A stretch of 64,000 bases of DNA from Candidatus Latescibacterota bacterium (GTDB lineage Bacteria; Latescibacterota; UBA2968; UBA8231). The position numbers were made by a program, and so were the translations under genes. The notes beneath the pieces are model-generated. The model had not been told where the DNA came from and did not search any database. It saw nothing but the letters and a program-made list of their open reading frames with translations. The DNA is taken from positions 1,792,001 to 1,856,000 of the forward strand of contig CBDCXV010000010.1 in assembly GCA_965223905.1 (NCBI GenBank), given 5' to 3'. Positions 1 through 64,000 of this stretch are shown here, piece by piece; the first letter of the stretch is position 1, and each line of letters opens with the position of its first letter.

Positions 1-23
1 TTCGAGTCCTACTGGGCCCACCA
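1..23 (+). tRNA. 3' end of a tRNA gene (isotype not visible; truncated by window edge)
   Basis: TTCGAGTCCTAC T-loop/stem, then TGGGCCC-A-CCA acceptor end. Confidence 0.8.
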
Positions 24-151
24 GCCATTCGAAAACGCAGCCCGTTTGCGTTGCGTTTGCCCGGTATTCGAACCGCCATTCGCCGCTCCGGTGCTCTCCC
101 CCGCGGCAACCACCCGACGAACCCGGGCGATTCAACCAAGGAAGCTTCGCG

Positions 152-1516
152 ATGGAGTCTGTGCCCTCCGATTCATTCGTGGTCAGAACCCCTTCTTCGA
201 GGTCGCTCTACGAACGGGCCGTGAGGGTGCTTCCGAGCGGGGTCACCCACGACACCCGCTATCTGCAGCCGCATCCGATCTTCGTCGAACGCGCCCGGGG
301 ATCGCGCAAGTGGGATGTCGACGGTAACGAATACGTCGATTACTTCGGCGGCCACGGTGCCCTGATGCTGGGTCACAACCACCCGGTCGTCACCGAAGCG
401 GTTCGCGAGCAGCTCGGGCGCGGCACCCATTACGGCGCCTCGCACGAACTCGAACTCGAGTGGGCGGAGCTGATCGTCCGCATGGTCCCGTGCGCCGAGA
501 AGGTGCGGTTTACCAGTTCGGGGACCGAGGCGACCATGCTCGCCCTGCGCATTGCCCGCGCCTACACGGAAAGGCGGAAGATCCTGCGTTTCGACAGCCA
601 TTTTCACGGCTGGCACGACCAGGTCGCATTCGGTTCCCCCGCCACTTCAGCGGACGAGCTCCCGAGCGGTATCACCCGCGGCATGGCGGAGAACATCGCC
701 CTCTGCCCGCCGAACGACATGGATGCCGCCGAGGCGTTGCTCGACAGCGGCGAGATTGCCGCGGTGATCTTCGAGCCGACGGGTGCGACCTTCGGTCGGG
801 TACCGACGGCTGACGGGTTCCCGAAAAAGTTGCGGCAACTGACCGCGCGCACAGGAACGCTGCTCATCTTCGACGAAGTCATTTCGGGATTCCGCGTGGC
901 CAGGGGAGGAGCCCAGGAGGTGTATGGCGTCACCCCCGATCTCGCCGTAATGGCCAAGGCGATGGCCGGCGGCTTTCCCGGAGGCGCGGTAGTGGGACGG
1001 GCGGATGTAATGGACATGCTGACCATGAAAGACGCCCAGTGGAACGCCAGGCGGCGCATTGCCCACCAGGGAACCTTCAACGCCAACCCGATTTCGGCAG
1101 CTGCCGGACTCGCCCAGCTGAGGATGATCGCCGAGGGGGATGTGATCGAGCGTGCAAACGCAAACGGGGAACAGCTCCGCAGGCTGCTCGCCGAAGTGAG
1201 CGCCGAAGAGGGGGGCAATGCCATCGTCTACGGGACGTTCTCCGGCTTTCACTTCTTCTGCGACGACGAAGACCGGGGGGTCACCTGCGAGGCGATCTAC
1301 AAGGGCGAGGTTCCGTACGGAGTACTGAAAGGCGGTATGCCGGGCTCCTTGATCAGCGACTTCCGCGCCGGGATGCTCGCCGCCGGAGTCGATCTGGTGC
1401 CCTGGCCGGGAGGTCTGATATCGGCGGTCCACACCGATGAGGATTTGGAGCAGACCGCAGCCGCTTTCAGGCGGGTTCTGAGGCAGTTGGAAAAAGCATC
1501 GCCGGTTACGGCGTGA
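152..1516 (+). CDS. Class III PLP aminotransferase (glutamate-1-semialdehyde aminomutase-like)
   Basis: WDVDGNEYVDY, FTSSGTEAT, FHGWHD, LLIFDEVISGFR, PDLAVMAK, HQGTFNANP motifs. Confidence 0.9.
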   Translation: MESVPSDSFVVRTPSSRSLYERAVRVLPSGVTHDTRYLQPHPIFVERARGSRKWDVDGNEYVDYFGGHGALMLGHNHPVVTEAVREQLGRGTHYGASHELELEWAELIVRMVPCAEKVRFTSSGTEATMLALRIARAYTERRKILRFDSHFHGWHDQVAFGSPATSADELPSGITRGMAENIALCPPNDMDAAEALLDSGEIAAVIFEPTGATFGRVPTADGFPKKLRQLTARTGTLLIFDEVISGFRVARGGAQEVYGVTPDLAVMAKAMAGGFPGGAVVGRADVMDMLTMKDAQWNARRRIAHQGTFNANPISAAAGLAQLRMIAEGDVIERANANGEQLRRLLAEVSAEEGGNAIVYGTFSGFHFFCDDEDRGVTCEAIYKGEVPYGVLKGGMPGSLISDFRAGMLAAGVDLVPWPGGLISAVHTDEDLEQTAAAFRRVLRQLEKASPVTA

Positions 1517-1543
1517 ACCCCGTCCTGTTTCGGCTGGTGTTGC

Positions 1544-1620
1544 GGGCGATTAGCTCAGTTGGTTAGAGCGCTGGTTTCACATACCAGAGGTCACTAGTTC
1601 GAGTCTAGTATCGCCCACCA
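1544..1620 (+). tRNA. tRNA-Val(CAC)
   Basis: Cloverleaf GGGCGAT...ATCGCCC-A-CCA; anticodon arm CTGGT-TTCACAT-ACCAG. Confidence 0.96.
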
Positions 1621-1630
1621 CCTGCATGAC

Positions 1631-1665
1631 GCGGGCGGCAGTTCCCACTGCTGCCCGTTTTTTTT
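1631..1665 (+). terminator. Intrinsic terminator after tRNA-Val
   Basis: GCGGGCGGCAGT-tccc-ACTGCTGCCCGT followed by T run. Confidence 0.85.
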
Positions 1666-1847
1666 CGGTATACAGTTTGAAACCCCGGTGCGTTTCCAGA
1701 CTCAAGGCGCCGGGAAATTGGCCGCAGGCTCGAATTCTCGGCGCGGTCCTGACCAAGGGCAGCCCGAAGCAGGCGGGCCGGGAATCCTCGAAGACCCGAG
1801 GTTCCATGGCCCCTTGCCGCCACGCCCGCTTGCCACTGCAGTTCCAG

Positions 1848-2687
1848 CTATTCCTTTACGGCTCCCGCGGTCAATCCCTGGACGAAGTGCCGCTGCAGCG
1901 AGACGAAGATGGCAATGGGGGGCAGGCTGAAGATGAGGGAAGCTGCGAAAAGTTGGTCGTACTTGTTGACGTACTGACCGAGAAAGGCAGTCCTGATCCC
2001 GACGGGGATGGTCAGGGCGTTCGACTTGGTGAATACGTAGGCGAAAAGGAACTCGTTCCACGACAGCAGGAACGCGAAGGTACCGACAGCGACCACTGCC
2101 GGCGCCGCCAGGGGCAGCACGATCCGCCACAACAGCTCGAGTCGCGAGCAGCCGTCGATCAGCGCCGCCTGCTCCAGATCCTCGGGTATCGCCTTGAAGT
2201 AGCCGTTGAGGAGCCAGGTGCAGAACGGAATCGCGAACCCTGTGTAAATCAGCACCATGCCGACGTGGGTATCGAGGAGACCGAGATTGCGGATCGCCTG
2301 GAACAGCGGAATCAGGATGGAGCTTCCCGGAAGCATCTGCGACATCACCACGAGCATCAGCAACAGGGTAGCGCCGCGGAATCGAAAGCGGGAAAAGGAA
2401 TAGGCGGCCCCGACACTGAAAGCCGGAGAAATCACCGCGGTCGCCAGCGAGATTCCCGCGCTGTTCACGAAGTAGCGGACGAAGGGGGCTTCGTCCCAGA
2501 TGTCGAAGTAGGCGTCGAAGGTCAGCGACTGCGGCCACACCATCGGGGGCGTCTGCGTCATTTCGGAAATCGGCCTGATCGACGTGCTCACCACCCATAT
2601 CAGGGGCAGCACCAGGAGGAAGACGAACAGGCCGCCCAGCCCGTAGCCGAGGCTGGACCGGATCCTTTCCTGCGTCCCCTGTCTCAT
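1848..2687 (-). CDS. Carbohydrate ABC transporter permease (MalG-like)
   Basis: Multiple TM segments, EAA loop IPEDLEQAALIDGCS, SWNEFLFA, QRHFVQGLTAGAVK. Confidence 0.93.
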   Translation of the reverse strand: MRQGTQERIRSSLGYGLGGLFVFLLVLPLIWVVSTSIRPISEMTQTPPMVWPQSLTFDAYFDIWDEAPFVRYFVNSAGISLATAVISPAFSVGAAYSFSRFRFRGATLLLMLVVMSQMLPGSSILIPLFQAIRNLGLLDTHVGMVLIYTGFAIPFCTWLLNGYFKAIPEDLEQAALIDGCSRLELLWRIVLPLAAPAVVAVGTFAFLLSWNEFLFAYVFTKSNALTIPVGIRTAFLGQYVNKYDQLFAASLIFSLPPIAIFVSLQRHFVQGLTAGAVKE

Positions 2688-2790
2688 GCCGGTTTTGCTT
2701 CAGCCCTGTTCTCGGCGAACAGCACGCGGATGAAGATCATGCTGACGGCGAGGAGGAACAGCAGCAGGATCATCGCCGCCGCGGACTGTG
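2684..2790 (-). pseudogene. C-terminal remnant of the upstream ABC permease (MalF-like)
   Basis: SAAAMILLLFLLAVSMIFIRVLF...KPA* overlapping the next start (ATGA); 5' part missing. Confidence 0.6.
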
Positions 2791-3895
2791 CTTTCTTTGG
2801 GGGGGGGGTCACCGTCTACTGCGGTCCGAAGGGCATGGTCGGCGCACCCGACCGCCTCTACCGCAACGAGGGCGAGCGCTTTGTAGACGCGACCGAATCG
2901 TCCGGCGTCAGCGCGGCCAACCGCTATTACGGACTTGGGGTTATCCCAGAAGATTTCGATCTGGACGGCGATTCCGACCTGTTCGTTGCCAACGACGAGA
3001 CTCCGAACGTCCTGTTTCGCAACGAGGGAAACGGCACCTTCACCGATGTCGCGGTAATGGGTGGAGTAGCCTACAACGAAGACGGGGACGAGGAGGCGGG
3101 AATGGGCGTCGCTGTTGGCGACTACGACCGGGATGGGGACCCGATCTGTACGTAACCCACTTCTTCCAGGAGTCGAACACCCTCTACGACAACGACGGAA
3201 GGGGCACCTTTACGGACGTCACCGCCCGCTCCGGTCTCGGGGGGCCCACCTTGAGCCGGCTGGGATGGGGTACCGGCTTTTTCGACTGGGACCACGACGG
3301 CGACCTCGACCTGTTCGTTGCCAACGGTCACGTCTATCCCCAGGTGGACGATGTCGAGAGCGGTAGTTCCTACCGCCAGCGCAACCAGCTTTTCGAGAAT
3401 CTCGGGAGCGGTGATTTCCGCGATGTATCTGCTTTCGCCGGGCCGGGGATGGAGGTGGAGAAGGTCAGTCGAGGAGCCGTTTTTGGGGACTACGACAACG
3501 ACGGGGACGTCGACGTCTTTATTGTAAACCTGAACGACACCCCAACGCTTTTGCGCAGCGGCGGCGACGAGGAGAAGGGGTCATGGCTGGCGGTGCAGGT
3601 CGTTGCAAGCACCTGCAACCGTGATGGGACAGGTGTGCGCGTGGCGGTGCGCACAGGGGGGAAGACCCAATGGCGGACGATTAACGGAGCGTCCAGTTAA
3701 TTGGCACACAACGACTTGCGTGCCCACTTCGGGGTCGGGGAGAGTAGTCTGGTCGACGCAGTGCAGCTGTACTGGCCGGACGGGAGCGTTGATACAGTCA
3801 GAGATGTGCCGGTGGGGCGATTATTGGTGATCGAACAAGGTGGCGCCAGCCAAATCCTGAGGATGGGGGAAAATCCCTACTCCCTCGGATTTTAG
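2785..3895 (+). pseudogene. CRTAC1/ASPIC-UnbV FG-GAP repeat protein, 5'-truncated, frameshifted
   Basis: DFDLDGDSDLFVAND, AGMGVAVGDYD, DHDGDLDLFVANGHV; -1 frameshift near 3142; TAA at 3698-3700 inside SS(Y)LAHND..HFG. Confidence 0.85.
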
Positions 3896-3910
3896 CTGCC
3901 GGCACCCCCA

Positions 3911-4794
3911 TCACCAGCGGTAGGCCGGAGGATGTTGTCCGGCGAGAGCTTCGATCCACATTTTCGACCAGGCTTCGTAGTCGGTGAGAACCGAAGACGG
4001 GGCAGCTGCACTGCGCACCGCGAAGTCGGGCCAGAACGACCGGCCTGTCGGAGTACCGGTCGCTTGGAAACAAAGATCGATGCTCCAGCGAATTGTATCA
4101 GATCGGTTGGGGAAGGATCGGTGCGGGATCTCCTTGTGCATCAGCAGGACATCCCCCCTGCTCATTGGTAGAGCCACAGGCTCTCCCTTCGGCATCTCCT
4201 CTGGGGACAGGGTGGCGCTGGACCTGTGCAGCAGTCCCTGGCCGCACCCCCGGGATAATTTTCATGCAACCGTTCTCGGGGCTCGCTTCGGCCAACGCGA
4301 TCCAGACAGTCAGAATGAACACAGGGTCTGCTTCGGGGAGCATGACTGCGATATCCTGATGCCATTTGGCGACGTGTTCGCCTCCGTGCGGATCGCTGGC
4401 CGGCAGCTTCGGGCGCAGGTGTTGGATGGGATTACAGGTGATTTCGGGGGTTCCGATCAGTGGTTCGACGAGATCGAGCAGGGAATCGTTGCGCATGAAC
4501 TCGAACATCGCCCTGCCGCGCAAGTGCATTATGTCCAGATCGGGATATATCTCTTCGCACTGCCGGTGCAGATGGATCAGGCGCCGCTCGAATGGTTCGG
4601 CGACATACAGGTCTTGTATCTTTCCTTCCGCATGCAGCTCGCGGGCGCGCAGAATGCAGCTCGCGGGCGCGCAGATCGATGAACTCTTCGTATTCCGAGA
4701 CGACCGGATGCAGATCGGCATCCGTCAGGCCTTCTCTGACCACGACGTACCCTTCCGCATCAAATCGATCCTTCTCTGCCGTTGTAAGACTCAT
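3911..4794 (-). pseudogene. Phytanoyl-CoA dioxygenase (PhyH) family, disrupted
   Basis: FDAEGYVVV, WHQD, TVWIAL, ENGCM, GDVLLMH, HRS.PN.SD.IRWSID spread over three frames; 22-bp tandem duplication and a second break near 4200-4240. Confidence 0.85.
4632..4675. repeat. 22-bp perfect tandem duplication
   Basis: ATGCAGCTCGCGGGCGCGCAGA x2. Confidence 0.97.
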
Positions 4795-4876
4795 ATGTGT
4801 TCGCTCATCGAAAAACCACCTCCTGAGGGTGAATCTCGCTCGAATATGCCGGGGTAAGCTGGTATCGTCAAAGAAA

Positions 4877-6140
4877 ATGGTCCGACTGGTTGGCGCGAAA
4901 TGCCTTCTGGCGGCCATCGCTTGTGAAGGCTGCGGTCAGACCAGTGATACCGGGGCGAAGGCGGGGTTGGACGATCTTTTGAGGCAGCACCTCCTTGCGG
5001 CGAAGGAGCACGTGCGCGCCGGGCAGTTCCCCGCTGCCGTGAAATCGGCAAAAGCGGGCCTCGCTCTCGACTCGACTTCCGCCGATCTCAACAACCTGCT
5101 GGCCACCGCCGAAGCGTCCCAGGGTCGCTACCGCCCCGCGATCGACGCCCTTGAGCGGGCCCTGAGACACCACCCGGATTTCGCCCTGGGACACCTCAAC
5201 CTCGGCGGCCTCTACACCAAGCTGGGTCGCTTCGATCTCGTCGAAGTCAATCCGGGTTGAAAGGGCCCTCGACCTGGAGCCGGACTGGTCGTCGGTATAT
5301 CGGCGCCTCGCCGAGTTGTACCTCGGGAGCGAGCGGCCCGGGGCAGCCATCGACGCGATTCGCCGGGCAATGGAGCTGTTCCCCGGCGACGCGACCCTGA
5401 CCTTCTATCTGGGTCGCTCCCTGGAGACAGCCGGACGGAAAGAGGAGGCCCTGGGTGCCTTTCAGAAGGCCGCCGACCTCGATATCGGCTTCGAAGAGGC
5501 CCTCTATCGCCTGTCCGTGCTTGCCCGGAGGTCTGGGCGCCACGCCCTCGCCGACTCGGCACTCGAACGCTTCGAACACCTGCAACGGATAGGAAACTCC
5601 CCCGAGATTCATAAAATGATGAAAAGGTTGCGCTCGTCGATCCTGAACGCCCCGGAAGACGGGGCTCACCACTACGCGCTGGGCGCCTTCTTTGCCCGCT
5701 GGGGATACTGGGATCAGGCGCTTAACAAATTCGCCCGGGTCGCCGCCCTGGATCCCGCCGACCCGCACCGGTTGAACCAGATCGGCAACCTTCTCGTGCT
5801 GCACTCGCGCCCAGGGGATGCGGTCGCCTTCTTCGAGGATGCCATGGCCGCGGACTCGACATTCGTTCCGGCATTCGTAAATCTCGGGACCGCTCTCGAC
5901 CTTCTCGGCCGCGGCCAGGAAGCCATGGATTGCTACGAACGGGCGCTGGCGTTGGGGCCAGCGGATCCCACTGTCTATCTCTCCTACGGCCTCAGTCTGC
6001 TCAAGGCGGGACGGCCCGAAGAGGCCGGGGAGAAGCTGGAATCAGGCAAAGCCCTGACCGCTCCCGATTCCAAGTTGCGCGCCCGATTCGATCGCCTCCT
6101 GTCCGCGGGGACCGCAGCAAGGGACAGGACGAACCCGTAA
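4877..6140 (+). pseudogene. TPR repeat lipoprotein, frameshifted near 5250
   Basis: Lipobox-like CEG-C; TPR helices continue from HLNLGGLYTKLGRFD into ERALDLEPDWSSVYRRLAELY in another frame. Confidence 0.75.
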
Positions 6141-6147
6141 CGCAGGC

Positions 6148-7833
6148 TCAGGGAGCCGGCTCCACCAGCCGCACCGTTCCGTCGAGTGGCGGCTCGGCGA
6201 TCACCTGCTCGACCCCACTGGGCCAACGGACCCGCAGGGGACCGGGATCGGCCAAGCCTCCGAGTCCGAAGTGAGCGCGGTAGGGACTGGAGGATAGATA
6301 CCCCACCCCTCCGTGGATCTCGCGAAACTGCCGTGCCCCGGCCTCCCCCACCCACAGCTTGGCCCCGACCGCGTCGCGGTTCGTCCTCCCCTCCAGCTCG
6401 ACGTCGAGCCAATGGGCGGCGTTGCCCCCCTCGTTCCGCAGGATGACTGCCCCCCGTCCGGCATCGAGCAGGGCGATGTCCGTGTCCCCGTCGGCGTCGT
6501 AGTCGGCAAAGGCTGCCCCGCGGCCTGCGTAAGGGGTCGCGAAGGCCTGCCCGAGAGCAGCGGAAACATCCCCGAAACGGCCGCCCAGATTGCGCAGCAG
6601 CTGGGGCGTCTGCCGGTAGGTGACCAGCGCGTCGTACTCCTCGATGTTGTCGTGCACGTGTCCGTTGGCCACGAAGAGATCGAGCCAGCCGTCGTTGTCG
6701 TAGTCGAGAAAACCGGTTCCGAACCCGAGGTAGTTCAGGCTGACCTTCCCGAGCCCGGCTGCAAAGGAGATCTCGGCGTAGTACGACCCGTCGTTGCGAT
6801 ACAGGGCGTTGTGCTCCAGCTGGTAGTTGGTGACGAAGAGATCGAGGTCGCCGTCGTTGTCGAAATCCCCGGCGTCGACGCCCATGCCCGCCTGCGCCTT
6901 GCCGTCGGCGCTCAGCGCCGTTCCCGTTAACAGGCCGACCTCGTCGAAGCGGCCTCCCTGGTTGCTGTACAGGAAATTGGGGGTCATGTCGTTGGCGACG
7001 TAGATGTCGGAGTCGCCGTCGCCGTCGAAGTCGCCGCTGACGGCGCCGAGGCCGTTCCCGGGGTCATCCACTCCCGCCGCGGCGCTTCTGTTCGCGAAGC
7101 TGCCCTGGCCGCCGTTGACGAAATACAGATCCTTCGTCGGTGGGAACTGGCTCGGGTCGCAATAGAACCGCAGGTCCATGTCGCGCCGCCCGCACCAGGG
7201 GTGGGCGACGACCTCGAAGGCTACGTAGCTGGTGACGTACAGATCGAGGTGGCCGTCGTTGTCTCCGTCGACGAAAACCGCGCTGCTCGACCACCCGGCC
7301 TGCCCTACCCCGCTTCCGAGGGTGACCTCGGTATATGCCGATCCGTCGTTTCGCAGGAGTTGGTCCGGTCCCCAGTTGGCCAGGTAGAGATCCTGGTCGC
7401 CGTCGCTGTCGTAGTCCGCAGCGGCGACACCCATACCGTAGGCGGAACCTGACAGGCCGGCTTCGCGGGTAACCTCGCGAAAGCGGGCGCCATCGTTCCG
7501 GTAGAGCCGGTTCCAGGAATCCCCCCTGCCTTCGACGAGATTGCCGCTGTTGACGAGGTAGAGGTCGAAGTCGCCGTCCCCGTCGCTGTCGAACCAGGCG
7601 ATGCCGGATCCGTAGGTTTCCGGCAGGTATTTCTCGGCCCCTATCCCGTTGCGGTGGGTGAAGTCGATCCCCAGTTCCGCGGTTACGTCGGCGAAGCGGA
7701 TCGGATCGGCGCTGCCGCTCAGCGGCCCCGACACCCAGGCCGACGCCAGCAGAATTGCCCGCGAAGCCCGCCCCAGCCCACTGGGGAGCTTGACCGTCCG
7801 GATGGAGTAGGTGCTACCTTTTGAAGTCCTCAT
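6148..7833 (-). CDS. CRTAC1 family protein (FG-GAP repeats + ASPIC/UnbV C-terminal domain); start uncertain
   Basis: IRFADVT..GIDFTH, KYLPETYGSG, DxDGDxD repeats, AGMGVDAGDFDNDG, GGVGYLSS..HFGLG. Confidence 0.9.
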   Translation of the reverse strand: MRTSKGSTYSIRTVKLPSGLGRASRAILLASAWVSGPLSGSADPIRFADVTAELGIDFTHRNGIGAEKYLPETYGSGIAWFDSDGDGDFDLYLVNSGNLVEGRGDSWNRLYRNDGARFREVTREAGLSGSAYGMGVAAADYDSDGDQDLYLANWGPDQLLRNDGSAYTEVTLGSGVGQAGWSSSAVFVDGDNDGHLDLYVTSYVAFEVVAHPWCGRRDMDLRFYCDPSQFPPTKDLYFVNGGQGSFANRSAAAGVDDPGNGLGAVSGDFDGDGDSDIYVANDMTPNFLYSNQGGRFDEVGLLTGTALSADGKAQAGMGVDAGDFDNDGDLDLFVTNYQLEHNALYRNDGSYYAEISFAAGLGKVSLNYLGFGTGFLDYDNDGWLDLFVANGHVHDNIEEYDALVTYRQTPQLLRNLGGRFGDVSAALGQAFATPYAGRGAAFADYDADGDTDIALLDAGRGAVILRNEGGNAAHWLDVELEGRTNRDAVGAKLWVGEAGARQFREIHGGVGYLSSSPYRAHFGLGGLADPGPLRVRWPSGVEQVIAEPPLDGTVRLVEPAP

Positions 7834-8803
7834 GAAATCGATTCTGCAGACATTCCGGTTTGCCGCCTGCCCGCTGGCGGCCCTGGCGGTCGCGGCGACC
7901 TTCGCAGGATGCGATGCCACAGCTCCCCAATCTACGGGTGATTCCGGGACCGCGGCACTGCATGAGATCCTGCGTGAGGCCTCGAGGGCAGCCGAAAAGG
8001 GACAGTACGAGCAGGCAGAGGAGCGTTTTGCCGCTGCCCTTGCCGAGGCGAACGGCTCCGACGCCGAGCGCCTGGTGCGGGTGCGGATCTTGCAGAGCCT
8101 TGCCCGCGTCAAGGCGGTTCAGGGCCGGGTCGAGGCTGCCGACAGCCTCCATCACGAAGCGCTCGCCCTGCTCGAAGAGGACGCGGAAGATCTCGGGATT
8201 CCCGGAGAGGAGCTGCTGCAGGCCCTAGGTTCCCTCGGCAATCTCGCGCGCGCGCGCGGGGACCTCGACACCGCGGAATGGCGCTTCGGGCAGATTCTGC
8301 AGCGCGGTGCCGAAGGGGAGATCTCGCTGCAGCCCCACGACATCGCCCTCCCCGCGACTCTCAGCGGCCTTGCCAAGGTCGCCCGGGCGCGCGGCGACTT
8401 GGAGCGAGCCGACTCGCTGTCGAGCCGCGGCATGGGACTCAAGCTCTACTCCCAGGGGTTCGCAGCGTACACGCACAACGATCTCCAGCAGGCCGAATCG
8501 ATGTATCGCCGGGCGCTGTCGGTACAGGAGAAATCCCTGGGGCCGTTCCACCCTGACGTGGCGGCGACCAGCTCGGCTCTCGGCCGGCTGCTCGCTTCCC
8601 AGAGCCGCCACCCCAGTGCGGTACCGCTTTTTGAGCGCGCCGCGCGCATATACGAGGCCGTTCCCGATGCCGATTTCGAGCTCGGCACCACCCTCGAAGG
8701 GCTGTCGGAGAGTCTGGCCGGCACATCCCGGGGGGCCGAGGCAGACAGCGTGGCCAGACTGGGTGAAGAGGCAATTGTCAGATATAACGGAAATGGCGGC
8801 TGA
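7811..8803 (+). CDS. Tetratricopeptide repeat lipoprotein
   Basis: FAG-C lipobox; AESMYRRALSVQEKSLGPFHPDVA kinesin-light-chain-type TPR; start GTG 7811 or ATG 7832. Confidence 0.8.
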   Translation: MLPFEVLMKSILQTFRFAACPLAALAVAATFAGCDATAPQSTGDSGTAALHEILREASRAAEKGQYEQAEERFAAALAEANGSDAERLVRVRILQSLARVKAVQGRVEAADSLHHEALALLEEDAEDLGIPGEELLQALGSLGNLARARGDLDTAEWRFGQILQRGAEGEISLQPHDIALPATLSGLAKVARARGDLERADSLSSRGMGLKLYSQGFAAYTHNDLQQAESMYRRALSVQEKSLGPFHPDVAATSSALGRLLASQSRHPSAVPLFERAARIYEAVPDADFELGTTLEGLSESLAGTSRGAEADSVARLGEEAIVRYNGNGG

Positions 8804-8994
8804 ACCTGTTATAGACGAACGGTTTTGATCCCGCGTACCGGGCCAAGTACCTTGGAAATCCCGGCTTTGGGCATCCGTGGTGAAAACCACTTGGAACGGG
8901 CCGATCAACCGGCCGCCGGGACAGGCCGCCATCCAGATGAAAAGGAGCATGGAATGCCCTCTGCCAGGGGCTGCTTGCAGCGAGGAGTTGAGGC

Positions 8995-9873
8995 ATGGGT
9001 GCCAATGGGCACATAAGTGACGAGCGGCTCGTCGAGCTGCAAACGACAGCGATCGCAATGCGCCGCCTGGTGGTCGAGTCGGTTCACCATGCCGGCGCCG
9101 GCCACCTCGGCGGGCCGATGTCGGCGGCCGAGATCCTGACCTCCCTGTATTTCGAGGTGCTCAACGTGCGCACCGATGCCCCGCAACATCCAGACCGCGA
9201 CCGCTTCATCATGTCGAAGGGACACTCCTCGATCGGCCTTTACGCCGTGCTCGCCCTGCGGGGGTTCTTCCCGGTCGATGAACTGAAGACCTTCGACGCC
9301 GTCGACTCCCGGCTGCAGGGACATCCCGACATGTCCGTCCTCGACTCGCTGGACATGTCGACCGGATCGCTCGGCCAGGGACTCTCCCCCGGGGTCGGGA
9401 TGGCCCTCGCCGCGAAGTTGAAGGGGAAGCAGTACCACACCTGGGTGCTGATCGGCGACGGCGATTCACAGGAAGGCCAGATCTGGGAGGCCGCCTTCGT
9501 CGCCGAACGCTACGGGCTGGACAACCTCACCGCCATCCTCGACTGGAACGGACTGCAGCAGTACGGATGGGCGACCGAAGGGGGATACGACGTGTTGCCG
9601 CGCCGGCCTGCCCAGGAAAACCCGCACGCCAGGTGGGAGGCGTTCGGCTGGGCTGTCACCGAGATCGACGGCCACGACTTCCGCGACATTCTGCGGGGGT
9701 GCGCCTGGGCAAAAGAAAACCGCGGGCGCCCGAGCCTGATTGTAGCGCGCACCATCAAGGGCAAGGGGATCTCGTACATGGAGAACGACTTCAACTGGCA
9801 CAGCAAGCCGGTAACGGACGAGGATCTGAGGGTGGCTCGCGAGGAACTGGCCGCCCAGGAGGCCGCCCTGTGA
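8995..9873 (+). CDS. Transketolase, N-terminal subunit
   Basis: GHLGGPMSAAEI, DRDRFIMSKGH, LQGHP, STGSLGQG, GDGDSQEGQIWEA; GAGGAG RBS. Confidence 0.95.
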   Translation: MGANGHISDERLVELQTTAIAMRRLVVESVHHAGAGHLGGPMSAAEILTSLYFEVLNVRTDAPQHPDRDRFIMSKGHSSIGLYAVLALRGFFPVDELKTFDAVDSRLQGHPDMSVLDSLDMSTGSLGQGLSPGVGMALAAKLKGKQYHTWVLIGDGDSQEGQIWEAAFVAERYGLDNLTAILDWNGLQQYGWATEGGYDVLPRRPAQENPHARWEAFGWAVTEIDGHDFRDILRGCAWAKENRGRPSLIVARTIKGKGISYMENDFNWHSKPVTDEDLRVAREELAAQEAAL

Positions 9874-10814
9874 ACCTTTCCGTCAGCGACCGGTTGCTGG
9901 CCCAGCGCGACGTTTTCGGCGACACCCTCGTCGAGATGATCGACGCCAATCCCGACGTATACGTCCTCGACGGCGACCTGGCCAACTCGACGAAGGCCGA
10001 CAAGGTCTCCCGGGAGAGGCCGCAGCGCTTCCTCGAAATGGGCATCGCAGAGCAGAACATGATGGGGGTGGCCGCCGGCATGGCCACCTGCGGCCTGGTG
10101 CCGTGGTTGAGCAGCTTCGCCTGCTTCCTGGTCAATCGCGACCTCGACCAGCTGCGAGTGGTCGTCGCCCAGCCTTCACTCAACGTCAAGATCGGCGCCG
10201 CCTACACCGGGCTTCTCACTGGAAAAACCGGCAAGACGCACCAAGAGGTTTCCGACATCGCCGTCATGCGGGCGATGCCGAACATGACCGTTCTCGCCCC
10301 GGCGGACGGAGTGGAAGTGAGACTCTGCATGCTGGAGGCGACCGCCTGGGAAGGCCCGGTGTACGTGCGCCTTACGCGCGATCCCGAACCGGTGATATTC
10401 GACGACAGCCACAGTTTCCGCATAGGCGAGACCTACGTAGTGCGCGAAGGTGCCGACGTGACCATCATGGCCACGGGAGCGCAGACCGTGCGCGCCCTGG
10501 CCGCGGCCGACTTGCTTGCGGGCGACGGCGTATCCGCCCACGTCCTGCACGTGCCGACGCTCAAGCCGCTCGACATCGCCGGCATCGTCGAGGCCGCTGA
10601 AAGAACCGGGCGCGTGGTCACCGCCGAGGACCACTCGGTGATCGGCGGTCTCGGGGGCGCGGTTGCCGAGGCCCTCGCAGAGCACCTGCCCACCCCGTTG
10701 AAACGGGTCGGCATACCCGACTGTTTCGGAGAATCGGCTGCCAACGACGACCTGCTGCGCAAATACGGCCTCACCCATCGACACGTGGCGGTAGCCGCGA
10801 AACAGTTGCTGTGA
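9870..10814 (+). CDS. Transketolase, C-terminal subunit
   Basis: GTGA overlap; EMGIAEQNMMGVAAGMA, THQ, GPVYVRL, TAEDHSVIGGLG. Confidence 0.95.
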   Translation: MNLSVSDRLLAQRDVFGDTLVEMIDANPDVYVLDGDLANSTKADKVSRERPQRFLEMGIAEQNMMGVAAGMATCGLVPWLSSFACFLVNRDLDQLRVVVAQPSLNVKIGAAYTGLLTGKTGKTHQEVSDIAVMRAMPNMTVLAPADGVEVRLCMLEATAWEGPVYVRLTRDPEPVIFDDSHSFRIGETYVVREGADVTIMATGAQTVRALAAADLLAGDGVSAHVLHVPTLKPLDIAGIVEAAERTGRVVTAEDHSVIGGLGGAVAEALAEHLPTPLKRVGIPDCFGESAANDDLLRKYGLTHRHVAVAAKQLL

Positions 10815-10922
10815 CCCGGGAGACGGATGGCCCATCCCGACTGGAACCGGGTTGACCGACTGCCGAAAGCAGGTCATTTTTAACTCTGATGAAGCGGTCC
10901 AAATACCTGTTGTCGATGCCGG

Positions 10923-10954
10923 AAAGTGCACTCTCGAGTGCACTTTTCTTTTTT
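10923..10954 (+). terminator. Hairpin + T run (putative terminator)
   Basis: AAAGTGCACT-ctcg-AGTGCACTTT then TCTTTTTT. Confidence 0.6.
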
Positions 10955-11024
10955 GCGGCGAACTACGCGACGGTTCGCGGCGGGGTTTCGACCTGTGAGG
11001 GGTGATGGAGAGACAGGCTCGAAC

Positions 11025-11735
11025 ATGAAAGAAGATCTGCTGCGGCTGTTGAGGATCCAGGATGTCGACGAGGCGTTGCGAACGCTAGAGGACGCCAAGA
11101 GCAAGTACCCCGAGGAGATCACGCGGCGGAAAAGCGACATCGAGGCAGCCCGCCAGGGTTTGGAGGAGAAAAGCGCGCGGGTCGCCGAGCTCGAATCGCA
11201 GCAGCGCCACTACGAGCGCGAACTCGAGGTGGCCAGGGATCAGCTCAAGAAGCAGGAAGGGCGGTTCTCCGAAGTCACCAACAACAGGGAGTACGATGCC
11301 CTGCAGATGGAGATCGAAGCCTGCAAAACCAGGATCTCCGAATGCGAAACGCAGATCCTGCTGGCGATCGAGGAGTCCGAATTCCTTCGCGAGCAGATCG
11401 GCCTCGAGGAGAAAGCCGTCGAACAGATCGTCGGCGAGCAGCAGGCGAGGATCGACGAGCTCCAGGAAAAGCTCGACTCTCTGCAGGGCGAGGTCGACGG
11501 CGTCTACTCCCGCCGGGAACAGGAGACACGCGGCATCGACCAGAGTCTGTTGCAGAGCTACGAGCGCAGTCGCAATGCCCGTGGAGCGCGCGTGACCGCA
11601 GTGCGAAGGGAATCGTGCGGCGCCTGCTTTCGCCTGTTGCCCCCCCAGCAGAGGAGTAACGTCCGGCGAAACGAGCGCGTCCTGCATTGCGAGAACTGCG
11701 GCGCGATTCTCGTCTGGGACGACCACAGCTCGTAA
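11025..11735 (+). CDS. Coiled-coil protein with C4-type zinc ribbon (DUF164/CT398-like)
   Basis: Long coiled coil, NNREYDALQMEI, C-terminal CGAC...CENCGAIL. Confidence 0.92.
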   Translation: MKEDLLRLLRIQDVDEALRTLEDAKSKYPEEITRRKSDIEAARQGLEEKSARVAELESQQRHYERELEVARDQLKKQEGRFSEVTNNREYDALQMEIEACKTRISECETQILLAIEESEFLREQIGLEEKAVEQIVGEQQARIDELQEKLDSLQGEVDGVYSRREQETRGIDQSLLQSYERSRNARGARVTAVRRESCGACFRLLPPQQRSNVRRNERVLHCENCGAILVWDDHSS

Positions 11736-11831
11736 CCCGGATTGCCGGCAGCGTTGGCGCTGCCGACCGAGCCTCCGCATCACCCCGACCCCGGCTCGGG
11801 TTTTGCACCATCGGGTGGTGCTTCCCAACTC

Positions 11832-12212
11832 GGCGGAGCGGCTCGGGCGATCGCGCCGCCCACCGTCCGTGATCGTGGTGGGTGAGTGAGGAAAGTCCGA
11901 GCTCCAAAGGACAGGATGCTGGGTAACTCCCAGGGAGGGCGACCTCACAGATAGTGCCACAGAAAAGACACCGCCCGCGCCGTTCCGGCGGGTAAGGGTG
12001 AAATGGTGAGGTAAGAGCTCACCGCGTTTCCGGCGACGGAAACGGCACGGCAAACCTCTTCCGGAGCAAGGCCGAATAGGGGAGGAGAGGTGGTCCGCCT
12101 CGTTCGACTCCCGGGTAGGCCGCAAGGAGGTTGCGGGTAACCGCCGCCCAAGATGAATGATCGCCCCGCGCCTAAGGCGCGGACAGAACTCGGCTTACAG
12201 AGCCGCTCCGCC
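11832..12212 (+). ncRNA. rnpB: RNase P RNA, class A
   Basis: GAGGAAAGTCCGAGCTCC, AGTGCCACAGAAA, GGGTGAAATGGTGAGGTAAGAGC, GAGCAAG, ACAGAACTCGGCTTA; P1 pairing GGCGGAGCGGCTC/GAGCCGCTCCGCC. Confidence 0.97.
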
Positions 12213-12254
12213 CTGCTTTTCCGTTACATGATCCCGTCATCCGGCAAGATATCC

Positions 12255-13400
12255 ATGCCGCCGGCGCCTTTGCGCAGCGGTCCGTGGCTCATGGTGCTCG
12301 CGCTCCTGGCGTCCGCCTCGAAGACAGGGGCCCAGGAGTTCGTCGAAACCGTGTCGGCGAGGTCGGAGGAGAGGATGATCGAGGGCAGCCTCGACTGGGC
12401 CAACGGCATCCTGACCGTTTTCGGCGAGGCGGCAGCTCCGGCCGATATCACCAACGCCGCGCAGCGCCGCCTGGCAGGCTTTACCGCTGCCAAGGAGACC
12501 GCCTACCGCAACCTCGCCGGGATCGCCGGGGAGGTCTCCATCGATTCCCGGACCAAGGTGCGCATGGCCGCGCTTGCCGACGCGGATCTGAGCATGAAGC
12601 TGGAGGCGCTGATAAAGGCTTCCCGCGTCGATCTCGACAGCCGCCAGGAGCAGGACGGCCTCTACCGTCTGGCCCTGAAGCTCCACCTTCGCGGGCGGTT
12701 TTCCGACGCCGTCCTGCCCGATCCCGGCCTGGCGCTGCCGCACCCGGGGGAGCTTCCCGAGGCGGATTCCCTCTTCCTGTTCGCGCCCCCGGAGGACTGC
12801 ACCGGGCTCGTGGTCGACGCCAGGGGAACCGGCCTGAAGCCATGCCTGGCTCCCCGGATAATCGACGCTTCCGGGCGCGTCATCTACAGTGCCGGACACG
12901 CCGGCAGGAACTGCGCCGTATACGACGGCGTCGCCGGCTACGAAAGCGATCTCCAGCGCGCCGCGACGAGCCCTCGCGTCGGCGGGGCCAGGGGCCGCCC
13001 GTTCGTCCTCGAGGCGGAGGGGGTCTCGGGGCCGTTCAGCGGGGACGTCCTGGTCAGCCACGACAACGGCACCCGCGTCCTGATGGCCGACGTCGAAGCC
13101 GGCTTTCTGTCCCGGTGCGGCGTGGTCTTCGTTCTGGGTCCGAAGCCCGAACCCCTGCCGTTCGTCCTGGTTCCTGACACCACCCGCGTCGACACCGCGA
13201 TCACCGCGGCCACGGATTCCACAGGTTTGGATTCGGCCTTCACGGACTCGGCCCTGCCGGATTCGGCCGCAGATCCGTACGACCTCCAACTTTACCGGCT
13301 GCTTGGCACGGGACCTCCCCTGCCACCGCTTGCGGACACCCTGGGATACGATGGATTCGACGAAATTTTCCGAGAAGCTGGCCGCAGCGACGGCGAGTAA
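12255..13400 (+). CDS. Exported protein, LPP20-like family; start uncertain
   Basis: Signal peptide; AQRRLAGFTAAKETAYRNL..V.IDS.T.V and TGLVVDARG.G..P.L.P.I.D..G patterns. Confidence 0.55.
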   Translation: MPPAPLRSGPWLMVLALLASASKTGAQEFVETVSARSEERMIEGSLDWANGILTVFGEAAAPADITNAAQRRLAGFTAAKETAYRNLAGIAGEVSIDSRTKVRMAALADADLSMKLEALIKASRVDLDSRQEQDGLYRLALKLHLRGRFSDAVLPDPGLALPHPGELPEADSLFLFAPPEDCTGLVVDARGTGLKPCLAPRIIDASGRVIYSAGHAGRNCAVYDGVAGYESDLQRAATSPRVGGARGRPFVLEAEGVSGPFSGDVLVSHDNGTRVLMADVEAGFLSRCGVVFVLGPKPEPLPFVLVPDTTRVDTAITAATDSTGLDSAFTDSALPDSAADPYDLQLYRLLGTGPPLPPLADTLGYDGFDEIFREAGRSDGE

Positions 13401-14187
13401 CGACTCGCTGGTCTGCGTCGGTCTGGACCCCGTTCCTTCGCGGCTTCCTGAGAGCCTCCGCGACGGGCCGGATCCGGTCCTCGCCTTCAATCGCCGGATC
13501 ATCGATTGCACCAGCGATCTCGTCTGCGCGTACAAGCCGAATCTCGCCTTCTACGGCGCTCTCGGGCTGGCCGGCTGGGAGGCGCTCAAGGCGACAATCG
13601 ACCATGTCCCCGATGGCATCCCGGTTGTCGCGGACGCCAAGGCGGGGGACATCGGCTCGAGCGCGGAGAGATATGCCGTCATGCTCTTCGAGGAGTTCGG
13701 GGCCGACGCCGTCACCGCCAACCCCTACATGGGCCGCGATGCCATGGAGCCGTTCCTCGCCTACCGCGACAAAGGGACGTTTCTGCTGTGCCTGACCTCC
13801 AACCCCGGGGCCTCCGACATCATGAAGCAGCTGCTGCCCGGGGGCAGGATGGTTTTCGAGGAGGTCGCCTCCAAGGCGGCCCAGTGGAACGAGTTTGGCA
13901 ACTGCGGCCTTGTAGTGGGAGCCACCCAGGCTGGAGCGATGCAGACGATAAGGGCGCTGGCCCCCGAACTCCCGATCCTGGTGCCGGGGGTCGGCGCCCA
14001 GGGTGGCGACGTCGAGACGGCCGTTCGTTCCGGGGCGCGCCCCGACGGAACAGGCCTCCTCGTCAACTCCTCGCGTTCCATCCTGTACGCATCGGCAGGT
14101 GAGGATTTCGCATCGGCTGCCCGCGGCGCCGCCGCTGCCCTGAGGGCGGAGATCAACCAGTACCGGCCGCGTCCGGTCGGTGCCTGA
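13351..14187 (+). CDS. pyrF: Orotidine-5'-phosphate decarboxylase
   Basis: VCVGLDP, AYKPNLAFY, DAKAGDIGSS, NPYMG, LTSNPG, GLVVGAT, LVPGVGAQGG, VNSSRSILYA. Confidence 0.96.
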   Translation: MDSTKFSEKLAAATASNDSLVCVGLDPVPSRLPESLRDGPDPVLAFNRRIIDCTSDLVCAYKPNLAFYGALGLAGWEALKATIDHVPDGIPVVADAKAGDIGSSAERYAVMLFEEFGADAVTANPYMGRDAMEPFLAYRDKGTFLLCLTSNPGASDIMKQLLPGGRMVFEEVASKAAQWNEFGNCGLVVGATQAGAMQTIRALAPELPILVPGVGAQGGDVETAVRSGARPDGTGLLVNSSRSILYASAGEDFASAARGAAAALRAEINQYRPRPVGA

Positions 14188-14322
14188 TCCGGCGATCGCC
14201 GACATTTCCGGAAAAACGCTTGCCGGGATTTGGCGCGATCCCTGGGGCACGGGGTATGACGTCGAACAGGACTTCCCCGTGATTCCCGGATTCGGCCCCG
14301 CGGTTTATCTTCCTTCTGCCGT

Positions 14323-14400
14323 CGGGGTGTAGCGCAGTCCGGTTAGCGCACCTGCTTTGGGAGCAGGGGGTCGTCGGTTCGAATCCGACCACCCCGACCA
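14323..14400 (+). tRNA. tRNA-Pro(TGG)
   Basis: CGGGGTG...CACCCCG-A-CCA; anticodon arm CCTGC-TTTGGGA-GCAGG. Confidence 0.96.
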
Positions 14401-14404
14401 TTAC

Positions 14405-14439
14405 AAACCTCTGCATCGACTGCGGAGGTTTTCTTGTTT
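14405..14439 (+). terminator. Intrinsic terminator after tRNA-Pro
   Basis: AAACCTCTGCA-tcgac-TGCGGAGGTTT then TCTTGTTT. Confidence 0.65.
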
Positions 14440-14470
14440 CAGCCCACCGGCCCCACCGGGAGGGAGTACC

Positions 14471-15736
14471 ATGAGAGTAACCGACATCGAATCGCACGAG
14501 ATCACCCTGGAATACGTCGACTGGATTTCCTGGGAGCTCACCCACTACCAGGGAATCGGCAGACGGACCGTCTACGTCGCCCACACCGACAGCGGGGAAA
14601 TCGGCCTCGGCGAGGGCCGCAAGGAGCCTCAGGAGGTGATCGCCCAGTACATCGGCAGCAACCCGTTCGACTGGCTCGGGGACGAAACCTCCCTGCCGAT
14701 CGGCACCGCGATGTACGACCTCATGGGAAAGGCGGCAGGCGTGCCGGTCTACAAGCTGTTCGGGCAGAAACACCGATCCTGGGTACCGGTGGGGAGCTGG
14801 ACGGTGTCGACGCACCCGGAGCGAATGGCGGAGGCGGTGCGGCGCTACTCCCGGCAGGGTTACACCTGGCTGAAGTTCCACCTCTCCCCGTTCGAGAACG
14901 TGTTCGACCAGACCGAGGCGATGATGGAGGTGGCGCCGAGGGGTTTCCGCATCCATTTCGACTTCACGGGAGGCGGCACCATAGACCACCTGCCCGACCT
15001 GCTGGAGCGGCTTTCCCGCTACCCGATCGCCGGCTGCTTCGAGGACTCCATCGACCCGGGGGACACCCCGGCCTCGGTCGATCTGAGAAAGCGGATCCGC
15101 CTGCCGATCGTCCGCCACCAGGCACCCCTCAACTGCACGTACGAAGTGCTCGCCGGCGCCGGGGACGTCTACATGCGGGGGCACCAGAAGATCGGGGACA
15201 CCATCCGCGCCGCGGGACTGTTTGCAGCGGGCAGCATACCGTTCATGCTGCAGAACGTCGGCGGCACCATCACGCGCGCGATCACCGCCCACATGACCGC
15301 GGCGTTTCCCACTGCGACCTTCCACTTCTTCAACGACACCGAGACCTGGAAGTCCGACGTCGTGCGCGAGCGGCTCGAGCCGGTTAACGGCTTCGTCCGC
15401 GTCCCGGAAAAGCCGGGGCTGGGGCTGAGTCTCGACCGCGGCGAACTCGAGCGGCTCGCGCGGCTCGAAGCGCCCGACCTCGTGCCCTGGATCGTCAGGT
15501 CGAGGTTCGACAACGGCACCCGGATGTACAACGTCGCCGATGGCAAAGGGCATTTCATGGTGCGCCCCGACGGGACGCGCGGCGGCATCCCGATGAGCTA
15601 CGACGCCCCCATATCCACCGAGTACTGGGACGACGACGGCACCGAGGAGTTCAGACGGATGTACGGCCGCATCGAACGGGAGGGGATGGTGATCGAGGGC
15701 CCCGAGGCGGGCCCGGACATCCTCGATTTGCCATAA
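14471..15736 (+). CDS. Mandelate racemase/muconate lactonizing enzyme (enolase superfamily) protein
   Basis: MRVTDIE, HTDSGEIGLGE, AMYDLMGKAAGVPVYKLFG, GYTWLKFH, GFVRVPEKPGLG; GGAGGGAG RBS. Confidence 0.9.
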   Translation: MRVTDIESHEITLEYVDWISWELTHYQGIGRRTVYVAHTDSGEIGLGEGRKEPQEVIAQYIGSNPFDWLGDETSLPIGTAMYDLMGKAAGVPVYKLFGQKHRSWVPVGSWTVSTHPERMAEAVRRYSRQGYTWLKFHLSPFENVFDQTEAMMEVAPRGFRIHFDFTGGGTIDHLPDLLERLSRYPIAGCFEDSIDPGDTPASVDLRKRIRLPIVRHQAPLNCTYEVLAGAGDVYMRGHQKIGDTIRAAGLFAAGSIPFMLQNVGGTITRAITAHMTAAFPTATFHFFNDTETWKSDVVRERLEPVNGFVRVPEKPGLGLSLDRGELERLARLEAPDLVPWIVRSRFDNGTRMYNVADGKGHFMVRPDGTRGGIPMSYDAPISTEYWDDDGTEEFRRMYGRIEREGMVIEGPEAGPDILDLP

Positions 15737-15818
15737 TGGCGGCTCTGCCGTTATTTACTACCGACGCTCGACCTCGGCGTGTAACTTCAGGCCAGGCGGT
15801 GCTTTAGGAACTTTTCCG

Positions 15819-15892
15819 GTGCCCATAGCTCAGCTGGATAGAGCGTCTGCCTTCTAAGCAGAATGTCGCAGGTTCGAGTCCTGCTGGGCACG
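15819..15892 (+). tRNA. tRNA-Arg(TCT), CCA not encoded
   Basis: GTGCCCA...TGGGCAC-G; anticodon arm TCTGC-CTTCTAA-GCAGA; followed by CCG. Confidence 0.94.
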
Positions 15893-15950
15893 CCGACAAT
15901 CTCTTTCACGGAACGAGCGGCCCGGTGGTCCGCACCGGCAGCCGCTTCAT

Positions 15951-16028
15951 GGTGGGTGTAGCTCAGACGGTTAGAGCGCCAGGTTGTGGCCCTGGAGGCC
16001 GCGGGTTCGATTCCCGTCACTCACCCCA
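15951..16028 (+). tRNA. tRNA-His(GTG)
   Basis: G-1 then GTGGGTG...CACTCAC-C-CCA; anticodon arm CCAGG-TTGTGGC-CCTGG. Confidence 0.96.
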
Positions 16029-16037
16029 TTCGATGAC

Positions 16038-16078
16038 ATGGCCTTCCATGGGTGTTTCCATGGGAGGCCATCTTCTTG
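16038..16078 (+). terminator. Hairpin after tRNA-His
   Basis: ATGGCCTTCCATGG-gtgttt-CCATGGGAGGCCAT then CTTCTT. Confidence 0.55.
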
Positions 16079-16107
16079 TCGCCCCCTCGCCGGCAAATCC
16101 GGGAAGC

Positions 16108-16635
16108 ATGTGCGAAGCGCGAAAATACCGGCCGCTGAGCGGCGAAGCCGACGGGGGACCCCGGTCTCCGTCGAACCTGGTCTCCCGGCCGCGATTGCTC
16201 GAAATCAGGCGCCAGCTGCGCGCCGCCGGAAAAAAGGTGGTCTTCACCAACGGCTGCTTCGACCTGCTGCACCGGGGCCACGTCGAATACCTGCGCGAGG
16301 CGCGCACTCTCGGCGACGTCCTGATGGTCGGCCTCAACAGCGACAGCAGCGCCGCCGCCCTTAAAGGGCCCGGACGCCCCCTCATGCCCCAGCAGGACCG
16401 CGCCGCCCTGCTGTGCGAGCTGAGATCGGTCTCCTACGTCTGCATCTTCGACGAGCCGAGCGTCGCCGCGCTCGTCGCCGAGCTCCTGCCGGACGTGCTC
16501 GTCAAAGGGGGCGACTATTCCCTCGCAGAGGTCGTAGGCCGCGAGGTCGTCGAGGAAGCGGGCGGCACCGTCCGCACCCTGTCCCTTTGGACCGGCGCCT
16601 CCTCGTCGGATCTGGCGCGGCGTCTGAAGCTGTAA
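16108..16635 (+). CDS. rfaE2: D-glycero-beta-D-manno-heptose 1-phosphate adenylyltransferase
   Basis: VVFTNGCFDLLHRGHVEYL, VGLNSDSS, KGPGRP, PDVLVKGGDY. Confidence 0.93.
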   Translation: MCEARKYRPLSGEADGGPRSPSNLVSRPRLLEIRRQLRAAGKKVVFTNGCFDLLHRGHVEYLREARTLGDVLMVGLNSDSSAAALKGPGRPLMPQQDRAALLCELRSVSYVCIFDEPSVAALVAELLPDVLVKGGDYSLAEVVGREVVEEAGGTVRTLSLWTGASSSDLARRLKL

Positions 16636-16819
16636 GGGGCTCGACTGGCCGGGCGGACCGGACTCGCTCCAGTTCCTGCGCGCAGCCCCCCGCCTCCTTC
16701 CCCTGCCGACCGCCGGCAGGCATCCCACCGGAACGGACGCACAAAATCTGCTGAGCGGAGGTCGGCGGGGGCATGTTATCTTTGGCAAGTGGGTCCGGAG
16801 AAGCATCCCGCTTCCGTCC

Positions 16820-19800
16820 TTGATGAAATCATCCTTCCCTGAAAACTGGCTCGCATTCCTGGTGCACCGCGGCGCGGCGCGCGCCTTGCCGGCCGCCCTG
16901 TTGTGGTCCGCTCTGTCCGCCCCCCCGGCATGGACGCAGAAGCTGCAGGATTCCCAGCTCGAGCTGCCGGGGGTGTGGGCCGGCAAGGCCGCCTGGGGAG
17001 ACTACGACGGCGACGGCGACCCGGATCTCCTCCTCGTCGGCGAAACCGAGTCCGGCGGGCAGTGCCTGAGGATCGCCCGGGTACTTCGCAACGACGCCGG
17101 GCTCCTCGCAGAGGACGTCGCCCAGTCACAGCGGCTTGTCGGGGTCTATTTCGGAGACGCCGGGTGGGCGGACTACGATGGGGACGGCGATCTCGATGCC
17201 GCCGTCGCCGGCTGGGATGCGGACGACCTCGGCAGTCTGCGGCTCTACACCAATGACGCCGGGCCGGAGGAAGGGGAGCGTCTGCTGACCCCGGACATGA
17301 CCCAGGTGGACGACGCAGGGAACCCGAATTTCCGGGGTGTCCGCTACGCCGATCTCTCCTGGACCGACTTCGACCGCGACGGCGACCTCGACCTCACCGT
17401 CACCGGGCTGGAAGGCAACGGCACCTCCCTCACCCACCTGTACCGGAACCGCGACGGCCTGCTGATCCTCGACGAGGCCAACAGCGAGGCCCTCGTCAAC
17501 GTGCACAACGGCGACCTCGCCTGGGCGGACTACGACAACGACGGCGACCTCGACCTCGCCCTGTCCGGGGAGAACGTCATCTCCGACAACGTCACCCGCA
17601 TCACCGAGTTCTACAGGAACGATCCCGTCGGCGACCTCGAGCTCGACGTCAGCGTTGCGGCGGCGCCCCGGGTCAAGGGAGGATCGCTGGCCTGGGCGGA
17701 CTACGACAACGACGGGAACCTCGATCTGGCGCTTTCCGGCCGCGGCGATTCGTGGGCGGTGAAGCTGCTGCTATACCGCAACCGGCCGGCGGGCACCCTC
17801 GGGCTCGACGACGGGTTTTCCCTCAATCCTTTCCAGACCGTCGACGGGCAGCTCGCCTGGGTCGACTACGACAACGACGGCGACCAGGACCTCGCCGTGT
17901 CGGGCCGCACCCTGCTGTCCGACCACCGCACCCAGGTGTTCGACAACGACGGCGGAACGGTGACTTCCGGGGCGGTCGAGAACCTCGAGGGCCTCGCCGG
18001 GGGCACCGCGGTATGGGGCGACTACGACGGCGACGGCCGCGTCGACCTGCTGCTGAGCGGGGTCGATCAGTCGGGCGAGCGGCGCACCGTTCTCTACGGC
18101 AACCGGGGCGTCGCCACCCCCAACCGCGATCCATCCGCTCCCGCGACGCTCAACCCGGTGCAGGTTACCAGCACCCGCGCCCTGTTCAGCTGGCCGGCGG
18201 GGGAGGACGTCGAGTCGCAGGCACTCTCCTACAACCTCCGCATCGGCACCCGGCCGGGAGGCGGCGACGTGCTCTCCGGCAGCCTGCCGCCGGGGCCGGG
18301 CAACGCCGGGCTGAGGACCAGCTACGTCCTCGAGCGCTCGCTGCCCCCGAACCGCTATTACTGGTCCGTGCAGGCGGTCGACGGAGGTTTCGCGCGCTCG
18401 CCCTTCTCCACCGAGGGCAGCTTTGTCGTCGAGGATCTCGTCTCCTCGGACCAGAGTCTGCGCAATCTCGAGGAAGCGTCGATGTCCTGGGGCGACATCG
18501 ACGACGACGGGGACGCCGACCTCGCAGTCATGGGGAGAAACCGCAGCGGCGAAGCCCGCACCTTGGTCTACGTCAACGAAGCCGGCGAGCTGCGGCCGAA
18601 CCTCGGGGCGGGAATCACTCCGCTGCGCAACGGCGACCTGGCCTGGGGGGATTACGACAACGACGGCGACCTCGATCTCGTCGTCACCGGCCAGGACGGC
18701 TTCGGGACCCCCCACAGCGAGCTGTTCGCTACCGATGTACTCGGCGGGGAGGTGAGTTTCGAGCGCGCCGGCGCCTTCCCGGATCTCTCTCTCAGCTCCG
18801 CCGACTGGGGAGACGCCGACAGTGACGGCGACCTCGACCTGGTGTTGATGGGCCTGGGCAGCGACATCGACGGCGCGACCCGGTCGCACACCCAGCTGTG
18901 GCTAAACGACGGCGAAGGCGGCTTCGCCGAGGCGCAGAAAGACCTCGTCGGATTGCACGACGGCGAGGCGGCGTGGGCGGACGCCGACGGCGACGGTGAT
19001 TCCGACCTCGCGGTGACCGGAACCAGTTCCGCGGGCACCCCGGAGCTGCGGCTCTACCTCAACGACGGCTCCGGTCCGGGCATGGTCATGCTGTCCCTGA
19101 CCGGGCTCGAGTCGAGCGACCTTGCCTGGGGGGACTGGGACCGCGACGGCGACCCCGATCTGCTCGCTGCCGGGATCGGGGATGGCGGGATGGCGGCGAC
19201 GCTCTGGGAGAACGACGGCGGCAGCTTCACGGAGGCCGCGGGCGCAGGCCTGCCCGGCATTCGCGACGGCGACCTCGCCTGGGGGGACTACGACAACGAC
19301 CAAGACCTCGACGTCGTCATCGCCGGCAACGACGGGTCGCAGGCGATCCTGCAGATATGGGAGAACACCATCGACCGCACCGGCGCCGGAGGGCCGTTCG
19401 AGCAGGTCGCCCTGGAGGCGCTCCAGGGTGTTCAACTCAGCGCCGCGGCTTTCGCCGATATCGAGGAAGACGGCGACCTCGACCTGGTCTCCGCCGGCCG
19501 CGGCGCCACCGGCTCTCCCCTGAGCGCCATCAACGAGAACCTCACCGCCCGGTTCAACCCCAACTTCCCCCCGCGCAACCCATCCGGGCTCGAGGCGGAC
19601 GACGACTCCGGCGGGGTTGTCCTGAGCTGGCAGGCCTCCGGGGATGACGGCGCCCCTCCACCGGAGAGCCTGACCTACAACCTGCGGGTCGGGACCACCT
19701 CGCGGGGAAACGAGGTGATTTCCGGCCTCGGGGAGGTGGGCCCCGGAAACAACGGTCACCGGACCGAGCGCACCCTCGTCCGCCTTGAAAGCGGCACCTA

Positions 19801-22800
19801 CTTCTGGTCGATCCAGGCGGTGGACGCCGGATTCGCCCGTTCCGGGTGGAGCCCCGAGCGGCGATTCGTCATGGATGCCATGCCCCCCGTTCTCGGCGCT
19901 CACAGTACCAGCCGGCAGCTGGTGGGTCTGGATCAGACCATCACCCTGGCCCTGGAGTTTATTGACGAGCACTCCGGCATCGATGCTTCGACGGCGCCCA
20001 CCGTGCAGGCCGCGGTCGGCTCGGTTACCCTCGACTTCGAGCAGGTGCAGTTCACCGGCGGCACCTGGAGCGGCGAGCTGACTATCGCCGCGGGCGTGCC
20101 CTCCGGCACGGCGACGATCTCCGTGCGCGGAGTGCTCGACGGCAAGGGGAACGAGTTGATTCCCGTCGATCTCGCCGATGCGTTCGAGGTGGACGCGGTT
20201 GCCCCCGAGGCCGTCGCCTTCGAACCGGCCTCCGGTGCCGGGAAGGTTCCGGTTTCCACGTCCGTGCTGATGGTCCGGTTCTCCGAGCCGATCGACGAGA
20301 CGACCGTCGATGAACGGAGTTTTTCACTCCGCTCGGGCGAGTCGGCGACGACTCCGCTGGCGGCCACGTACGACCCGGAGACCCACGTCGCCGTGCTGAC
20401 CCCGGAGGGTGGCCTGCTTCCGGGTACGCTGTACACGGTCGAGGTCTCCGCTTCCGTTCGGGACCTGGCCGGCAACCGGCTCGCCGACACCATGAGCTGG
20501 AGCTTCAGCACCGCGGTGCCTCAGCTGCTGGAGACCAACCCTGCCGACGGGGCCGAGGGCGTCCATCCCGCCACGGAAAGCATCGTCGCCGTCTTCGACG
20601 GCCCGCTGACGGCCGGCGCCCTCGACGCGCCCGGAGCGGTGCAGGTCCTGCGCGAGGGGGAGCCCCTCGACCTCGCCGAAGCGCCGATGTTCGACCCCGA
20701 CGACAACTCCCTTTCCATTGCGCTCGCGGGGGGCCTTGAGCCCGGAAGCCGCTACGAGGTCATCCTCGACGGCTCCCTCGCCGGTCCGCTGCGACTGCTC
20801 GGCCAGGGAGACTTCCGCTGGAGCTTCGCCACCGCGGTTCCGCAACTGCTGGAGACCAGCCCTGCCGACGGGGCCGAGGGCGTCGATCCCGCCACGGAGC
20901 GGATCACCGCCGTCTTCGACGGCCCCCTGGCGGCCAGCGCCCTCGATGCGCCCGGAACGGTGCAGGTCCTGAGCGAAGAAGACCCGCTCGACCTCGCCGA
21001 AACGCCGTTGTTCGACGCCGAGGGCAACTCCCTCTCCTTCGCGGTCGCCGGGGGTCTCGTGCCCGCAAGCCGCTACGAAGTCATCCTCGACGGCTCCCTC
21101 GCAGGTCCGCTGCGCCTTCTCGACCAGGGAGACTTCCGCTGGAGCTTCACGACCGCGGCGCCACAGCTGCTGGAGACCCGTCCGACCGACGGGGAAACAG
21201 GCGTCGGTGTCGACCTCGCCGAGGCGACCGTGACCTTCAGCGTCTCCCTGGACCCGGACCAGATTACCCGCGACAACTTCCGGCTCCTGCGGGAAGGAGA
21301 GCCGGTGGCGCTTCGCTCCGGGGACCCGGCCGAGCGCGATCCCGGCACCTATGCGCTGGCCCCCGAGGCAGGGTGGCAGGTCGGCAGCTCCTACAGCGTC
21401 GAGATCGCCACGGACGTCACCGGGCAGCTGTCCGGTAGCGGGCCGATCTCGTGGAATTTCCAGACCGCAGTCCCGGTGGCGACGGGGCTCAATCCGGCAG
21501 CCGGCGACGACGCCGTTGCCACCGCCACCCGCGAGATAACAGCGGTATTCGACAACCCGATCGACGAAGCCGCCCTTAGCGCCGAGGGGGGGGGGCGCCT
21601 GCTTCTGGAGGGAAGCCCGGAGGCACTCGAGGAGCCTTCCTGGGACCCCGGAACGCGAACGGTGACCCTTACCCCTGCGACGGGCCTCAGGGCGGGTTCG
21701 GCCTACACGGTAATCCTGTCCGCGGCGATCGCCGGGCCGCGGGCGGGCGCGGAGACGCGGTGGAGCTTCAGCACGGTCGTCCCTTCCGTGGCCTCGACCG
21801 ATCCCGCGGACGGCGCTTCGATCGCCGCGGGGAGGCGCCGCGTCGAGGTCCTGTTCACCGCCCCGATCGACGCCGGCCTGGTGATGAATTCGCGCAACTT
21901 CCGACTCGGCAGGTCGGGGCAGCCGCTGCAGCTCGACGACGGCGACTTCCTCTACGACGAGGCCGCCAACAAGGTCAACCTGCCGGAGGTCGATTTCCTT
22001 TCCGGCAGCTCCTACGAGGCCGCGGTCCTGCCCCGGGTGCGGGGGCCGCGCGGGGCCGATGCCGGGCCGTTCACCTGGAGCTTCAACACCGACCTGCCCG
22101 CGGTGGTGGCGACGTCCCCGCAGGCCGATGCCGAAGGGGTGTCGATCACCACCGAGGAGATCCGCATCGAGTTCTCGCTTCCCGTCGCGGTGCGGGACGG
22201 ACGCGGGTTCACCCTGCTGGCGCGGCAGCTCGAAGAGGTGCCTGGGGGCGAAGAGGCGGGGTTCGAGGTGACGGCTATCACCGGCTTCGCCATCGACTCC
22301 GGTTTCAAGGTGGTCAGCTTCGCGCCCCGGGGAGGGCTACGGCCGTTCACGGAATACCGGGTCAGCGTCGGCCCCGAAGTTTTCGGCGAGCTCGCCGACC
22401 GCGGCTTCGAGTTCGCGTTTCGCACCGCCCCGCGGCTGACCGAGACGGCCAGCGGCGGCCTGCTCGCGACCGCGGACCGCAGGCTCGAGCTCTACCTGCC
22501 CCCCAATGCCCTCGCCGGCGGCAGCGGTGAGATCGCCATCCGGCGGCTGGCGGACGCCGGCGCCGAGGACGCCCGTTCCCGGGACCTCACCCCTGTCGGG
22601 CAGGCCTTCGAAATCGACGCCGGCGACGGGGTTCTGCGCAAACCGGGGACCCTGACCCTGCGCTACGAAGCCGGCGATGTCGAGGGACGCGACACCTCGC
22701 GCCTGGCGATTTTCCGCCTCGTCGACGGCGAATGGACGCGGGTCGGCGGCACTTCCGTCCCCGCCGAGCGGGAAGTGCGGACCTCGGTCGAGGACTTCGG

Positions 22801-23152
22801 GACCTACGGCATCTTCGAAGACCTCACCGCGACTGCCGGGGCCGCGGCCATCGACGGCATCGACTGCCAGCCGCGCGCCTTCGCCCCTGCCGGAGGAAGC
22901 GGGGCGCTGCGCGACAAGACCGACATCTCGTTCGACCTGGCCGCGGCTGCCGACGTAACCGTCCGCGTGTACAACGCTTCCGGGCGCCTCGAGCGGGTGA
23001 TCGCCCGCGACCGGCCGATGGCCCCCGGGCGCCAGTCGCTGACCTGGAACGGCCGGGACAAGGAGGGCAAGGTGGTCGCCAGCGGCCTTTACGTCGTCGT
23101 CGTCAGCGGCGGCGACATGCAGTCGGAAAAAATCGTGGCGGTGGTGCGATGA
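16820..23152 (+). CDS. Giant secreted surface protein: 2x(FG-GAP propeller + FN3), several Ig-like (Big_5/SbsA-type) domains, ZU5-like domain, FlgD-like C-terminal domain
   Basis: Signal peptide; about 14 W[GA]DYD[NG]DGDxD repeats; LSYNLRIGT..YYWSVQAVD twice; P.DGA.GV...F..P...L.PGS.Y.V...W.F.T units; VRVYNASGRL...WNGRDKEGKVVASGLY tail. Confidence 0.88.
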   Translation: MMKSSFPENWLAFLVHRGAARALPAALLWSALSAPPAWTQKLQDSQLELPGVWAGKAAWGDYDGDGDPDLLLVGETESGGQCLRIARVLRNDAGLLAEDVAQSQRLVGVYFGDAGWADYDGDGDLDAAVAGWDADDLGSLRLYTNDAGPEEGERLLTPDMTQVDDAGNPNFRGVRYADLSWTDFDRDGDLDLTVTGLEGNGTSLTHLYRNRDGLLILDEANSEALVNVHNGDLAWADYDNDGDLDLALSGENVISDNVTRITEFYRNDPVGDLELDVSVAAAPRVKGGSLAWADYDNDGNLDLALSGRGDSWAVKLLLYRNRPAGTLGLDDGFSLNPFQTVDGQLAWVDYDNDGDQDLAVSGRTLLSDHRTQVFDNDGGTVTSGAVENLEGLAGGTAVWGDYDGDGRVDLLLSGVDQSGERRTVLYGNRGVATPNRDPSAPATLNPVQVTSTRALFSWPAGEDVESQALSYNLRIGTRPGGGDVLSGSLPPGPGNAGLRTSYVLERSLPPNRYYWSVQAVDGGFARSPFSTEGSFVVEDLVSSDQSLRNLEEASMSWGDIDDDGDADLAVMGRNRSGEARTLVYVNEAGELRPNLGAGITPLRNGDLAWGDYDNDGDLDLVVTGQDGFGTPHSELFATDVLGGEVSFERAGAFPDLSLSSADWGDADSDGDLDLVLMGLGSDIDGATRSHTQLWLNDGEGGFAEAQKDLVGLHDGEAAWADADGDGDSDLAVTGTSSAGTPELRLYLNDGSGPGMVMLSLTGLESSDLAWGDWDRDGDPDLLAAGIGDGGMAATLWENDGGSFTEAAGAGLPGIRDGDLAWGDYDNDQDLDVVIAGNDGSQAILQIWENTIDRTGAGGPFEQVALEALQGVQLSAAAFADIEEDGDLDLVSAGRGATGSPLSAINENLTARFNPNFPPRNPSGLEADDDSGGVVLSWQASGDDGAPPPESLTYNLRVGTTSRGNEVISGLGEVGPGNNGHRTERTLVRLESGTYFWSIQAVDAGFARSGWSPERRFVMDAMPPVLGAHSTSRQLVGLDQTITLALEFIDEHSGIDASTAPTVQAAVGSVTLDFEQVQFTGGTWSGELTIAAGVPSGTATISVRGVLDGKGNELIPVDLADAFEVDAVAPEAVAFEPASGAGKVPVSTSVLMVRFSEPIDETTVDERSFSLRSGESATTPLAATYDPETHVAVLTPEGGLLPGTLYTVEVSASVRDLAGNRLADTMSWSFSTAVPQLLETNPADGAEGVHPATESIVAVFDGPLTAGALDAPGAVQVLREGEPLDLAEAPMFDPDDNSLSIALAGGLEPGSRYEVILDGSLAGPLRLLGQGDFRWSFATAVPQLLETSPADGAEGVDPATERITAVFDGPLAASALDAPGTVQVLSEEDPLDLAETPLFDAEGNSLSFAVAGGLVPASRYEVILDGSLAGPLRLLDQGDFRWSFTTAAPQLLETRPTDGETGVGVDLAEATVTFSVSLDPDQITRDNFRLLREGEPVALRSGDPAERDPGTYALAPEAGWQVGSSYSVEIATDVTGQLSGSGPISWNFQTAVPVATGLNPAAGDDAVATATREITAVFDNPIDEAALSAEGGGRLLLEGSPEALEEPSWDPGTRTVTLTPATGLRAGSAYTVILSAAIAGPRAGAETRWSFSTVVPSVASTDPADGASIAAGRRRVEVLFTAPIDAGLVMNSRNFRLGRSGQPLQLDDGDFLYDEAANKVNLPEVDFLSGSSYEAAVLPRVRGPRGADAGPFTWSFNTDLPAVVATSPQADAEGVSITTEEIRIEFSLPVAVRDGRGFTLLARQLEEVPGGEEAGFEVTAITGFAIDSGFKVVSFAPRGGLRPFTEYRVSVGPEVFGELADRGFEFAFRTAPRLTETASGGLLATADRRLELYLPPNALAGGSGEIAIRRLADAGAEDARSRDLTPVGQAFEIDAGDGVLRKPGTLTLRYEAGDVEGRDTSRLAIFRLVDGEWTRVGGTSVPAEREVRTSVEDFGTYGIFEDLTATAGAAAIDGIDCQPRAFAPAGGSGALRDKTDISFDLAAAADVTVRVYNASGRLERVIARDRPMAPGRQSLTWNGRDKEGKVVASGLYVVVVSGGDMQSEKIVAVVR
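20498..21195 (+). repeat. 321-bp (107-aa) tandem Ig-domain duplication, 2 copies plus start of a third
   Basis: TGGAGCTTC..ACCGCG..CAGCTGCTGGAGACC at 20498, 20819 and 21140 with high nucleotide similarity between the first two units. Confidence 0.92.
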
Positions 23153-24585
23153 GCGCGGCGGCCCGGGGGATCCTTGCGGCGCTCTTGATGGCGGCGGTGT
23201 CGCCCGCATCGGGGCAGACCTTCACCAACGTCACCGAAGCGAGCGGCGCGGTCGGCTTCCGCGGTACTACCGGTGCCTGGGGGGATTTCGACGGCGACGG
23301 CGACCTCGACCTCTACGTCGCCAACCGCGGGGCCGCCAACGCCCTGTTGGCGAACAACGGCGACGACACCTTCGCCGACGTCGCCGCGGCTGCTGGAGTC
23401 GACGAGGACGGCGACAGCGTCGCGGCCGCCTGGGCAGATTTCGACAACGACGGCGACCTCGACCTCTACGTCGCCGACTTCTTCGCCCAGGACTTCCTCT
23501 ACGAGAACTCCGGCGGCAGCTTCTCCGAGGTCGGCAGGGCCCGCGCAATGGTCGACCTCACCAGGCGCGGGAGCGTGACCTCGGCGGCCTGGGGGGACTA
23601 CGACACCGACGGGTACCTCGATCTCTACATCGGCAAGTTCTACCACGCCAACGAGCTCTACCGCAACGACGCCGGCAGCCTGGAGCCGACCACCGGCCTG
23701 GGGACCGGGGACCAGCGCGACACCGGCGGGCTGACCTGGGTCGACTACGACAACGACGGCGACATCGACCTCTACACCGTCAACCGCGAGCAGGAGAACG
23801 GCCTCTTCCGCAACGACCTCGACGCCGGCGGCGAGTTCGCGGCGATCGCCTGCGCGGCGACGGTGGACAACACCGAGATCGGCCAGACCGGCGCCTGGGG
23901 GGATTTCGACAACGACGGCGACCTCGACCTGCACCTCGCCAACGTCGGCGCAAACAACCTGTACCGCAACGACGGGGAGGACCGATTCAGCGACGTCGCC
24001 GCCGCCGCCGGAGTGCGCAGCAGCGGCTCCGGGTTCCTCACCGCCATGTCGGCATGGCTCGACTTCGACGGCGACGGCCACCTCGACCTCTTCCTCGCCA
24101 ACGGCGCCGAGCTGGAGCTGCCAGACGTACTCTTCGCCAACAACGGAGACGGCACCTTCCGCGACGCTACGGCGGAAGCCGGGCTGCCGACAATCGGCTC
24201 CTCCCACCTGTCGGTCAGCCGGGGGGACATCGACGGCGACGGGGCTCCCGATCTCTACCTCACCAACGGCGCGGCCCTGGGGAACCGTCTGTTCCGGAAC
24301 GCCACCGGAGGCTCTGCGTTCATCAAGGTGCACGTGCGCGGCAAGGGCCCCGGCGCCGGCGGCATCAACTTCTTCGGGCTCGGGGCGCAGGTCCGCCTTT
24401 TCGACGCCGTCACCGACACGCTGGTCTCCTTCACCCAGATGCTGCCCGGCCCCGGGGCTCCGGAAGTGATCTTCGGGGCCCCTGCAGGGCCCTACAACGT
24501 CCAGGTCCGCTTCCCGGGAAACGAGGTCCCGATGATCGTCGGCAACGTGCGTGGCGGCGACAGCATCACCATCGAGGAGCCGTAG
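23149..24585 (+). CDS. Secreted FG-GAP/VCBS repeat protein (CRTAC1-like)
   Basis: ATGA overlap; signal peptide ASG-Q; seven W.D[FY]D.DGD.DLY repeats; short ASPIC-like tail. Confidence 0.88.
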   Translation: MSAAARGILAALLMAAVSPASGQTFTNVTEASGAVGFRGTTGAWGDFDGDGDLDLYVANRGAANALLANNGDDTFADVAAAAGVDEDGDSVAAAWADFDNDGDLDLYVADFFAQDFLYENSGGSFSEVGRARAMVDLTRRGSVTSAAWGDYDTDGYLDLYIGKFYHANELYRNDAGSLEPTTGLGTGDQRDTGGLTWVDYDNDGDIDLYTVNREQENGLFRNDLDAGGEFAAIACAATVDNTEIGQTGAWGDFDNDGDLDLHLANVGANNLYRNDGEDRFSDVAAAAGVRSSGSGFLTAMSAWLDFDGDGHLDLFLANGAELELPDVLFANNGDGTFRDATAEAGLPTIGSSHLSVSRGDIDGDGAPDLYLTNGAALGNRLFRNATGGSAFIKVHVRGKGPGAGGINFFGLGAQVRLFDAVTDTLVSFTQMLPGPGAPEVIFGAPAGPYNVQVRFPGNEVPMIVGNVRGGDSITIEEP

Positions 24586-26975
24586 TGGCCGCGGCAATGA
24601 CATGGTCAGAGCGGCTGGCTGCCGCGGCCGCGGCTCTCTGCCTGTTGTGCGCCCCCCTGTACGGGGCGGCATCCAGGCAGCCCGACATCGGAGTGCGCGC
24701 CATTTCCATGGGCGGCGCCTTCGTCGCCGCGGCCAGCGACGCCACCGCGATCCACTGGAACCCCGCGGCTATCGCCACCCTGCAGCGCCAGCAGGTCAGA
24801 CTCTCCTACGCCGACCGCTTCGGTCTGGGCCTGCGCGAATCCTACCTGTCTTACGTGCTGCCTCTCACCGAGAGCCACGCCTTCGGGGCCGACTGGTTCC
24901 ACCGCGGTTTCGACGACGTCGAGGGTGGACTCGGACTCGAGGCGAGCCAGAACCGCTTCGGCTTCGCCTACGGGTACCGCAACGACATCGAGCGGCGGCG
25001 CTACATCGGCGACAGCGCCGTCGGCGTGACGGCTCGCTACATCGGCCAGAGGGCCAGCCTCGACGGCGCCACGGCGATGGACGCGAGCGGCTTCGGCTTC
25101 GACGCCGGTCTGCTGATCCCCGTGACCGCGGGTCTGAGCTTCGGGCTTGCCGTCCAGGATATCGGCGGCACCGCGGTCGAGCACGAGAGCGGCTTCAGGG
25201 AGGACATACTGTCCACCCACCTGCGCCTAGGCTTCGCCTACAAACCCCCGCTGGGGGGACTGACGCTGGCGGCCGACCTCGACGACCACTTCCGCGCTGG
25301 CGCCGAGTACTGGGTCAGCCGGCAGCTGGCGCTGCGCGCCGGCCTGAAGTCCGAGATAGAGACCCCGGAAAGCCGCGGACAGGCGACCTCCATCAACGCG
25401 GGATTCGGCCTGAAAAACCGCTACGTGCAGCTCGATTACGCCTACGAGAACCCCCCCGTCCTCGGCGCGACCCACTACGTCTCCGTGGCGCTTGAGTACG
25501 ACCCGAACGCCGTCGGCATCAAGGATGCGGGCATTCGTCCGAGACCGGTCTTCCGCTCGCTGTACCGGCACTACCGGGAGACCGACTTCTTCGAGGTCGT
25601 GCTCTCCAACTCCGCCTCCGAGCCGATAACCGTCATCGTCGCGCTGATGCTTCCCAAGGCGATGGCCGCGGCGCACACCGAGAAGATCGAGCTGCCGCCG
25701 CAGAGCACGGAGAAATACCGCTTCGAGGCGGACTTCGACGAGGAGCTCTTCAACAGGCCGGAGGCTTATTTCGACAACTACGTCACCCCGGTCGTGCGGG
25801 TGCGCTACACCCGCCACGAACAGAACTACCTGGTCGAAAAACGGCTCGAGCGCGTCTACCTCGCCGGCAAGGGGAAGCTGAGCTGGAACGTCGAAGGGAT
25901 GGCGGCAGCCTTCGTCACCCCTGCCGACATCGCCGTCGCCGCGGTGGCGCGTGGCCTTGTACAGCGCTACCGCGAACTGCTGGCCGGCAAGTTCAACCAC
26001 TCGAACATCGGCATGGCCGCGGTGCTGTTCGACGCCATGGGCGCCTACGGGATCCGCTACGAGGCCAACCCCGAGACGCCGTTCGCCAACGTCTCCGAGG
26101 ACCGCACGATCTTCGACACCATGCAGTACCCGAGCGAGCTGCTCAACCTTCCCGAAGGCGGCGGTACCGGCGACTGCGACGACCTCACCGTACTCTACGC
26201 GTCGCTGCTGGAAAACCTGGGGATCGACACCGCCTTTCTCGAAAGCAGCGAGCCGGGCAGGGGCCGCATCTACCTGATGTTCGACAGCGGCGTCCTTCCC
26301 GAAGAAGTCGGGGATCACTTCGTCAGCCGCGCCGAATACGTCGAGTGGGAGGGCCGCATCTGGATCCCGGTGGAGACGACGATGCTCGGATCGACCTTCA
26401 GCGAGGCCTGGGAAACGGGGGCTGCCCAGTACAAGCGGCTCAAGGTGCGCGACCTGATCTCGGAGACCTACGTGGCCAGGTGGATGCAGACCTACAAACC
26501 CGCGGTGCTGGCCCCGGTCGCCCCCGAGCTGCCCGCGAAAGCGGCTGTCTCCCGGCTGCTCTCCCGCGACACGGCCTCCTTCGACAAGCGCGCCGACCGG
26601 ATCGTCCTCGGGTCGGTCTCCTCACTCGGCAACCCGGAGGGGGCCTACGAAGCCGGCGTCGCCTACATGCGCGCCAACCACCTCGAGAAGGCGGTGCAGA
26701 TGTTCGACCGCGTCCTGGAAATGAAGCCGGACCACGAGGATGCTCTCAACGCCAAGGGGGTCGCGCTGACCAAACAGGGCCGCTACGACGAGGCGCTCGC
26801 CCTTTTCCGCGAGGCCCTCGAAATCGCCGACAGGCCCGCGGTGCGCATGAACGTCGCCATCGCCTACTATCTCAAGGGAGAGCGGGAGACCGCGTCCATG
26901 ATATTCGACGAGGTGGTGCAGCTCGACGACTCCTACCGCGAGCTGTTCGAGTTCCTCGGAGGAGCCGGGTTTTGA
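24585..26975 (+). CDS. PorV/PorQ(FadL)-like beta-barrel fused to a beta-sandwich, transglutaminase-like domain and TPRs
   Basis: GAGGAG RBS, TAG/GTG overlap; GVRAISMGGAFVAAASDATAIHWNPA; QLDYAY; QYPSELL..GDCDDLTVLYASLLE.LGI; WIPVETT; C-terminal TPRs. Confidence 0.82.
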   Translation: MAAAMTWSERLAAAAAALCLLCAPLYGAASRQPDIGVRAISMGGAFVAAASDATAIHWNPAAIATLQRQQVRLSYADRFGLGLRESYLSYVLPLTESHAFGADWFHRGFDDVEGGLGLEASQNRFGFAYGYRNDIERRRYIGDSAVGVTARYIGQRASLDGATAMDASGFGFDAGLLIPVTAGLSFGLAVQDIGGTAVEHESGFREDILSTHLRLGFAYKPPLGGLTLAADLDDHFRAGAEYWVSRQLALRAGLKSEIETPESRGQATSINAGFGLKNRYVQLDYAYENPPVLGATHYVSVALEYDPNAVGIKDAGIRPRPVFRSLYRHYRETDFFEVVLSNSASEPITVIVALMLPKAMAAAHTEKIELPPQSTEKYRFEADFDEELFNRPEAYFDNYVTPVVRVRYTRHEQNYLVEKRLERVYLAGKGKLSWNVEGMAAAFVTPADIAVAAVARGLVQRYRELLAGKFNHSNIGMAAVLFDAMGAYGIRYEANPETPFANVSEDRTIFDTMQYPSELLNLPEGGGTGDCDDLTVLYASLLENLGIDTAFLESSEPGRGRIYLMFDSGVLPEEVGDHFVSRAEYVEWEGRIWIPVETTMLGSTFSEAWETGAAQYKRLKVRDLISETYVARWMQTYKPAVLAPVAPELPAKAAVSRLLSRDTASFDKRADRIVLGSVSSLGNPEGAYEAGVAYMRANHLEKAVQMFDRVLEMKPDHEDALNAKGVALTKQGRYDEALALFREALEIADRPAVRMNVAIAYYLKGERETASMIFDEVVQLDDSYRELFEFLGGAGF

Positions 26976-27075
26976 CCGGAGGTAGTACAAAATCGCGATC
27001 CGCCGCCGCGTCCGGCGGTTCGCCGCCCCCGCTGCAGGCCGCTTTCAGCGGCAGCCGAAAGAGAGGAAGCGATTC

Positions 27076-27618
27076 GTGAAATCCGCGCCGTGGTTCTTCT
27101 GCTTCGCCCTGGCACTTCTGACCGGGCCGGCAGCGCTCGCCGCGGAACAGCCTTCCGGCGGCGAGAAGCGAACTCCCCTGCGGCCGCGGCCGCAGGTCTC
27201 CGGGACCGTGAGTATCGACGAGGAATGGCTCCACGCGATCTGGACCCAGGTCGACGAGATAGTGAAGGAGGAACGCAGGCTCAAAAAAACGGTCTCGAGC
27301 GCTGGGGTTCCCCCCGCCAGGCAGGAGATCGGTCTGCTCGACAGGCTGTTTTTCCGGGGCGCGAAACGGTACCCGGGACGGGAAGAGATTCGCCGGGCGA
27401 TCGCCGTCCTCGAGGAAGCGGTCGCGACGAATCCGAAGAGCGAGGGCGCTCCGAGGCGGATATACCTCATCGCCCAGTGCTACCAGGTACTGGGCCGCCT
27501 GGTCGAGGCAAACGGCCTCTACACCCGGCTGACCCGGGATCATCCCGGAACTCCCTGGGCCTCCAAGGCGTCAAGGGCACTGGCGAAGCTGGCCGAAGCG
27601 GGCAGAGCGATCAGGTAG
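27076..27618 (+). CDS. Exported protein with C-terminal TPR
   Basis: Signal peptide ALA-A; YLIAQCYQVLG..A..Y..L..DHPGTPWA. Confidence 0.65.
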   Translation: MKSAPWFFCFALALLTGPAALAAEQPSGGEKRTPLRPRPQVSGTVSIDEEWLHAIWTQVDEIVKEERRLKKTVSSAGVPPARQEIGLLDRLFFRGAKRYPGREEIRRAIAVLEEAVATNPKSEGAPRRIYLIAQCYQVLGRLVEANGLYTRLTRDHPGTPWASKASRALAKLAEAGRAIR

Positions 27619-27752
27619 GGACGTCCGCCCCGGCCTCACCGTTTGCTTTATATTTTTCCCGAGTTCGAGTTCCACATTCACGCAGTCAGCGGCAGCGATT
27701 TCGGGGAGACCGGACCGAAGCCGTCCTTCGCGCCGAAAGCACGGATATACAC

Positions 27753-28442
27753 ATGATCAGACTCACCGACCGGTGTCCAACCCGGTCTTTTCTCCTCCTC
27801 GCCGTTGCCGCGCTTTGCGCCTGTGCCGCCCCGGGCAGCGAAATGTCGCAGCGCATGGAGACCTCCGACGCCGAGATACGCGAGGAGATCGAGGCGCTGA
27901 AACGGGCGGTCGAATCTTCCTACGACCGCGAAAGGGCGCTCGCCGAGCGCCTGCAGAGGCTCGAGGAGGGGTACGCACGGTTGGAGTCCCCGCCCGAAGG
28001 GCGGACCGACTACCCAGTCACCACGGAACCGAAACCGGTTCCTGTAGTCCCGGGCAGCGAAAATTTCGATGTCCAGGGCGCCTACGACCGGGCCTACCAG
28101 CTCTACGGCGACCTCCAGTACGAAGCGGCGCTCGCCGGCTTTGGCGAAATCGTCTCGCGGGCTGCGAACAGCGAATGGAGCGACAACGCCCGCTACTGGA
28201 TGGGGGAGTGCCAGTACGGCCTGGGGGAATACCGCCTGGCGCTGGCCGAATTCACCAAGGTCTTCAGCTATATGGAGACCGAGAAAGCCGACGACGCCCA
28301 GCTCAAGATCGCCCGCTGCTACCTGGCCCTCGGGGAGAAGGAGAACGCCCTGAGCGCCTTCCGGAAACTCCTGGACGAATACCCGGACAGTGAGTACATC
28401 GGGGCCGCCAGCAAGGAAATGAGGTACCTCGAGGGCCCGTGA
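27753..28442 (+). CDS. Tol-Pal system CpoB/YbgF-like TPR lipoprotein
   Basis: Lipobox, coiled coil, YDRAY..Y..A..F, DNARYWMGE, KADDAQLKIARCY, LLDEYPDS. Confidence 0.8.
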   Translation: MIRLTDRCPTRSFLLLAVAALCACAAPGSEMSQRMETSDAEIREEIEALKRAVESSYDRERALAERLQRLEEGYARLESPPEGRTDYPVTTEPKPVPVVPGSENFDVQGAYDRAYQLYGDLQYEAALAGFGEIVSRAANSEWSDNARYWMGECQYGLGEYRLALAEFTKVFSYMETEKADDAQLKIARCYLALGEKENALSAFRKLLDEYPDSEYIGAASKEMRYLEGP

Positions 28443-29059
28443 ACATCGCATCCCTCTTGTTGCTGGCCGGGGCCTGGCTAGTCGCTCCGGGCGTCGATAT
28501 CGCCGCGGCGACCTACATTCCCACCAACATCGATCTGGCGGTCCAGGCAGCCGATGAAGCCGTGGCCGAATGCCTGTCAGGCCTCGACTCCCTTCACTCG
28601 GAGACCGACTGGGAACTCCCGGTCCTAGTGACGGCGCAGTCGGAACACGACGCCAACTGGGTCGTCGAACACTGTCTGACAGGGGAACTGCTCGAGCGGA
28701 ACTTCACCGTCGCGGTCGACACCTCGGCAGCGGCCCCGGAATCGCCCCTTCTCTCCTACCGGATCGTCGACCTCAGCCTCTCGGGCTGGTCCGGACTCCG
28801 CGGGGGCGAGGTATGGCGCCGCTGCCGGATAACCCTCGGCCTGCGCCTGGTCTCCGGCGGGGAGCTGGTCTGGCAGCACGAGGCGACCTCCCAGATTCGC
28901 GACTCCATACCGAAGAACCGTCTGGAAGTGCTGGAAAACGCAACCTACGATTTCGCCGACCTGGAGCTCGAAGAGCGCAACTGGGGACGCTTCGTCGAAC
29001 CGGCCATCGTCTCCAGCGTTCTCGGCACCCTCGTCTACCTGTTCTTCTCCAATCGCTGA
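28439..29059 (+). CDS. Hypothetical exported protein with C-terminal TM helix
   Basis: Overlaps both neighbours (GTGA, TGATG); signal peptide; EPAIVSSVLGTLVYLFFSNR end. Confidence 0.75.
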   Translation: MNIASLLLLAGAWLVAPGVDIAAATYIPTNIDLAVQAADEAVAECLSGLDSLHSETDWELPVLVTAQSEHDANWVVEHCLTGELLERNFTVAVDTSAAAPESPLLSYRIVDLSLSGWSGLRGGEVWRRCRITLGLRLVSGGELVWQHEATSQIRDSIPKNRLEVLENATYDFADLELEERNWGRFVEPAIVSSVLGTLVYLFFSNR

Positions 29060-29856
29060 TGGGGCTCCGACCTTCCCAGCCGCAGAGCCGCCCACGCGGG
29101 GTCCTGCGGTTCCTCCGTGTTGCCGCCCTTGCGGCCCTTCTGCTCTCGGGCTGCGCGGGAAAGAAGGAGGAACCGCTGAGGGGAGTCGAATACTACCACC
29201 AGGAGGGCATGCAGGCCCTCGAGCGCAAGCGCTACCTGCAGGCGGTCGAGATGTTCCAGCGGGTGGTCAGCAACTTCCCCGGCTCCGCCCTGGTCGCCGA
29301 GGCCCAGTTCCACCTCGCCGAGGCCTACTTCGGCATGGAGGACTTCGTCAACGCCGTCTTCGAGTACCAGCGGCTGGTCGAATCCTACCCGCACAGCAGT
29401 TTCGTAGAACGCGCCCAGTTCCAGATCGGCGAGTCGCACTTCATGCAGATGCGCAGCCCGGAGCACGATCAGAAGGAGACCTACGAAGCGCTGACGCACT
29501 TCCGCCGTTTCATCGAAGACAACCCCCAAAGCCCGCTGCTGGAAGAGGCCCGCAGCCGCATCGTCTCCTGCCGCTCGCAACTGGCGAAGAAGCAGTATCT
29601 CGCAGGCCGGTTTTACCAGAAGCAGGACTATCTCGAGGCCGCGCGCATTTGCTACGAGGATCTCCTGCTCACCTATCCGGACACGCGCTGGTACTACTGG
29701 GGCAGGGCGATGCTCGGCGACATCGACCGCGGCGAGGGAGATCTTTCGTCGGCGCGCGTGCATTGGAACGAGATCGTCGAGCAGTGCCAGGAGGAGGAGC
29801 TGCGGCGCAAGGTCGAGAAGTGGCTGGAGGAAATCGGCAACGCCGTCGCGGAGTGA
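29059..29856 (+). CDS. bamD: Outer membrane protein assembly factor BamD
   Basis: LSG-C lipobox; AQFHLAEAYF, YQRLVESYPHS, DQKETYEAL..F..F..P.S, LAKKQY..GRFY. Confidence 0.9.
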   Translation: MGLRPSQPQSRPRGVLRFLRVAALAALLLSGCAGKKEEPLRGVEYYHQEGMQALERKRYLQAVEMFQRVVSNFPGSALVAEAQFHLAEAYFGMEDFVNAVFEYQRLVESYPHSSFVERAQFQIGESHFMQMRSPEHDQKETYEALTHFRRFIEDNPQSPLLEEARSRIVSCRSQLAKKQYLAGRFYQKQDYLEAARICYEDLLLTYPDTRWYYWGRAMLGDIDRGEGDLSSARVHWNEIVEQCQEEELRRKVEKWLEEIGNAVAE

Positions 29857-29859
29857 ATC

Positions 29860-30441
29860 GTGCCGCGCCTCGGAATGATGGGCGGGACCTTCGACCCGAT
29901 TCACACCGGCCACCTGCTGCTGGCGCAGTTCCTGAGAGAACACCTCGCTCTCGACCGGGTGCTTTTCGTTCCAGCTGCCGACCCGCCCCACAAGGAGAAC
30001 AGGGACGGTGGTCTGCTTGCGGTTGAAGACCGGTGGGCGATGGTCTGCGCCGCCCTTGCCGGGGCCCCGGGGTTCGAGCCCTGCCGGATCGAGATCGACC
30101 GCCCCGGAAAATCCTACACCGTAGAGACATTGCGTCAGCTTCAGCAGCAATACCCCGGCAGCGAGCTTTTCCTTCTTCTCGGCGCCGACAACGTCGCCGA
30201 GTTGGATACCTGGTACGATCTGGAGGGCATCTTCGAGCTCTGCACCGTGGTCGCCGGCTCGCGCTCCGGCGCTCCGCCCTCCGCTTCGCCCCTTGCCCGC
30301 CGGGTGACCCTCGTCGAAACCCCCGAAATCGACATCTCCTCCACCGGCATCCGCGAACGCATCCGCGCCGGTCGCTCGATCCGCTGGCTGGTTCCCGGTC
30401 CGGTCGAATCCTACATACTCCAGAAGGGACTCTACCGGTGA
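29860..30441 (+). CDS. nadD: Nicotinate-nucleotide adenylyltransferase
   Basis: GGTFDPIHTGH, PPHK, SYTVETL, LLGADN, ISSTGIR. Confidence 0.96.
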   Translation: MPRLGMMGGTFDPIHTGHLLLAQFLREHLALDRVLFVPAADPPHKENRDGGLLAVEDRWAMVCAALAGAPGFEPCRIEIDRPGKSYTVETLRQLQQQYPGSELFLLLGADNVAELDTWYDLEGIFELCTVVAGSRSGAPPSASPLARRVTLVETPEIDISSTGIRERIRAGRSIRWLVPGPVESYILQKGLYR

Positions 30442-31607
30442 ACAGCCTCACCTACCTCGAATGCTCCCGCACGGGAGAGCGGTACGACGCCGGCCAGCTG
30501 CACAACCTCTCCGCGGCGGGAGCCCCGCTGCTGGCGCGCTACGACCTCGACGCGGTCGCCTCCTCCTGGGAGCGGGACAGCCTCGCCGGCCGACCCGCTG
30601 ACATGTGGCGCTACCGGGAAGTCATGCCGCTGCGTCCGGGGGACGACATCGTGACCCTCGGTGAGGGATTCACTCCGCTGTGCCGCGCCGGGCGCCTCGG
30701 GGCGGAGATCGGACTGCGACAGATCTACATCAAGGACGAATCGGCGAACCCGACAGGGTCGTTCAAGGCGCGCGGCCTCTCCGCCGCGGTCACCGCCGCG
30801 GCCGCCCGCGGGGCCCGCGCCCTCGCCATACCGACGGCCGGCAACGCCGGCGGGGCCCTTGCGGCGTACGCCGCGGCAGCCGGTCTCGAGGCGCACGTGT
30901 TCATGCCGGCCGACACCCCGGCCGCGTTCCAGATCGAGTGCCGCTCCTGCGGTGCCCGCCTCGAGCTGGTCGACGGGCTGATCACCGACTGCGGCCGCAT
31001 CGTCGCCGAGCGCAAGGAAGCGGAAGGGTGGTTCGATCTCGCGACCCTGAAGGAGCCGTACCGGGTCGAGGGGAAGAAGACGATGGGGTACGAGCTCGCC
31101 GAGCAGCTCGGCTGGCAGCTGCCGGACGCGATCGTCTACCCCACCGGGGGGGGCACTGGACTGATCGGCATGTGGAAGGCGTTCGACGAGATGGAACGGC
31201 TCGCTTGGATCGGCTCCGCCAGGCCGCGCATGATCTCGGTGCAGGCCTCCGGATGTGCCCCGATCGTGCGCGCCCTCGAAGAGGGAACCGACGGCGCGCG
31301 GCCCTGGGAAGATGCTTCGACGATAGCTTCCGGCCTGCGGGTGCCGGCCGCGGTCGCCGATTTCCTGATGCTGCGGGCGATACGGGAGAGCGGCGGTACC
31401 GCCATCGCCGTGAGCGACGGCGAGCTGGTGGAGGCGACGCACCGGATGGCGCGGCTCACCGGCATCTTCGCCGCCCCGGAAGGGGGCGCTGCCCTGGCCG
31501 GGATCGTCGCCCTGAAGGAGCAAGGGTTCATCGACCCAGGCGAGCGCGTCGTGCTCTTCAACACCGGAAGCGGGTACAAGTATCTCGAGGCCCTCGGCAC
31601 CGGTTGA
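30438..31607 (+). CDS. thrC: Threonine synthase
   Basis: MWRYREVMP, TLGEGFTPL, KDESANPTGSFKARG, AGNAGGA, EGKKTMGYE, YPTGGG, VLFNTGSGYK. Confidence 0.92.
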   Translation: MNSLTYLECSRTGERYDAGQLHNLSAAGAPLLARYDLDAVASSWERDSLAGRPADMWRYREVMPLRPGDDIVTLGEGFTPLCRAGRLGAEIGLRQIYIKDESANPTGSFKARGLSAAVTAAAARGARALAIPTAGNAGGALAAYAAAAGLEAHVFMPADTPAAFQIECRSCGARLELVDGLITDCGRIVAERKEAEGWFDLATLKEPYRVEGKKTMGYELAEQLGWQLPDAIVYPTGGGTGLIGMWKAFDEMERLAWIGSARPRMISVQASGCAPIVRALEEGTDGARPWEDASTIASGLRVPAAVADFLMLRAIRESGGTAIAVSDGELVEATHRMARLTGIFAAPEGGAALAGIVALKEQGFIDPGERVVLFNTGSGYKYLEALGTG

Positions 31608-31668
31608 CGGCGGCGGGGCCATCGCCTAACTTGAGTGCCCACTGTGACTTGCGCGAAAAGCGCGGCGT

Positions 31669-31745
31669 GCACCTATAGCTCAATTGGATAGAGCACCTGA
31701 CTACGGATCAGGAGGTTGGGGGTTCGAATCCCTCTGGGTGCACCA
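31669..31745 (+). tRNA. tRNA-Arg(ACG)
   Basis: GCACCTA...TGGGTGC-A-CCA; anticodon arm CCTGA-CTACGGA-TCAGG. Confidence 0.96.
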
Positions 31746-31757
31746 TCTCCATGGAGA

Positions 31758-31795
31758 GCAAGCGATCCGGAAAACCGGGTCGCTTGTTTCGTTTT
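31758..31795 (+). terminator. Intrinsic terminator after tRNA-Arg
   Basis: GCAAGCGATCCGG-aaaa-CCGGGTCGCTTGT then TTCGTTTT. Confidence 0.8.
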
Positions 31796-32049
31796 ATGTA
31801 TCCGCCGGCCCGCAAGAAGGTCACGAAAATTGACACTGGATGGGGGTCGGCATGGTCGCTTTTCCTCGACAGCTCTAGAATCTCGTCGGTGCTCTGTTGG
31901 TTTCTCGCTTCCGCCGCGCCGAAGAGCCGGCGGGGAATCCGGGAAAGCCGGGCACGATATGATGGTGGCGCTCCTTGCCGCCGTTGCCGCCAGGACATCC
32001 GTGTTCGACAGCAAGGTCAGTGAGTTTCAGGCACCGGCCTTGCGCCAAC

Positions 32050-32880
32050 TCCCCCGCTTGGCCGACTCCGGTCCGCGCGCTCGCTTGCCTGTTCTGCGGG
32101 ATCTGGCCACGGAGAGAACCGGCTCTATCACAACGATGGCGCCTTGGACCTGTGGGTGTCGAGCTATGTAACCTCCTCCGATTTGGTCGCCGCCAGAACC
32201 TCGGGTTGGAACATCCGGTTGAGCTTGCCCACCTCTACAGCGCGGAGACGGCAAGGGGGGCTTCCGGAACGTCCCCCCGAGCATGGCATGACCTTGATGA
32301 CGTTGCCGATGGGCTGCAACTTCGGCGACCTTGCCAACGACGGCTGCCTCGACTTCTACCAGGGCACGGCCCACCCGGGGTACGAGGCGATACCGAATGT
32401 GATGTACCGCAACCCTTGAAGGACCGTTTTAGCGGACGTGACCATGGCTGGCGGCTTCGGCCACCTGCAGAAGGGCCATGGAGTCCCCTTCACAGACCTC
32501 GACTAAGGCGGTAACCAGTACATCTGCATTCAGATGGGGGGCGGCTTCACCGGAGACGCGTTCGGGAACGCGCTGTCGAGAATCCATAGTTCGACAACAA
32601 TCGGATCAAAACGCGGCTTGCGGGTGTGGAGTCGAACCGGCCGGGGGTCGGGGCGCGCATCCGCTGCGAAATCCGGGCGGTAGAAGCGCCCTTCGGTGTA
32701 CAATCACCTCAACAGCCGCGGGAGCTTCGGAACGACCCCATTCATGCAAGGTGATCGGGTTCGGAAAGGCACGCATATCGAGGTGCTGGAGGTCTACTGG
32801 CGACGAGCGATCGGCTCCAGACCTGCCGCGAAGTCGCAGTTGACCAATCGATCCTCATCACCGAGGACGAGGACAGTTTC
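32050..32880 (+). pseudogene. Heavily eroded CRTAC1-family gene
   Basis: Fragments GENRLYHNDG, LDLWVSSY, PMGCNFGDLANDGCLDFY.GT..P.Y...PNVMYRN, ADVTMAGGFGHLQKGHG, GSFG in shifting frames. Confidence 0.7.
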
Positions 32881-33343
32881 GAGCGCCTGCCGCGCCGAGA
32901 AGCTGATGACCGACCGGCCACTCCTCAGGGCGGAAGCACGCAGCTGTAGATAGAAGGCTGTCTTGCACCGCAATGACAATCCGGCTACCCTCTTCGACGC
33001 CGGCGCGCTGCGCTCCTTCGACGCCGTCTGCCGGGCGGCAAGGGCAACAATAGGGCACACAATCATCGGCGACCCATGGCGGCCCTGCACTTCGCCCACA
33101 CGGTCGTGATGCACTGCCACATCCTCAAAGACCTGATTGACGCGCACGAAAACGGGCGGAGGACCATCGGCATCGTCGCCGTCACCGAGGCCTGCATCGA
33201 CATCGCCGAAAGTCACGATCATGGTGGTGCTTGGCTGGACATGCCGCTGGAGAATCGGGACCTGTACGTCTTTCACGACCAAGGCATTCGCGGGGATGGT
33301 TGCATCAGATATCATCGCGAGACAAACCATGCGCTAGCTTTCG

Positions 33344-35335
33344 ATGAAAGATCAGACACAACGGGCCCAAGCCGTCTTGGAGGCATCTGAGCCGAGACAG
33401 GGCGACATGTGGTCGATTACACCCCGCGGCTTCATCGTCGGATGCCTGATGGCAGCAACTATCGCCATCGCCGTCCCCTACGGCGGCATGGTCATCCAGG
33501 GTTCCCGCCTGGGTCTGAGTGCCTGTACCCCCGCCGCCTTCTTCCTCTTCTTCGTTTTTCTGCTCACGGTTCAGGTTGTCCTTGGAGTGCTAAATCGGGC
33601 GTGGCTCCTCAAGCCGGGAGAGCTGATCGTCGTTTTCATCATGATGACGATGGCCACCGCCATCCCAACCCGCGGCGTGGTAGGCATGCTCTTGCCCATG
33701 ATCACGGGCACGTTCTACTTCGCCACGCCGGAAAACAACTGGGCCGAGCTCATCCATCCCTTTCTGCAGGATTGGATGGTGCTTTTCGACGCGGATGCAG
33801 TCAAGGGATTTTACGAGGGCACGAGCTCCGAAATCCCATGGGGGTTGTGGGCACCACTGCTGCTGAGATGGCTGCTTTTCTTCGCCGCGTTCCACCTCAC
33901 CTTTCTGTGTTCCCTGGCGATTCTCAGACGCCAGTGGGTCGAGCATCAGCGCCTGGTTTTCCCTTTGGCTCAGGTCCCGCTGGCCATGATTCAGGCTGGC
34001 GAAAAAGCCGATTCCATCGTCAAGCCGTTCTTCAAGAATCCGGTAATGTGGGGCGGCTTCCTGCTCTCCTTCTGCCTGAACAGCACGAATGCGTTGCATC
34101 ACTACTTCGAGTCCATCCCCGCTCTCATGACCCAGTTCAGCACGGTCCTCTTCCGGGACCACGTCCCGCTGAGCTTTCGCATCAACTTCCTGATGTTCGG
34201 TTTCGCCTACTTCATCGGCTCCAACATCTCCTTCAGCCTCTGGTTCTTCTACGTCCTCCACTTGATCCAGGTCGGCGTCTTCAACATCGTCGGCATTACC
34301 AATCCGGAGAAACTCGGGCACTGGACCGATTCGGGCCCCGTGGGCGCCATCATTGCCCATCAGATGATGGGCGCCCTCACCGTCCTCGTCCTGTTTGGTC
34401 TGTGGACCGGGCGCTCCCACATCAAAGAAGTGCTGTGGAAAGCATGGGACAAAAACGCCCCCGTAGACGATTCGCGGGAGATCATGTCCTACCGGTTCGC
34501 CGTTTTCGGATTCCTCGTCGGGATCGGTACGATGTGGGTGTTCCTGTGGAAAACGGGTATTCCCGCCTGGATCGTACCGCTCTTCATCTTCGCAGCTCTC
34601 ATTATCTGGATCGGCTTGGCTCGAGCCGTCGCCGAGGCCGGCATTCCGACCATCACCCCAGCCATCGTGCCCGCCGGTTTTGTCATCTCCACCGTCGGCG
34701 TTCCTGCTCTGGGGATAAAGGGCATGGTCGCCACGGGAATGACACTCACCTGGGGAGGGGATCTTCTCGCCTTCATCACCGCTCCCATGACCAATGCCAT
34801 CCGTCTGGGCAGCGAAGTGACCAGGCACAGACGTGTCGTGTTCAGCGCCATGGCAACTGCCCTGCTCATCAGCTTGGTCCTCTCTGCTTGCTTCCTCGTG
34901 TACCTCGCCTATCGGGACGGCGCACTGAATCTGCATTCCCAGTACTTCACAGGCTTTGCCCGTGCCCCCTCACAGCTGGCCGTCATGAAGCTCAACGCCC
35001 CCACCGGTCCCAACCTGGTGGGGTGGCTGTGGACAGGCGCCGGCGGCCTGATTATGGCCGCCTTGATGTTTGCCCGCCACTTTTTTGTATGGTGGCCCTT
35101 CCACCCCATCGGTTTTGCCGCCAGTGCGAGCTGGGCGCTGGATGCAACTTGGCTTTCCATCTTTTTTGCCTGGCTGATCAAGGTCATCGTTTTGCAGTTC
35201 GGTGGTCCAACCATATACGAGAAGACCAAGCCGTTTTTCATGGGAATCATCATGGGGCAGTTCGTGGTGGGCGGGTTCTGGGTGATCGTCGACGCCTTCA
35301 CCGGCATGCGGGGCAACGTCATCCGGGTGTACTGA
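33344..35335 (+). CDS. Polytopic membrane protein, DUF6785/DUF6784-type (putative transporter)
   Basis: About 16 TM segments; YFATPENNW, RRQWVEHQRLVFPLAQVP, WWPFHPIGFA, KPFFMGIIMG. Confidence 0.8.
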   Translation: MKDQTQRAQAVLEASEPRQGDMWSITPRGFIVGCLMAATIAIAVPYGGMVIQGSRLGLSACTPAAFFLFFVFLLTVQVVLGVLNRAWLLKPGELIVVFIMMTMATAIPTRGVVGMLLPMITGTFYFATPENNWAELIHPFLQDWMVLFDADAVKGFYEGTSSEIPWGLWAPLLLRWLLFFAAFHLTFLCSLAILRRQWVEHQRLVFPLAQVPLAMIQAGEKADSIVKPFFKNPVMWGGFLLSFCLNSTNALHHYFESIPALMTQFSTVLFRDHVPLSFRINFLMFGFAYFIGSNISFSLWFFYVLHLIQVGVFNIVGITNPEKLGHWTDSGPVGAIIAHQMMGALTVLVLFGLWTGRSHIKEVLWKAWDKNAPVDDSREIMSYRFAVFGFLVGIGTMWVFLWKTGIPAWIVPLFIFAALIIWIGLARAVAEAGIPTITPAIVPAGFVISTVGVPALGIKGMVATGMTLTWGGDLLAFITAPMTNAIRLGSEVTRHRRVVFSAMATALLISLVLSACFLVYLAYRDGALNLHSQYFTGFARAPSQLAVMKLNAPTGPNLVGWLWTGAGGLIMAALMFARHFFVWWPFHPIGFAASASWALDATWLSIFFAWLIKVIVLQFGGPTIYEKTKPFFMGIIMGQFVVGGFWVIVDAFTGMRGNVIRVY

Positions 35336-35378
35336 CGCGCTTGCGGGCACATGATCACCTTCTATGACACACCGATCC

Positions 35379-36047
35379 TCAAGGCGTTAAAAAAGCCTCC
35401 GGCTCCAGCACCGCTGTCGTGAACCGGGCTTTTCGGATGGCGCCTTTGTACCAATACACCTTGTTGATGCGCACGCCCAGCGATGTTCCGCCCTGCGTCT
35501 GCGCCTCAAACATGACGTCGCAGGACATTTCAAATCTGCCGTTGACATAATGACGCATTTCTTTGCCGTCTAAAACGATTGCTGCGTGATACCAGGGGCC
35601 TATGGGGTGCTTGAAGTCCTTTGCATAGAGGGTGTAGTTGTTTTCGCCAGATTTCACAAAGGTATCCAGGAACCAATAGTCGTCGTCGGTGAGGCGGGTT
35701 TCGAACATCACGCGATCTTCGCTGTCGTCTTCTTGCATGTGGAAGAAGCGTTGCTCTTTCAGGCCATTCGGGTAGGGCTGGAAGATGACTTCAACGGTAA
35801 AGACCTCGGCGCCGGCCAAGGGATGCGTGGGCAGGAAGATGCCGTCATCATCGCCGTCAAACTCCAGGGCCTTTCCGTTTGTTGTTACGATCACCTTCGG
35901 ATTGCCCACCACTTCCACTTTATGCCCGCTGACTGTCTCCAGATTGTCCAGTTCCCAGACCACCTGTTTCACAAGCTTTCCCTCCTGGCCACCTGTGGAC
36001 GACACGCAGGCCAAGCCCAGAAATAAGCACAACATCCAGCCTTTCAC
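35379..36047 (-). CDS. Exported LamG-like jellyroll domain protein
   Basis: Signal peptide; GKALEFDGDDD, FTVEVIF, WYHAAIVLDG..YVNG, YKGAI. Confidence 0.82.
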   Translation of the reverse strand: MKGWMLCLFLGLACVSSTGGQEGKLVKQVVWELDNLETVSGHKVEVVGNPKVIVTTNGKALEFDGDDDGIFLPTHPLAGAEVFTVEVIFQPYPNGLKEQRFFHMQEDDSEDRVMFETRLTDDDYWFLDTFVKSGENNYTLYAKDFKHPIGPWYHAAIVLDGKEMRHYVNGRFEMSCDVMFEAQTQGGTSLGVRINKVYWYKGAIRKARFTTAVLEPEAFLTP

Positions 36048-36087
36048 GAATTCGCCTTTCCCATCGGTACTCTTAAATGGCTTGGCT

Positions 36088-37785
36088 TCAGAGCCCCTCT
36101 TCGACCACTGAATAGGCATTTATTGGCAGATCCGTCAAACGCTGCAGGGTCCCTCCCGGCCAATGAACATGAAGCGAATCGACTGCTGTTGCCTGGCCCA
36201 AGCCAAAGTGCAGACGCCGATCGCTGCTGCTCAAAAAACTGTCGCCGCAGAGCACATCCCGCCTTTGCTGCTGTCCCCCACTCCACAAGTACACCTTGGC
36301 CCCAACCCCCTGGCTATTGGCCCCTACCCCCACCAGAGACAGCCCCAGCCAATTGTGCTGCCCAACAGCGACGTTGCGCAACAGCGTCGGCCGCTCGTTG
36401 AGATTGGTTACGAAGAGGTCCAGGCGACCATCGTTGTCAAAATCTCCCGCTACCGCACCCCGACTTACTGCTCCAGTTCGGGCCGCCCCTGCCGCCGGCC
36501 ACACCAAGGTAAAATGGCCGCCGTCGTTGTCGTAAAGGTGGTTGGCTTGCCCGTAGGTAGTAGGACTTCCCGTCACCTCGACCTGGGGATAGACATGGCC
36601 GTTGGCGACAAAGAGATCCAAGTCCGCGTCGTTGTCATAGTCGATAAAAACCGTTCCGAAGCCCACAAGGGGTAGACTGGTGCGGGCGAGACCCACGGCA
36701 AAGCTAATGTCTTTAAAAGTGCCGTCCCCCCCATTGCGGTAGAGGGTGTTGTAATCGTCCTCAAAATTGCTGACGAAGAGATCGGCCGCCCCATCGTTGT
36801 CGTAGTCGCCAAAAGCCACCCCCATCCCGGCCTGGGGCAGTCCCATTTCGTTAAAGGCCGCATTAGCCTGCAGACCAATCTCGAAAAAGGTGCCATCGCC
36901 GTTGTTGCGGTAGAGGAAATTGGGCGTCGAGTCGTTGGCGATGTATAGATCGGCATCGCCGTCGCTGTCGAGGTCGGCGAACAGCACCCCAAACCCGTAA
37001 CCTGGTTCCTCTTGCCCGACCCCACTGGACGCGGTGATGTTGGCAAAGGTGCCATCACTATTATTGCGAAAGAGCAGGTCGGGCACCGCCGGCAAGCTCA
37101 AAGGGCCGACAAAGACATCTTTGCCTTTCCACTGCGTTCCCAAGGGCCGAATGGCTTCTAACTCGAAATCGGCATAGTTGGCCACGTATAGATCCAGGTC
37201 GCCGTCCAGATCGCAATCTCCCATAGCCGCGCCGGTACTCCACTCCGGCGCTTCCACTCCCGCCTGAGTCGTCACATCGGCAAAGTCCCCTTTGCCATCG
37301 TTGCGGTAGAGGATATTCTGCTGCAGGCAGGTGACATACAAATCGACATCGCCGTCGTTGTCGTAGTCGGCACTCAGCGCCCCCATTCCCCAGCCGTAGC
37401 CCGGCGCGCCCTGCGCTGTGGCCACATCGGCAAAGCCCCTTTCGCCGTCGTTGCGGTAGAGGGCATTGCCCCCGCCTTGCCCCGGGTCTTCCAGCTGGGC
37501 GCCATTGACCCAATAGATGTCCAGATCGCCGTCGCCCTCGGCATCCAACAATGCTGCACCTCCGCCTTTAGCCTCGACGATATATCGCTTTTCCGAGCCA
37601 CCGCCCATATGGCGACGGGTCACGCCCCACGCCGCCGACATATCGACAAAAGGGCCATGCGCATCTGTTGCGGTTGACGCGGGAAGATTGGCTGGTGGAG
37701 TGGATTGAGAACAGGTTGCCAAAGCGAACAACGCCATAGCGAGGGGGGCGGATAATCCGCTCGGACCTTTTCCAGCTGTTGACAT
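36088..37785 (-). CDS. CRTAC1 family protein (FG-GAP + ASPIC/UnbV)
   Basis: YIVEAKGGGAALLD, DYDNDGDVDLYVT, AGMGVAFGDYDNDG, LFVANGHVYPQV, SFLSSSDRRLHFGLG. Confidence 0.92.
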   Translation of the reverse strand: MSTAGKGPSGLSAPLAMALFALATCSQSTPPANLPASTATDAHGPFVDMSAAWGVTRRHMGGGSEKRYIVEAKGGGAALLDAEGDGDLDIYWVNGAQLEDPGQGGGNALYRNDGERGFADVATAQGAPGYGWGMGALSADYDNDGDVDLYVTCLQQNILYRNDGKGDFADVTTQAGVEAPEWSTGAAMGDCDLDGDLDLYVANYADFELEAIRPLGTQWKGKDVFVGPLSLPAVPDLLFRNNSDGTFANITASSGVGQEEPGYGFGVLFADLDSDGDADLYIANDSTPNFLYRNNGDGTFFEIGLQANAAFNEMGLPQAGMGVAFGDYDNDGAADLFVSNFEDDYNTLYRNGGDGTFKDISFAVGLARTSLPLVGFGTVFIDYDNDADLDLFVANGHVYPQVEVTGSPTTYGQANHLYDNDGGHFTLVWPAAGAARTGAVSRGAVAGDFDNDGRLDLFVTNLNERPTLLRNVAVGQHNWLGLSLVGVGANSQGVGAKVYLWSGGQQQRRDVLCGDSFLSSSDRRLHFGLGQATAVDSLHVHWPGGTLQRLTDLPINAYSVVEEGL

Positions 37786-37882
37786 AAAATTCCTGACGCC
37801 CTCTTGACACTCCGGCAGAGAGTGTAGTACTTGCGCTTTTACAGTCACCCGCCGGAAGGGGCTCCCCGGAGGAATCCATTAA

Positions 37883-39853
37883 GTGCAGTCCCCGAGGCTA
37901 TTTCTCATTGCCTTGACGTGCCTGATCGCCGCCTGCGGCGCTGACGATGGCCTTGTTGTCGCCGAGGTCGACAGCTACTCCATCACCGCTCCAGCTCTCC
38001 GGACCTACGTCGAACGACTTCCACTAAACCTCCATTTTGTCGCCGGCGATTCAACCGCGAAGCGCCAATACCTCCAGGCGCTCATCGACCGCCGACTTCT
38101 GCTCTTAGAAGCCCGGGCCCGCGGCTTGGACACCACGGGCGCCGTGGGACAAGCCCAAGCGACCGACGACAGCCTCGGGCGCGAAAATCTCCTGCTCGAA
38201 GCCCTGAAAAACACCGTTGGCGATCCATCCCTTTCCGAGGCTGAAATCCGCCGCTTCTACCGCAACCATCCCGAACTTTTCTACGACGAATCCACCCAGG
38301 CACCACAACCATACGAAAAAGCCGAGGCTCGTGCCCGCAGCCTTTTGTTGAGCCAGCGCAGCGAAACAGACCTGCAACTGCTTTTGGCCCAGGTGCGGCA
38401 CAAATACCACCAGCAGGTCCGCGTCTACCCCGACCGCCTCGAGCGTGCCCTGAGCGATTCCCTGCTCCAAACCAGTGACCAGCGGCGCGCGGTCCAGCTC
38501 AGCCGCCGCGGCGGCGCTTTACTGCAGCAGGGCCGGCCGCGCCGAGCCCTCACCGCGTTGGAGCGGGCCATAGCATTTGACCCTGCTTTGGACAAAGCTC
38601 ACTTCAATCGCGGCCTTGCCCACGCCCGCCTCAGCCAACACGACCAGGCCCTGGCCGCCTTCGAACGGGCCATCGAACTCAATCCCCACATCGCCGATTA
38701 CTACTACGCACTAGGCACCACCCTGCATGCCCAACACCGCTACGCCGAAGCGGCTACTCACTTGCAAAGAGCAATCGAGTTGGCCCCAGACCAACCCCAC
38801 TACCACTTTCGCCTGGGAGAGGCTTTTCGCTCCCTTATCGCCCTCGAAGAGGCTCGAAGAGCCTACGCCGCCGCCCTGCGTCTGCAACCGGACCTAAGCG
38901 ATGCCCGCTACCGGTACAGCGACCTGCTCGGCCGCAGCGGCGACTTGGTGGGGGCGGCCGCGGGCTTTGAACGCATCCTCGTCCAAGAGCCGCGCAATGT
39001 CTCGGCCCTTGTCGGACTGGCCTGGGTCCACACCAAAGCTGAACAGCACCACCGAGCCGTCCAATCCCTGCAACAGGCCACCCGCCTGGCGCCCGACAAT
39101 GCCAACGCCCACTATCTTTTGAGCCAGGCCTACGCCCAAATCGATCAGCAAGCCCAAGCCGATTCCGTACTGGCAATTTTCAAGCGCCTGAGCACCGCCG
39201 AGCGCCACTACAACGAGGGCGTCAAGAACATCAAACGAAGAAACTGGAGTCGGGCCAGCGCCCTTTTGACCCAGGCTATCCAGATCGATTCCACCCACCT
39301 GCAGGCCTATGTCCGCCTGGGCAAGGTGCATCTCTACCAAAATGCTGCGGACAAAGGCATCGCTGTTTTGGCGCGGGCCCTCGACCTCGATTCCAGCAAC
39401 GTCGAAGTCCGCTGCCTTCTGGGCGAAGCGCATCTTGTAAGAGAAAGACCCGACTCGGCCCAGCATTTCTTTGCCGGCGCTCTTGACCTGGATTCTACCT
39501 CGGTGCGGGCGCACTACGGCCGGGGCCAAGCGGCCTATCAAAGCGGCGCCTGGGCCGCCGCGGTAGCCGCCTTCCAAGCAGCGCTAACCATCGATGCCGA
39601 CCACCGCGACACCTACTACCAGTTGGGCCTGACTTACTTGAAGCTGGGCAAACACCGCAAGGCGGCATACAGCCTGCAGCAATGTCTCGAGATCGACCCT
39701 GACGATGTTCAGGCCAACTACGCACTGGGCACTTTGTATATGCATTACGGCGAACCGCAGCTGGCACGGCGGGCCTTCGACAAAGTGCTCGAGCAAGACC
39801 CCAACTACGCAAAAGCGCGAGAGAAGCGGGCGCAACTCGAGCACGAAAACTGA
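37883..39853 (+). CDS. Lipoprotein: SurA/PrsA-like N-terminal domain + long TPR array
   Basis: IAA-C lipobox; VVAEVD..IT, LQALIDRRLLLLEARARGLD, SEAEIRRFY; about 12 TPRs. Confidence 0.8.
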   Translation: MQSPRLFLIALTCLIAACGADDGLVVAEVDSYSITAPALRTYVERLPLNLHFVAGDSTAKRQYLQALIDRRLLLLEARARGLDTTGAVGQAQATDDSLGRENLLLEALKNTVGDPSLSEAEIRRFYRNHPELFYDESTQAPQPYEKAEARARSLLLSQRSETDLQLLLAQVRHKYHQQVRVYPDRLERALSDSLLQTSDQRRAVQLSRRGGALLQQGRPRRALTALERAIAFDPALDKAHFNRGLAHARLSQHDQALAAFERAIELNPHIADYYYALGTTLHAQHRYAEAATHLQRAIELAPDQPHYHFRLGEAFRSLIALEEARRAYAAALRLQPDLSDARYRYSDLLGRSGDLVGAAAGFERILVQEPRNVSALVGLAWVHTKAEQHHRAVQSLQQATRLAPDNANAHYLLSQAYAQIDQQAQADSVLAIFKRLSTAERHYNEGVKNIKRRNWSRASALLTQAIQIDSTHLQAYVRLGKVHLYQNAADKGIAVLARALDLDSSNVEVRCLLGEAHLVRERPDSAQHFFAGALDLDSTSVRAHYGRGQAAYQSGAWAAAVAAFQAALTIDADHRDTYYQLGLTYLKLGKHRKAAYSLQQCLEIDPDDVQANYALGTLYMHYGEPQLARRAFDKVLEQDPNYAKAREKRAQLEHEN

Positions 39854-39926
39854 AATGGCGGGAGTGGGGGTCGGGGACGCGGTCGGCCTGGCCGCTTCGC
39901 TCGCCGGCAGCGAAAACTGGCTGGTG

Positions 39927-41876
39927 CTAGTTCTCTTCAATCCACAACACTCGGTTGATTTCCGAGCTGCCAGCGAGGGTTTGTTTCTTGCCGTTGGCCC
40001 ACGTGACTTCGATCGAAGAATACTCGTTGTTTTCACCTAGACCAAGGTAAAGAGGATAGTCACTGTGAGATATAAAGCCAGATTTGCCGTCGTAGACCCG
40101 GTGAAGTTTTTGCCCATCTGGCAAGGCCACCTCAATTCTTGTGCCGATACCGCTGCGATTGTTTTCCACCCCTCTAAACCTCAACTTCAGATAGTTGATG
40201 CTCTTCTTGTCGGCTAGGTTACTTATGAGAATTTGAGGGTGAGAGTAGTTCTCATTGGTAACAATATCGAGATCACCGTCATTATCTAAATCGAAAATCG
40301 CTGACGAGCGGGAGCCAAGCGATCCGAAAACCGTAATAACACCTTCGTGTTTTCCTTCACAGTCGAACTTGACGTACTCGGTTGCACAATCGCGGGTAAA
40401 AATTGGGATCTTTGTTTTTTCATCCTTACGTGGTTCGATATTCAAGAGGCCAGCTACCTCGACAAAACTCTCGCCTCGCTGATTGAGCCGCAGGGAATTC
40501 GGCCAGTACCGCCATGGGTAATTCATACTGGCAGTGATAAAAACGTCCTCAAAGCCATCGGCGTTGACATCTTCAACACTCACGCCCCATGGCCAGTAGT
40601 TTTCGAGGCCCAGTTCATCGGATTTTTCTCGATAAAACACCCCGTCCTTGCCCTTGGCACCCTCAAAAAAGGCGTTTCCCCAAATAACCTGCTTGTCCTC
40701 TAGCTTCTTCAAGAAGTGTTGCTTCAGCTTTTCTTTGGGCACTTGCGAGACGGCGATATCAGATTTCAGGTTTCTTTGAGAGGGCTTAAAACTGGCCCTC
40801 GCGCTCGGTCGCCGAGGATTTGCCCAGATCATATCAGCGTGCATGTCGGTGACAAAAAGATCGAAAAGGCCATCATTGTTATAGTCGAAGCTGTTGATAC
40901 CTTGAGACCCGTGTGGGTTCTTCGGAAAATACTCTTGCGTCATGCGCTGAAAAGATTTTCCATTCTGATTGATGAAAGCTTCGTCGCGGCGATGCATGTC
41001 CAACACATAGAGATCCATCCACCCGTCCTGATTGACGTCCATTATAGTGGCATCCCCCGACCACATCTGATCGCTCAATCCGACTTTTTCAGTGACGTCT
41101 ACAAATGTGCCATTGACGTTTTGGTAGAGCTTGTTGCTTTCAAAAGTTCCCTCACGCATATGTAACATCGGCGCCTGGACGACGGGAATGTAATATCCGT
41201 CTGTTTCGTCTTTTTTTCTCCCGGTAAACTTGCCAGTATTCAAAACGTAGAGGTCGAGCCAGCCATCGCCATCATAGTCAAAAAACACTGGCGCCGATGA
41301 ATGAAGGTGCGAATCCAGCCCCACCTCTTCAGTCACGTCTCTAAAAGTTCCATCACCTTGATTGGCGAACAGGATATTGCCAATTCGCGTGGTAGTGACA
41401 TACAGATCAGGGTCGCCGTCATTGTCGTAGTCAGCAAATCCGGCGCTGGCGGCGATCTTGCCGTCAGTGCCCACGCCAGCTGACTCTGTAACATTCTCAA
41501 ATTTTCCGCCACCAACATTTCGCCACAATTGGCTGCTGCCGATATGACTGACAAAGTAAATGTCAAGCCAGCCATCGTTGTCGTAATCAGCAATGGCGAG
41601 GCCATTCTCGTGGCGATAGTAGAAAATCCTGCCGCCCGTTTTCAGGAGATCGACCATGGTCTGGTGTTTGAAATCTATGCCTGATTCCGGACGGCGGTCT
41701 TCAAACTGAAACTGGTTGAATGCCAGCATCTTGTTGCGGTTCTCAATCTGTTCGCTCTTGATTTCCTTGATCCAGTTGTCGTCGCTACCAAAGCCCTTGA
41801 ATTGTTCTTCTGGATCGGAGCAGGCGGTGACGGTCGCCGTGACTATCGACAGGTGAATGAGAGGTTTTTTGCTCAT
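39927..41876 (-). CDS. CRTAC1 family lipoprotein, visibly lower GC
   Basis: VTA-C lipobox; ADYDNDGWLDIYF, FDYDGDGWLDLYV, DLDNDGDLDIVT, GKSGFISHS..LGLG. Confidence 0.9.
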   Translation of the reverse strand: MSKKPLIHLSIVTATVTACSDPEEQFKGFGSDDNWIKEIKSEQIENRNKMLAFNQFQFEDRRPESGIDFKHQTMVDLLKTGGRIFYYRHENGLAIADYDNDGWLDIYFVSHIGSSQLWRNVGGGKFENVTESAGVGTDGKIAASAGFADYDNDGDPDLYVTTTRIGNILFANQGDGTFRDVTEEVGLDSHLHSSAPVFFDYDGDGWLDLYVLNTGKFTGRKKDETDGYYIPVVQAPMLHMREGTFESNKLYQNVNGTFVDVTEKVGLSDQMWSGDATIMDVNQDGWMDLYVLDMHRRDEAFINQNGKSFQRMTQEYFPKNPHGSQGINSFDYNNDGLFDLFVTDMHADMIWANPRRPSARASFKPSQRNLKSDIAVSQVPKEKLKQHFLKKLEDKQVIWGNAFFEGAKGKDGVFYREKSDELGLENYWPWGVSVEDVNADGFEDVFITASMNYPWRYWPNSLRLNQRGESFVEVAGLLNIEPRKDEKTKIPIFTRDCATEYVKFDCEGKHEGVITVFGSLGSRSSAIFDLDNDGDLDIVTNENYSHPQILISNLADKKSINYLKLRFRGVENNRSGIGTRIEVALPDGQKLHRVYDGKSGFISHSDYPLYLGLGENNEYSSIEVTWANGKKQTLAGSSEINRVLWIEEN

Positions 41877-42013
41877 TAGAATGACCTCAAGAGAGGGTTG
41901 ATGCTTCCTATCTAGTGGTTATCCGAGCCCACTGTCAAACGGGCGGAGTGGGCGACTAGGCGGCTGTTTCAGGGCTGTGGTGGCAGCGGCTGCTACGACT
42001 CCCAGGTACGTTC

Positions 42014-42949
42014 TCAGCGCGCTGAGATGTCCCGCGCTTCGCCCTGTCTCGTATCGAGGGCAAGGGCAAGATGATTGGCGCCGTGCCTGGATTCGAGGCG
42101 CAACGCCGTCGTGTCCTGAACAGCCGGACTGCTGCCGGGGCCCTCGAAAACCTCCCGTCCGTTCCCCCACCCCTTCACCAGACCATCGTAGCCGAGGTGG
42201 ACGTCGACCAGGTCCCCTGGCCCCACTTCGATGTCCACGACAAAGTATACGAGTCCGCCGCGGCTTTCGATGACGTTTCCGGCATCGATGAAGTTGTAGC
42301 CCGGCGTATGAGGAATACCATCCTCGGGCATACGCACCGGACGAATTTCAACGAGCCCGCCTCCGGATCCGGCTCAGGTGCCGCCTCGAGGCCGCGATGG
42401 GTCTCCACCAGATCACTGACCAGCATTTCGTCGATTAAATCGGCTCCGAAGAGGACGTCGGCTACGTAGATGTCCGGCTTCGTCCACTGGCCCAGCTTCG
42501 GGTCTTCGTTGGCGATGGCGTTGCTGTAGAGCTGAGGGAAAACCGATGGCTGTTATCCGGGCGGCGGGCGACGCCCATGTAGGAGTTGTCCGGGTGAGGC
42601 CCGGAGGGCAGCACGCAAATCAGGAAACATTCACCATCGATGACCCTGAAGATGCCCGTGTGTGCGGCATGGTCTTCTTCCTCGTGTATGCGGATGTCGA
42701 TCTGGTCCCAGCGGCCCGAGATGTAGACCCGGCCATCTACGGTCCAGCAGGCGGGACCGGTCACACTGACCTCCAGTTGCTGCATATCCCACTTCTCGAA
42801 CGGGTGTTGGCTGTGGCACAGTTTGGGTTTCTTGAGGCCGCTTTCGCACCGCATGAGCATCGTGGCCGTGCCGTCAGGCAGGATTTCCAGATAGCATTCG
42901 TTCGCCATGTCCTCCGATGAATCGTTTATTGGTCGGACATCGCCCAGTT
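42014..42949 (-). pseudogene. 3' part of Asp-box (sialidase-like) beta-propeller gene interrupted by IS256, with further frameshifts
   Basis: ANE...PDG....R, PFEKW, GP..GRVYISGR, LPSG..DNSY.G, DIYVADV; paralogous to 61844..62959. Confidence 0.75.
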
Positions 42950-44350
42950 GAGGTCACGTCAAAAGGTGTGTAAATGAGATCAGGCGACCCGCTTCAACCT
43001 TCTCTTGGTGGATGTCTTTTCGTTCTTGATGGGTTTCCCATCCTGGTATTGTTGTCCGGCGTAGACGAGGGGCAGTAATTCGGGCGCATTGAGTTTTCGA
43101 AAGCGTTTTTCTGCCACCATCAACACACGCCAAATCAGAGCGGTCGCTCCCTGGACGCGTTTGTAGCGTTTTCCGGCATTAGTCCTCAAGCGTACCGAAG
43201 CAAAGGGGCTCTCGACCGGATTGGTTGTGCGCAGGTGTTTCCAGTGCTCCTTGGGAAAGTCGTAGAAGGTGACCATGCGCTCCCAGTCGCGTTCGAGGGT
43301 GGCTACCGCCTGCGGATACCGGTCGCGGTAGCGGCGGGCAAACGTGGTACGTCGTTTCTCGGCCTCCTGGCGCGTCTCGGCCGAAGGGATCTGCGTCAGC
43401 AACGCCCGAGCCTTTCCCTGAACCCGCTTCGGCAGGTCATCGAGCACGTTGAGGATCTTGTGATTCCAGCAGCGCTGGTGCGATGCCTGCGGCCACACCT
43501 GTTCGGTGGCGCTCCAAATTGGGAGGCCCCCGTCGGCCATCAACAGCAGCGGGGCCCGCAGACCCCGATCGCGCAGGTCGCGCAGGACCTTCAGCCAGGA
43601 CTCCGTCGACTCGCGGTGGCCGGGCCACACGGCCAGTACCTCTTTCCGGCCATCACTCATGGCGCCGATGACGACCAGCAGGGCCGCCTTGTCCTTCTCC
43701 AACCCGGCCTTGACGTAGATGCCATCCGCCCACGCATACACCAGTTCGCGGTCGTCGAGACGTCGCTCTCGCCAAGTCTCCAGCTCCTCCTCCCACTGCG
43801 CCCGCAGCCGGCCAATGGACGAAGCCGACAGGGGAGCGCCGTTGCCCAAAAGCCCCCGCAAAGCCAGTTCGAAGTCACCCTGAGACAGCCCGTGCAGGTA
43901 GAGCTCGGGCAACATCCGGGTCACCTCGTGGGTACGGCGCATGAACAGCGGCAGAATACGACTCTCAAAGCGCTCTTCCAATCCCCGAACGCGCGGCCGT
44001 CTCACCTCGATGGTGCCCGACATCAACGACACCTGTCGCAGTTTGCCGTGTCCGTTGCGGGAGCCGGGGGTGCCGTCTACGGCGGACCGTCGCTGGTAGC
44101 GCGTCCGCCCCAGAAACTCCGTCACCTCCTCCTCCAGAACCCGTTGCAACAGATCCTGGATCGAGGATCGGGCCCAGTTTTCCAACGTGGCGAACGTGGG
44201 CATGGCCGGGGCTACAGATTCCAGCGTAGATTCTCTCATGGCGACTCTCTCCTTCCGTGCCCGGAGGCTACCGGGCGGTTTTGGTTGGAACTGTATAATG
44301 GAAGGTTAGGGTCGCCTTTTCTCTTTTTCCACACCTATTGAAGGTAGCTC
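42950..44350 (-). mobile_element. IS256-family insertion sequence, 1401 bp
   Basis: Imperfect terminal IRs GAGGTCACGTCAAAAGGTGTGTAAA / GAGCTACCTTCAATAGGTGTGGAAA; flanks GCCCAGTT (42942-42949) and ACCCAGTT (44351-44358), a 7/8 target duplication. Confidence 0.93.
42980..44239 (-). CDS. IS256-family DDE transposase
   Basis: RNG..R, G.IEV.RPR, LYLHGLS, WADG, ESTESW...L.DRGL, DG, QRCWNHK, LRTTNPVES. Confidence 0.96.
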   Translation of the reverse strand: MRESTLESVAPAMPTFATLENWARSSIQDLLQRVLEEEVTEFLGRTRYQRRSAVDGTPGSRNGHGKLRQVSLMSGTIEVRRPRVRGLEERFESRILPLFMRRTHEVTRMLPELYLHGLSQGDFELALRGLLGNGAPLSASSIGRLRAQWEEELETWRERRLDDRELVYAWADGIYVKAGLEKDKAALLVVIGAMSDGRKEVLAVWPGHRESTESWLKVLRDLRDRGLRAPLLLMADGGLPIWSATEQVWPQASHQRCWNHKILNVLDDLPKRVQGKARALLTQIPSAETRQEAEKRRTTFARRYRDRYPQAVATLERDWERMVTFYDFPKEHWKHLRTTNPVESPFASVRLRTNAGKRYKRVQGATALIWRVLMVAEKRFRKLNAPELLPLVYAGQQYQDGKPIKNEKTSTKRRLKRVA

Positions 44351-44823
44351 ACCCAGTTGCGGCCATCTTCACTCTCGAACCAGTGCACCCCATACGGTGA
44401 CCCGTAACGACATCCCGCGCAGTAGTGCTTGCCCCGATGCCAGACGGGACCCCACAACGCGAAATTGCAGGTCCCTTCATAGGGCTCAAAGGGCGTCGAG
44501 TGATCGCCGTCCTCCGTGACGGCACAGCCCGACAGCACCGGGTGGCTGTCGGTGGGATCGACATAACAAGTGCAGTACAACCTGCGTCCGTCGGTGTAGA
44601 GGTGAGCATCGCGCGTGTCATCGTCGCCGCGCAGCACGGCCACCGTGTCCCCTGTGACCCCCGCATCGCGACTGCGCTGGACGATGACTCGACCGGAATC
44701 GTCCTGATGGTGGACATCGCCCTGGCGATACGCCACGTAGAGATCCCCCTTGAACCAGCTCGCTCCGGTGAACGCATCGTGCAGGCGGTCATTCGTTATG
44801 CGACGGATGCTGAGAACTTTCAT
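44351..44823 (-). pseudogene. 5' part of Asp-box (sialidase-like) gene interrupted by IS256
   Basis: MKVLSIRRI..H.AFT...F.G.LYVAYRQG..H, DTRDAHL, FESEDGRNW ending at the IS end. Confidence 0.8.
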
Positions 44824-45060
44824 CGAGTTGACTCTCTATGACTTTCGTGGAAATGCCGAGCTCACCGGAACAGGGCGAGAGACTGCTCGATGTCCGCCTT
44901 ACCGCCGTGCTTCTATGCCCAAAACTCGTCGTCGTGGCTTGCGCCGGGCGCTCGTGATCACGCTCGGGCTCCGCCGGAGTGACTCCAGTTTTTGCTTGAC
45001 GCCAGCGTTCATTCAACCCACATTACCAGGAAATCTATTCCCTACTTAAGGAGGGATGAA

Positions 45061-45906
45061 ATGAAGAAAGTAGTTGTTTTAGCAGCAGTTTTCGGCTTGG
45101 TCGGCACGAGTATTGCCCATCAGCCGGAGGGGGAGCTCGAGTTTGTCGTGCAGTTTCCCGACGAGGCGGTCCCAAGTGTAGACGGGAATGATGGCGATTG
45201 GGGTGGAGTCCCGTCGAGATACCTTATGGGCTCTGACCAACTCTACAACTCGTATACTGAGGAAGGTCGCGGCCAGGACGACCGCAGCGACATGAACATC
45301 ACGCACATGGTCGGGTGGAACGACAACCTCAACAAGCTGTACTTCCTCACCAGGGTGTTCGACAACGTGCACAATACTGATCGGGCCGATCCTGGCCCAT
45401 TCTACAAAGATGACGCCCTGGAGATCGAAGTGGACACCCAGCACAAACCCCAGTCGGAGCAAAATGTGGACGTTGCCGACAGGATCGCCTACAAATTCGC
45501 TGTGCCCCCCGTTTCGGACGCGTTCTATTTCACGCGCCCCGTCGCCGGGGTAGCTGCATGGCTCGCTCCTGGCACTGAGTGGGTGGACTTTGGGTGGAGC
45601 TTCGACGGGGATGAGTTCGGCGAGAGCACCTACACTTACGAGCTGGCCATCACACCCATCGAGTCCTTTCCGAAGGACGAAGCCACGGCTCAGGACGGAG
45701 TAACAGTCTGGGACTTGGAGGAAGGTGATGTCATCCATCTCTCCATCAACGTTGGCGACATAGACGCGGGTGACGACTACCACGGCTTCCATAGCCTTTC
45801 GCCAACGAGTTGGAATACCGACTTCGCCCTGGACGAGATAGCCTCCGATTTCGCGACTGCCGTCGAGACAGATACCTGGGCCCGCATCAAGGCCCAGTTC
45901 AAGTAG
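45061..45906 (+). CDS. Exported CBM9/DOMON-like sugar-binding protein with TAVETDTWARIKAQFK tail
   Basis: AAGGAGG RBS; signal peptide SIA-H; PSVDGNDGDW, VGWND..LYF..V.DN, DALEIEVD, YTYELAI. Confidence 0.78.
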   Translation: MKKVVVLAAVFGLVGTSIAHQPEGELEFVVQFPDEAVPSVDGNDGDWGGVPSRYLMGSDQLYNSYTEEGRGQDDRSDMNITHMVGWNDNLNKLYFLTRVFDNVHNTDRADPGPFYKDDALEIEVDTQHKPQSEQNVDVADRIAYKFAVPPVSDAFYFTRPVAGVAAWLAPGTEWVDFGWSFDGDEFGESTYTYELAITPIESFPKDEATAQDGVTVWDLEEGDVIHLSINVGDIDAGDDYHGFHSLSPTSWNTDFALDEIASDFATAVETDTWARIKAQFK

Positions 45907-45942
45907 CGCCTGACGAGTAGCTGCCAGGTGTAGTGAGGAGTG

Positions 45943-45988
45943 ACAAGACCCGTGTCCCGCTTTGTGGGACGCGGGTCTTGTGTTTTCT
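45943..45988 (+). terminator. 18-bp stem-loop between the CBM9-like gene and downstream genes
   Basis: ACAAGACCCGTGTCCCGC-ttt-GTGGGACGCGGGTCTTGT then GTTTTCT. Confidence 0.8.
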
Positions 45989-46002
45989 GGCGGGAGACGA
46001 CG

Positions 46003-48129
46003 ATGTCTCACTCGGTTTTCAGGGTCGGTCTGGTTAGCCTGGTTTTGACCGGGCCGGCCATGGCCGCAAGGTCGGAATATATCCTGGCCGGGGACAGTGG
46101 AATCCCTGGCGGACAGACTTGGCCGACAGCCCTGGCGGCAGACCCCGGCTTCTACGTCGTTTTCGGCAACGACGGCAAGGCCATCGAATCCGTTCCCGTC
46201 GCCCAGGCTCCCCAGGGGGCAGGCGCCGATACCCTCATCGACTACAGCAACGGCGCCATGGAATGCGTCGACATAGACCCCACCTGGAACCTGGCCCGGC
46301 ATCTAGAGCTGGCGGATGGTCGAATTACCTCGAGCATGCAATATGGCTATCTGTACGCCGAGCTGGAATCCATCGTCAAGTCGTTTGACGGCGACCCGAC
46401 GACCGCTGCCTACCGCCCCTTTAAACAGGATCCCGACGGGCTTCCAGGCATAGGCGAGGGGTTTCGGGATAACTTCATCGTCGACTTGGGAGCGGACTTC
46501 CCGATCAACCGGGTCCGGTTTTACCCCCGCCTGGGCCGCGATGAGGATGCCCGGATCATCGAGCGGATGGAAGAGCCCAAACCGGACAAATCAGCATTCG
46601 ACACCGTGAGCTTCTCTGAAAATTACCTCGAATGGTACGAGCTCAGCGTGGCCGACCATAGCAAACCGTTCTCAAAAGATCCCACCCCCACTAGCTGGGT
46701 GCCGGGCACGCGCTGGTTCCACAGCACCGAGCGCTTTGGGGCAACGCTCGACCCGTGGTTCACGAGCCTCAAACAGACCACCGAAAATCTGGACGTGGTC
46801 GTGGATCACCGCTTCCCGCTGCGCCACGAGCGCTATGTGGCCGTCAGGCCCATCAAACCGCTGCGCGGTTGGGAAATCGCCGAGATGGAAGTCTACGGAG
46901 AGGGCTACACCAGGAAAGGGGTGTTCCTCACCAATATCCTGGACTTCGGGCAGGCAGTCAGTTGGGGCAAGATCCGCTGGGCTGGCAAGGTCCCCCCGGG
47001 CACCAAGGTGGATATCAGGACCCGCACGGGCAATGATCCGCACCCCAGCCTCTACTGGAAGCCGGGCGAGATCTCCCGCGAACTGGAGCCGATTACCCTC
47101 GAGGAGTGGGGAAAGATCGTAGGCAACAATCGTCTGGACCCCACCTACGACTGGGAAAACTGGAGCTTCTGGTCACCCCCTTACGATTTCGAATCCGGTC
47201 TCCGCGATCCGTCTACAGAGGCCGGTTTGTGGGAAGATGGCATGTCGCTGCAGTCGCCCGGCCCCAGCCGCTACCTCCAGCTCCACATTGTGCTCAAATC
47301 GACCTTCAATGCTACGCCTCGCCTGGACGCGCTGTGGATCCAGTTCTCCCAGTTTCCAGCCGCCTCCGAGCTGGTGGGGGAAATCTGGCCGATCGAAGTG
47401 GATTCTTTCGAGTCGCGCAACTTCACCTATATCGTCCGTCCGGATTTTCTCGAGGGCGATACCGGCTTCGACCGCCTCGAGATCCGCACCTATACCACGG
47501 TAGAGGAGGTCCACTCCGTCAAAATAGACTCCCGGGAGATTGATCTGTCGGATCCGAATTATACCCCCGAGATCCTGCCCGACCGGATCATCGTGAAGCT
47601 GGACAGAAAACTGCAAGACCCGGCCACCGACCGCCTCAAGCAGGTGGAGGTAAATTTCGACGCCGCCGTGCTGCGCTTTGGCACCGAATTCAAGGGATGG
47701 GTATTCAACAGCGACGACCCGGATCGCCTGAAGCAGCAGATCAAGCCGGGCAACGCCACTTTCCGCTTTGCCGGAGACGTTCTGTCGGTGCGCACTACGG
47801 TGGGGGGAGATCTGCTCGTGTTCATAGAGACTGCTCCCAATCCCTTTACTCCCAATGGAGACGGGATCAACGACGATCTGTCCCTGTCCTTCAAGGTGCG
47901 AGAGGTGGCCGTGCGTCGATCCATTCAGGTGGAGATTTACGATCTGGCCGGCAACAGGGTCTGGACCTTGACGAACAAAGACGCCACAACGGGTTCGTAC
48001 TCTTTTGTCTGGGATGGAACCAACGGCGGCGGCGATAGAGTTTCCCCCGGCCTCTACCTCTACCGCATCACCCTGGAATCTGATGGGAAGAAACACGAGA
48101 AACTTGGCAGCATAGCCGTGGCCTATTGA
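46003..48129 (+). CDS. Large secreted protein, discoidin-like domain + T9SS/FlgD-like C-terminal domain (paralog 1)
   Basis: GGGAGA RBS; signal AMA-A; VDLG.DFPINRVRFYPR, WEIAEMEVYGEG, PNPFTPNGDGIND, IYDLAG, WDG...PGLYL. Confidence 0.82.
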   Translation: MSHSVFRVGLVSLVLTGPAMAARSEYILAGDSGIPGGQTWPTALAADPGFYVVFGNDGKAIESVPVAQAPQGAGADTLIDYSNGAMECVDIDPTWNLARHLELADGRITSSMQYGYLYAELESIVKSFDGDPTTAAYRPFKQDPDGLPGIGEGFRDNFIVDLGADFPINRVRFYPRLGRDEDARIIERMEEPKPDKSAFDTVSFSENYLEWYELSVADHSKPFSKDPTPTSWVPGTRWFHSTERFGATLDPWFTSLKQTTENLDVVVDHRFPLRHERYVAVRPIKPLRGWEIAEMEVYGEGYTRKGVFLTNILDFGQAVSWGKIRWAGKVPPGTKVDIRTRTGNDPHPSLYWKPGEISRELEPITLEEWGKIVGNNRLDPTYDWENWSFWSPPYDFESGLRDPSTEAGLWEDGMSLQSPGPSRYLQLHIVLKSTFNATPRLDALWIQFSQFPAASELVGEIWPIEVDSFESRNFTYIVRPDFLEGDTGFDRLEIRTYTTVEEVHSVKIDSREIDLSDPNYTPEILPDRIIVKLDRKLQDPATDRLKQVEVNFDAAVLRFGTEFKGWVFNSDDPDRLKQQIKPGNATFRFAGDVLSVRTTVGGDLLVFIETAPNPFTPNGDGINDDLSLSFKVREVAVRRSIQVEIYDLAGNRVWTLTNKDATTGSYSFVWDGTNGGGDRVSPGLYLYRITLESDGKKHEKLGSIAVAY

Positions 48130-48138
48130 GGTGGGTAA

Positions 48139-50205
48139 ATGCAAAGGAGCCATCGCCGCAAGGCCGGAAGGAACTTCTCGCTTGTGTGCGGCTGGATCGC
48201 GGCGGTATGCATGGCGCATGCGGCCGTCGCGCTGGAAACGATTACCATCGGCAAGAATGCCCGAATCGATTGGGATGGGTCGGGGTCGAGCTTTAGGACC
48301 ATCGATCCGGAATACCGCGCCTTACTAAATCCCAACGAAATCCTCACCGGCAACGTACCGGGCGCTTTGATCTACTTCGACCATCCGGATTCTCCGGGCA
48401 GTCTCATTCCCAGACAGCTCGAGGAGGGCGAGAATGTAGCCCTCGAGGCCGTAGCGCGAGGCGGCAAGATCGAGGCTCCAAACGACAACGCTGCCGTCAA
48501 GAAAGTCCTGGAGGAGTTGCTTACCAACCAGGCTGGAGGAGAGCTCCTGGCCTATGAGATAAGGAACGCTAACGCCAACGGGGCGCTGATCGATGGCGAT
48601 CTGGGAGGCCGCTTTGGGGTCAGCCTGATCCGCTTCTACCCCCGCAACACCCTACAGCGTTCTCCCTCAACGCCTTTTCATCAGGACTTTATGAGGGCGT
48701 ACGAAGTCTACGTCAACGACGGGCTCAATCTCACCAAAGACGGTAATCCCGACTGGGGGGAACCTCTGTCGGTGAACAATGAAAACATCAACCCAGTGGT
48801 CGAGGTGAATCTCGACCCGCCCCAGTATATCCAGTCCTTCCGGCTCAAGTCCAAATCGTCAGTCGATTTCGAGATCGACGAGATCGAGGTTTTCGGCACC
48901 GGTTTTGTGCCCACTGCCCGGTACCTTTCCGATGTGTTCGACCTGGGCCTGGCCGCATGGGGCAACATTCGCTGGACCGAACGTGTCATAGGCGATTCGT
49001 CCCGGGCTCGTCTGCTGATCTCTACCCGCACCGGCAGGGACTCAACGGCGTTCGTGTACACGCGCACGCTGGCCGAGAAAGATGATGCCCCGGAAATCTC
49101 GACGTCGCTGCGCAACCGCGGCCAGCCGATGACCCGGGAGGAATATGAAGCACTCCCCGAGAGCGACGCTGCGGGCGTGGATTGGAAGGCTGGTTCGGTC
49201 AGGGACGATCTGGAAAGCTGGAGCCCCTGGAGCACGGCCTATCGGCCCGAGGGCAACACCACCGAGGGCACCCCGATACTGTCGCCGGGTCCCCGGCGCT
49301 ACATACAGTTTCAGGTACTGGCTCTGAGCGAGGATCTGGCCTCAGCTCGTCGCCTGGACAACGTCTCCTTAGAGTATCTGGTGTCGCTTCTGGCCGATCA
49401 GTTCGTGGTCGAAATTTTCCCGCGCGAAGTAGAGGCCTCTACCATCACGACATTCACCTATGCGGTGCGCCCCACCATAGAGACCGACGGGCTGCTCGGT
49501 TTCGATGCCTTTGAGATCTCCACGCCCCTACGCGTCGAGAGGGTGGACCGCATCGAAATCCTGAATTCCGATGGATCGCTGGCGGCCAAACATGACTTCA
49601 CTGCACAAGATCCCGACGCAGGCAGCCCCTTCGAGATCACGGCCATTGAGGACAATAGATTCGCCGTCCGCTTCCCGCTCGTCCTGGATAATAATAGCCT
49701 CCTCAAGATCACCTTCCGAGCTGCAGTACTGGTTTACAGTACGAGTTTCAGCGGCAGAGCGTTCCTTTCCGCCGAGCCCGACGCCATCCAGACCACCGTC
49801 CCGGGAGACGCCGCCAACCTGGGGGAAACCGACGACCCTACGCTGTCGGGGAATACAGTTTTCAGTCCCTCCATCCTCGAAGGTCGGCTGATCGATGCAT
49901 TCGAGACCGTCCCCAATATCATTACCCCGAACGGGGACGACATAAATGATGAGGTTGCCGTAGTCTACAATATTCTCAGCCTGACCAAAGCGGGCAGAGT
50001 GACGGTGCAGATCTACGATCTGGCCGGCAGACTGGTCCACACCCTGCACGACGACGACGAGCGCAGTGGCCGCTACTTCCTCGAGTGGGACGGACTCGAC
50101 GCCGAGGGGAACCGTGCTCTTCCGGGCATCTATCTGCTCTCGGTCTCTGTAGACGGAGACAGTCGCAACGATGCGCAAATAAAACCCATATCCGTAGTCT
50201 ACTGA
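48139..50205 (+). CDS. Large secreted protein, discoidin-like + T9SS/FlgD-like tail (paralog 2)
   Basis: Signal AVA-L; DLGGRFGVSLIRFYPR, FEIDEIEVFGTG, PNIITPNGDDIND, IYDLAGRLV, WDG...PGIYL. Confidence 0.82.
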   Translation: MQRSHRRKAGRNFSLVCGWIAAVCMAHAAVALETITIGKNARIDWDGSGSSFRTIDPEYRALLNPNEILTGNVPGALIYFDHPDSPGSLIPRQLEEGENVALEAVARGGKIEAPNDNAAVKKVLEELLTNQAGGELLAYEIRNANANGALIDGDLGGRFGVSLIRFYPRNTLQRSPSTPFHQDFMRAYEVYVNDGLNLTKDGNPDWGEPLSVNNENINPVVEVNLDPPQYIQSFRLKSKSSVDFEIDEIEVFGTGFVPTARYLSDVFDLGLAAWGNIRWTERVIGDSSRARLLISTRTGRDSTAFVYTRTLAEKDDAPEISTSLRNRGQPMTREEYEALPESDAAGVDWKAGSVRDDLESWSPWSTAYRPEGNTTEGTPILSPGPRRYIQFQVLALSEDLASARRLDNVSLEYLVSLLADQFVVEIFPREVEASTITTFTYAVRPTIETDGLLGFDAFEISTPLRVERVDRIEILNSDGSLAAKHDFTAQDPDAGSPFEITAIEDNRFAVRFPLVLDNNSLLKITFRAAVLVYSTSFSGRAFLSAEPDAIQTTVPGDAANLGETDDPTLSGNTVFSPSILEGRLIDAFETVPNIITPNGDDINDEVAVVYNILSLTKAGRVTVQIYDLAGRLVHTLHDDDERSGRYFLEWDGLDAEGNRALPGIYLLSVSVDGDSRNDAQIKPISVVY

Positions 50206-52562
50206 TCCCTGGGGGAGCGCGGTCTGGAATCGCGTTCCCCCAAGATCTCTTCCACTACCTTGCCCGTCTTCTCCTCTGCAATCTGCCGCATCCGGTGTCG
50301 GCGAGTCTCGCGTTCGAAGTGTTCGAACGCCGCCCTGGCCCGATCCTGTTGCCCGGTCCTCTTATATAGTCTTCCCAGTTCCTGGTGGACCATGTAATCC
50401 TCCGGGACCAGGCTCGCAACCGTCGAAAGGTGCTGGATAGCGGCCTCATAGCGCCCCCTGCCGCTCTCGAACCTGCCCATGCTCCGCAACGCAGGCACAG
50501 ATTGAGGATCTACTGCCAGCGCCGTCTTCAGGTAGTGCTCGGCCTCGGCTTCATGACCTCGCTTCAAGAGCAAGTCAGCCAGCTGGCACAGGCCCTCGAC
50601 ATGATCGGGCTGCTGCTCGACCAGTATTCTGTACTCCGCCAGGGCCTGGTCATCCTTCCCCTGGACCTGGTAGAGCTGGGCCAGCTGATATCGCACCAGC
50701 AGGGAATCGGGCTTGAGTTCCAGAACCCTGCAATAGGCTGCCTCGGCTTCGGCCGGAGCGTCGCTCATCAGATACGCATAGGCGAGACGCCCGTGCAGTG
50801 CCGCCCATTCGGAGCGCCGCGGCATGAGATCCTGATAGAAGTCAATGGCCTGCTGGTATTCGGCTTTCTTCAGGAACACATCCGCCAGACGCAAGCGGAC
50901 ATCATCTCGATCCGGATAGTAAGCCAGTAGCTGCCGATAGGCCTCTATGGCGTCGTCGTAGCGCCGCCGCACCGCGTACATGGTGCCCAGCCCCAGGAGC
51001 GCATCCTCGTGGGCAGGGTCGAGTTTGACAGCGTGTCGGTACTGGCGCTGGGCATTGGCCTGCATCCCCTTTTCCTGGAAAGCCAGGCCCGTCAAGTAGT
51101 GCTGGTAGACGTCGCCTTCCGTGTTCATGGCTCCTACCCCGCGATTCGTCCCGAACAACAGCAACAGGAGGAGTACCCCGGCAAGTGCCAGCCGGGTACC
51201 GCGCTGATAGAATAGGGTCAGGAGCCCGTGCGCGGCGAAGAGCAGGAGGAACGGCACCACCGGCAGTCGATAGCGGCCGGTTACGAAGAACAGGATGACC
51301 GAGAAGGCATAGGTCGCGGTGAACAGAAGCACCAGCGCCCCGGCCGGACTCCGTCGCAAGGGTCCCATCAGACAGACCCCCAGACCGAGCAGGGCCAGCG
51401 GGGCAATCACGCCAAAGGGGAAGGCGAGGCCGTACTTCCACAGCAATCCCCGCAGCAGAGAGGAGTGCGTGCGGGCGTAGTAGGGATCCAGGTTCCTGAG
51501 TATCTCGTCGCCGCGCCAGAACAGACGAGCTTTATGCAGCAGCAGGCCGAAATACCCCACAGGATCGGATGAGACAAATGACCAGGACTGGGAAAAGAAA
51601 TAGCGCGATCCAGCCGACTTGCCGGTGATGCCCGCCTCGCGTTCGGGGCGATTGACCAGATCGACCCATTCCCGACCCGGTCTGATGGTCACGGTATGTT
51701 TGTAGTCGGGATTGTTGCCAATAAAGAAATTGACGCCGGCATTATAGGAGACCAGCACCCATTCACTGCCCACAATGCGGTTGCGCAGGGTCACCGGCGC
51801 CAGCACGAGGGCGATGCCAAGGCAAAAGGCGGCCAGCTGCAATAGGAGGCCGCGTCTCGACCTCGGCAGCAATTGGTCGGCCTCTCCATCAAAGGGACTT
51901 TCACCACGGCCTCCTCGGCGTGGGCGGCTCCGCGCATCCGGTGGAGAAGCCGGCAGAAAACGGAGAGCCCACAGGAAGACGACGGGGGCGAACAGAAATA
52001 CGTTTGCAACCAGCAGTCCCGAGCATGCCAGCAGCAGACCGGCCAGCAACCAGCGGACCTCACCGGTGCCTCGGGCAGCCCACAGCAAGGTGAGCAGCAG
52101 CACTACGTTGAGGCACGTTGCCAGTCCGACCGGCAGCAGCTCTCCCTCGAAATAGATGAAAGGGCCGTAGAGCGCGGCCGTACCGGCCGCCAGCCAGCCT
52201 GCAGTAGGGGAGGAGAATGTCCTGCGCCCCAACCAGTAGAGCGAAACGCAGGTGATCGCGCCCGCCACGGCCTGCACAAAGCGGGGCAGGTAGTAATTTT
52301 CGCCGAACAGGGCGAAGAGCAGGCCGAGAAAGTAGGGATACAGCGGCGGCTGCCAGAAAGGCTCAGAGCTACCTGCCCAGGCTCCGCTCGCCAATTGCAG
52401 CGCCTCTTCCACATAGGTCCCGGCATCGACCACGGGGGTGTCGAACAGAGGACTTTCAGACGCATGATACAGGTAGAAAAGCCGCAGGGCCAAGGCCAGC
52501 CCCGCCAGCAGGGCCAGCCTGGCCCCTGTGCTCCGCCATCCTATGCTGCCGTGGCTCCTCAA
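50199..52562 (-). CDS. GT-C fold (ArnT/PMT, GT39-like) glycosyltransferase with C-terminal TPRs
   Basis: LRLFYL..P.VD...Y..A, FWQPPLYPYFLG, PVTLRN, NAGVNFFIGNNP, FFVTGRYRLPVVP; about 8 TPRs; TTGA overlap with upstream gene. Confidence 0.85.
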   Translation of the reverse strand: MRSHGSIGWRSTGARLALLAGLALALRLFYLYHASESPLFDTPVVDAGTYVEEALQLASGAWAGSSEPFWQPPLYPYFLGLLFALFGENYYLPRFVQAVAGAITCVSLYWLGRRTFSSPTAGWLAAGTAALYGPFIYFEGELLPVGLATCLNVVLLLTLLWAARGTGEVRWLLAGLLLACSGLLVANVFLFAPVVFLWALRFLPASPPDARSRPRRGGRGESPFDGEADQLLPRSRRGLLLQLAAFCLGIALVLAPVTLRNRIVGSEWVLVSYNAGVNFFIGNNPDYKHTVTIRPGREWVDLVNRPEREAGITGKSAGSRYFFSQSWSFVSSDPVGYFGLLLHKARLFWRGDEILRNLDPYYARTHSSLLRGLLWKYGLAFPFGVIAPLALLGLGVCLMGPLRRSPAGALVLLFTATYAFSVILFFVTGRYRLPVVPFLLLFAAHGLLTLFYQRGTRLALAGVLLLLLLFGTNRGVGAMNTEGDVYQHYLTGLAFQEKGMQANAQRQYRHAVKLDPAHEDALLGLGTMYAVRRRYDDAIEAYRQLLAYYPDRDDVRLRLADVFLKKAEYQQAIDFYQDLMPRRSEWAALHGRLAYAYLMSDAPAEAEAAYCRVLELKPDSLLVRYQLAQLYQVQGKDDQALAEYRILVEQQPDHVEGLCQLADLLLKRGHEAEAEHYLKTALAVDPQSVPALRSMGRFESGRGRYEAAIQHLSTVASLVPEDYMVHQELGRLYKRTGQQDRARAAFEHFERETRRHRMRQIAEEKTGKVVEEILGERDSRPRSPRDQ

Positions 52563-55237
52563 TTCCCCAGGCCGGCGTACATGGTGATGAAACCCTCGGT
52601 GGTGGTATCGGCCTCTTGTTCCTTGAAGTCTCTCCTGTCCACCTTCATGCCTATCTGGGTCGTCAGTACATAGCCCAGATAATGGCTGGCATTGGCCAAT
52701 TGCACAGCCACAGCCAAGCCGCGGAAGTCCTTTGCGTCCTCCCGGAAATCGTTGGCAAAGGTGTACTCGATCCCGGATTGCACCGTGGTGCGCTTAAGCA
52801 CTGGAAATCCCAGTAGAAGTCCGAGAATCTCCGTCAAAACGCGCTCTTTGTCGGTGGAGAGCAATCCTCGGGATTGCCAGCGCCACTCGCTCTTCCATCT
52901 CGGTTCCAGGGTGAAATTCCCGATTGGGTAGCGGTAGCTGACCTTGTTGATGAGGCCGAAGAAAAAGTCGTTGGCCCGCGCCAGGCCGAGAGCCTCCCTT
53001 GTTTCCCTATCCTTGCGCTGATGGTAGAAGTCGTACTTCAGATAGTCGGCAATATCCAGGCCCCCACGGTCGTAATCATGGCCGACCCAGAACGAATTGA
53101 TCCAGGTATCGCGGGCGAGCAGGGGATCCTCCACCCTCCTCGGCAGTCCGTCCTTCACTGTGACATCCGGAAACCACTGGAGCAGATCGTCGGGAATATC
53201 GTCTTCCGCCCGCTTGACCATCTCCATCAGGCGCAACCTGCCCAACGTCGGGGTTCTTTGATCCAAAGTGAATAGAGCATAAGAGGTGTGGTTCTTTTGA
53301 CCGGACGAGATCAGATCTTCGCGCAGATGTCCTAAAGTAACCCGGACATCGGGGGTCAGGTGGTAGCCAAAGTAGGCATTGAATCCGCGGTGATCATTCG
53401 CATAAGGGTAGTCTGGCTCTTCGTCGTTCTCGAACCGGTCGACCCATTGGTTGTTGTTCATATCGACGCCGAACAGTTGTTCGGGACGATCCACATTGTG
53501 CCTCAGAAAAGCCTCTTCGTAATCCGGAATATCGTTGGTGCGACGGAAGTTATCGTTCTGGTTGAAGTCGGGGACGAAGTCATTGTTCTCGTCCCACCCG
53601 GGAAATACCCTGCGGTCACCCTGGCGCCAGTCTGCCCGGATTGCATCGGGAAAGCGGTCCTGGTCGTCGTTGTCGTCGACCAGCTCTACAACGTGCTGGC
53701 GAGTGTCTTCATAATCGATGGATCCATCTGGGCGCGTGACAAAGGTCCGCGTACTGTAGAGCGGATCCATGCTGTAGGCTTCGCCGAAGAAGAACCAGGG
53801 GTGGGCGACCTTGGAGAGATTCATCATCCAGGCCGGTGCCGTCCGGCGCCCCGAGATGCCCGAGGAGGTCGAGTGCGACTTGCGCGTGATATTGGGATAC
53901 TGGCGGTAGGTCAGACTCAGATCGTACTCGCCGTAGAAATTGAAGCCGCGCACATTGTTAATCTCCACAGTACCGCCCACGATCTGAGTGGCGGTAGGCA
54001 GACCGTATTCGAACTCGAGCACCCTCAGATTGGTGTTGTCCTGCACATTGCCCTCGGCTTGCGCGACCAGCAGCAGCACCGGTTGACCCGATGCGTTGGT
54101 CTGGCGGTCGGAGCTCATCCAGACCTGGTAATCGTTGCCGATCGTCATGCTGAATTCCACTTTTTTGATCTCCTCCTTGGCCCCGCTGGAACGATTTACG
54201 AACGCAGGACTGTCGAAATCGAAGAGGATTTTGATCTCTTCCGTGCCATCGGCTGAAAGGAATCCCTCCTGCACGAAGCCCCCCTGGATGACCGGCTCGA
54301 AGCGGATGTCTCTTCCCTTGTCGGTCTTGCCATTTGTGTAGGTGATGAAGATGTCCAGGGCGTCCCGGAAGAAGGCGGCCCCGCCCTCCCCATCCTCCGG
54401 GGAATCGTCTCTGAGCACGATTTGGATAGAGGAGATCGTGGAGTTCTGGTCGATAGTAAGAGCTCCCGCTACGGGGTTGCCCTTGAACCCGCTGACCAGG
54501 GTGTTCGACTGGTGGGTGTTTACGAACTGCAATCCGACACTGGTGAAATCGCCAATCTGAGCCTTGACGCGGCCTCCGGACAGGGTGGTGAGATTGGTCC
54601 TGACCAATTCCTGGTCGAGCGTGTGGACACCTCCGGGACTGCTGACGCGCGAATAGACCAGAGTCCCTTCGTACTTGTCCATGGCAAAATCGAACTGGGT
54701 TCCATCCCAGAGCGGCTTCGCAAAGGTCATAGGCGTCAGGGTTGTGCGGAGTTGATTCGATACGGTCAGGGCGTAGTGGTACTGACCTTTCTGATCCGAA
54801 GCAATCGCCACTCCCGAGAACCAACCGTCAAATCGCTTTGCCTTGGTCAGCGAACTGCCAAACTGGCGCGGTTGGGTCTGGGAGTTGTCAAAAATCAGCC
54901 AACCTCGGGTGACGAAATTTCCAAACAGGTCGTAGAAATAGTCCCCTTCCAGGGAGGTATTGACGTAGCGCTGGTAGTGGTCCCTGGCATAATTGGTATA
55001 TTCCCATTGCCTCCACTTGTACTCGTTGTGGAGTTCCTGCGGGACGTACCATTTCTTCACCGCCGGATCCAAAGCACCGAACAAAACGCCCGGCCCGTAC
55101 GGAGCGAAACTAACTTTCCCGCCCCGTTGCGTGCCGAGGCGGGTCCCGTAGTCCTGGGCGGTGACCCGATCGACCACCCCTGCAACCAAGCACGCGATAG
55201 AAGCGACATGCAGGATATACCTGTTTATTGTTTTCAT
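52559..55237 (-). CDS. Large exported protein, predicted outer-membrane beta-barrel with Asp/Asn-rich loops; unknown family
   Basis: GGGAGGGA RBS; signal VTA-Q; many amphipathic strands (FNFYGEYDLS, GFNAYFGYHL, FFFGLINKVSYRY, GFITMYAGLGN*); DDNDDQDRFPD/DENNDFVPDFNQNDN. Confidence 0.65.
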   Translation of the reverse strand: MKTINRYILHVASIACLVAGVVDRVTAQDYGTRLGTQRGGKVSFAPYGPGVLFGALDPAVKKWYVPQELHNEYKWRQWEYTNYARDHYQRYVNTSLEGDYFYDLFGNFVTRGWLIFDNSQTQPRQFGSSLTKAKRFDGWFSGVAIASDQKGQYHYALTVSNQLRTTLTPMTFAKPLWDGTQFDFAMDKYEGTLVYSRVSSPGGVHTLDQELVRTNLTTLSGGRVKAQIGDFTSVGLQFVNTHQSNTLVSGFKGNPVAGALTIDQNSTISSIQIVLRDDSPEDGEGGAAFFRDALDIFITYTNGKTDKGRDIRFEPVIQGGFVQEGFLSADGTEEIKILFDFDSPAFVNRSSGAKEEIKKVEFSMTIGNDYQVWMSSDRQTNASGQPVLLLVAQAEGNVQDNTNLRVLEFEYGLPTATQIVGGTVEINNVRGFNFYGEYDLSLTYRQYPNITRKSHSTSSGISGRRTAPAWMMNLSKVAHPWFFFGEAYSMDPLYSTRTFVTRPDGSIDYEDTRQHVVELVDDNDDQDRFPDAIRADWRQGDRRVFPGWDENNDFVPDFNQNDNFRRTNDIPDYEEAFLRHNVDRPEQLFGVDMNNNQWVDRFENDEEPDYPYANDHRGFNAYFGYHLTPDVRVTLGHLREDLISSGQKNHTSYALFTLDQRTPTLGRLRLMEMVKRAEDDIPDDLLQWFPDVTVKDGLPRRVEDPLLARDTWINSFWVGHDYDRGGLDIADYLKYDFYHQRKDRETREALGLARANDFFFGLINKVSYRYPIGNFTLEPRWKSEWRWQSRGLLSTDKERVLTEILGLLLGFPVLKRTTVQSGIEYTFANDFREDAKDFRGLAVAVQLANASHYLGYVLTTQIGMKVDRRDFKEQEADTTTEGFITMYAGLGN

Positions 55238-55308
55238 GATCCCTCCCTGCTGCACGAAGGTCCTTCCGCCCTTTTGACTAGAGCGGCTGAAATGCCGCGG
55301 TCTATACC

Positions 55309-58300
55309 TTAATAGGCGACGGCCACGATTCGGGACAAGGTCATATTGGCTGAATCATCTGCATCTACATCCAGGTGGAGCTGGCAGATATAGAGTCCGG
55401 GCGGGACCTTGAGCCCGGCATGGTCGACCCCCGACCAGCGCAACGCGTGCGCCCCCCCCCGCGCCAGCTCAGATCCTTCCCACACCCGTCGACCGTCCAG
55501 CCTGTAGATCCGCAAGCGCACCTGCCGGTCCGCTGTCACCTGGAACACGGAGAACGACACGGTCAGTTCATCGTTGATGCCGTCGCCATTGGGGGTGAAG
55601 GGATTGGGCGTCAGCACCACGTCGTCGAGCACCTTGCCGCCCACGGGCACGCTGAGGGACAGGCCCCGGCCCTCGGTCAAGGCGGTGGCATCGCCGCCGT
55701 CTACCTGCTGCCACACAGGTTCGCCCGCCGGCGAGAGCTGGTCGGACTTGCGCACCAGCGCCTGCAGGGTCGTATTGAGAAAGACCGTCGCTGCCACCCG
55801 CACCTGCAGCAGGCGACCCCCGCCCCGGGTCGTGCCCCGCTCCGAGCGCGGCAGCCGGTCGTAGGCCTCCTTAGTCAGGGTGTCGCCGGGCACCGTGTTA
55901 GTCGGGGAGTCGGCCTGCATCGCGAAGGGGAACTCGGCTCCCGCGCCCGACAGCTTGCGAAAATAGCGGATGGGCCCTTGCTCCCCGGCAGGCAGTTCGT
56001 CGTAGGCAAAGTCGGCAACCTTCTCCAGTCGCACCTGGCCAGAATCGTCGGTGATCCGTTGGAAAAAGAGGATCTGGCCCCGCTCGTCCTCGGGCAAGAG
56101 CCCATAGGCCGCTTCGGACATAACCTCGCCGTCGTGGCCGACCACGACCTGGTCGCCCTCACCGGTGATGCGGTGGTAGCGTTTGGGCACCAGTTCGGCC
56201 GGAGCGCTCTGCATCAGAGCCGGCATGCGAAACCCCACTGCGCCACCGCCGCGTTCCAGCAACTCCAGGGTGTCGCCGGCCGCGCTGGCAAAGATCTCGC
56301 CCGTGGGTTCAAAGACCTGATAGGGCTGCTGCTGCAAGAACTCGGCTTCAGTGCCGGAGCGCACCCCTACCAGGCGCAGATCCAACTCGGCCGGTCCCTG
56401 CAGGCGAACCTCGTCGAAGCCGGGCGTCCGAAGGCCAGAGGGGGCGTCGACAAAGGTCGAATTAAGGTAGATATCAAAGGTGTCCCGCAGCCCGGCAGTG
56501 GCTTGCTGCGGCCATATCTCGCCAGTGAGGCTGCGGGCGACAGGATCGAACATTTCCACCTCGATCGAGCTCAACGTTGCCGCTTTCTGGCGGTCGTGAG
56601 TGATCAATCTGGCCTCGATCTGCATGAACTGCCGCAGGCTGGGCGAGGTTACGTGATCGCCCGGCTGCAGGTTTGGGCGACTCCACGCGCTCCAGCCACT
56701 ACCCACGGCAAAGGAGGTATCGATGGGGCCGCGAAACTTGGGAGGCAGCTCATCCCACTCTTCAAAGGTCTTTTTATCGATGCCCGTCGAGGTGAGGTAG
56801 CGGATGTTTTCCACCAGCAGATCGCCGGTGCGGGTGCGGATTTCCACTTCGGTGCCGGGGGGTTGCTGCTCGGGACCTGGACTCCAGCGTATGGTGCCCA
56901 GGTTGCGCGGCCCGGGAAGGCGGATGAATCCCGAGGTTATGCTCGCCTCGGCCACATAACCCGCCGAATACATCAGGAGCTCCCCCAGCTCGAATGAGTA
57001 GCCGCCGGCCCGGTAGTTGGTCGTTGTATTTCTCATCTCCAGGTAGCGCAGCTTGACCGGCGGGTCGTAGATGTCCGAGATGAAGACGAACTGGTTGATC
57101 AAGTTGTCCTCCCGCTCCCGGGGGCTGACCCTGCGCCACTTGAGCGCTCCCGTGGCATCCCGGGACCCGTCCGAGCCCCGCACGATATACCCTTCTATGA
57201 ACGTCCCGTCTTTTCTTGAGATACCCATGGCAGATGCGACGCGGATGTTGTCCAGCCACATCAGCGCCCCCAGATCAACGGTCATCACCGCCCGATCACT
57301 GACGTAGGGAGACCAGACCAGGAACCTGAAGGAGCTGCCAAAGTCGGCGTCGAAGCCGGACCCGGCCTTGTAGGGACCGGTCATGTCCACCGCGCCCCCC
57401 GGGCCCAGCACCCCCGGCGAAAGATTGTCGCCCCAACCCCACACTTCCACCTCGCTAAGCCGGGGCCGCTCGCGAACATAATACTCCTGCCTGCCCTGAC
57501 GCTGTGGACCCAGACTCTCGTATATCTCCTGTGCCACCGGCTCCTCGAATCCGGCCTCGTCCCGGATGTAGTAGACGATCTCGCCCCGCTCCCCCGCGGG
57601 CAGCGCCTCCCACGCCGCCGGCGTCACCTGACGCCCCCGGAATCGCTTGCTGTCCGTCACCAACACCCGAATCGTCTCCACCAGCCGCCCCGTCCAGGAA
57701 GGGTCCGTTCCCGGCTGGACAAACCGGGGCTCGCCCTGTGCCGTCAACTCGAAAACCCGCTGCTCGGTGTTCGGCGCAATCGTCCCGCCCACCACACTGA
57801 AGTTCCCCCACTGGTATTCGTTGGTCGAGCCAAACTCGCTCTCCTCCGTCAGCAGCACCCGCTGTTCCGGCGAAGCCAGCACCCGAAACTGGCGAAAGGG
57901 ATCCCCCTCGGCCTCGTCGACAAAGTGCAGCACCACCTTTTCGACCACTACCACCCGACCCAGGTCGATCTCCACCCACCAGTTGTCAGAAGTGTCCGCC
58001 AGGTCCGGTTCCCAATACGTCGACGGATCCCCATCGAGAATGTAGGCCGCAGAATCCACATTCGAACCCGCCCGGCTGATCCCCGGACGAACGAAATAGG
58101 CGTACTCGGGAAACTGCTCCTTGGATTTGGTCTCAAACGTCTGCCGCGAGCGAACACCGGTGCGCTCGTTGCGCAAAGCAAGTGCTACCTCCTTGTCGCC
58201 ATTCATCGTCGTGTCGGTGATGGTGAACAAATCCCCGGCCAGGACGATGCGGGTGACATCGCTCGGAATGCGGCCGAAATCCTGGTCCAGGTACTTGCCG

Positions 58301-58671
58301 ATCTTCTCCTCCGCCAGCTTGAGTTTCCCCTCCCGGTCAATAACCGGCGTGCGATCCACCGTCCGGATGGTCCGGTCTACCCCGCGGATCCTGGGCGCGT
58401 CGATGGGGCGCCGGAAACTGGCCTGGTCCTCGGCCAGGATGTTGTAGACGTGCCGGAAAAAGTGGGGCCGGACCTGCCCATCGACGAGGTCCAGGACGTG
58501 TTCGGGCCGGCTCCACTGGGCCCAGTGCTCCTGGGTCTCGACGATAATCTGGGTGTCGGTGACGTCGGCCGACTGGGCTCGCGAGTGGGAAATGCCGATC
58601 CCCACGATTGCCACCCACGCCAGTCCGATCCAATGCCACCTCATCCCAGGAATGACCTCCGTCTGGTGCAT
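55309..58671 (-). CDS. Large secreted protein, two discoidin-like domains + T9SS/FlgD-like tail (paralog 3)
   Basis: AAGGAGA RBS before ATG 58671; signal SRA-Q; ILDGDPSTYW..WWVEIDLGR, LSEVEVWG, PNPFTPNGDGIND, W.G.D..G..VPPGLYI. Confidence 0.82.
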   Translation of the reverse strand: MHQTEVIPGMRWHWIGLAWVAIVGIGISHSRAQSADVTDTQIIVETQEHWAQWSRPEHVLDLVDGQVRPHFFRHVYNILAEDQASFRRPIDAPRIRGVDRTIRTVDRTPVIDREGKLKLAEEKIGKYLDQDFGRIPSDVTRIVLAGDLFTITDTTMNGDKEVALALRNERTGVRSRQTFETKSKEQFPEYAYFVRPGISRAGSNVDSAAYILDGDPSTYWEPDLADTSDNWWVEIDLGRVVVVEKVVLHFVDEAEGDPFRQFRVLASPEQRVLLTEESEFGSTNEYQWGNFSVVGGTIAPNTEQRVFELTAQGEPRFVQPGTDPSWTGRLVETIRVLVTDSKRFRGRQVTPAAWEALPAGERGEIVYYIRDEAGFEEPVAQEIYESLGPQRQGRQEYYVRERPRLSEVEVWGWGDNLSPGVLGPGGAVDMTGPYKAGSGFDADFGSSFRFLVWSPYVSDRAVMTVDLGALMWLDNIRVASAMGISRKDGTFIEGYIVRGSDGSRDATGALKWRRVSPREREDNLINQFVFISDIYDPPVKLRYLEMRNTTTNYRAGGYSFELGELLMYSAGYVAEASITSGFIRLPGPRNLGTIRWSPGPEQQPPGTEVEIRTRTGDLLVENIRYLTSTGIDKKTFEEWDELPPKFRGPIDTSFAVGSGWSAWSRPNLQPGDHVTSPSLRQFMQIEARLITHDRQKAATLSSIEVEMFDPVARSLTGEIWPQQATAGLRDTFDIYLNSTFVDAPSGLRTPGFDEVRLQGPAELDLRLVGVRSGTEAEFLQQQPYQVFEPTGEIFASAAGDTLELLERGGGAVGFRMPALMQSAPAELVPKRYHRITGEGDQVVVGHDGEVMSEAAYGLLPEDERGQILFFQRITDDSGQVRLEKVADFAYDELPAGEQGPIRYFRKLSGAGAEFPFAMQADSPTNTVPGDTLTKEAYDRLPRSERGTTRGGGRLLQVRVAATVFLNTTLQALVRKSDQLSPAGEPVWQQVDGGDATALTEGRGLSLSVPVGGKVLDDVVLTPNPFTPNGDGINDELTVSFSVFQVTADRQVRLRIYRLDGRRVWEGSELARGGAHALRWSGVDHAGLKVPPGLYICQLHLDVDADDSANMTLSRIVAVAY

Positions 58672-59007
58672 GGAAAATCTCCTTGATCGGGATCGAATTC
58701 CCGTAATGTGAGCCGGAGAATCTTGATCGCTACGGCAGTGGCTAATCCAGTCGTTAATATAACCTATTTGACTGCCGTTTCCGACGAGACAAAGGAGGCG
58801 GGAACCAAGCGGTTCATGAATGTTAACGACCATTCACATGGCACGCCGCGCTCGTAACGACATGGTGCTGTACTCAGCCAGCAGCGCTGAGCGGCTATCA
58901 AACCCAAGATGGCGCAATTCAACGAAATGGCATTTTATTTGGGCTATATCCGGGTTTTTCGAAGGGCCATTTTTAGCGTTTACAGAGGGAAATATTGCCC
59001 TATTCAT

Positions 59008-59054
59008 ACTGTACGGAATCCGACTGTACGGAATCCGACTGTACGGAATCCGAC
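59008..59054. repeat. 15-bp tandem repeat x3
   Basis: ACTGTACGGAATCCG x3 (+AC), giving (VGFRT)n at the transposase C-terminus. Confidence 0.97.
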
Positions 59055-59546
59055 CGGAATCTGCGCAGGGATATCGAGGTCTCCGACGCACAGGTAGATC
59101 AGGTCGGAAAAAGCCTCCAGCGTCTTGAATCCACTGGCGCGGTTCTTGACCATGCGGATGATGCGGTTGAGGCCTTTGGCGACGGCGTTGGTCAGGTGCG
59201 TGTCGACGAAAGCGGTGATGCCGGCCGCATGCTTGCGCACGGTGTTGACGAACGTGCGCAAGGGCTGCAGGCGGCTGCGCTGGGCGTCCGTGGTCCACTC
59301 CTTGAGGAAGCATGCGGCCGCCCAGCGCGCCTTGTAGCGCCAGAAGTGCTCGAACTCGTCCTTCAGCCGCCAGGCGCGGTAGATACGCCGGTTGGCCTTC
59401 TCCAGGGTTTTGAGCGTGCGCCGGTCCTTTCGCGAGCGATGGGCCGAAGGGCGCAACAGCACCCAGCGCAGGCCCTTGAGCAGCTTGCGGTCCTCGCCGC
59501 AGGCCGCCGATGAAGGTCGCGCTCAGGTCGCAGCAGGCCCAGCGGA

Positions 59547-59570
59547 CCTGCCTGTGCCGCGGCAGACAGG
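59547..59570. repeat. 24-bp palindromic mini-insertion
   Basis: CCTGCCTGTGCCGCGGCAGACAGG; removal restores KAR-I-RWACCD. Confidence 0.8.
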
Positions 59571-60148
59571 TGCGCGCCTTCTGGAAGGCGCTGAGCCGGT
59601 CCCGAAAGAAGGCGTCGATGGTCTCCCTCGCCTTGCCCTTGCCGACCCAGACGACGCAGGAACGCTCCAGGTCGTAGACCAGGGTGGCGTATTTATGGCC
59701 CTTGGCGTAGGAGACCTCGTCGATGCCCACCGTCTTCAGCCCGCGGATGCGGTGCCCCGTACGCCGACGCGCGATGAGGCGGTGCAGGAGGTCGGACAGG
59801 GTCGAGGGAGCCAAGCCCAGCAGGCGCGCGGCGGTGACCTGCGGCATCCACTGGCAGTACTTCAGCAGCAAGTATTCGAAACGATAGCTGACCTGGGCCG
59901 ACGGAGCCGCCCAGGGAACCTCCTCGACGCGACGGCCATGGGTCGGACAGCGCATCTCTCGAGGGGCGTGATGCAGCCAGAGGGTACGGCCGCAGACGCG
60001 GACATCGCGCCAGCGACGGGGCTCCATGACCTGAACGATCTTGCCCCGGCGTCAGCACTTGGGACACCGGCACCCGTTCTTGTGGGGCTTCACCGCAACC
60101 ACGACGGCTGCTTCCTGCCCGCGTCCTTCGAACCACACGTCGACAGCG

Positions 60149-60178
60149 CCTGTCTGCGTGCGTTCACGCACAGGCAGG
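60149..60178. repeat. 30-bp palindromic mini-insertion (same family, opposite orientation)
   Basis: Reverse complement CCTGCCTGTGCGTGAACGCACGCAGACAGG; removal restores FKGF-R-AVDVWF. Confidence 0.8.
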
Positions 60179-60346
60179 CGAAATCCCTTGAATTTGAACA
60201 GCTTCGAGACGAACTTCATAGCGGTCATAGGTCGCTTTCCCTTCCCTTTCTTGGGGAGTGCTTAGTGGGGATACACCAAGCATAGGGAACGACCTATGGC
60301 CTTGTCATGTACTCAGGTTTCGGCGTTGAAAAACCCGGATAGACCC

Positions 60347-61213
60347 ATGAAACAGATGCGCACCTTGTTGGCCACTGCTTTGGTCAGTAGGCTTTTTCCA
60401 GGTGTGATAGAGGCGCGGGCGGAAATAACGGTGGAACTGCCCGGGGAGGCCACCATGGAGTTCGTGTGGATCGAGCCGGGTACCTTCCTCATGGGTTCCC
60501 CTCTCGAGGCTCCCGAATACCGGTATGCATCGGAACGACCGCAGCACCAGGTGGCGATCACCCGGGGGTTCTATCTGGGCAAGTACGAGATCACCCAGGA
60601 GCAGTGGAAGGCGGTCATGGGTCGCAATCCCAGCTACCGCCCGGGCCCCAATCGGCCGGTCGAGCTGATTACCTGGGAGTCGGTGCAGACCTTCGTCCAT
60701 CGGCTCAACCAGGCTGCGGGCCATTCGCTCTATCGGTTGCCTGCGGAGGCGGAATGGGAGTACGCGGCGCGGGCGGCGACGACGACCCGGTGGTCCTTTG
60801 GCGACGACGAGAGCTTGCTGGGAGACTATGCCTGGTACCTGAGCAACAACGACCCCGAGGGACCCAAGGAGGTGGGCCTCAAGCAGCCCAATCCCTGGGG
60901 TTTGTACGACATGCACGGCAATGTGTGGGAGTGGGTGCAGGACTGGCACGGGGAGTACACCCACGCCAGCCAGGTAGATCCTGCAGGTCCGGTCTCGGGC
61001 ACCCACCGCATCGTCCGCGGCGGTATTTTCAATGGCCACGGCCGGCACGTGCGCTCCGCCTTCCGCGGTTTGTTAGAGCCTCCTGAGGGCCGCACCGGTA
61101 TCGGCGCGCGGCTGCTGCTGGAAGCGCAGGAAACGCACTCCCTGCGGACAGGATCAGAAGCGACTCCTGTATCTCCTGAAAGCTGGGGACGGGTCAAAGC
61201 TGGCAAGCGCTGA
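60347..61213 (+). CDS. Formylglycine-generating enzyme (SUMF1/FGE-sulfatase) family protein with TPVSPESWGRVK tail
   Basis: MEFVWIEPGTFLMGS, ERPQHQV, GKYEITQEQW, RLPAEAEWEYAARA, PNPWGLYDMHGNVWEWV, RGG. Confidence 0.92.
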   Translation: MKQMRTLLATALVSRLFPGVIEARAEITVELPGEATMEFVWIEPGTFLMGSPLEAPEYRYASERPQHQVAITRGFYLGKYEITQEQWKAVMGRNPSYRPGPNRPVELITWESVQTFVHRLNQAAGHSLYRLPAEAEWEYAARAATTTRWSFGDDESLLGDYAWYLSNNDPEGPKEVGLKQPNPWGLYDMHGNVWEWVQDWHGEYTHASQVDPAGPVSGTHRIVRGGIFNGHGRHVRSAFRGLLEPPEGRTGIGARLLLEAQETHSLRTGSEATPVSPESWGRVKAGKR

Positions 61214-61499
61214 GCTATCGCCCCGGCGCCGCACTATGCGTCGAGCTGCGGGCCGCTCATTGAGTGGATACATGCTGGAGAGATTCCCTCCCATGAATCA
61301 ATGCGCGCTGGTCACCGGTCAGGAAACCGCACCGGGTCTGGAGCAGGATCGTGGACTGCTTGTAGGTGACGGTCCTCTCACAGGCCGGCATATCCGAGCC
61401 CCATACCAGACTCTCCGCGCCGACCTCGTCGACAAGCTCGCGGACGACCTTGGCAAGTCCAGGCTCGATGCAGCATCAGCTCCACGTGCCAGTTCGGCG

Positions 61500-61840
61500 C
61501 CTTGAGCAGCGCTAACAGCTCCTCCGGGACCGAGAACCGGTCCGCCCCTACCCTTGTCGTAGTGGATATTGTTCAGCCCGTGCGTCTTCAGCCGCTCGTC
61601 GCCGGCAAACCGCAGTTCGGCCCGGTCGTCTTCGCCGTCGACGGGGCACCACATTCCAGCGTGAAGCGGGCCGTCTGGCGCGCGGCGACGGCGGCGCGAA
61701 AGTCGAGCAACAGCCAATTCACGGAGTCGTCCGGCCAGCTCGGGGACGCGGAGCGAAACGGGAGTGTCAGCCGCGGACACACCGGGCAAGAGACACCAGG
61801 CCATCAGCGCCAGAAAGACCTGGCATGTGGCATTTGGCAT
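61500..61840 (-). pseudogene. Remnant of an exported PcRGLX/YetA-like protein
   Basis: Signal peptide and VSLRVPELAG in one frame, WPDDSVNWLLLDF..V....F.LE.G in another. Confidence 0.45.
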
Positions 61841-61843
61841 TCG

Positions 61844-62959
61844 TCAGAATGACGCGCCCGCGTTCTCGGCCGCCAGGTCGATTTCGGCGACGAAGATGTC
61901 GGCAGGCCCGGACTTGAAGTGCGACAGCTCGTAGCCGGGCGGGGGCGCTTCTCGCCGGAGAGCACCCCACCGCTCTATGTGGGGAAGGTGCCTCTTCTCT
62001 CCCTCGATCGCGCCGCTCAGATAGGCGTGCTGCGAGTAGTAGCTGATGATCAGCCGGTCGGCCTCTAGCGAGACAAGCCCCGGATAGGCCGCGTCTCCGT
62101 CGCTCGGGAGCGCGAAGACCGGCGTCACGCCCTTCCGATCCAGCAGGAAGATCCCCGTGTTGCCCGCGGGCGAGTGCTGCGGAATCCAGAGCGCGGTCGG
62201 GTCGCGCCGCCCGGCCAAGTACACCCTCCCCTCGCACTCGCACAGCGCCGGACAGTGGATCAGCGTCTCGAGGTCCACGCACGACCACTCCTCGTAGGGG
62301 GGGTTGGAGGTGTAGAGGAGGGAATGCTGGTCGGGCTCCCGCCTCGTCCGGGAGACGCACCACAGCTCCCCGTCGGGTCGGAAGATGACGCCCGCTTCGT
62401 TGAATCGCGGCGTCGTGCGGTGGTCCAGCGCCCGGGCCTCCCGCAGTTCCTGCGGACTTGCGCCCTCGCCATTGGGAATCCTGGAGACGAACGTCCAGGT
62501 GCGGCCGTCCTGGCTGGACAGGAGCTCGCCCCCCTTTTCGGCGCAGTAGAAGACCCCTTCGTGCAACCGCACGCGCCAAAGCCAATAGTTTCGGTCGAAT
62601 ATCTGCATCGGCGCCGACCACCTGTAGCCGTCGTCCGAAACGAAGACGTAGGGGTAGACCACCTGCCGCTTCCGTCCGGCGACCGGTTCATATCTGCTGT
62701 CGGCGCAGAACACGAAGAGCTCATCGTCGGTGGCCGCCAGCTTCGCGTCCCTGGCGTCGTTGGGCGTCCTGAAGACGGCGACCTCGTCCCATCGTCTCAG
62801 GTCCGCCGATCGGAGCAGGACGATGACCCCGTCGGGCGCTACGTGTGCCGAAGTTCGATCGTAGACCAGCCAGAAGGTGTCCCGCCAGAAGCAGAGGTCG
62901 GAACACATGTTGTGCCAGCCGTCACGGACGACGGTGCGGTGAGATAGAACCTTAGCCAT
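61844..62959 (-). CDS. Asp-box (exo-alpha-sialidase-like) beta-propeller protein
   Basis: HNMCSDL, RSADLRRW, DARDAKL, SDDGYRW, WLWRV, SQDGRTW, NEA, PPYEEW, LPSDGDAAYPG, SYYS. Confidence 0.8.
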   Translation of the reverse strand: MAKVLSHRTVVRDGWHNMCSDLCFWRDTFWLVYDRTSAHVAPDGVIVLLRSADLRRWDEVAVFRTPNDARDAKLAATDDELFVFCADSRYEPVAGRKRQVVYPYVFVSDDGYRWSAPMQIFDRNYWLWRVRLHEGVFYCAEKGGELLSSQDGRTWTFVSRIPNGEGASPQELREARALDHRTTPRFNEAGVIFRPDGELWCVSRTRREPDQHSLLYTSNPPYEEWSCVDLETLIHCPALCECEGRVYLAGRRDPTALWIPQHSPAGNTGIFLLDRKGVTPVFALPSDGDAAYPGLVSLEADRLIISYYSQHAYLSGAIEGEKRHLPHIERWGALRREAPPPGYELSHFKSGPADIFVAEIDLAAENAGASF

Positions 62960-63377
62960 GAGAGCAGGCCCTCCTGCGCATATGGGTGAACTCCAACATC
63001 TTGAGGTTCAAGTCGAGTGGTTGGCCTCCACGCCGGGTCGGGACTTTGGGGCCGCTTTCCCGGGGCGTCAGCTGGAGGCGAGATCCCGATAGCGCACCGG
63101 CGAGTGACCGACGGCCAGTTTGAGTACGGGATAGCGCGCAGGCCGGGGCTGCGAGATCGACGGCAGTTGAAGCGATATAAGAACTCTTCCGGAACTGATC
63201 AGGTGAGTCTCGCCGATGGAGCCTTGGGTCCACGGCAGCCAACCCCAACACTTGGCCAGATAACTCGATGGACGGCGAGTAGCAGTTTGTGGGATCGTCG
63301 CCACAGGGGCAGCTGCCTGGCTAGGCCAATCACCGCGGAGAGGGAGGTGGGGTAGTCCGGGTCCTCGTGTGAGCACC

Positions 63378-63413
63378 AAAGAGGGGGGCGAGAATCGGAT
63401 GATCTCGCCCCTC
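63378..63413 (-). terminator. Hairpin downstream of the CBM9-like fragment
   Basis: Minus strand GGGGCGAGA...TCTCGCCCC then CCTCTTT. Confidence 0.6.
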
Positions 63414-63448
63414 AGGTATTTCAGCCGTCTTACGACAGACCTGTCAAC

Positions 63449-63825
63449 TCAGTTGGTGAAGCTCGACTTGATCCGGCCCCAGCTGTCTTCCTCGACGGCC
63501 GTCTCGTCCGTCACCCAGATGCTCGGGTCGAAGCCGAGCAGGGTGTAGTCGACAAAGGCATTTTCCTGCCAGTAGACGTTGACGTCGCCACTGTTGACCC
63601 AATAGCCGCTGTAGGTGGCGCTTGTACCCTCCGGTTCGACCGCGTCGTCATCTGTGACGGAGAAGCCGACGCCGATGATCTCGCCCTCTTCCAGGATGTG
63701 ATGGACCACCTCGGCGGCGTCGGAGCCCGTGGAGTTGGCCGGCAGGTCGTCGAATGGCGTCAACCACATCTCCATGAAGAGCGTGATGGCGCCACCGTCT
63801 GTGTCACCGAGATAGACGGTACGAG
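63449..63825 (-). pseudogene. C-terminal third of a CBM9-like protein (paralog of 45061..45906) with TAVEEDSWGRIKSSFTN tail
   Basis: E.WLTPFDDLP...LEEGEII....V.D.D aligns by eye with ELAITPIESFP...LEEGDVI....V.DID; upstream sequence shows no similarity. Confidence 0.65.
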
Positions 63826-64000
63826 CGTTCGAACGCTCGCGCCAGCTGAAGCGAAAACGAAATTCGAATTGAGATACGTACATTCTGGCCAAGAACCAAA
63901 GGAAAAATCGGCCACCCTCCGGCGCCAAGACCCGGCAGGCGCTGCCTTGGCACACGGCGAGCAGGTGGCTGGTCGGCACCGCGCGCACCTTCTGCCGGCT

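Follow-up and report, generated by a model that had tools for sequence, protein, structure and literature searches.

To our knowledge, the barrels of the T9SS act as shuttles and anchors and not as signal transducers. Cognate shuttles have a precedent in passages of PMC12618676, and a cognate anchor has one in PorQ, which holds uncut PorZ according to passages of PMC10202324. Searches covering mostly literature outside the subscription journals gave no description of the cassette analysed here among the results listed, and nothing, by title or start of abstract, on a fusion of PorV with a transglutaminase.

Here we analyse such a fusion gene from a Candidatus Latescibacterota bacterium. The window is the whole stretch of 64,000 nucleotides, to which all positions refer. 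The fusion gene belongs to a conserved five-gene cassette as its outer-membrane component; below we show its domain order and the gene linkage in three phyla. The window holds the following features:

16820..23152, + strand: giant cargo of 2110 aa, start TTG 16820 or ATG 16823, with FG-GAP repeats, fn3, seven Big_5 Ig domains and a FlgD_ig-type C-terminal domain (CTD)
22838..23152, + strand: the CTD, of a subtype private to the cassette; 0/45 conserved columns are altered over 22430-23149
23149..24585, + strand: 478-aa FG-GAP protein, in which the domain search detected no CTD
24585-26975, + strand: fusion gene, 796 codons, with signal peptide (by inspection), PorV-family barrel, Ig-like domain, transglutaminase/LapG-fold domain and TPRs
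24669..25499, + strand: hatch and 14-strand PorV/FadL-type barrel, the final strand predicted to finish in the periplasm
25506..25868, + strand: Ig-like beta domain (residues ~310-427), which accompanies the enzyme domain in 111/146 representatives
25869..26504, + strand: transglutaminase/LapG-fold domain, 13/98 family-conserved columns altered
26175..26177, + strand: Cys531 (TGC), predicted nucleophile, in 121/121 aligned sequences
26265..26267, + strand: Arg561 (CGC), where the family has a conserved His in the alignment
26373..26375, + strand: Glu597, presumed third triad residue, 119/120
26634..26963, + strand: short TPR region, ~220 aa longer in close His-bearing relatives
27076..27618, + strand: small TPR protein with a signal-like segment at its N-terminus; AGVRG has become AGVPP (from 27301) and 19/47 conserved columns are altered
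27619..27752, no strand: 134-bp spacer; in close relatives a CHASE2-class III cyclase gene of ~930 codons occupies this place

A first-pass annotation had proposed that one ORF joins a PorV-type barrel, a domain with the motifs GDCDD (at residue 529) and WIPVETT (593), and TPRs, which is borne out by the ORF itself, NCBIfam, Pfam (TPRs at residues ~684-790) and an AlphaFold model. The translational coupling that it described for the three genes is also present, with the overlaps ATGA (23149-23152) and TAGTG (24583-24587). PorV_fam (NF033709) matches residues 37-303 with 104.6 bits against a cut-off of 90, while the protein stays below the cut-offs of the PorV equivalog NF033710 (45.8 vs 250) and the PorQ equivalog (35 vs 220) in NCBIfam. 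The PorU sortase family NF033707 gave no match among the best 25 of 27 NCBIfam families. In the AlphaFold model (pLDDT 89.7) the N-terminal region forms a barrel of 14 strands with a hatch; an Ig-like beta domain comes next, then an alpha/beta domain, and the helices of the TPRs close the chain. According to the model, the 14-strand topology is predicted to place the enzyme domain in the periplasm, where the whole Ig-enzyme-TPR part (~490 aa) would hang.

The top Foldseek match of the whole chain is chain F of the T9SS translocon entry 6h3i (E 2.3e-9), which we take to be PorV, and ranks 2-25 are FadL/TodX structures. Since the matches listed for the whole chain were to barrels and TPRs, with none to an enzyme fold, the enzyme domain was folded on its own, from a His-bearing homologue, before structure comparison. 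Its fold neighbours are 3kd4_B (VIA Z 10.5, rmsd 3.1, 137 aligned), TG2 (VIA Z 9.1) and LapG (VIA Z 8.7, rmsd 3.6, 142 aligned), and also TgpA, pseudomurein endopeptidases and N-acetyltransferases; Foldseek ranks the LapG chain of 4u65 first (E 2.2e-4). By its modelled fold the domain belongs to the transglutaminase-like cysteine enzyme superfamily. The BTLCP Pfam family does not match it at E 1, and its third triad residue is apparently Glu, where the LapG-type triad is C-H-D. A PDB sequence search with the middle region found nothing (best E 1.3), and DUF553 exceeds its cut-off in one homologue (L072). The module forms a large family, with 1942 clusters at 50% identity and no good Pfam model. 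It occurs on many other scaffolds, and the barrel is present in only 27 of 146 representatives; 13 non-barrel loci with the module have neither the small gene nor the cyclase.

The residue at position 561 is His in 79 of 80 loci, where the predicted Cys-His-acid triad appears intact; in the window protein Arg561 breaks it. A sequencing error was considered and rejected: Arg is also found in P0004, P0006 and L021, and Gly in P0005. The contigs that cover the codon list no other letter, and sequencing runs from other studies show the same Arg codon, as well as the short spacer. Judged by its sequence, the window copy is likely a pseudo-enzyme anchor. This Arg, the Ig-like domain and the conserved fourth gene (27076-27618) are additions to the first-pass annotation.

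A CTD-bearing giant gene lies upstream of the fusion in all 67 loci with enough DNA, across three phyla. Of 41 genomes, 21 hold the fusion, and 20 of these also have the CTD subtype of the cassette, which none of the remaining 20 genomes has. We predict that the barrel, as a cognate holder of the PorV/PorQ type, retains the CTD of the giant protein at the cell surface. In the domain preceding the CTD, an autoproteolytic motif of the HFS type was not seen, nor did Pfam give a match. Marinimicrobia-type loci differ in layout: the 478-aa FG-GAP protein was not found beside the fusion, and the cyclase is upstream of the giant gene instead of downstream, still within the cassette. The host genome (G000) encodes SprA and PorU, the latter above cut-off and beside a better-scoring PorV-family gene, and 154 of its ORFs end in a CTD-like domain. 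GldM/GldN motor and ring searches gave no match, and neither did their controls. That the fusion substitutes for PorU was rejected, as PorU is above cut-off in 25 of the 41 genomes, including G000.

The small gene is present in 69 of the 80 homologous loci (10 cut by contig ends, one real miss), and its product has the AGVRG motif in 68 of these 69. A CHASE2-class III cyclase, whose product is predicted to be cAMP, is found in 63/80 (15 cut, two real misses). Genes similar to cpoB and bamD come after the cassette in 28-29 of the 80 loci. Fusion and small protein share the same 21 of the 41 genomes, and a cyclase orthologue is found in 19 of these, being absent only from the two His-to-Arg genomes. 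In G000 (completeness 93.6%) there is no PF00211 or PF05226 match; control searches did match. Some loci deviate: L192 and L193 keep His and cyclase with VAVAARR in place of VAGVRG, and L029 keeps His with neither small gene nor cyclase within 10 kb downstream. The distant barrel-bearing paralogues L116-L118, L190, L194 and L199 keep the CTD gene and have no cyclase in the DNA examined, which is short in some.

His561, the AGVRG motif and the cyclase have decayed jointly in one derived clade, with the cargo CTD unaltered. The His-less sequences form a single nested clade (support 100) in a quick tree of 36 chosen rows. Altered conserved columns reach 40% in the small protein (intact maximum 11.5%) and 13% in the enzyme domain (5%). 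The CTD region (0%), the FG-GAP protein (2.4%), BamD, NadD, CpoB and ThrC are within the intact range; the barrel also shows excess change (8/81 columns, intact maximum 4.9%). Between the window and L021, dN/dS is 0.225 for the enzyme domain, 0.084 for the barrel and 0.20-0.21 for the cargo genes, all below 1 and based on few changes. In G001, of the same genus, the part corresponding to window 16632-27468 is missing and a remnant of the small gene continues into cpoB with no cyclase; this arrangement fits an initial loss of the cyclase, with a subsequent loss of the remaining cassette in G001. TPR shortening was discarded as a decay marker, since the His-bearing L067, L071, L072, L077 and L080 are also short. 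The losses are one series of events in one clade, hence a service of AGVRG to the enzyme and one to CHASE2 are not separable.

We propose, with a probability of roughly 0.55, that the cassette is a trans-envelope signalling relay in the relatives, and that here, with the catalytic His and the cyclase lost, the fusion acts only as an anchor of its giant neighbour. In intact systems a change in cargo state would be relayed via the barrel to the Cys-His-Glu enzyme, and this enzyme would cleave the small periplasmic protein, or acylate it, in the V-A-G-V-R-G loop or close by; the product would then switch the inner-membrane CHASE2 cyclase and change cAMP. Least certain in this scheme are its outside-in direction and the substrate of the enzyme. 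The cassette supplies every candidate part: cargo, barrel-enzyme, peptide motif and cyclase. Since cyclase, conserved His and partner motif are all lost, only the anchor role likely persists in the window's lineage, a natural knockout with the anchoring half retained and the signalling half gone. Because the lineage parts these halves, it suggests a specific enzyme-substrate pair and provides a ready negative control. A more speculative version, which we hold only tentatively, extends the chain to uncultured FCB-related phyla, from a docked T9SS giant propeller/Ig sensor via a PorV-type barrel and a LapG-fold protease to a cut AGVRG messenger and a CHASE2 adenylate cyclase. If true, this would be proteolytic outside-in surface sensing on the T9SS, Lap in mirror image, and the window's genus would represent its stepwise dismantling.

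The co-decay is predicted identically by an inside-out scheme as in Lap, where the periplasmic domain of the cyclase and the small protein would restrain the enzyme until, once freed, it cuts a tether and releases the giant protein, the cargo of the window lineage being locked on permanently. The LapG matches favour this scheme, as does the D-C-D motif, which parallels the calcium site D316-C317-E318 of DvhG (passages of PMC13090378). However, a CTD-held cargo is expected on extracellular loops, beyond a periplasmic enzyme (passages of PMC10202324), the partner is by domain content a cyclase, i.e. an output enzyme and not a c-di-GMP receptor, and no long ORF of the cassette contains AGVRG, so we consider it unlikely. 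It is quite unlikely that the enzyme instead acts on peptidoglycan or a lipoprotein, tethering cargo and barrel as PorE does PorP/SprF, with small protein and cyclase only regulating. Passages of PMC12618676 describe Type B operons that encode cargo, cognate shuttle and the cell-wall anchor PorE, and the fold kinship with TgpA and pseudomurein endopeptidases, the downstream cpoB- and bamD-like genes and the many other scaffolds of the module agree with such a role. Yet Pfam and NCBIfam detected no peptidoglycan-binding domain, and an anchoring activity should persist with cargo and barrel, whereas the His went with the cyclase.

FadL/TodX at Foldseek ranks 2-25 and N-acetyltransferases among the fold neighbours would suit a barrel that imports or senses a small hydrophobic ligand, deacylated or transferred by the enzyme, with the giant protein merely aiding capture. 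This we regard as very unlikely, since the barrel passes PorV_fam but stays below the cut-off of the FadL Pfam model, its best structural match is a T9SS translocon chain, and the private CTD subtype tracks the barrel. The first-pass annotation had suggested a single-chain shuttle joined to a unit that processes or cross-links its neighbours, which we read as a sortase acting on the neighbour's CTD. Its dedicated barrel stands, given the 67/67 loci and the private CTD subtype. PorU-like processing or cross-linking, although the relatives conserve Cys-His-Glu, is highly improbable: the enzyme is predicted to be periplasmic and has a transglutaminase/LapG fold, the genome has its own PorU beside PorV, and the His is gone with cargo and CTD intact, the enzyme losses tracking AGVRG protein and cyclase.

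Compared with known systems, the proposed relay parallels Sinorhizobium NsrA - CyaK/CyaD1/CyaD2, in which an outer-membrane beta-barrel is required for activating inner-membrane CHASE2 cyclases (passages of PMC7529298 and PMC13001267); a linked CHASE2-class III cyclase, the mark of this type, occurs in the 63 loci above and is absent from G000. A fused thiol enzyme, a small relay protein and a secreted ligand encoded by the system itself do not appear in the passages on NsrA. The Treponema FadL-like proteins TP0548, TP0859 and TP0865 share the 14-strand barrel, and their C-terminal TPR helices are likewise assigned to the periplasm; passages of PMC8407342 describe no Ig or enzyme domain, CTD cargo or cyclase for them. 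LapG/LapD/LapA, where a BTLCP controls giant adhesins, has in common the transglutaminase-like fold, a D-C-acid motif, the periplasmic location, a giant surface protein and an inner-membrane signalling partner, and the LapG peptide motif [T/A/P]AA[G/V] (passages of 10.1101/198937) is resembled by T-V-A-G of the small protein. Unlike LapG, the enzyme sits on an outer-membrane barrel, has an apparent Glu as third residue and lacks a BTLCP match in Pfam; the cargo is of T9SS and not T1SS type, the partner is a CHASE2 cyclase, and a separate small protein carries the motif. The Type B cargo - PorP/SprF - PorE operons of Flavobacterium johnsoniae also place a cargo gene next to its own barrel and periplasmic partner (passages of PMC12618676), whereas the fusion cassette has a FlgD_ig-type CTD, a PorV-type barrel, a fused thiol-enzyme fold and a cyclase. 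T9SS PorV/PorQ are alike in the PorV_fam match, the hatch with 14 strands, the top structural match and a host genome with SprA, PorU and CTD-bearing ORFs; unlike them, the fusion falls short of both equivalogs, adds ~490 aa of predicted periplasmic domains and is bound to a single cargo operon.

The ORF at 24585-26975 on the forward strand encodes 796 residues. It had been described as translationally coupled to the two genes upstream, and the ATGA and TAGTG overlaps are real. The giant 2110-aa cargo gene contains FG-GAP, fn3, Big_5 and FlgD_ig domains, the 478-aa gene FG-GAP repeats as sole domains. Directly before the C-terminal domain (CTD) of the cargo lies a conserved domain of ~140 aa (window 22430-22849) with zero Pfam matches, similar to a ZU5-like sandwich.

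In a profile search, residues 37-303 of the fusion score 104.6 bits, above the 90 required for the PorV/PorQ family, and reach neither the PorV nor the PorQ equivalog cut-off; the C-terminal end consists of TPRs. The AlphaFold model, built on a 112-sequence alignment (pLDDT 89.7), resolves a hatch and the following parts.

Features of the fusion protein (ORF 24585-26975, forward strand) in the AlphaFold model
Residues 69-305: 14 barrel strands
Residues 310-427: Ig-like domain
Residues 428-638: alpha/beta domain
Residues 684-793: TPR helices

In a Foldseek search with the whole model, the top hit is chain F of 6h3i, a T9SS translocon entry, with FadL proteins next. The family score, the model and Foldseek agree with the first-pass annotation that the PorV/FadL-like N-terminus is a predicted barrel. 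Window 25685-26834 and 27681-28184, covering the fusion gene and the cpoB region, have near-identical short contigs in a run that is labelled sponge metagenome and comes from an RNA library, which is not proof of transcription.

The enzyme domain was folded separately from a His-bearing homologue, L022 (pLDDT 94). It resembles transglutaminase-like folds, with Z-scores of 10.5 (3kd4), 9.1 (TG2) and 8.7 (LapG); LapG alone reached E < 0.001 in Foldseek. Cys531 is invariant in 121 aligned sequences, and His561 and Glu597 are kept in 116 and 119 of 120. The His561 exceptions are the window protein and its three nearest relatives (Arg, Arg, Arg, Gly). Among the genome loci 79/80 have the His, the sole exception being L021, whose fusion is 94% identical to the window protein. 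In a quick tree of 36 selected rows the five His-less sequences group together in a single nested clade with support 100, which makes the loss a derived one. The residue-561 codon is spanned by contigs of other studies' runs, with no alternative letter among those listed.

We surveyed the neighbourhoods of 80 loci (the best of 144 confirmed), assigned by their record titles to Latescibacterota or Gemmatimonadetes, KSB1 and Marinimicrobia. In 67 of them a gene upstream has a terminal CTD of the same subtype; for the remaining 13 no more than 1.23 kb of upstream sequence is available each, so the linkage expected by the first-pass annotation holds in every locus with enough DNA. The small TPR gene lies downstream in 69/80 loci; ten are ended by contig edges, and it is missing from L029 although that contig is not cut. 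Of these 69 small proteins, 68 carry the AGVRG motif, and L021 has AGVPP, as in the window. Clustering all ORFs of the loci revealed a further partner, a ~930-aa protein with CHASE2 and class III cyclase domains, in 63/80 loci. Fifteen of the other 17 are ended by contig edges, and the cyclase is truly absent locally at L021 and L029. It lies 3' of the small gene in Latescibacterota and KSB1 and 5' of the giant gene in Marinimicrobia-type loci; both positions recur in metagenome loci. Its consensus retains the catalytic motifs typical of class III cyclases, with a Lys of adenine type. In 11 Marinimicrobia-type loci among L079-L099 the giant gene is closely preceded by a PilO-like gene and a secretin gene, which may point to type IV pili.

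Across 41 genomes, where counts are descriptive since kin are not independent and one deletion can remove adjacent genes, the full fusion and the small protein share the same 21. The CTD subtype was detected in 20 of the 21, all but G030, and in no genome among the 20 without the fusion. A cyclase orthologue is found in 19 of the 21, lacking only in G000 (the window's genome) and the same-genus G002, the His-to-Arg genomes. G000 has no cyclase-family or CHASE2-family match. The cyclase query has zero matches at E 1e-8 in G000, G002 and G001, also of this genus, and a single cNMP-binding domain is matched in G000; the three seem to have lost most of their class III cyclic-nucleotide signalling. 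In four one- or two-contig genomes (G004, G012, G019, G020) homologues of the flanking genes (window 16150-16632 and 28439-29056) are separated by <1.1 kb, so this site lacks the cassette altogether.

Decay in the window's lineage was counted over columns whose conservation in close intact loci is 95% or more. Altered columns exceed the intact maximum in the small protein (19/47), the enzyme domain (13/98) and the barrel (8/81). The CTD region has 0/45 altered, the FG-GAP protein 2/82, and CpoB, BamD, NadD and ThrC remain inside the intact range. Between the window and L021, dN/dS reaches 0.32 in the small protein and 0.225 in the enzyme domain, with ~0.21 in the cargo genes and 0.084 in the barrel (few changes); in five intact pairs the enzyme domain has 0.008-0.10 (few changes). 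The gap from the small gene to cpoB is only 134 bp in the window and is bridged by contigs of other runs. G001 lacks window 16632-27468, and its small-gene remnant runs into cpoB without a cyclase, which fits a loss of the cyclase first and of the remainder later.

The architecture, linkage, co-occurrence and joint decay are observed; the barrel is predicted to bind its cognate CTD. The inferred relay would lead from the cargo via the barrel to the thiol enzyme, then to the small AGVRG protein and the CHASE2 cyclase; for its complete form, a proteolytic outside-in pathway, we put the probability at about 0.3. In G000 the most likely role of the fusion is to keep anchoring the cargo, as a pseudo-enzyme.

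The first-pass annotation proposed that the fusion is a shuttle plus a processing or cross-linking unit for its neighbours. In FadL-type barrels the hatch enters from the periplasm, and as the number of strands is even, strand 14 should end in the periplasm. In our model short turns mostly follow even strands and long loops mostly odd ones. The Ig, enzyme and TPR parts are therefore predicted to be periplasmic. CTDs are modelled as bound by the extracellular loops of PorV (available text of PMC10202324), which would place the enzyme on the wrong side for a sortase. G000 also has its own PorU, over the cut-off and immediately preceding the best PorV-family gene, and encodes SprA; side and PorU both argue against the processing role. 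SprA and PorU scored above cut-off in the genome search; GldM and GldN had zero matches, as did the controls, and the T9SS motor may be absent or divergent. Of the 14 PorV-family matches in G000, six follow a CTD-ending ORF at a distance of no more than ~1.6 kb (random background 2.3% within 2.5 kb); pairing of FlgD-type CTD cargo with a cognate PorV-type barrel may be widespread in the phylum.

The enzyme module is mobile. It matches 1942 clusters, with a barrel in only 27/146 new representatives. When 47 of these 146, mostly picked as non-barrel, were scanned against Pfam, Reg_prop/Y_Y_Y, NHL, ankyrin and STAND fusions were found. Among P0131-P0268 the Ig-enzyme-TPR module is joined to Reg_prop/Y_Y_Y propellers, NHL propellers and ankyrins, in P0235 to TIR-nSTAND1 (Ser replacing Cys) and in P0250 to nSTAND2, which suggests that signalling or conflict systems use it as an effector. 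Neither the small gene nor the cyclase is near 13 non-barrel loci, and in several distant barrel paralogues the CTD gene is the only partner kept within the DNA fetched. Given this mobility and these missing partners, the enzyme has uses outside the relay. Nor is AGVRG universal, since the motif differs in L192 and L193, which keep both the His and the cyclase.

Judged from listings, our literature search found no description of the fusion or cassette, nor do the available portions of PMC12611786, PMC8195603, PMC8407342 and 10.1101/2025.01.14.632903 describe either. According to the accessible parts of the sources, operons of type B cargo with cognate shuttles are known (PMC12618676), and NsrA is a known barrel-to-CHASE2-cyclase path (PMC7529298, PMC13001267). 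The D-C-D of the fusion may parallel the calcium site of DvhG, a resemblance only (excerpts of PMC13090378). LapG cleaves at [T/A/P]AA[G/V], and the T-V-A-G motif of the cassette appears similar, again as a likeness only (excerpts of 10.1101/198937).
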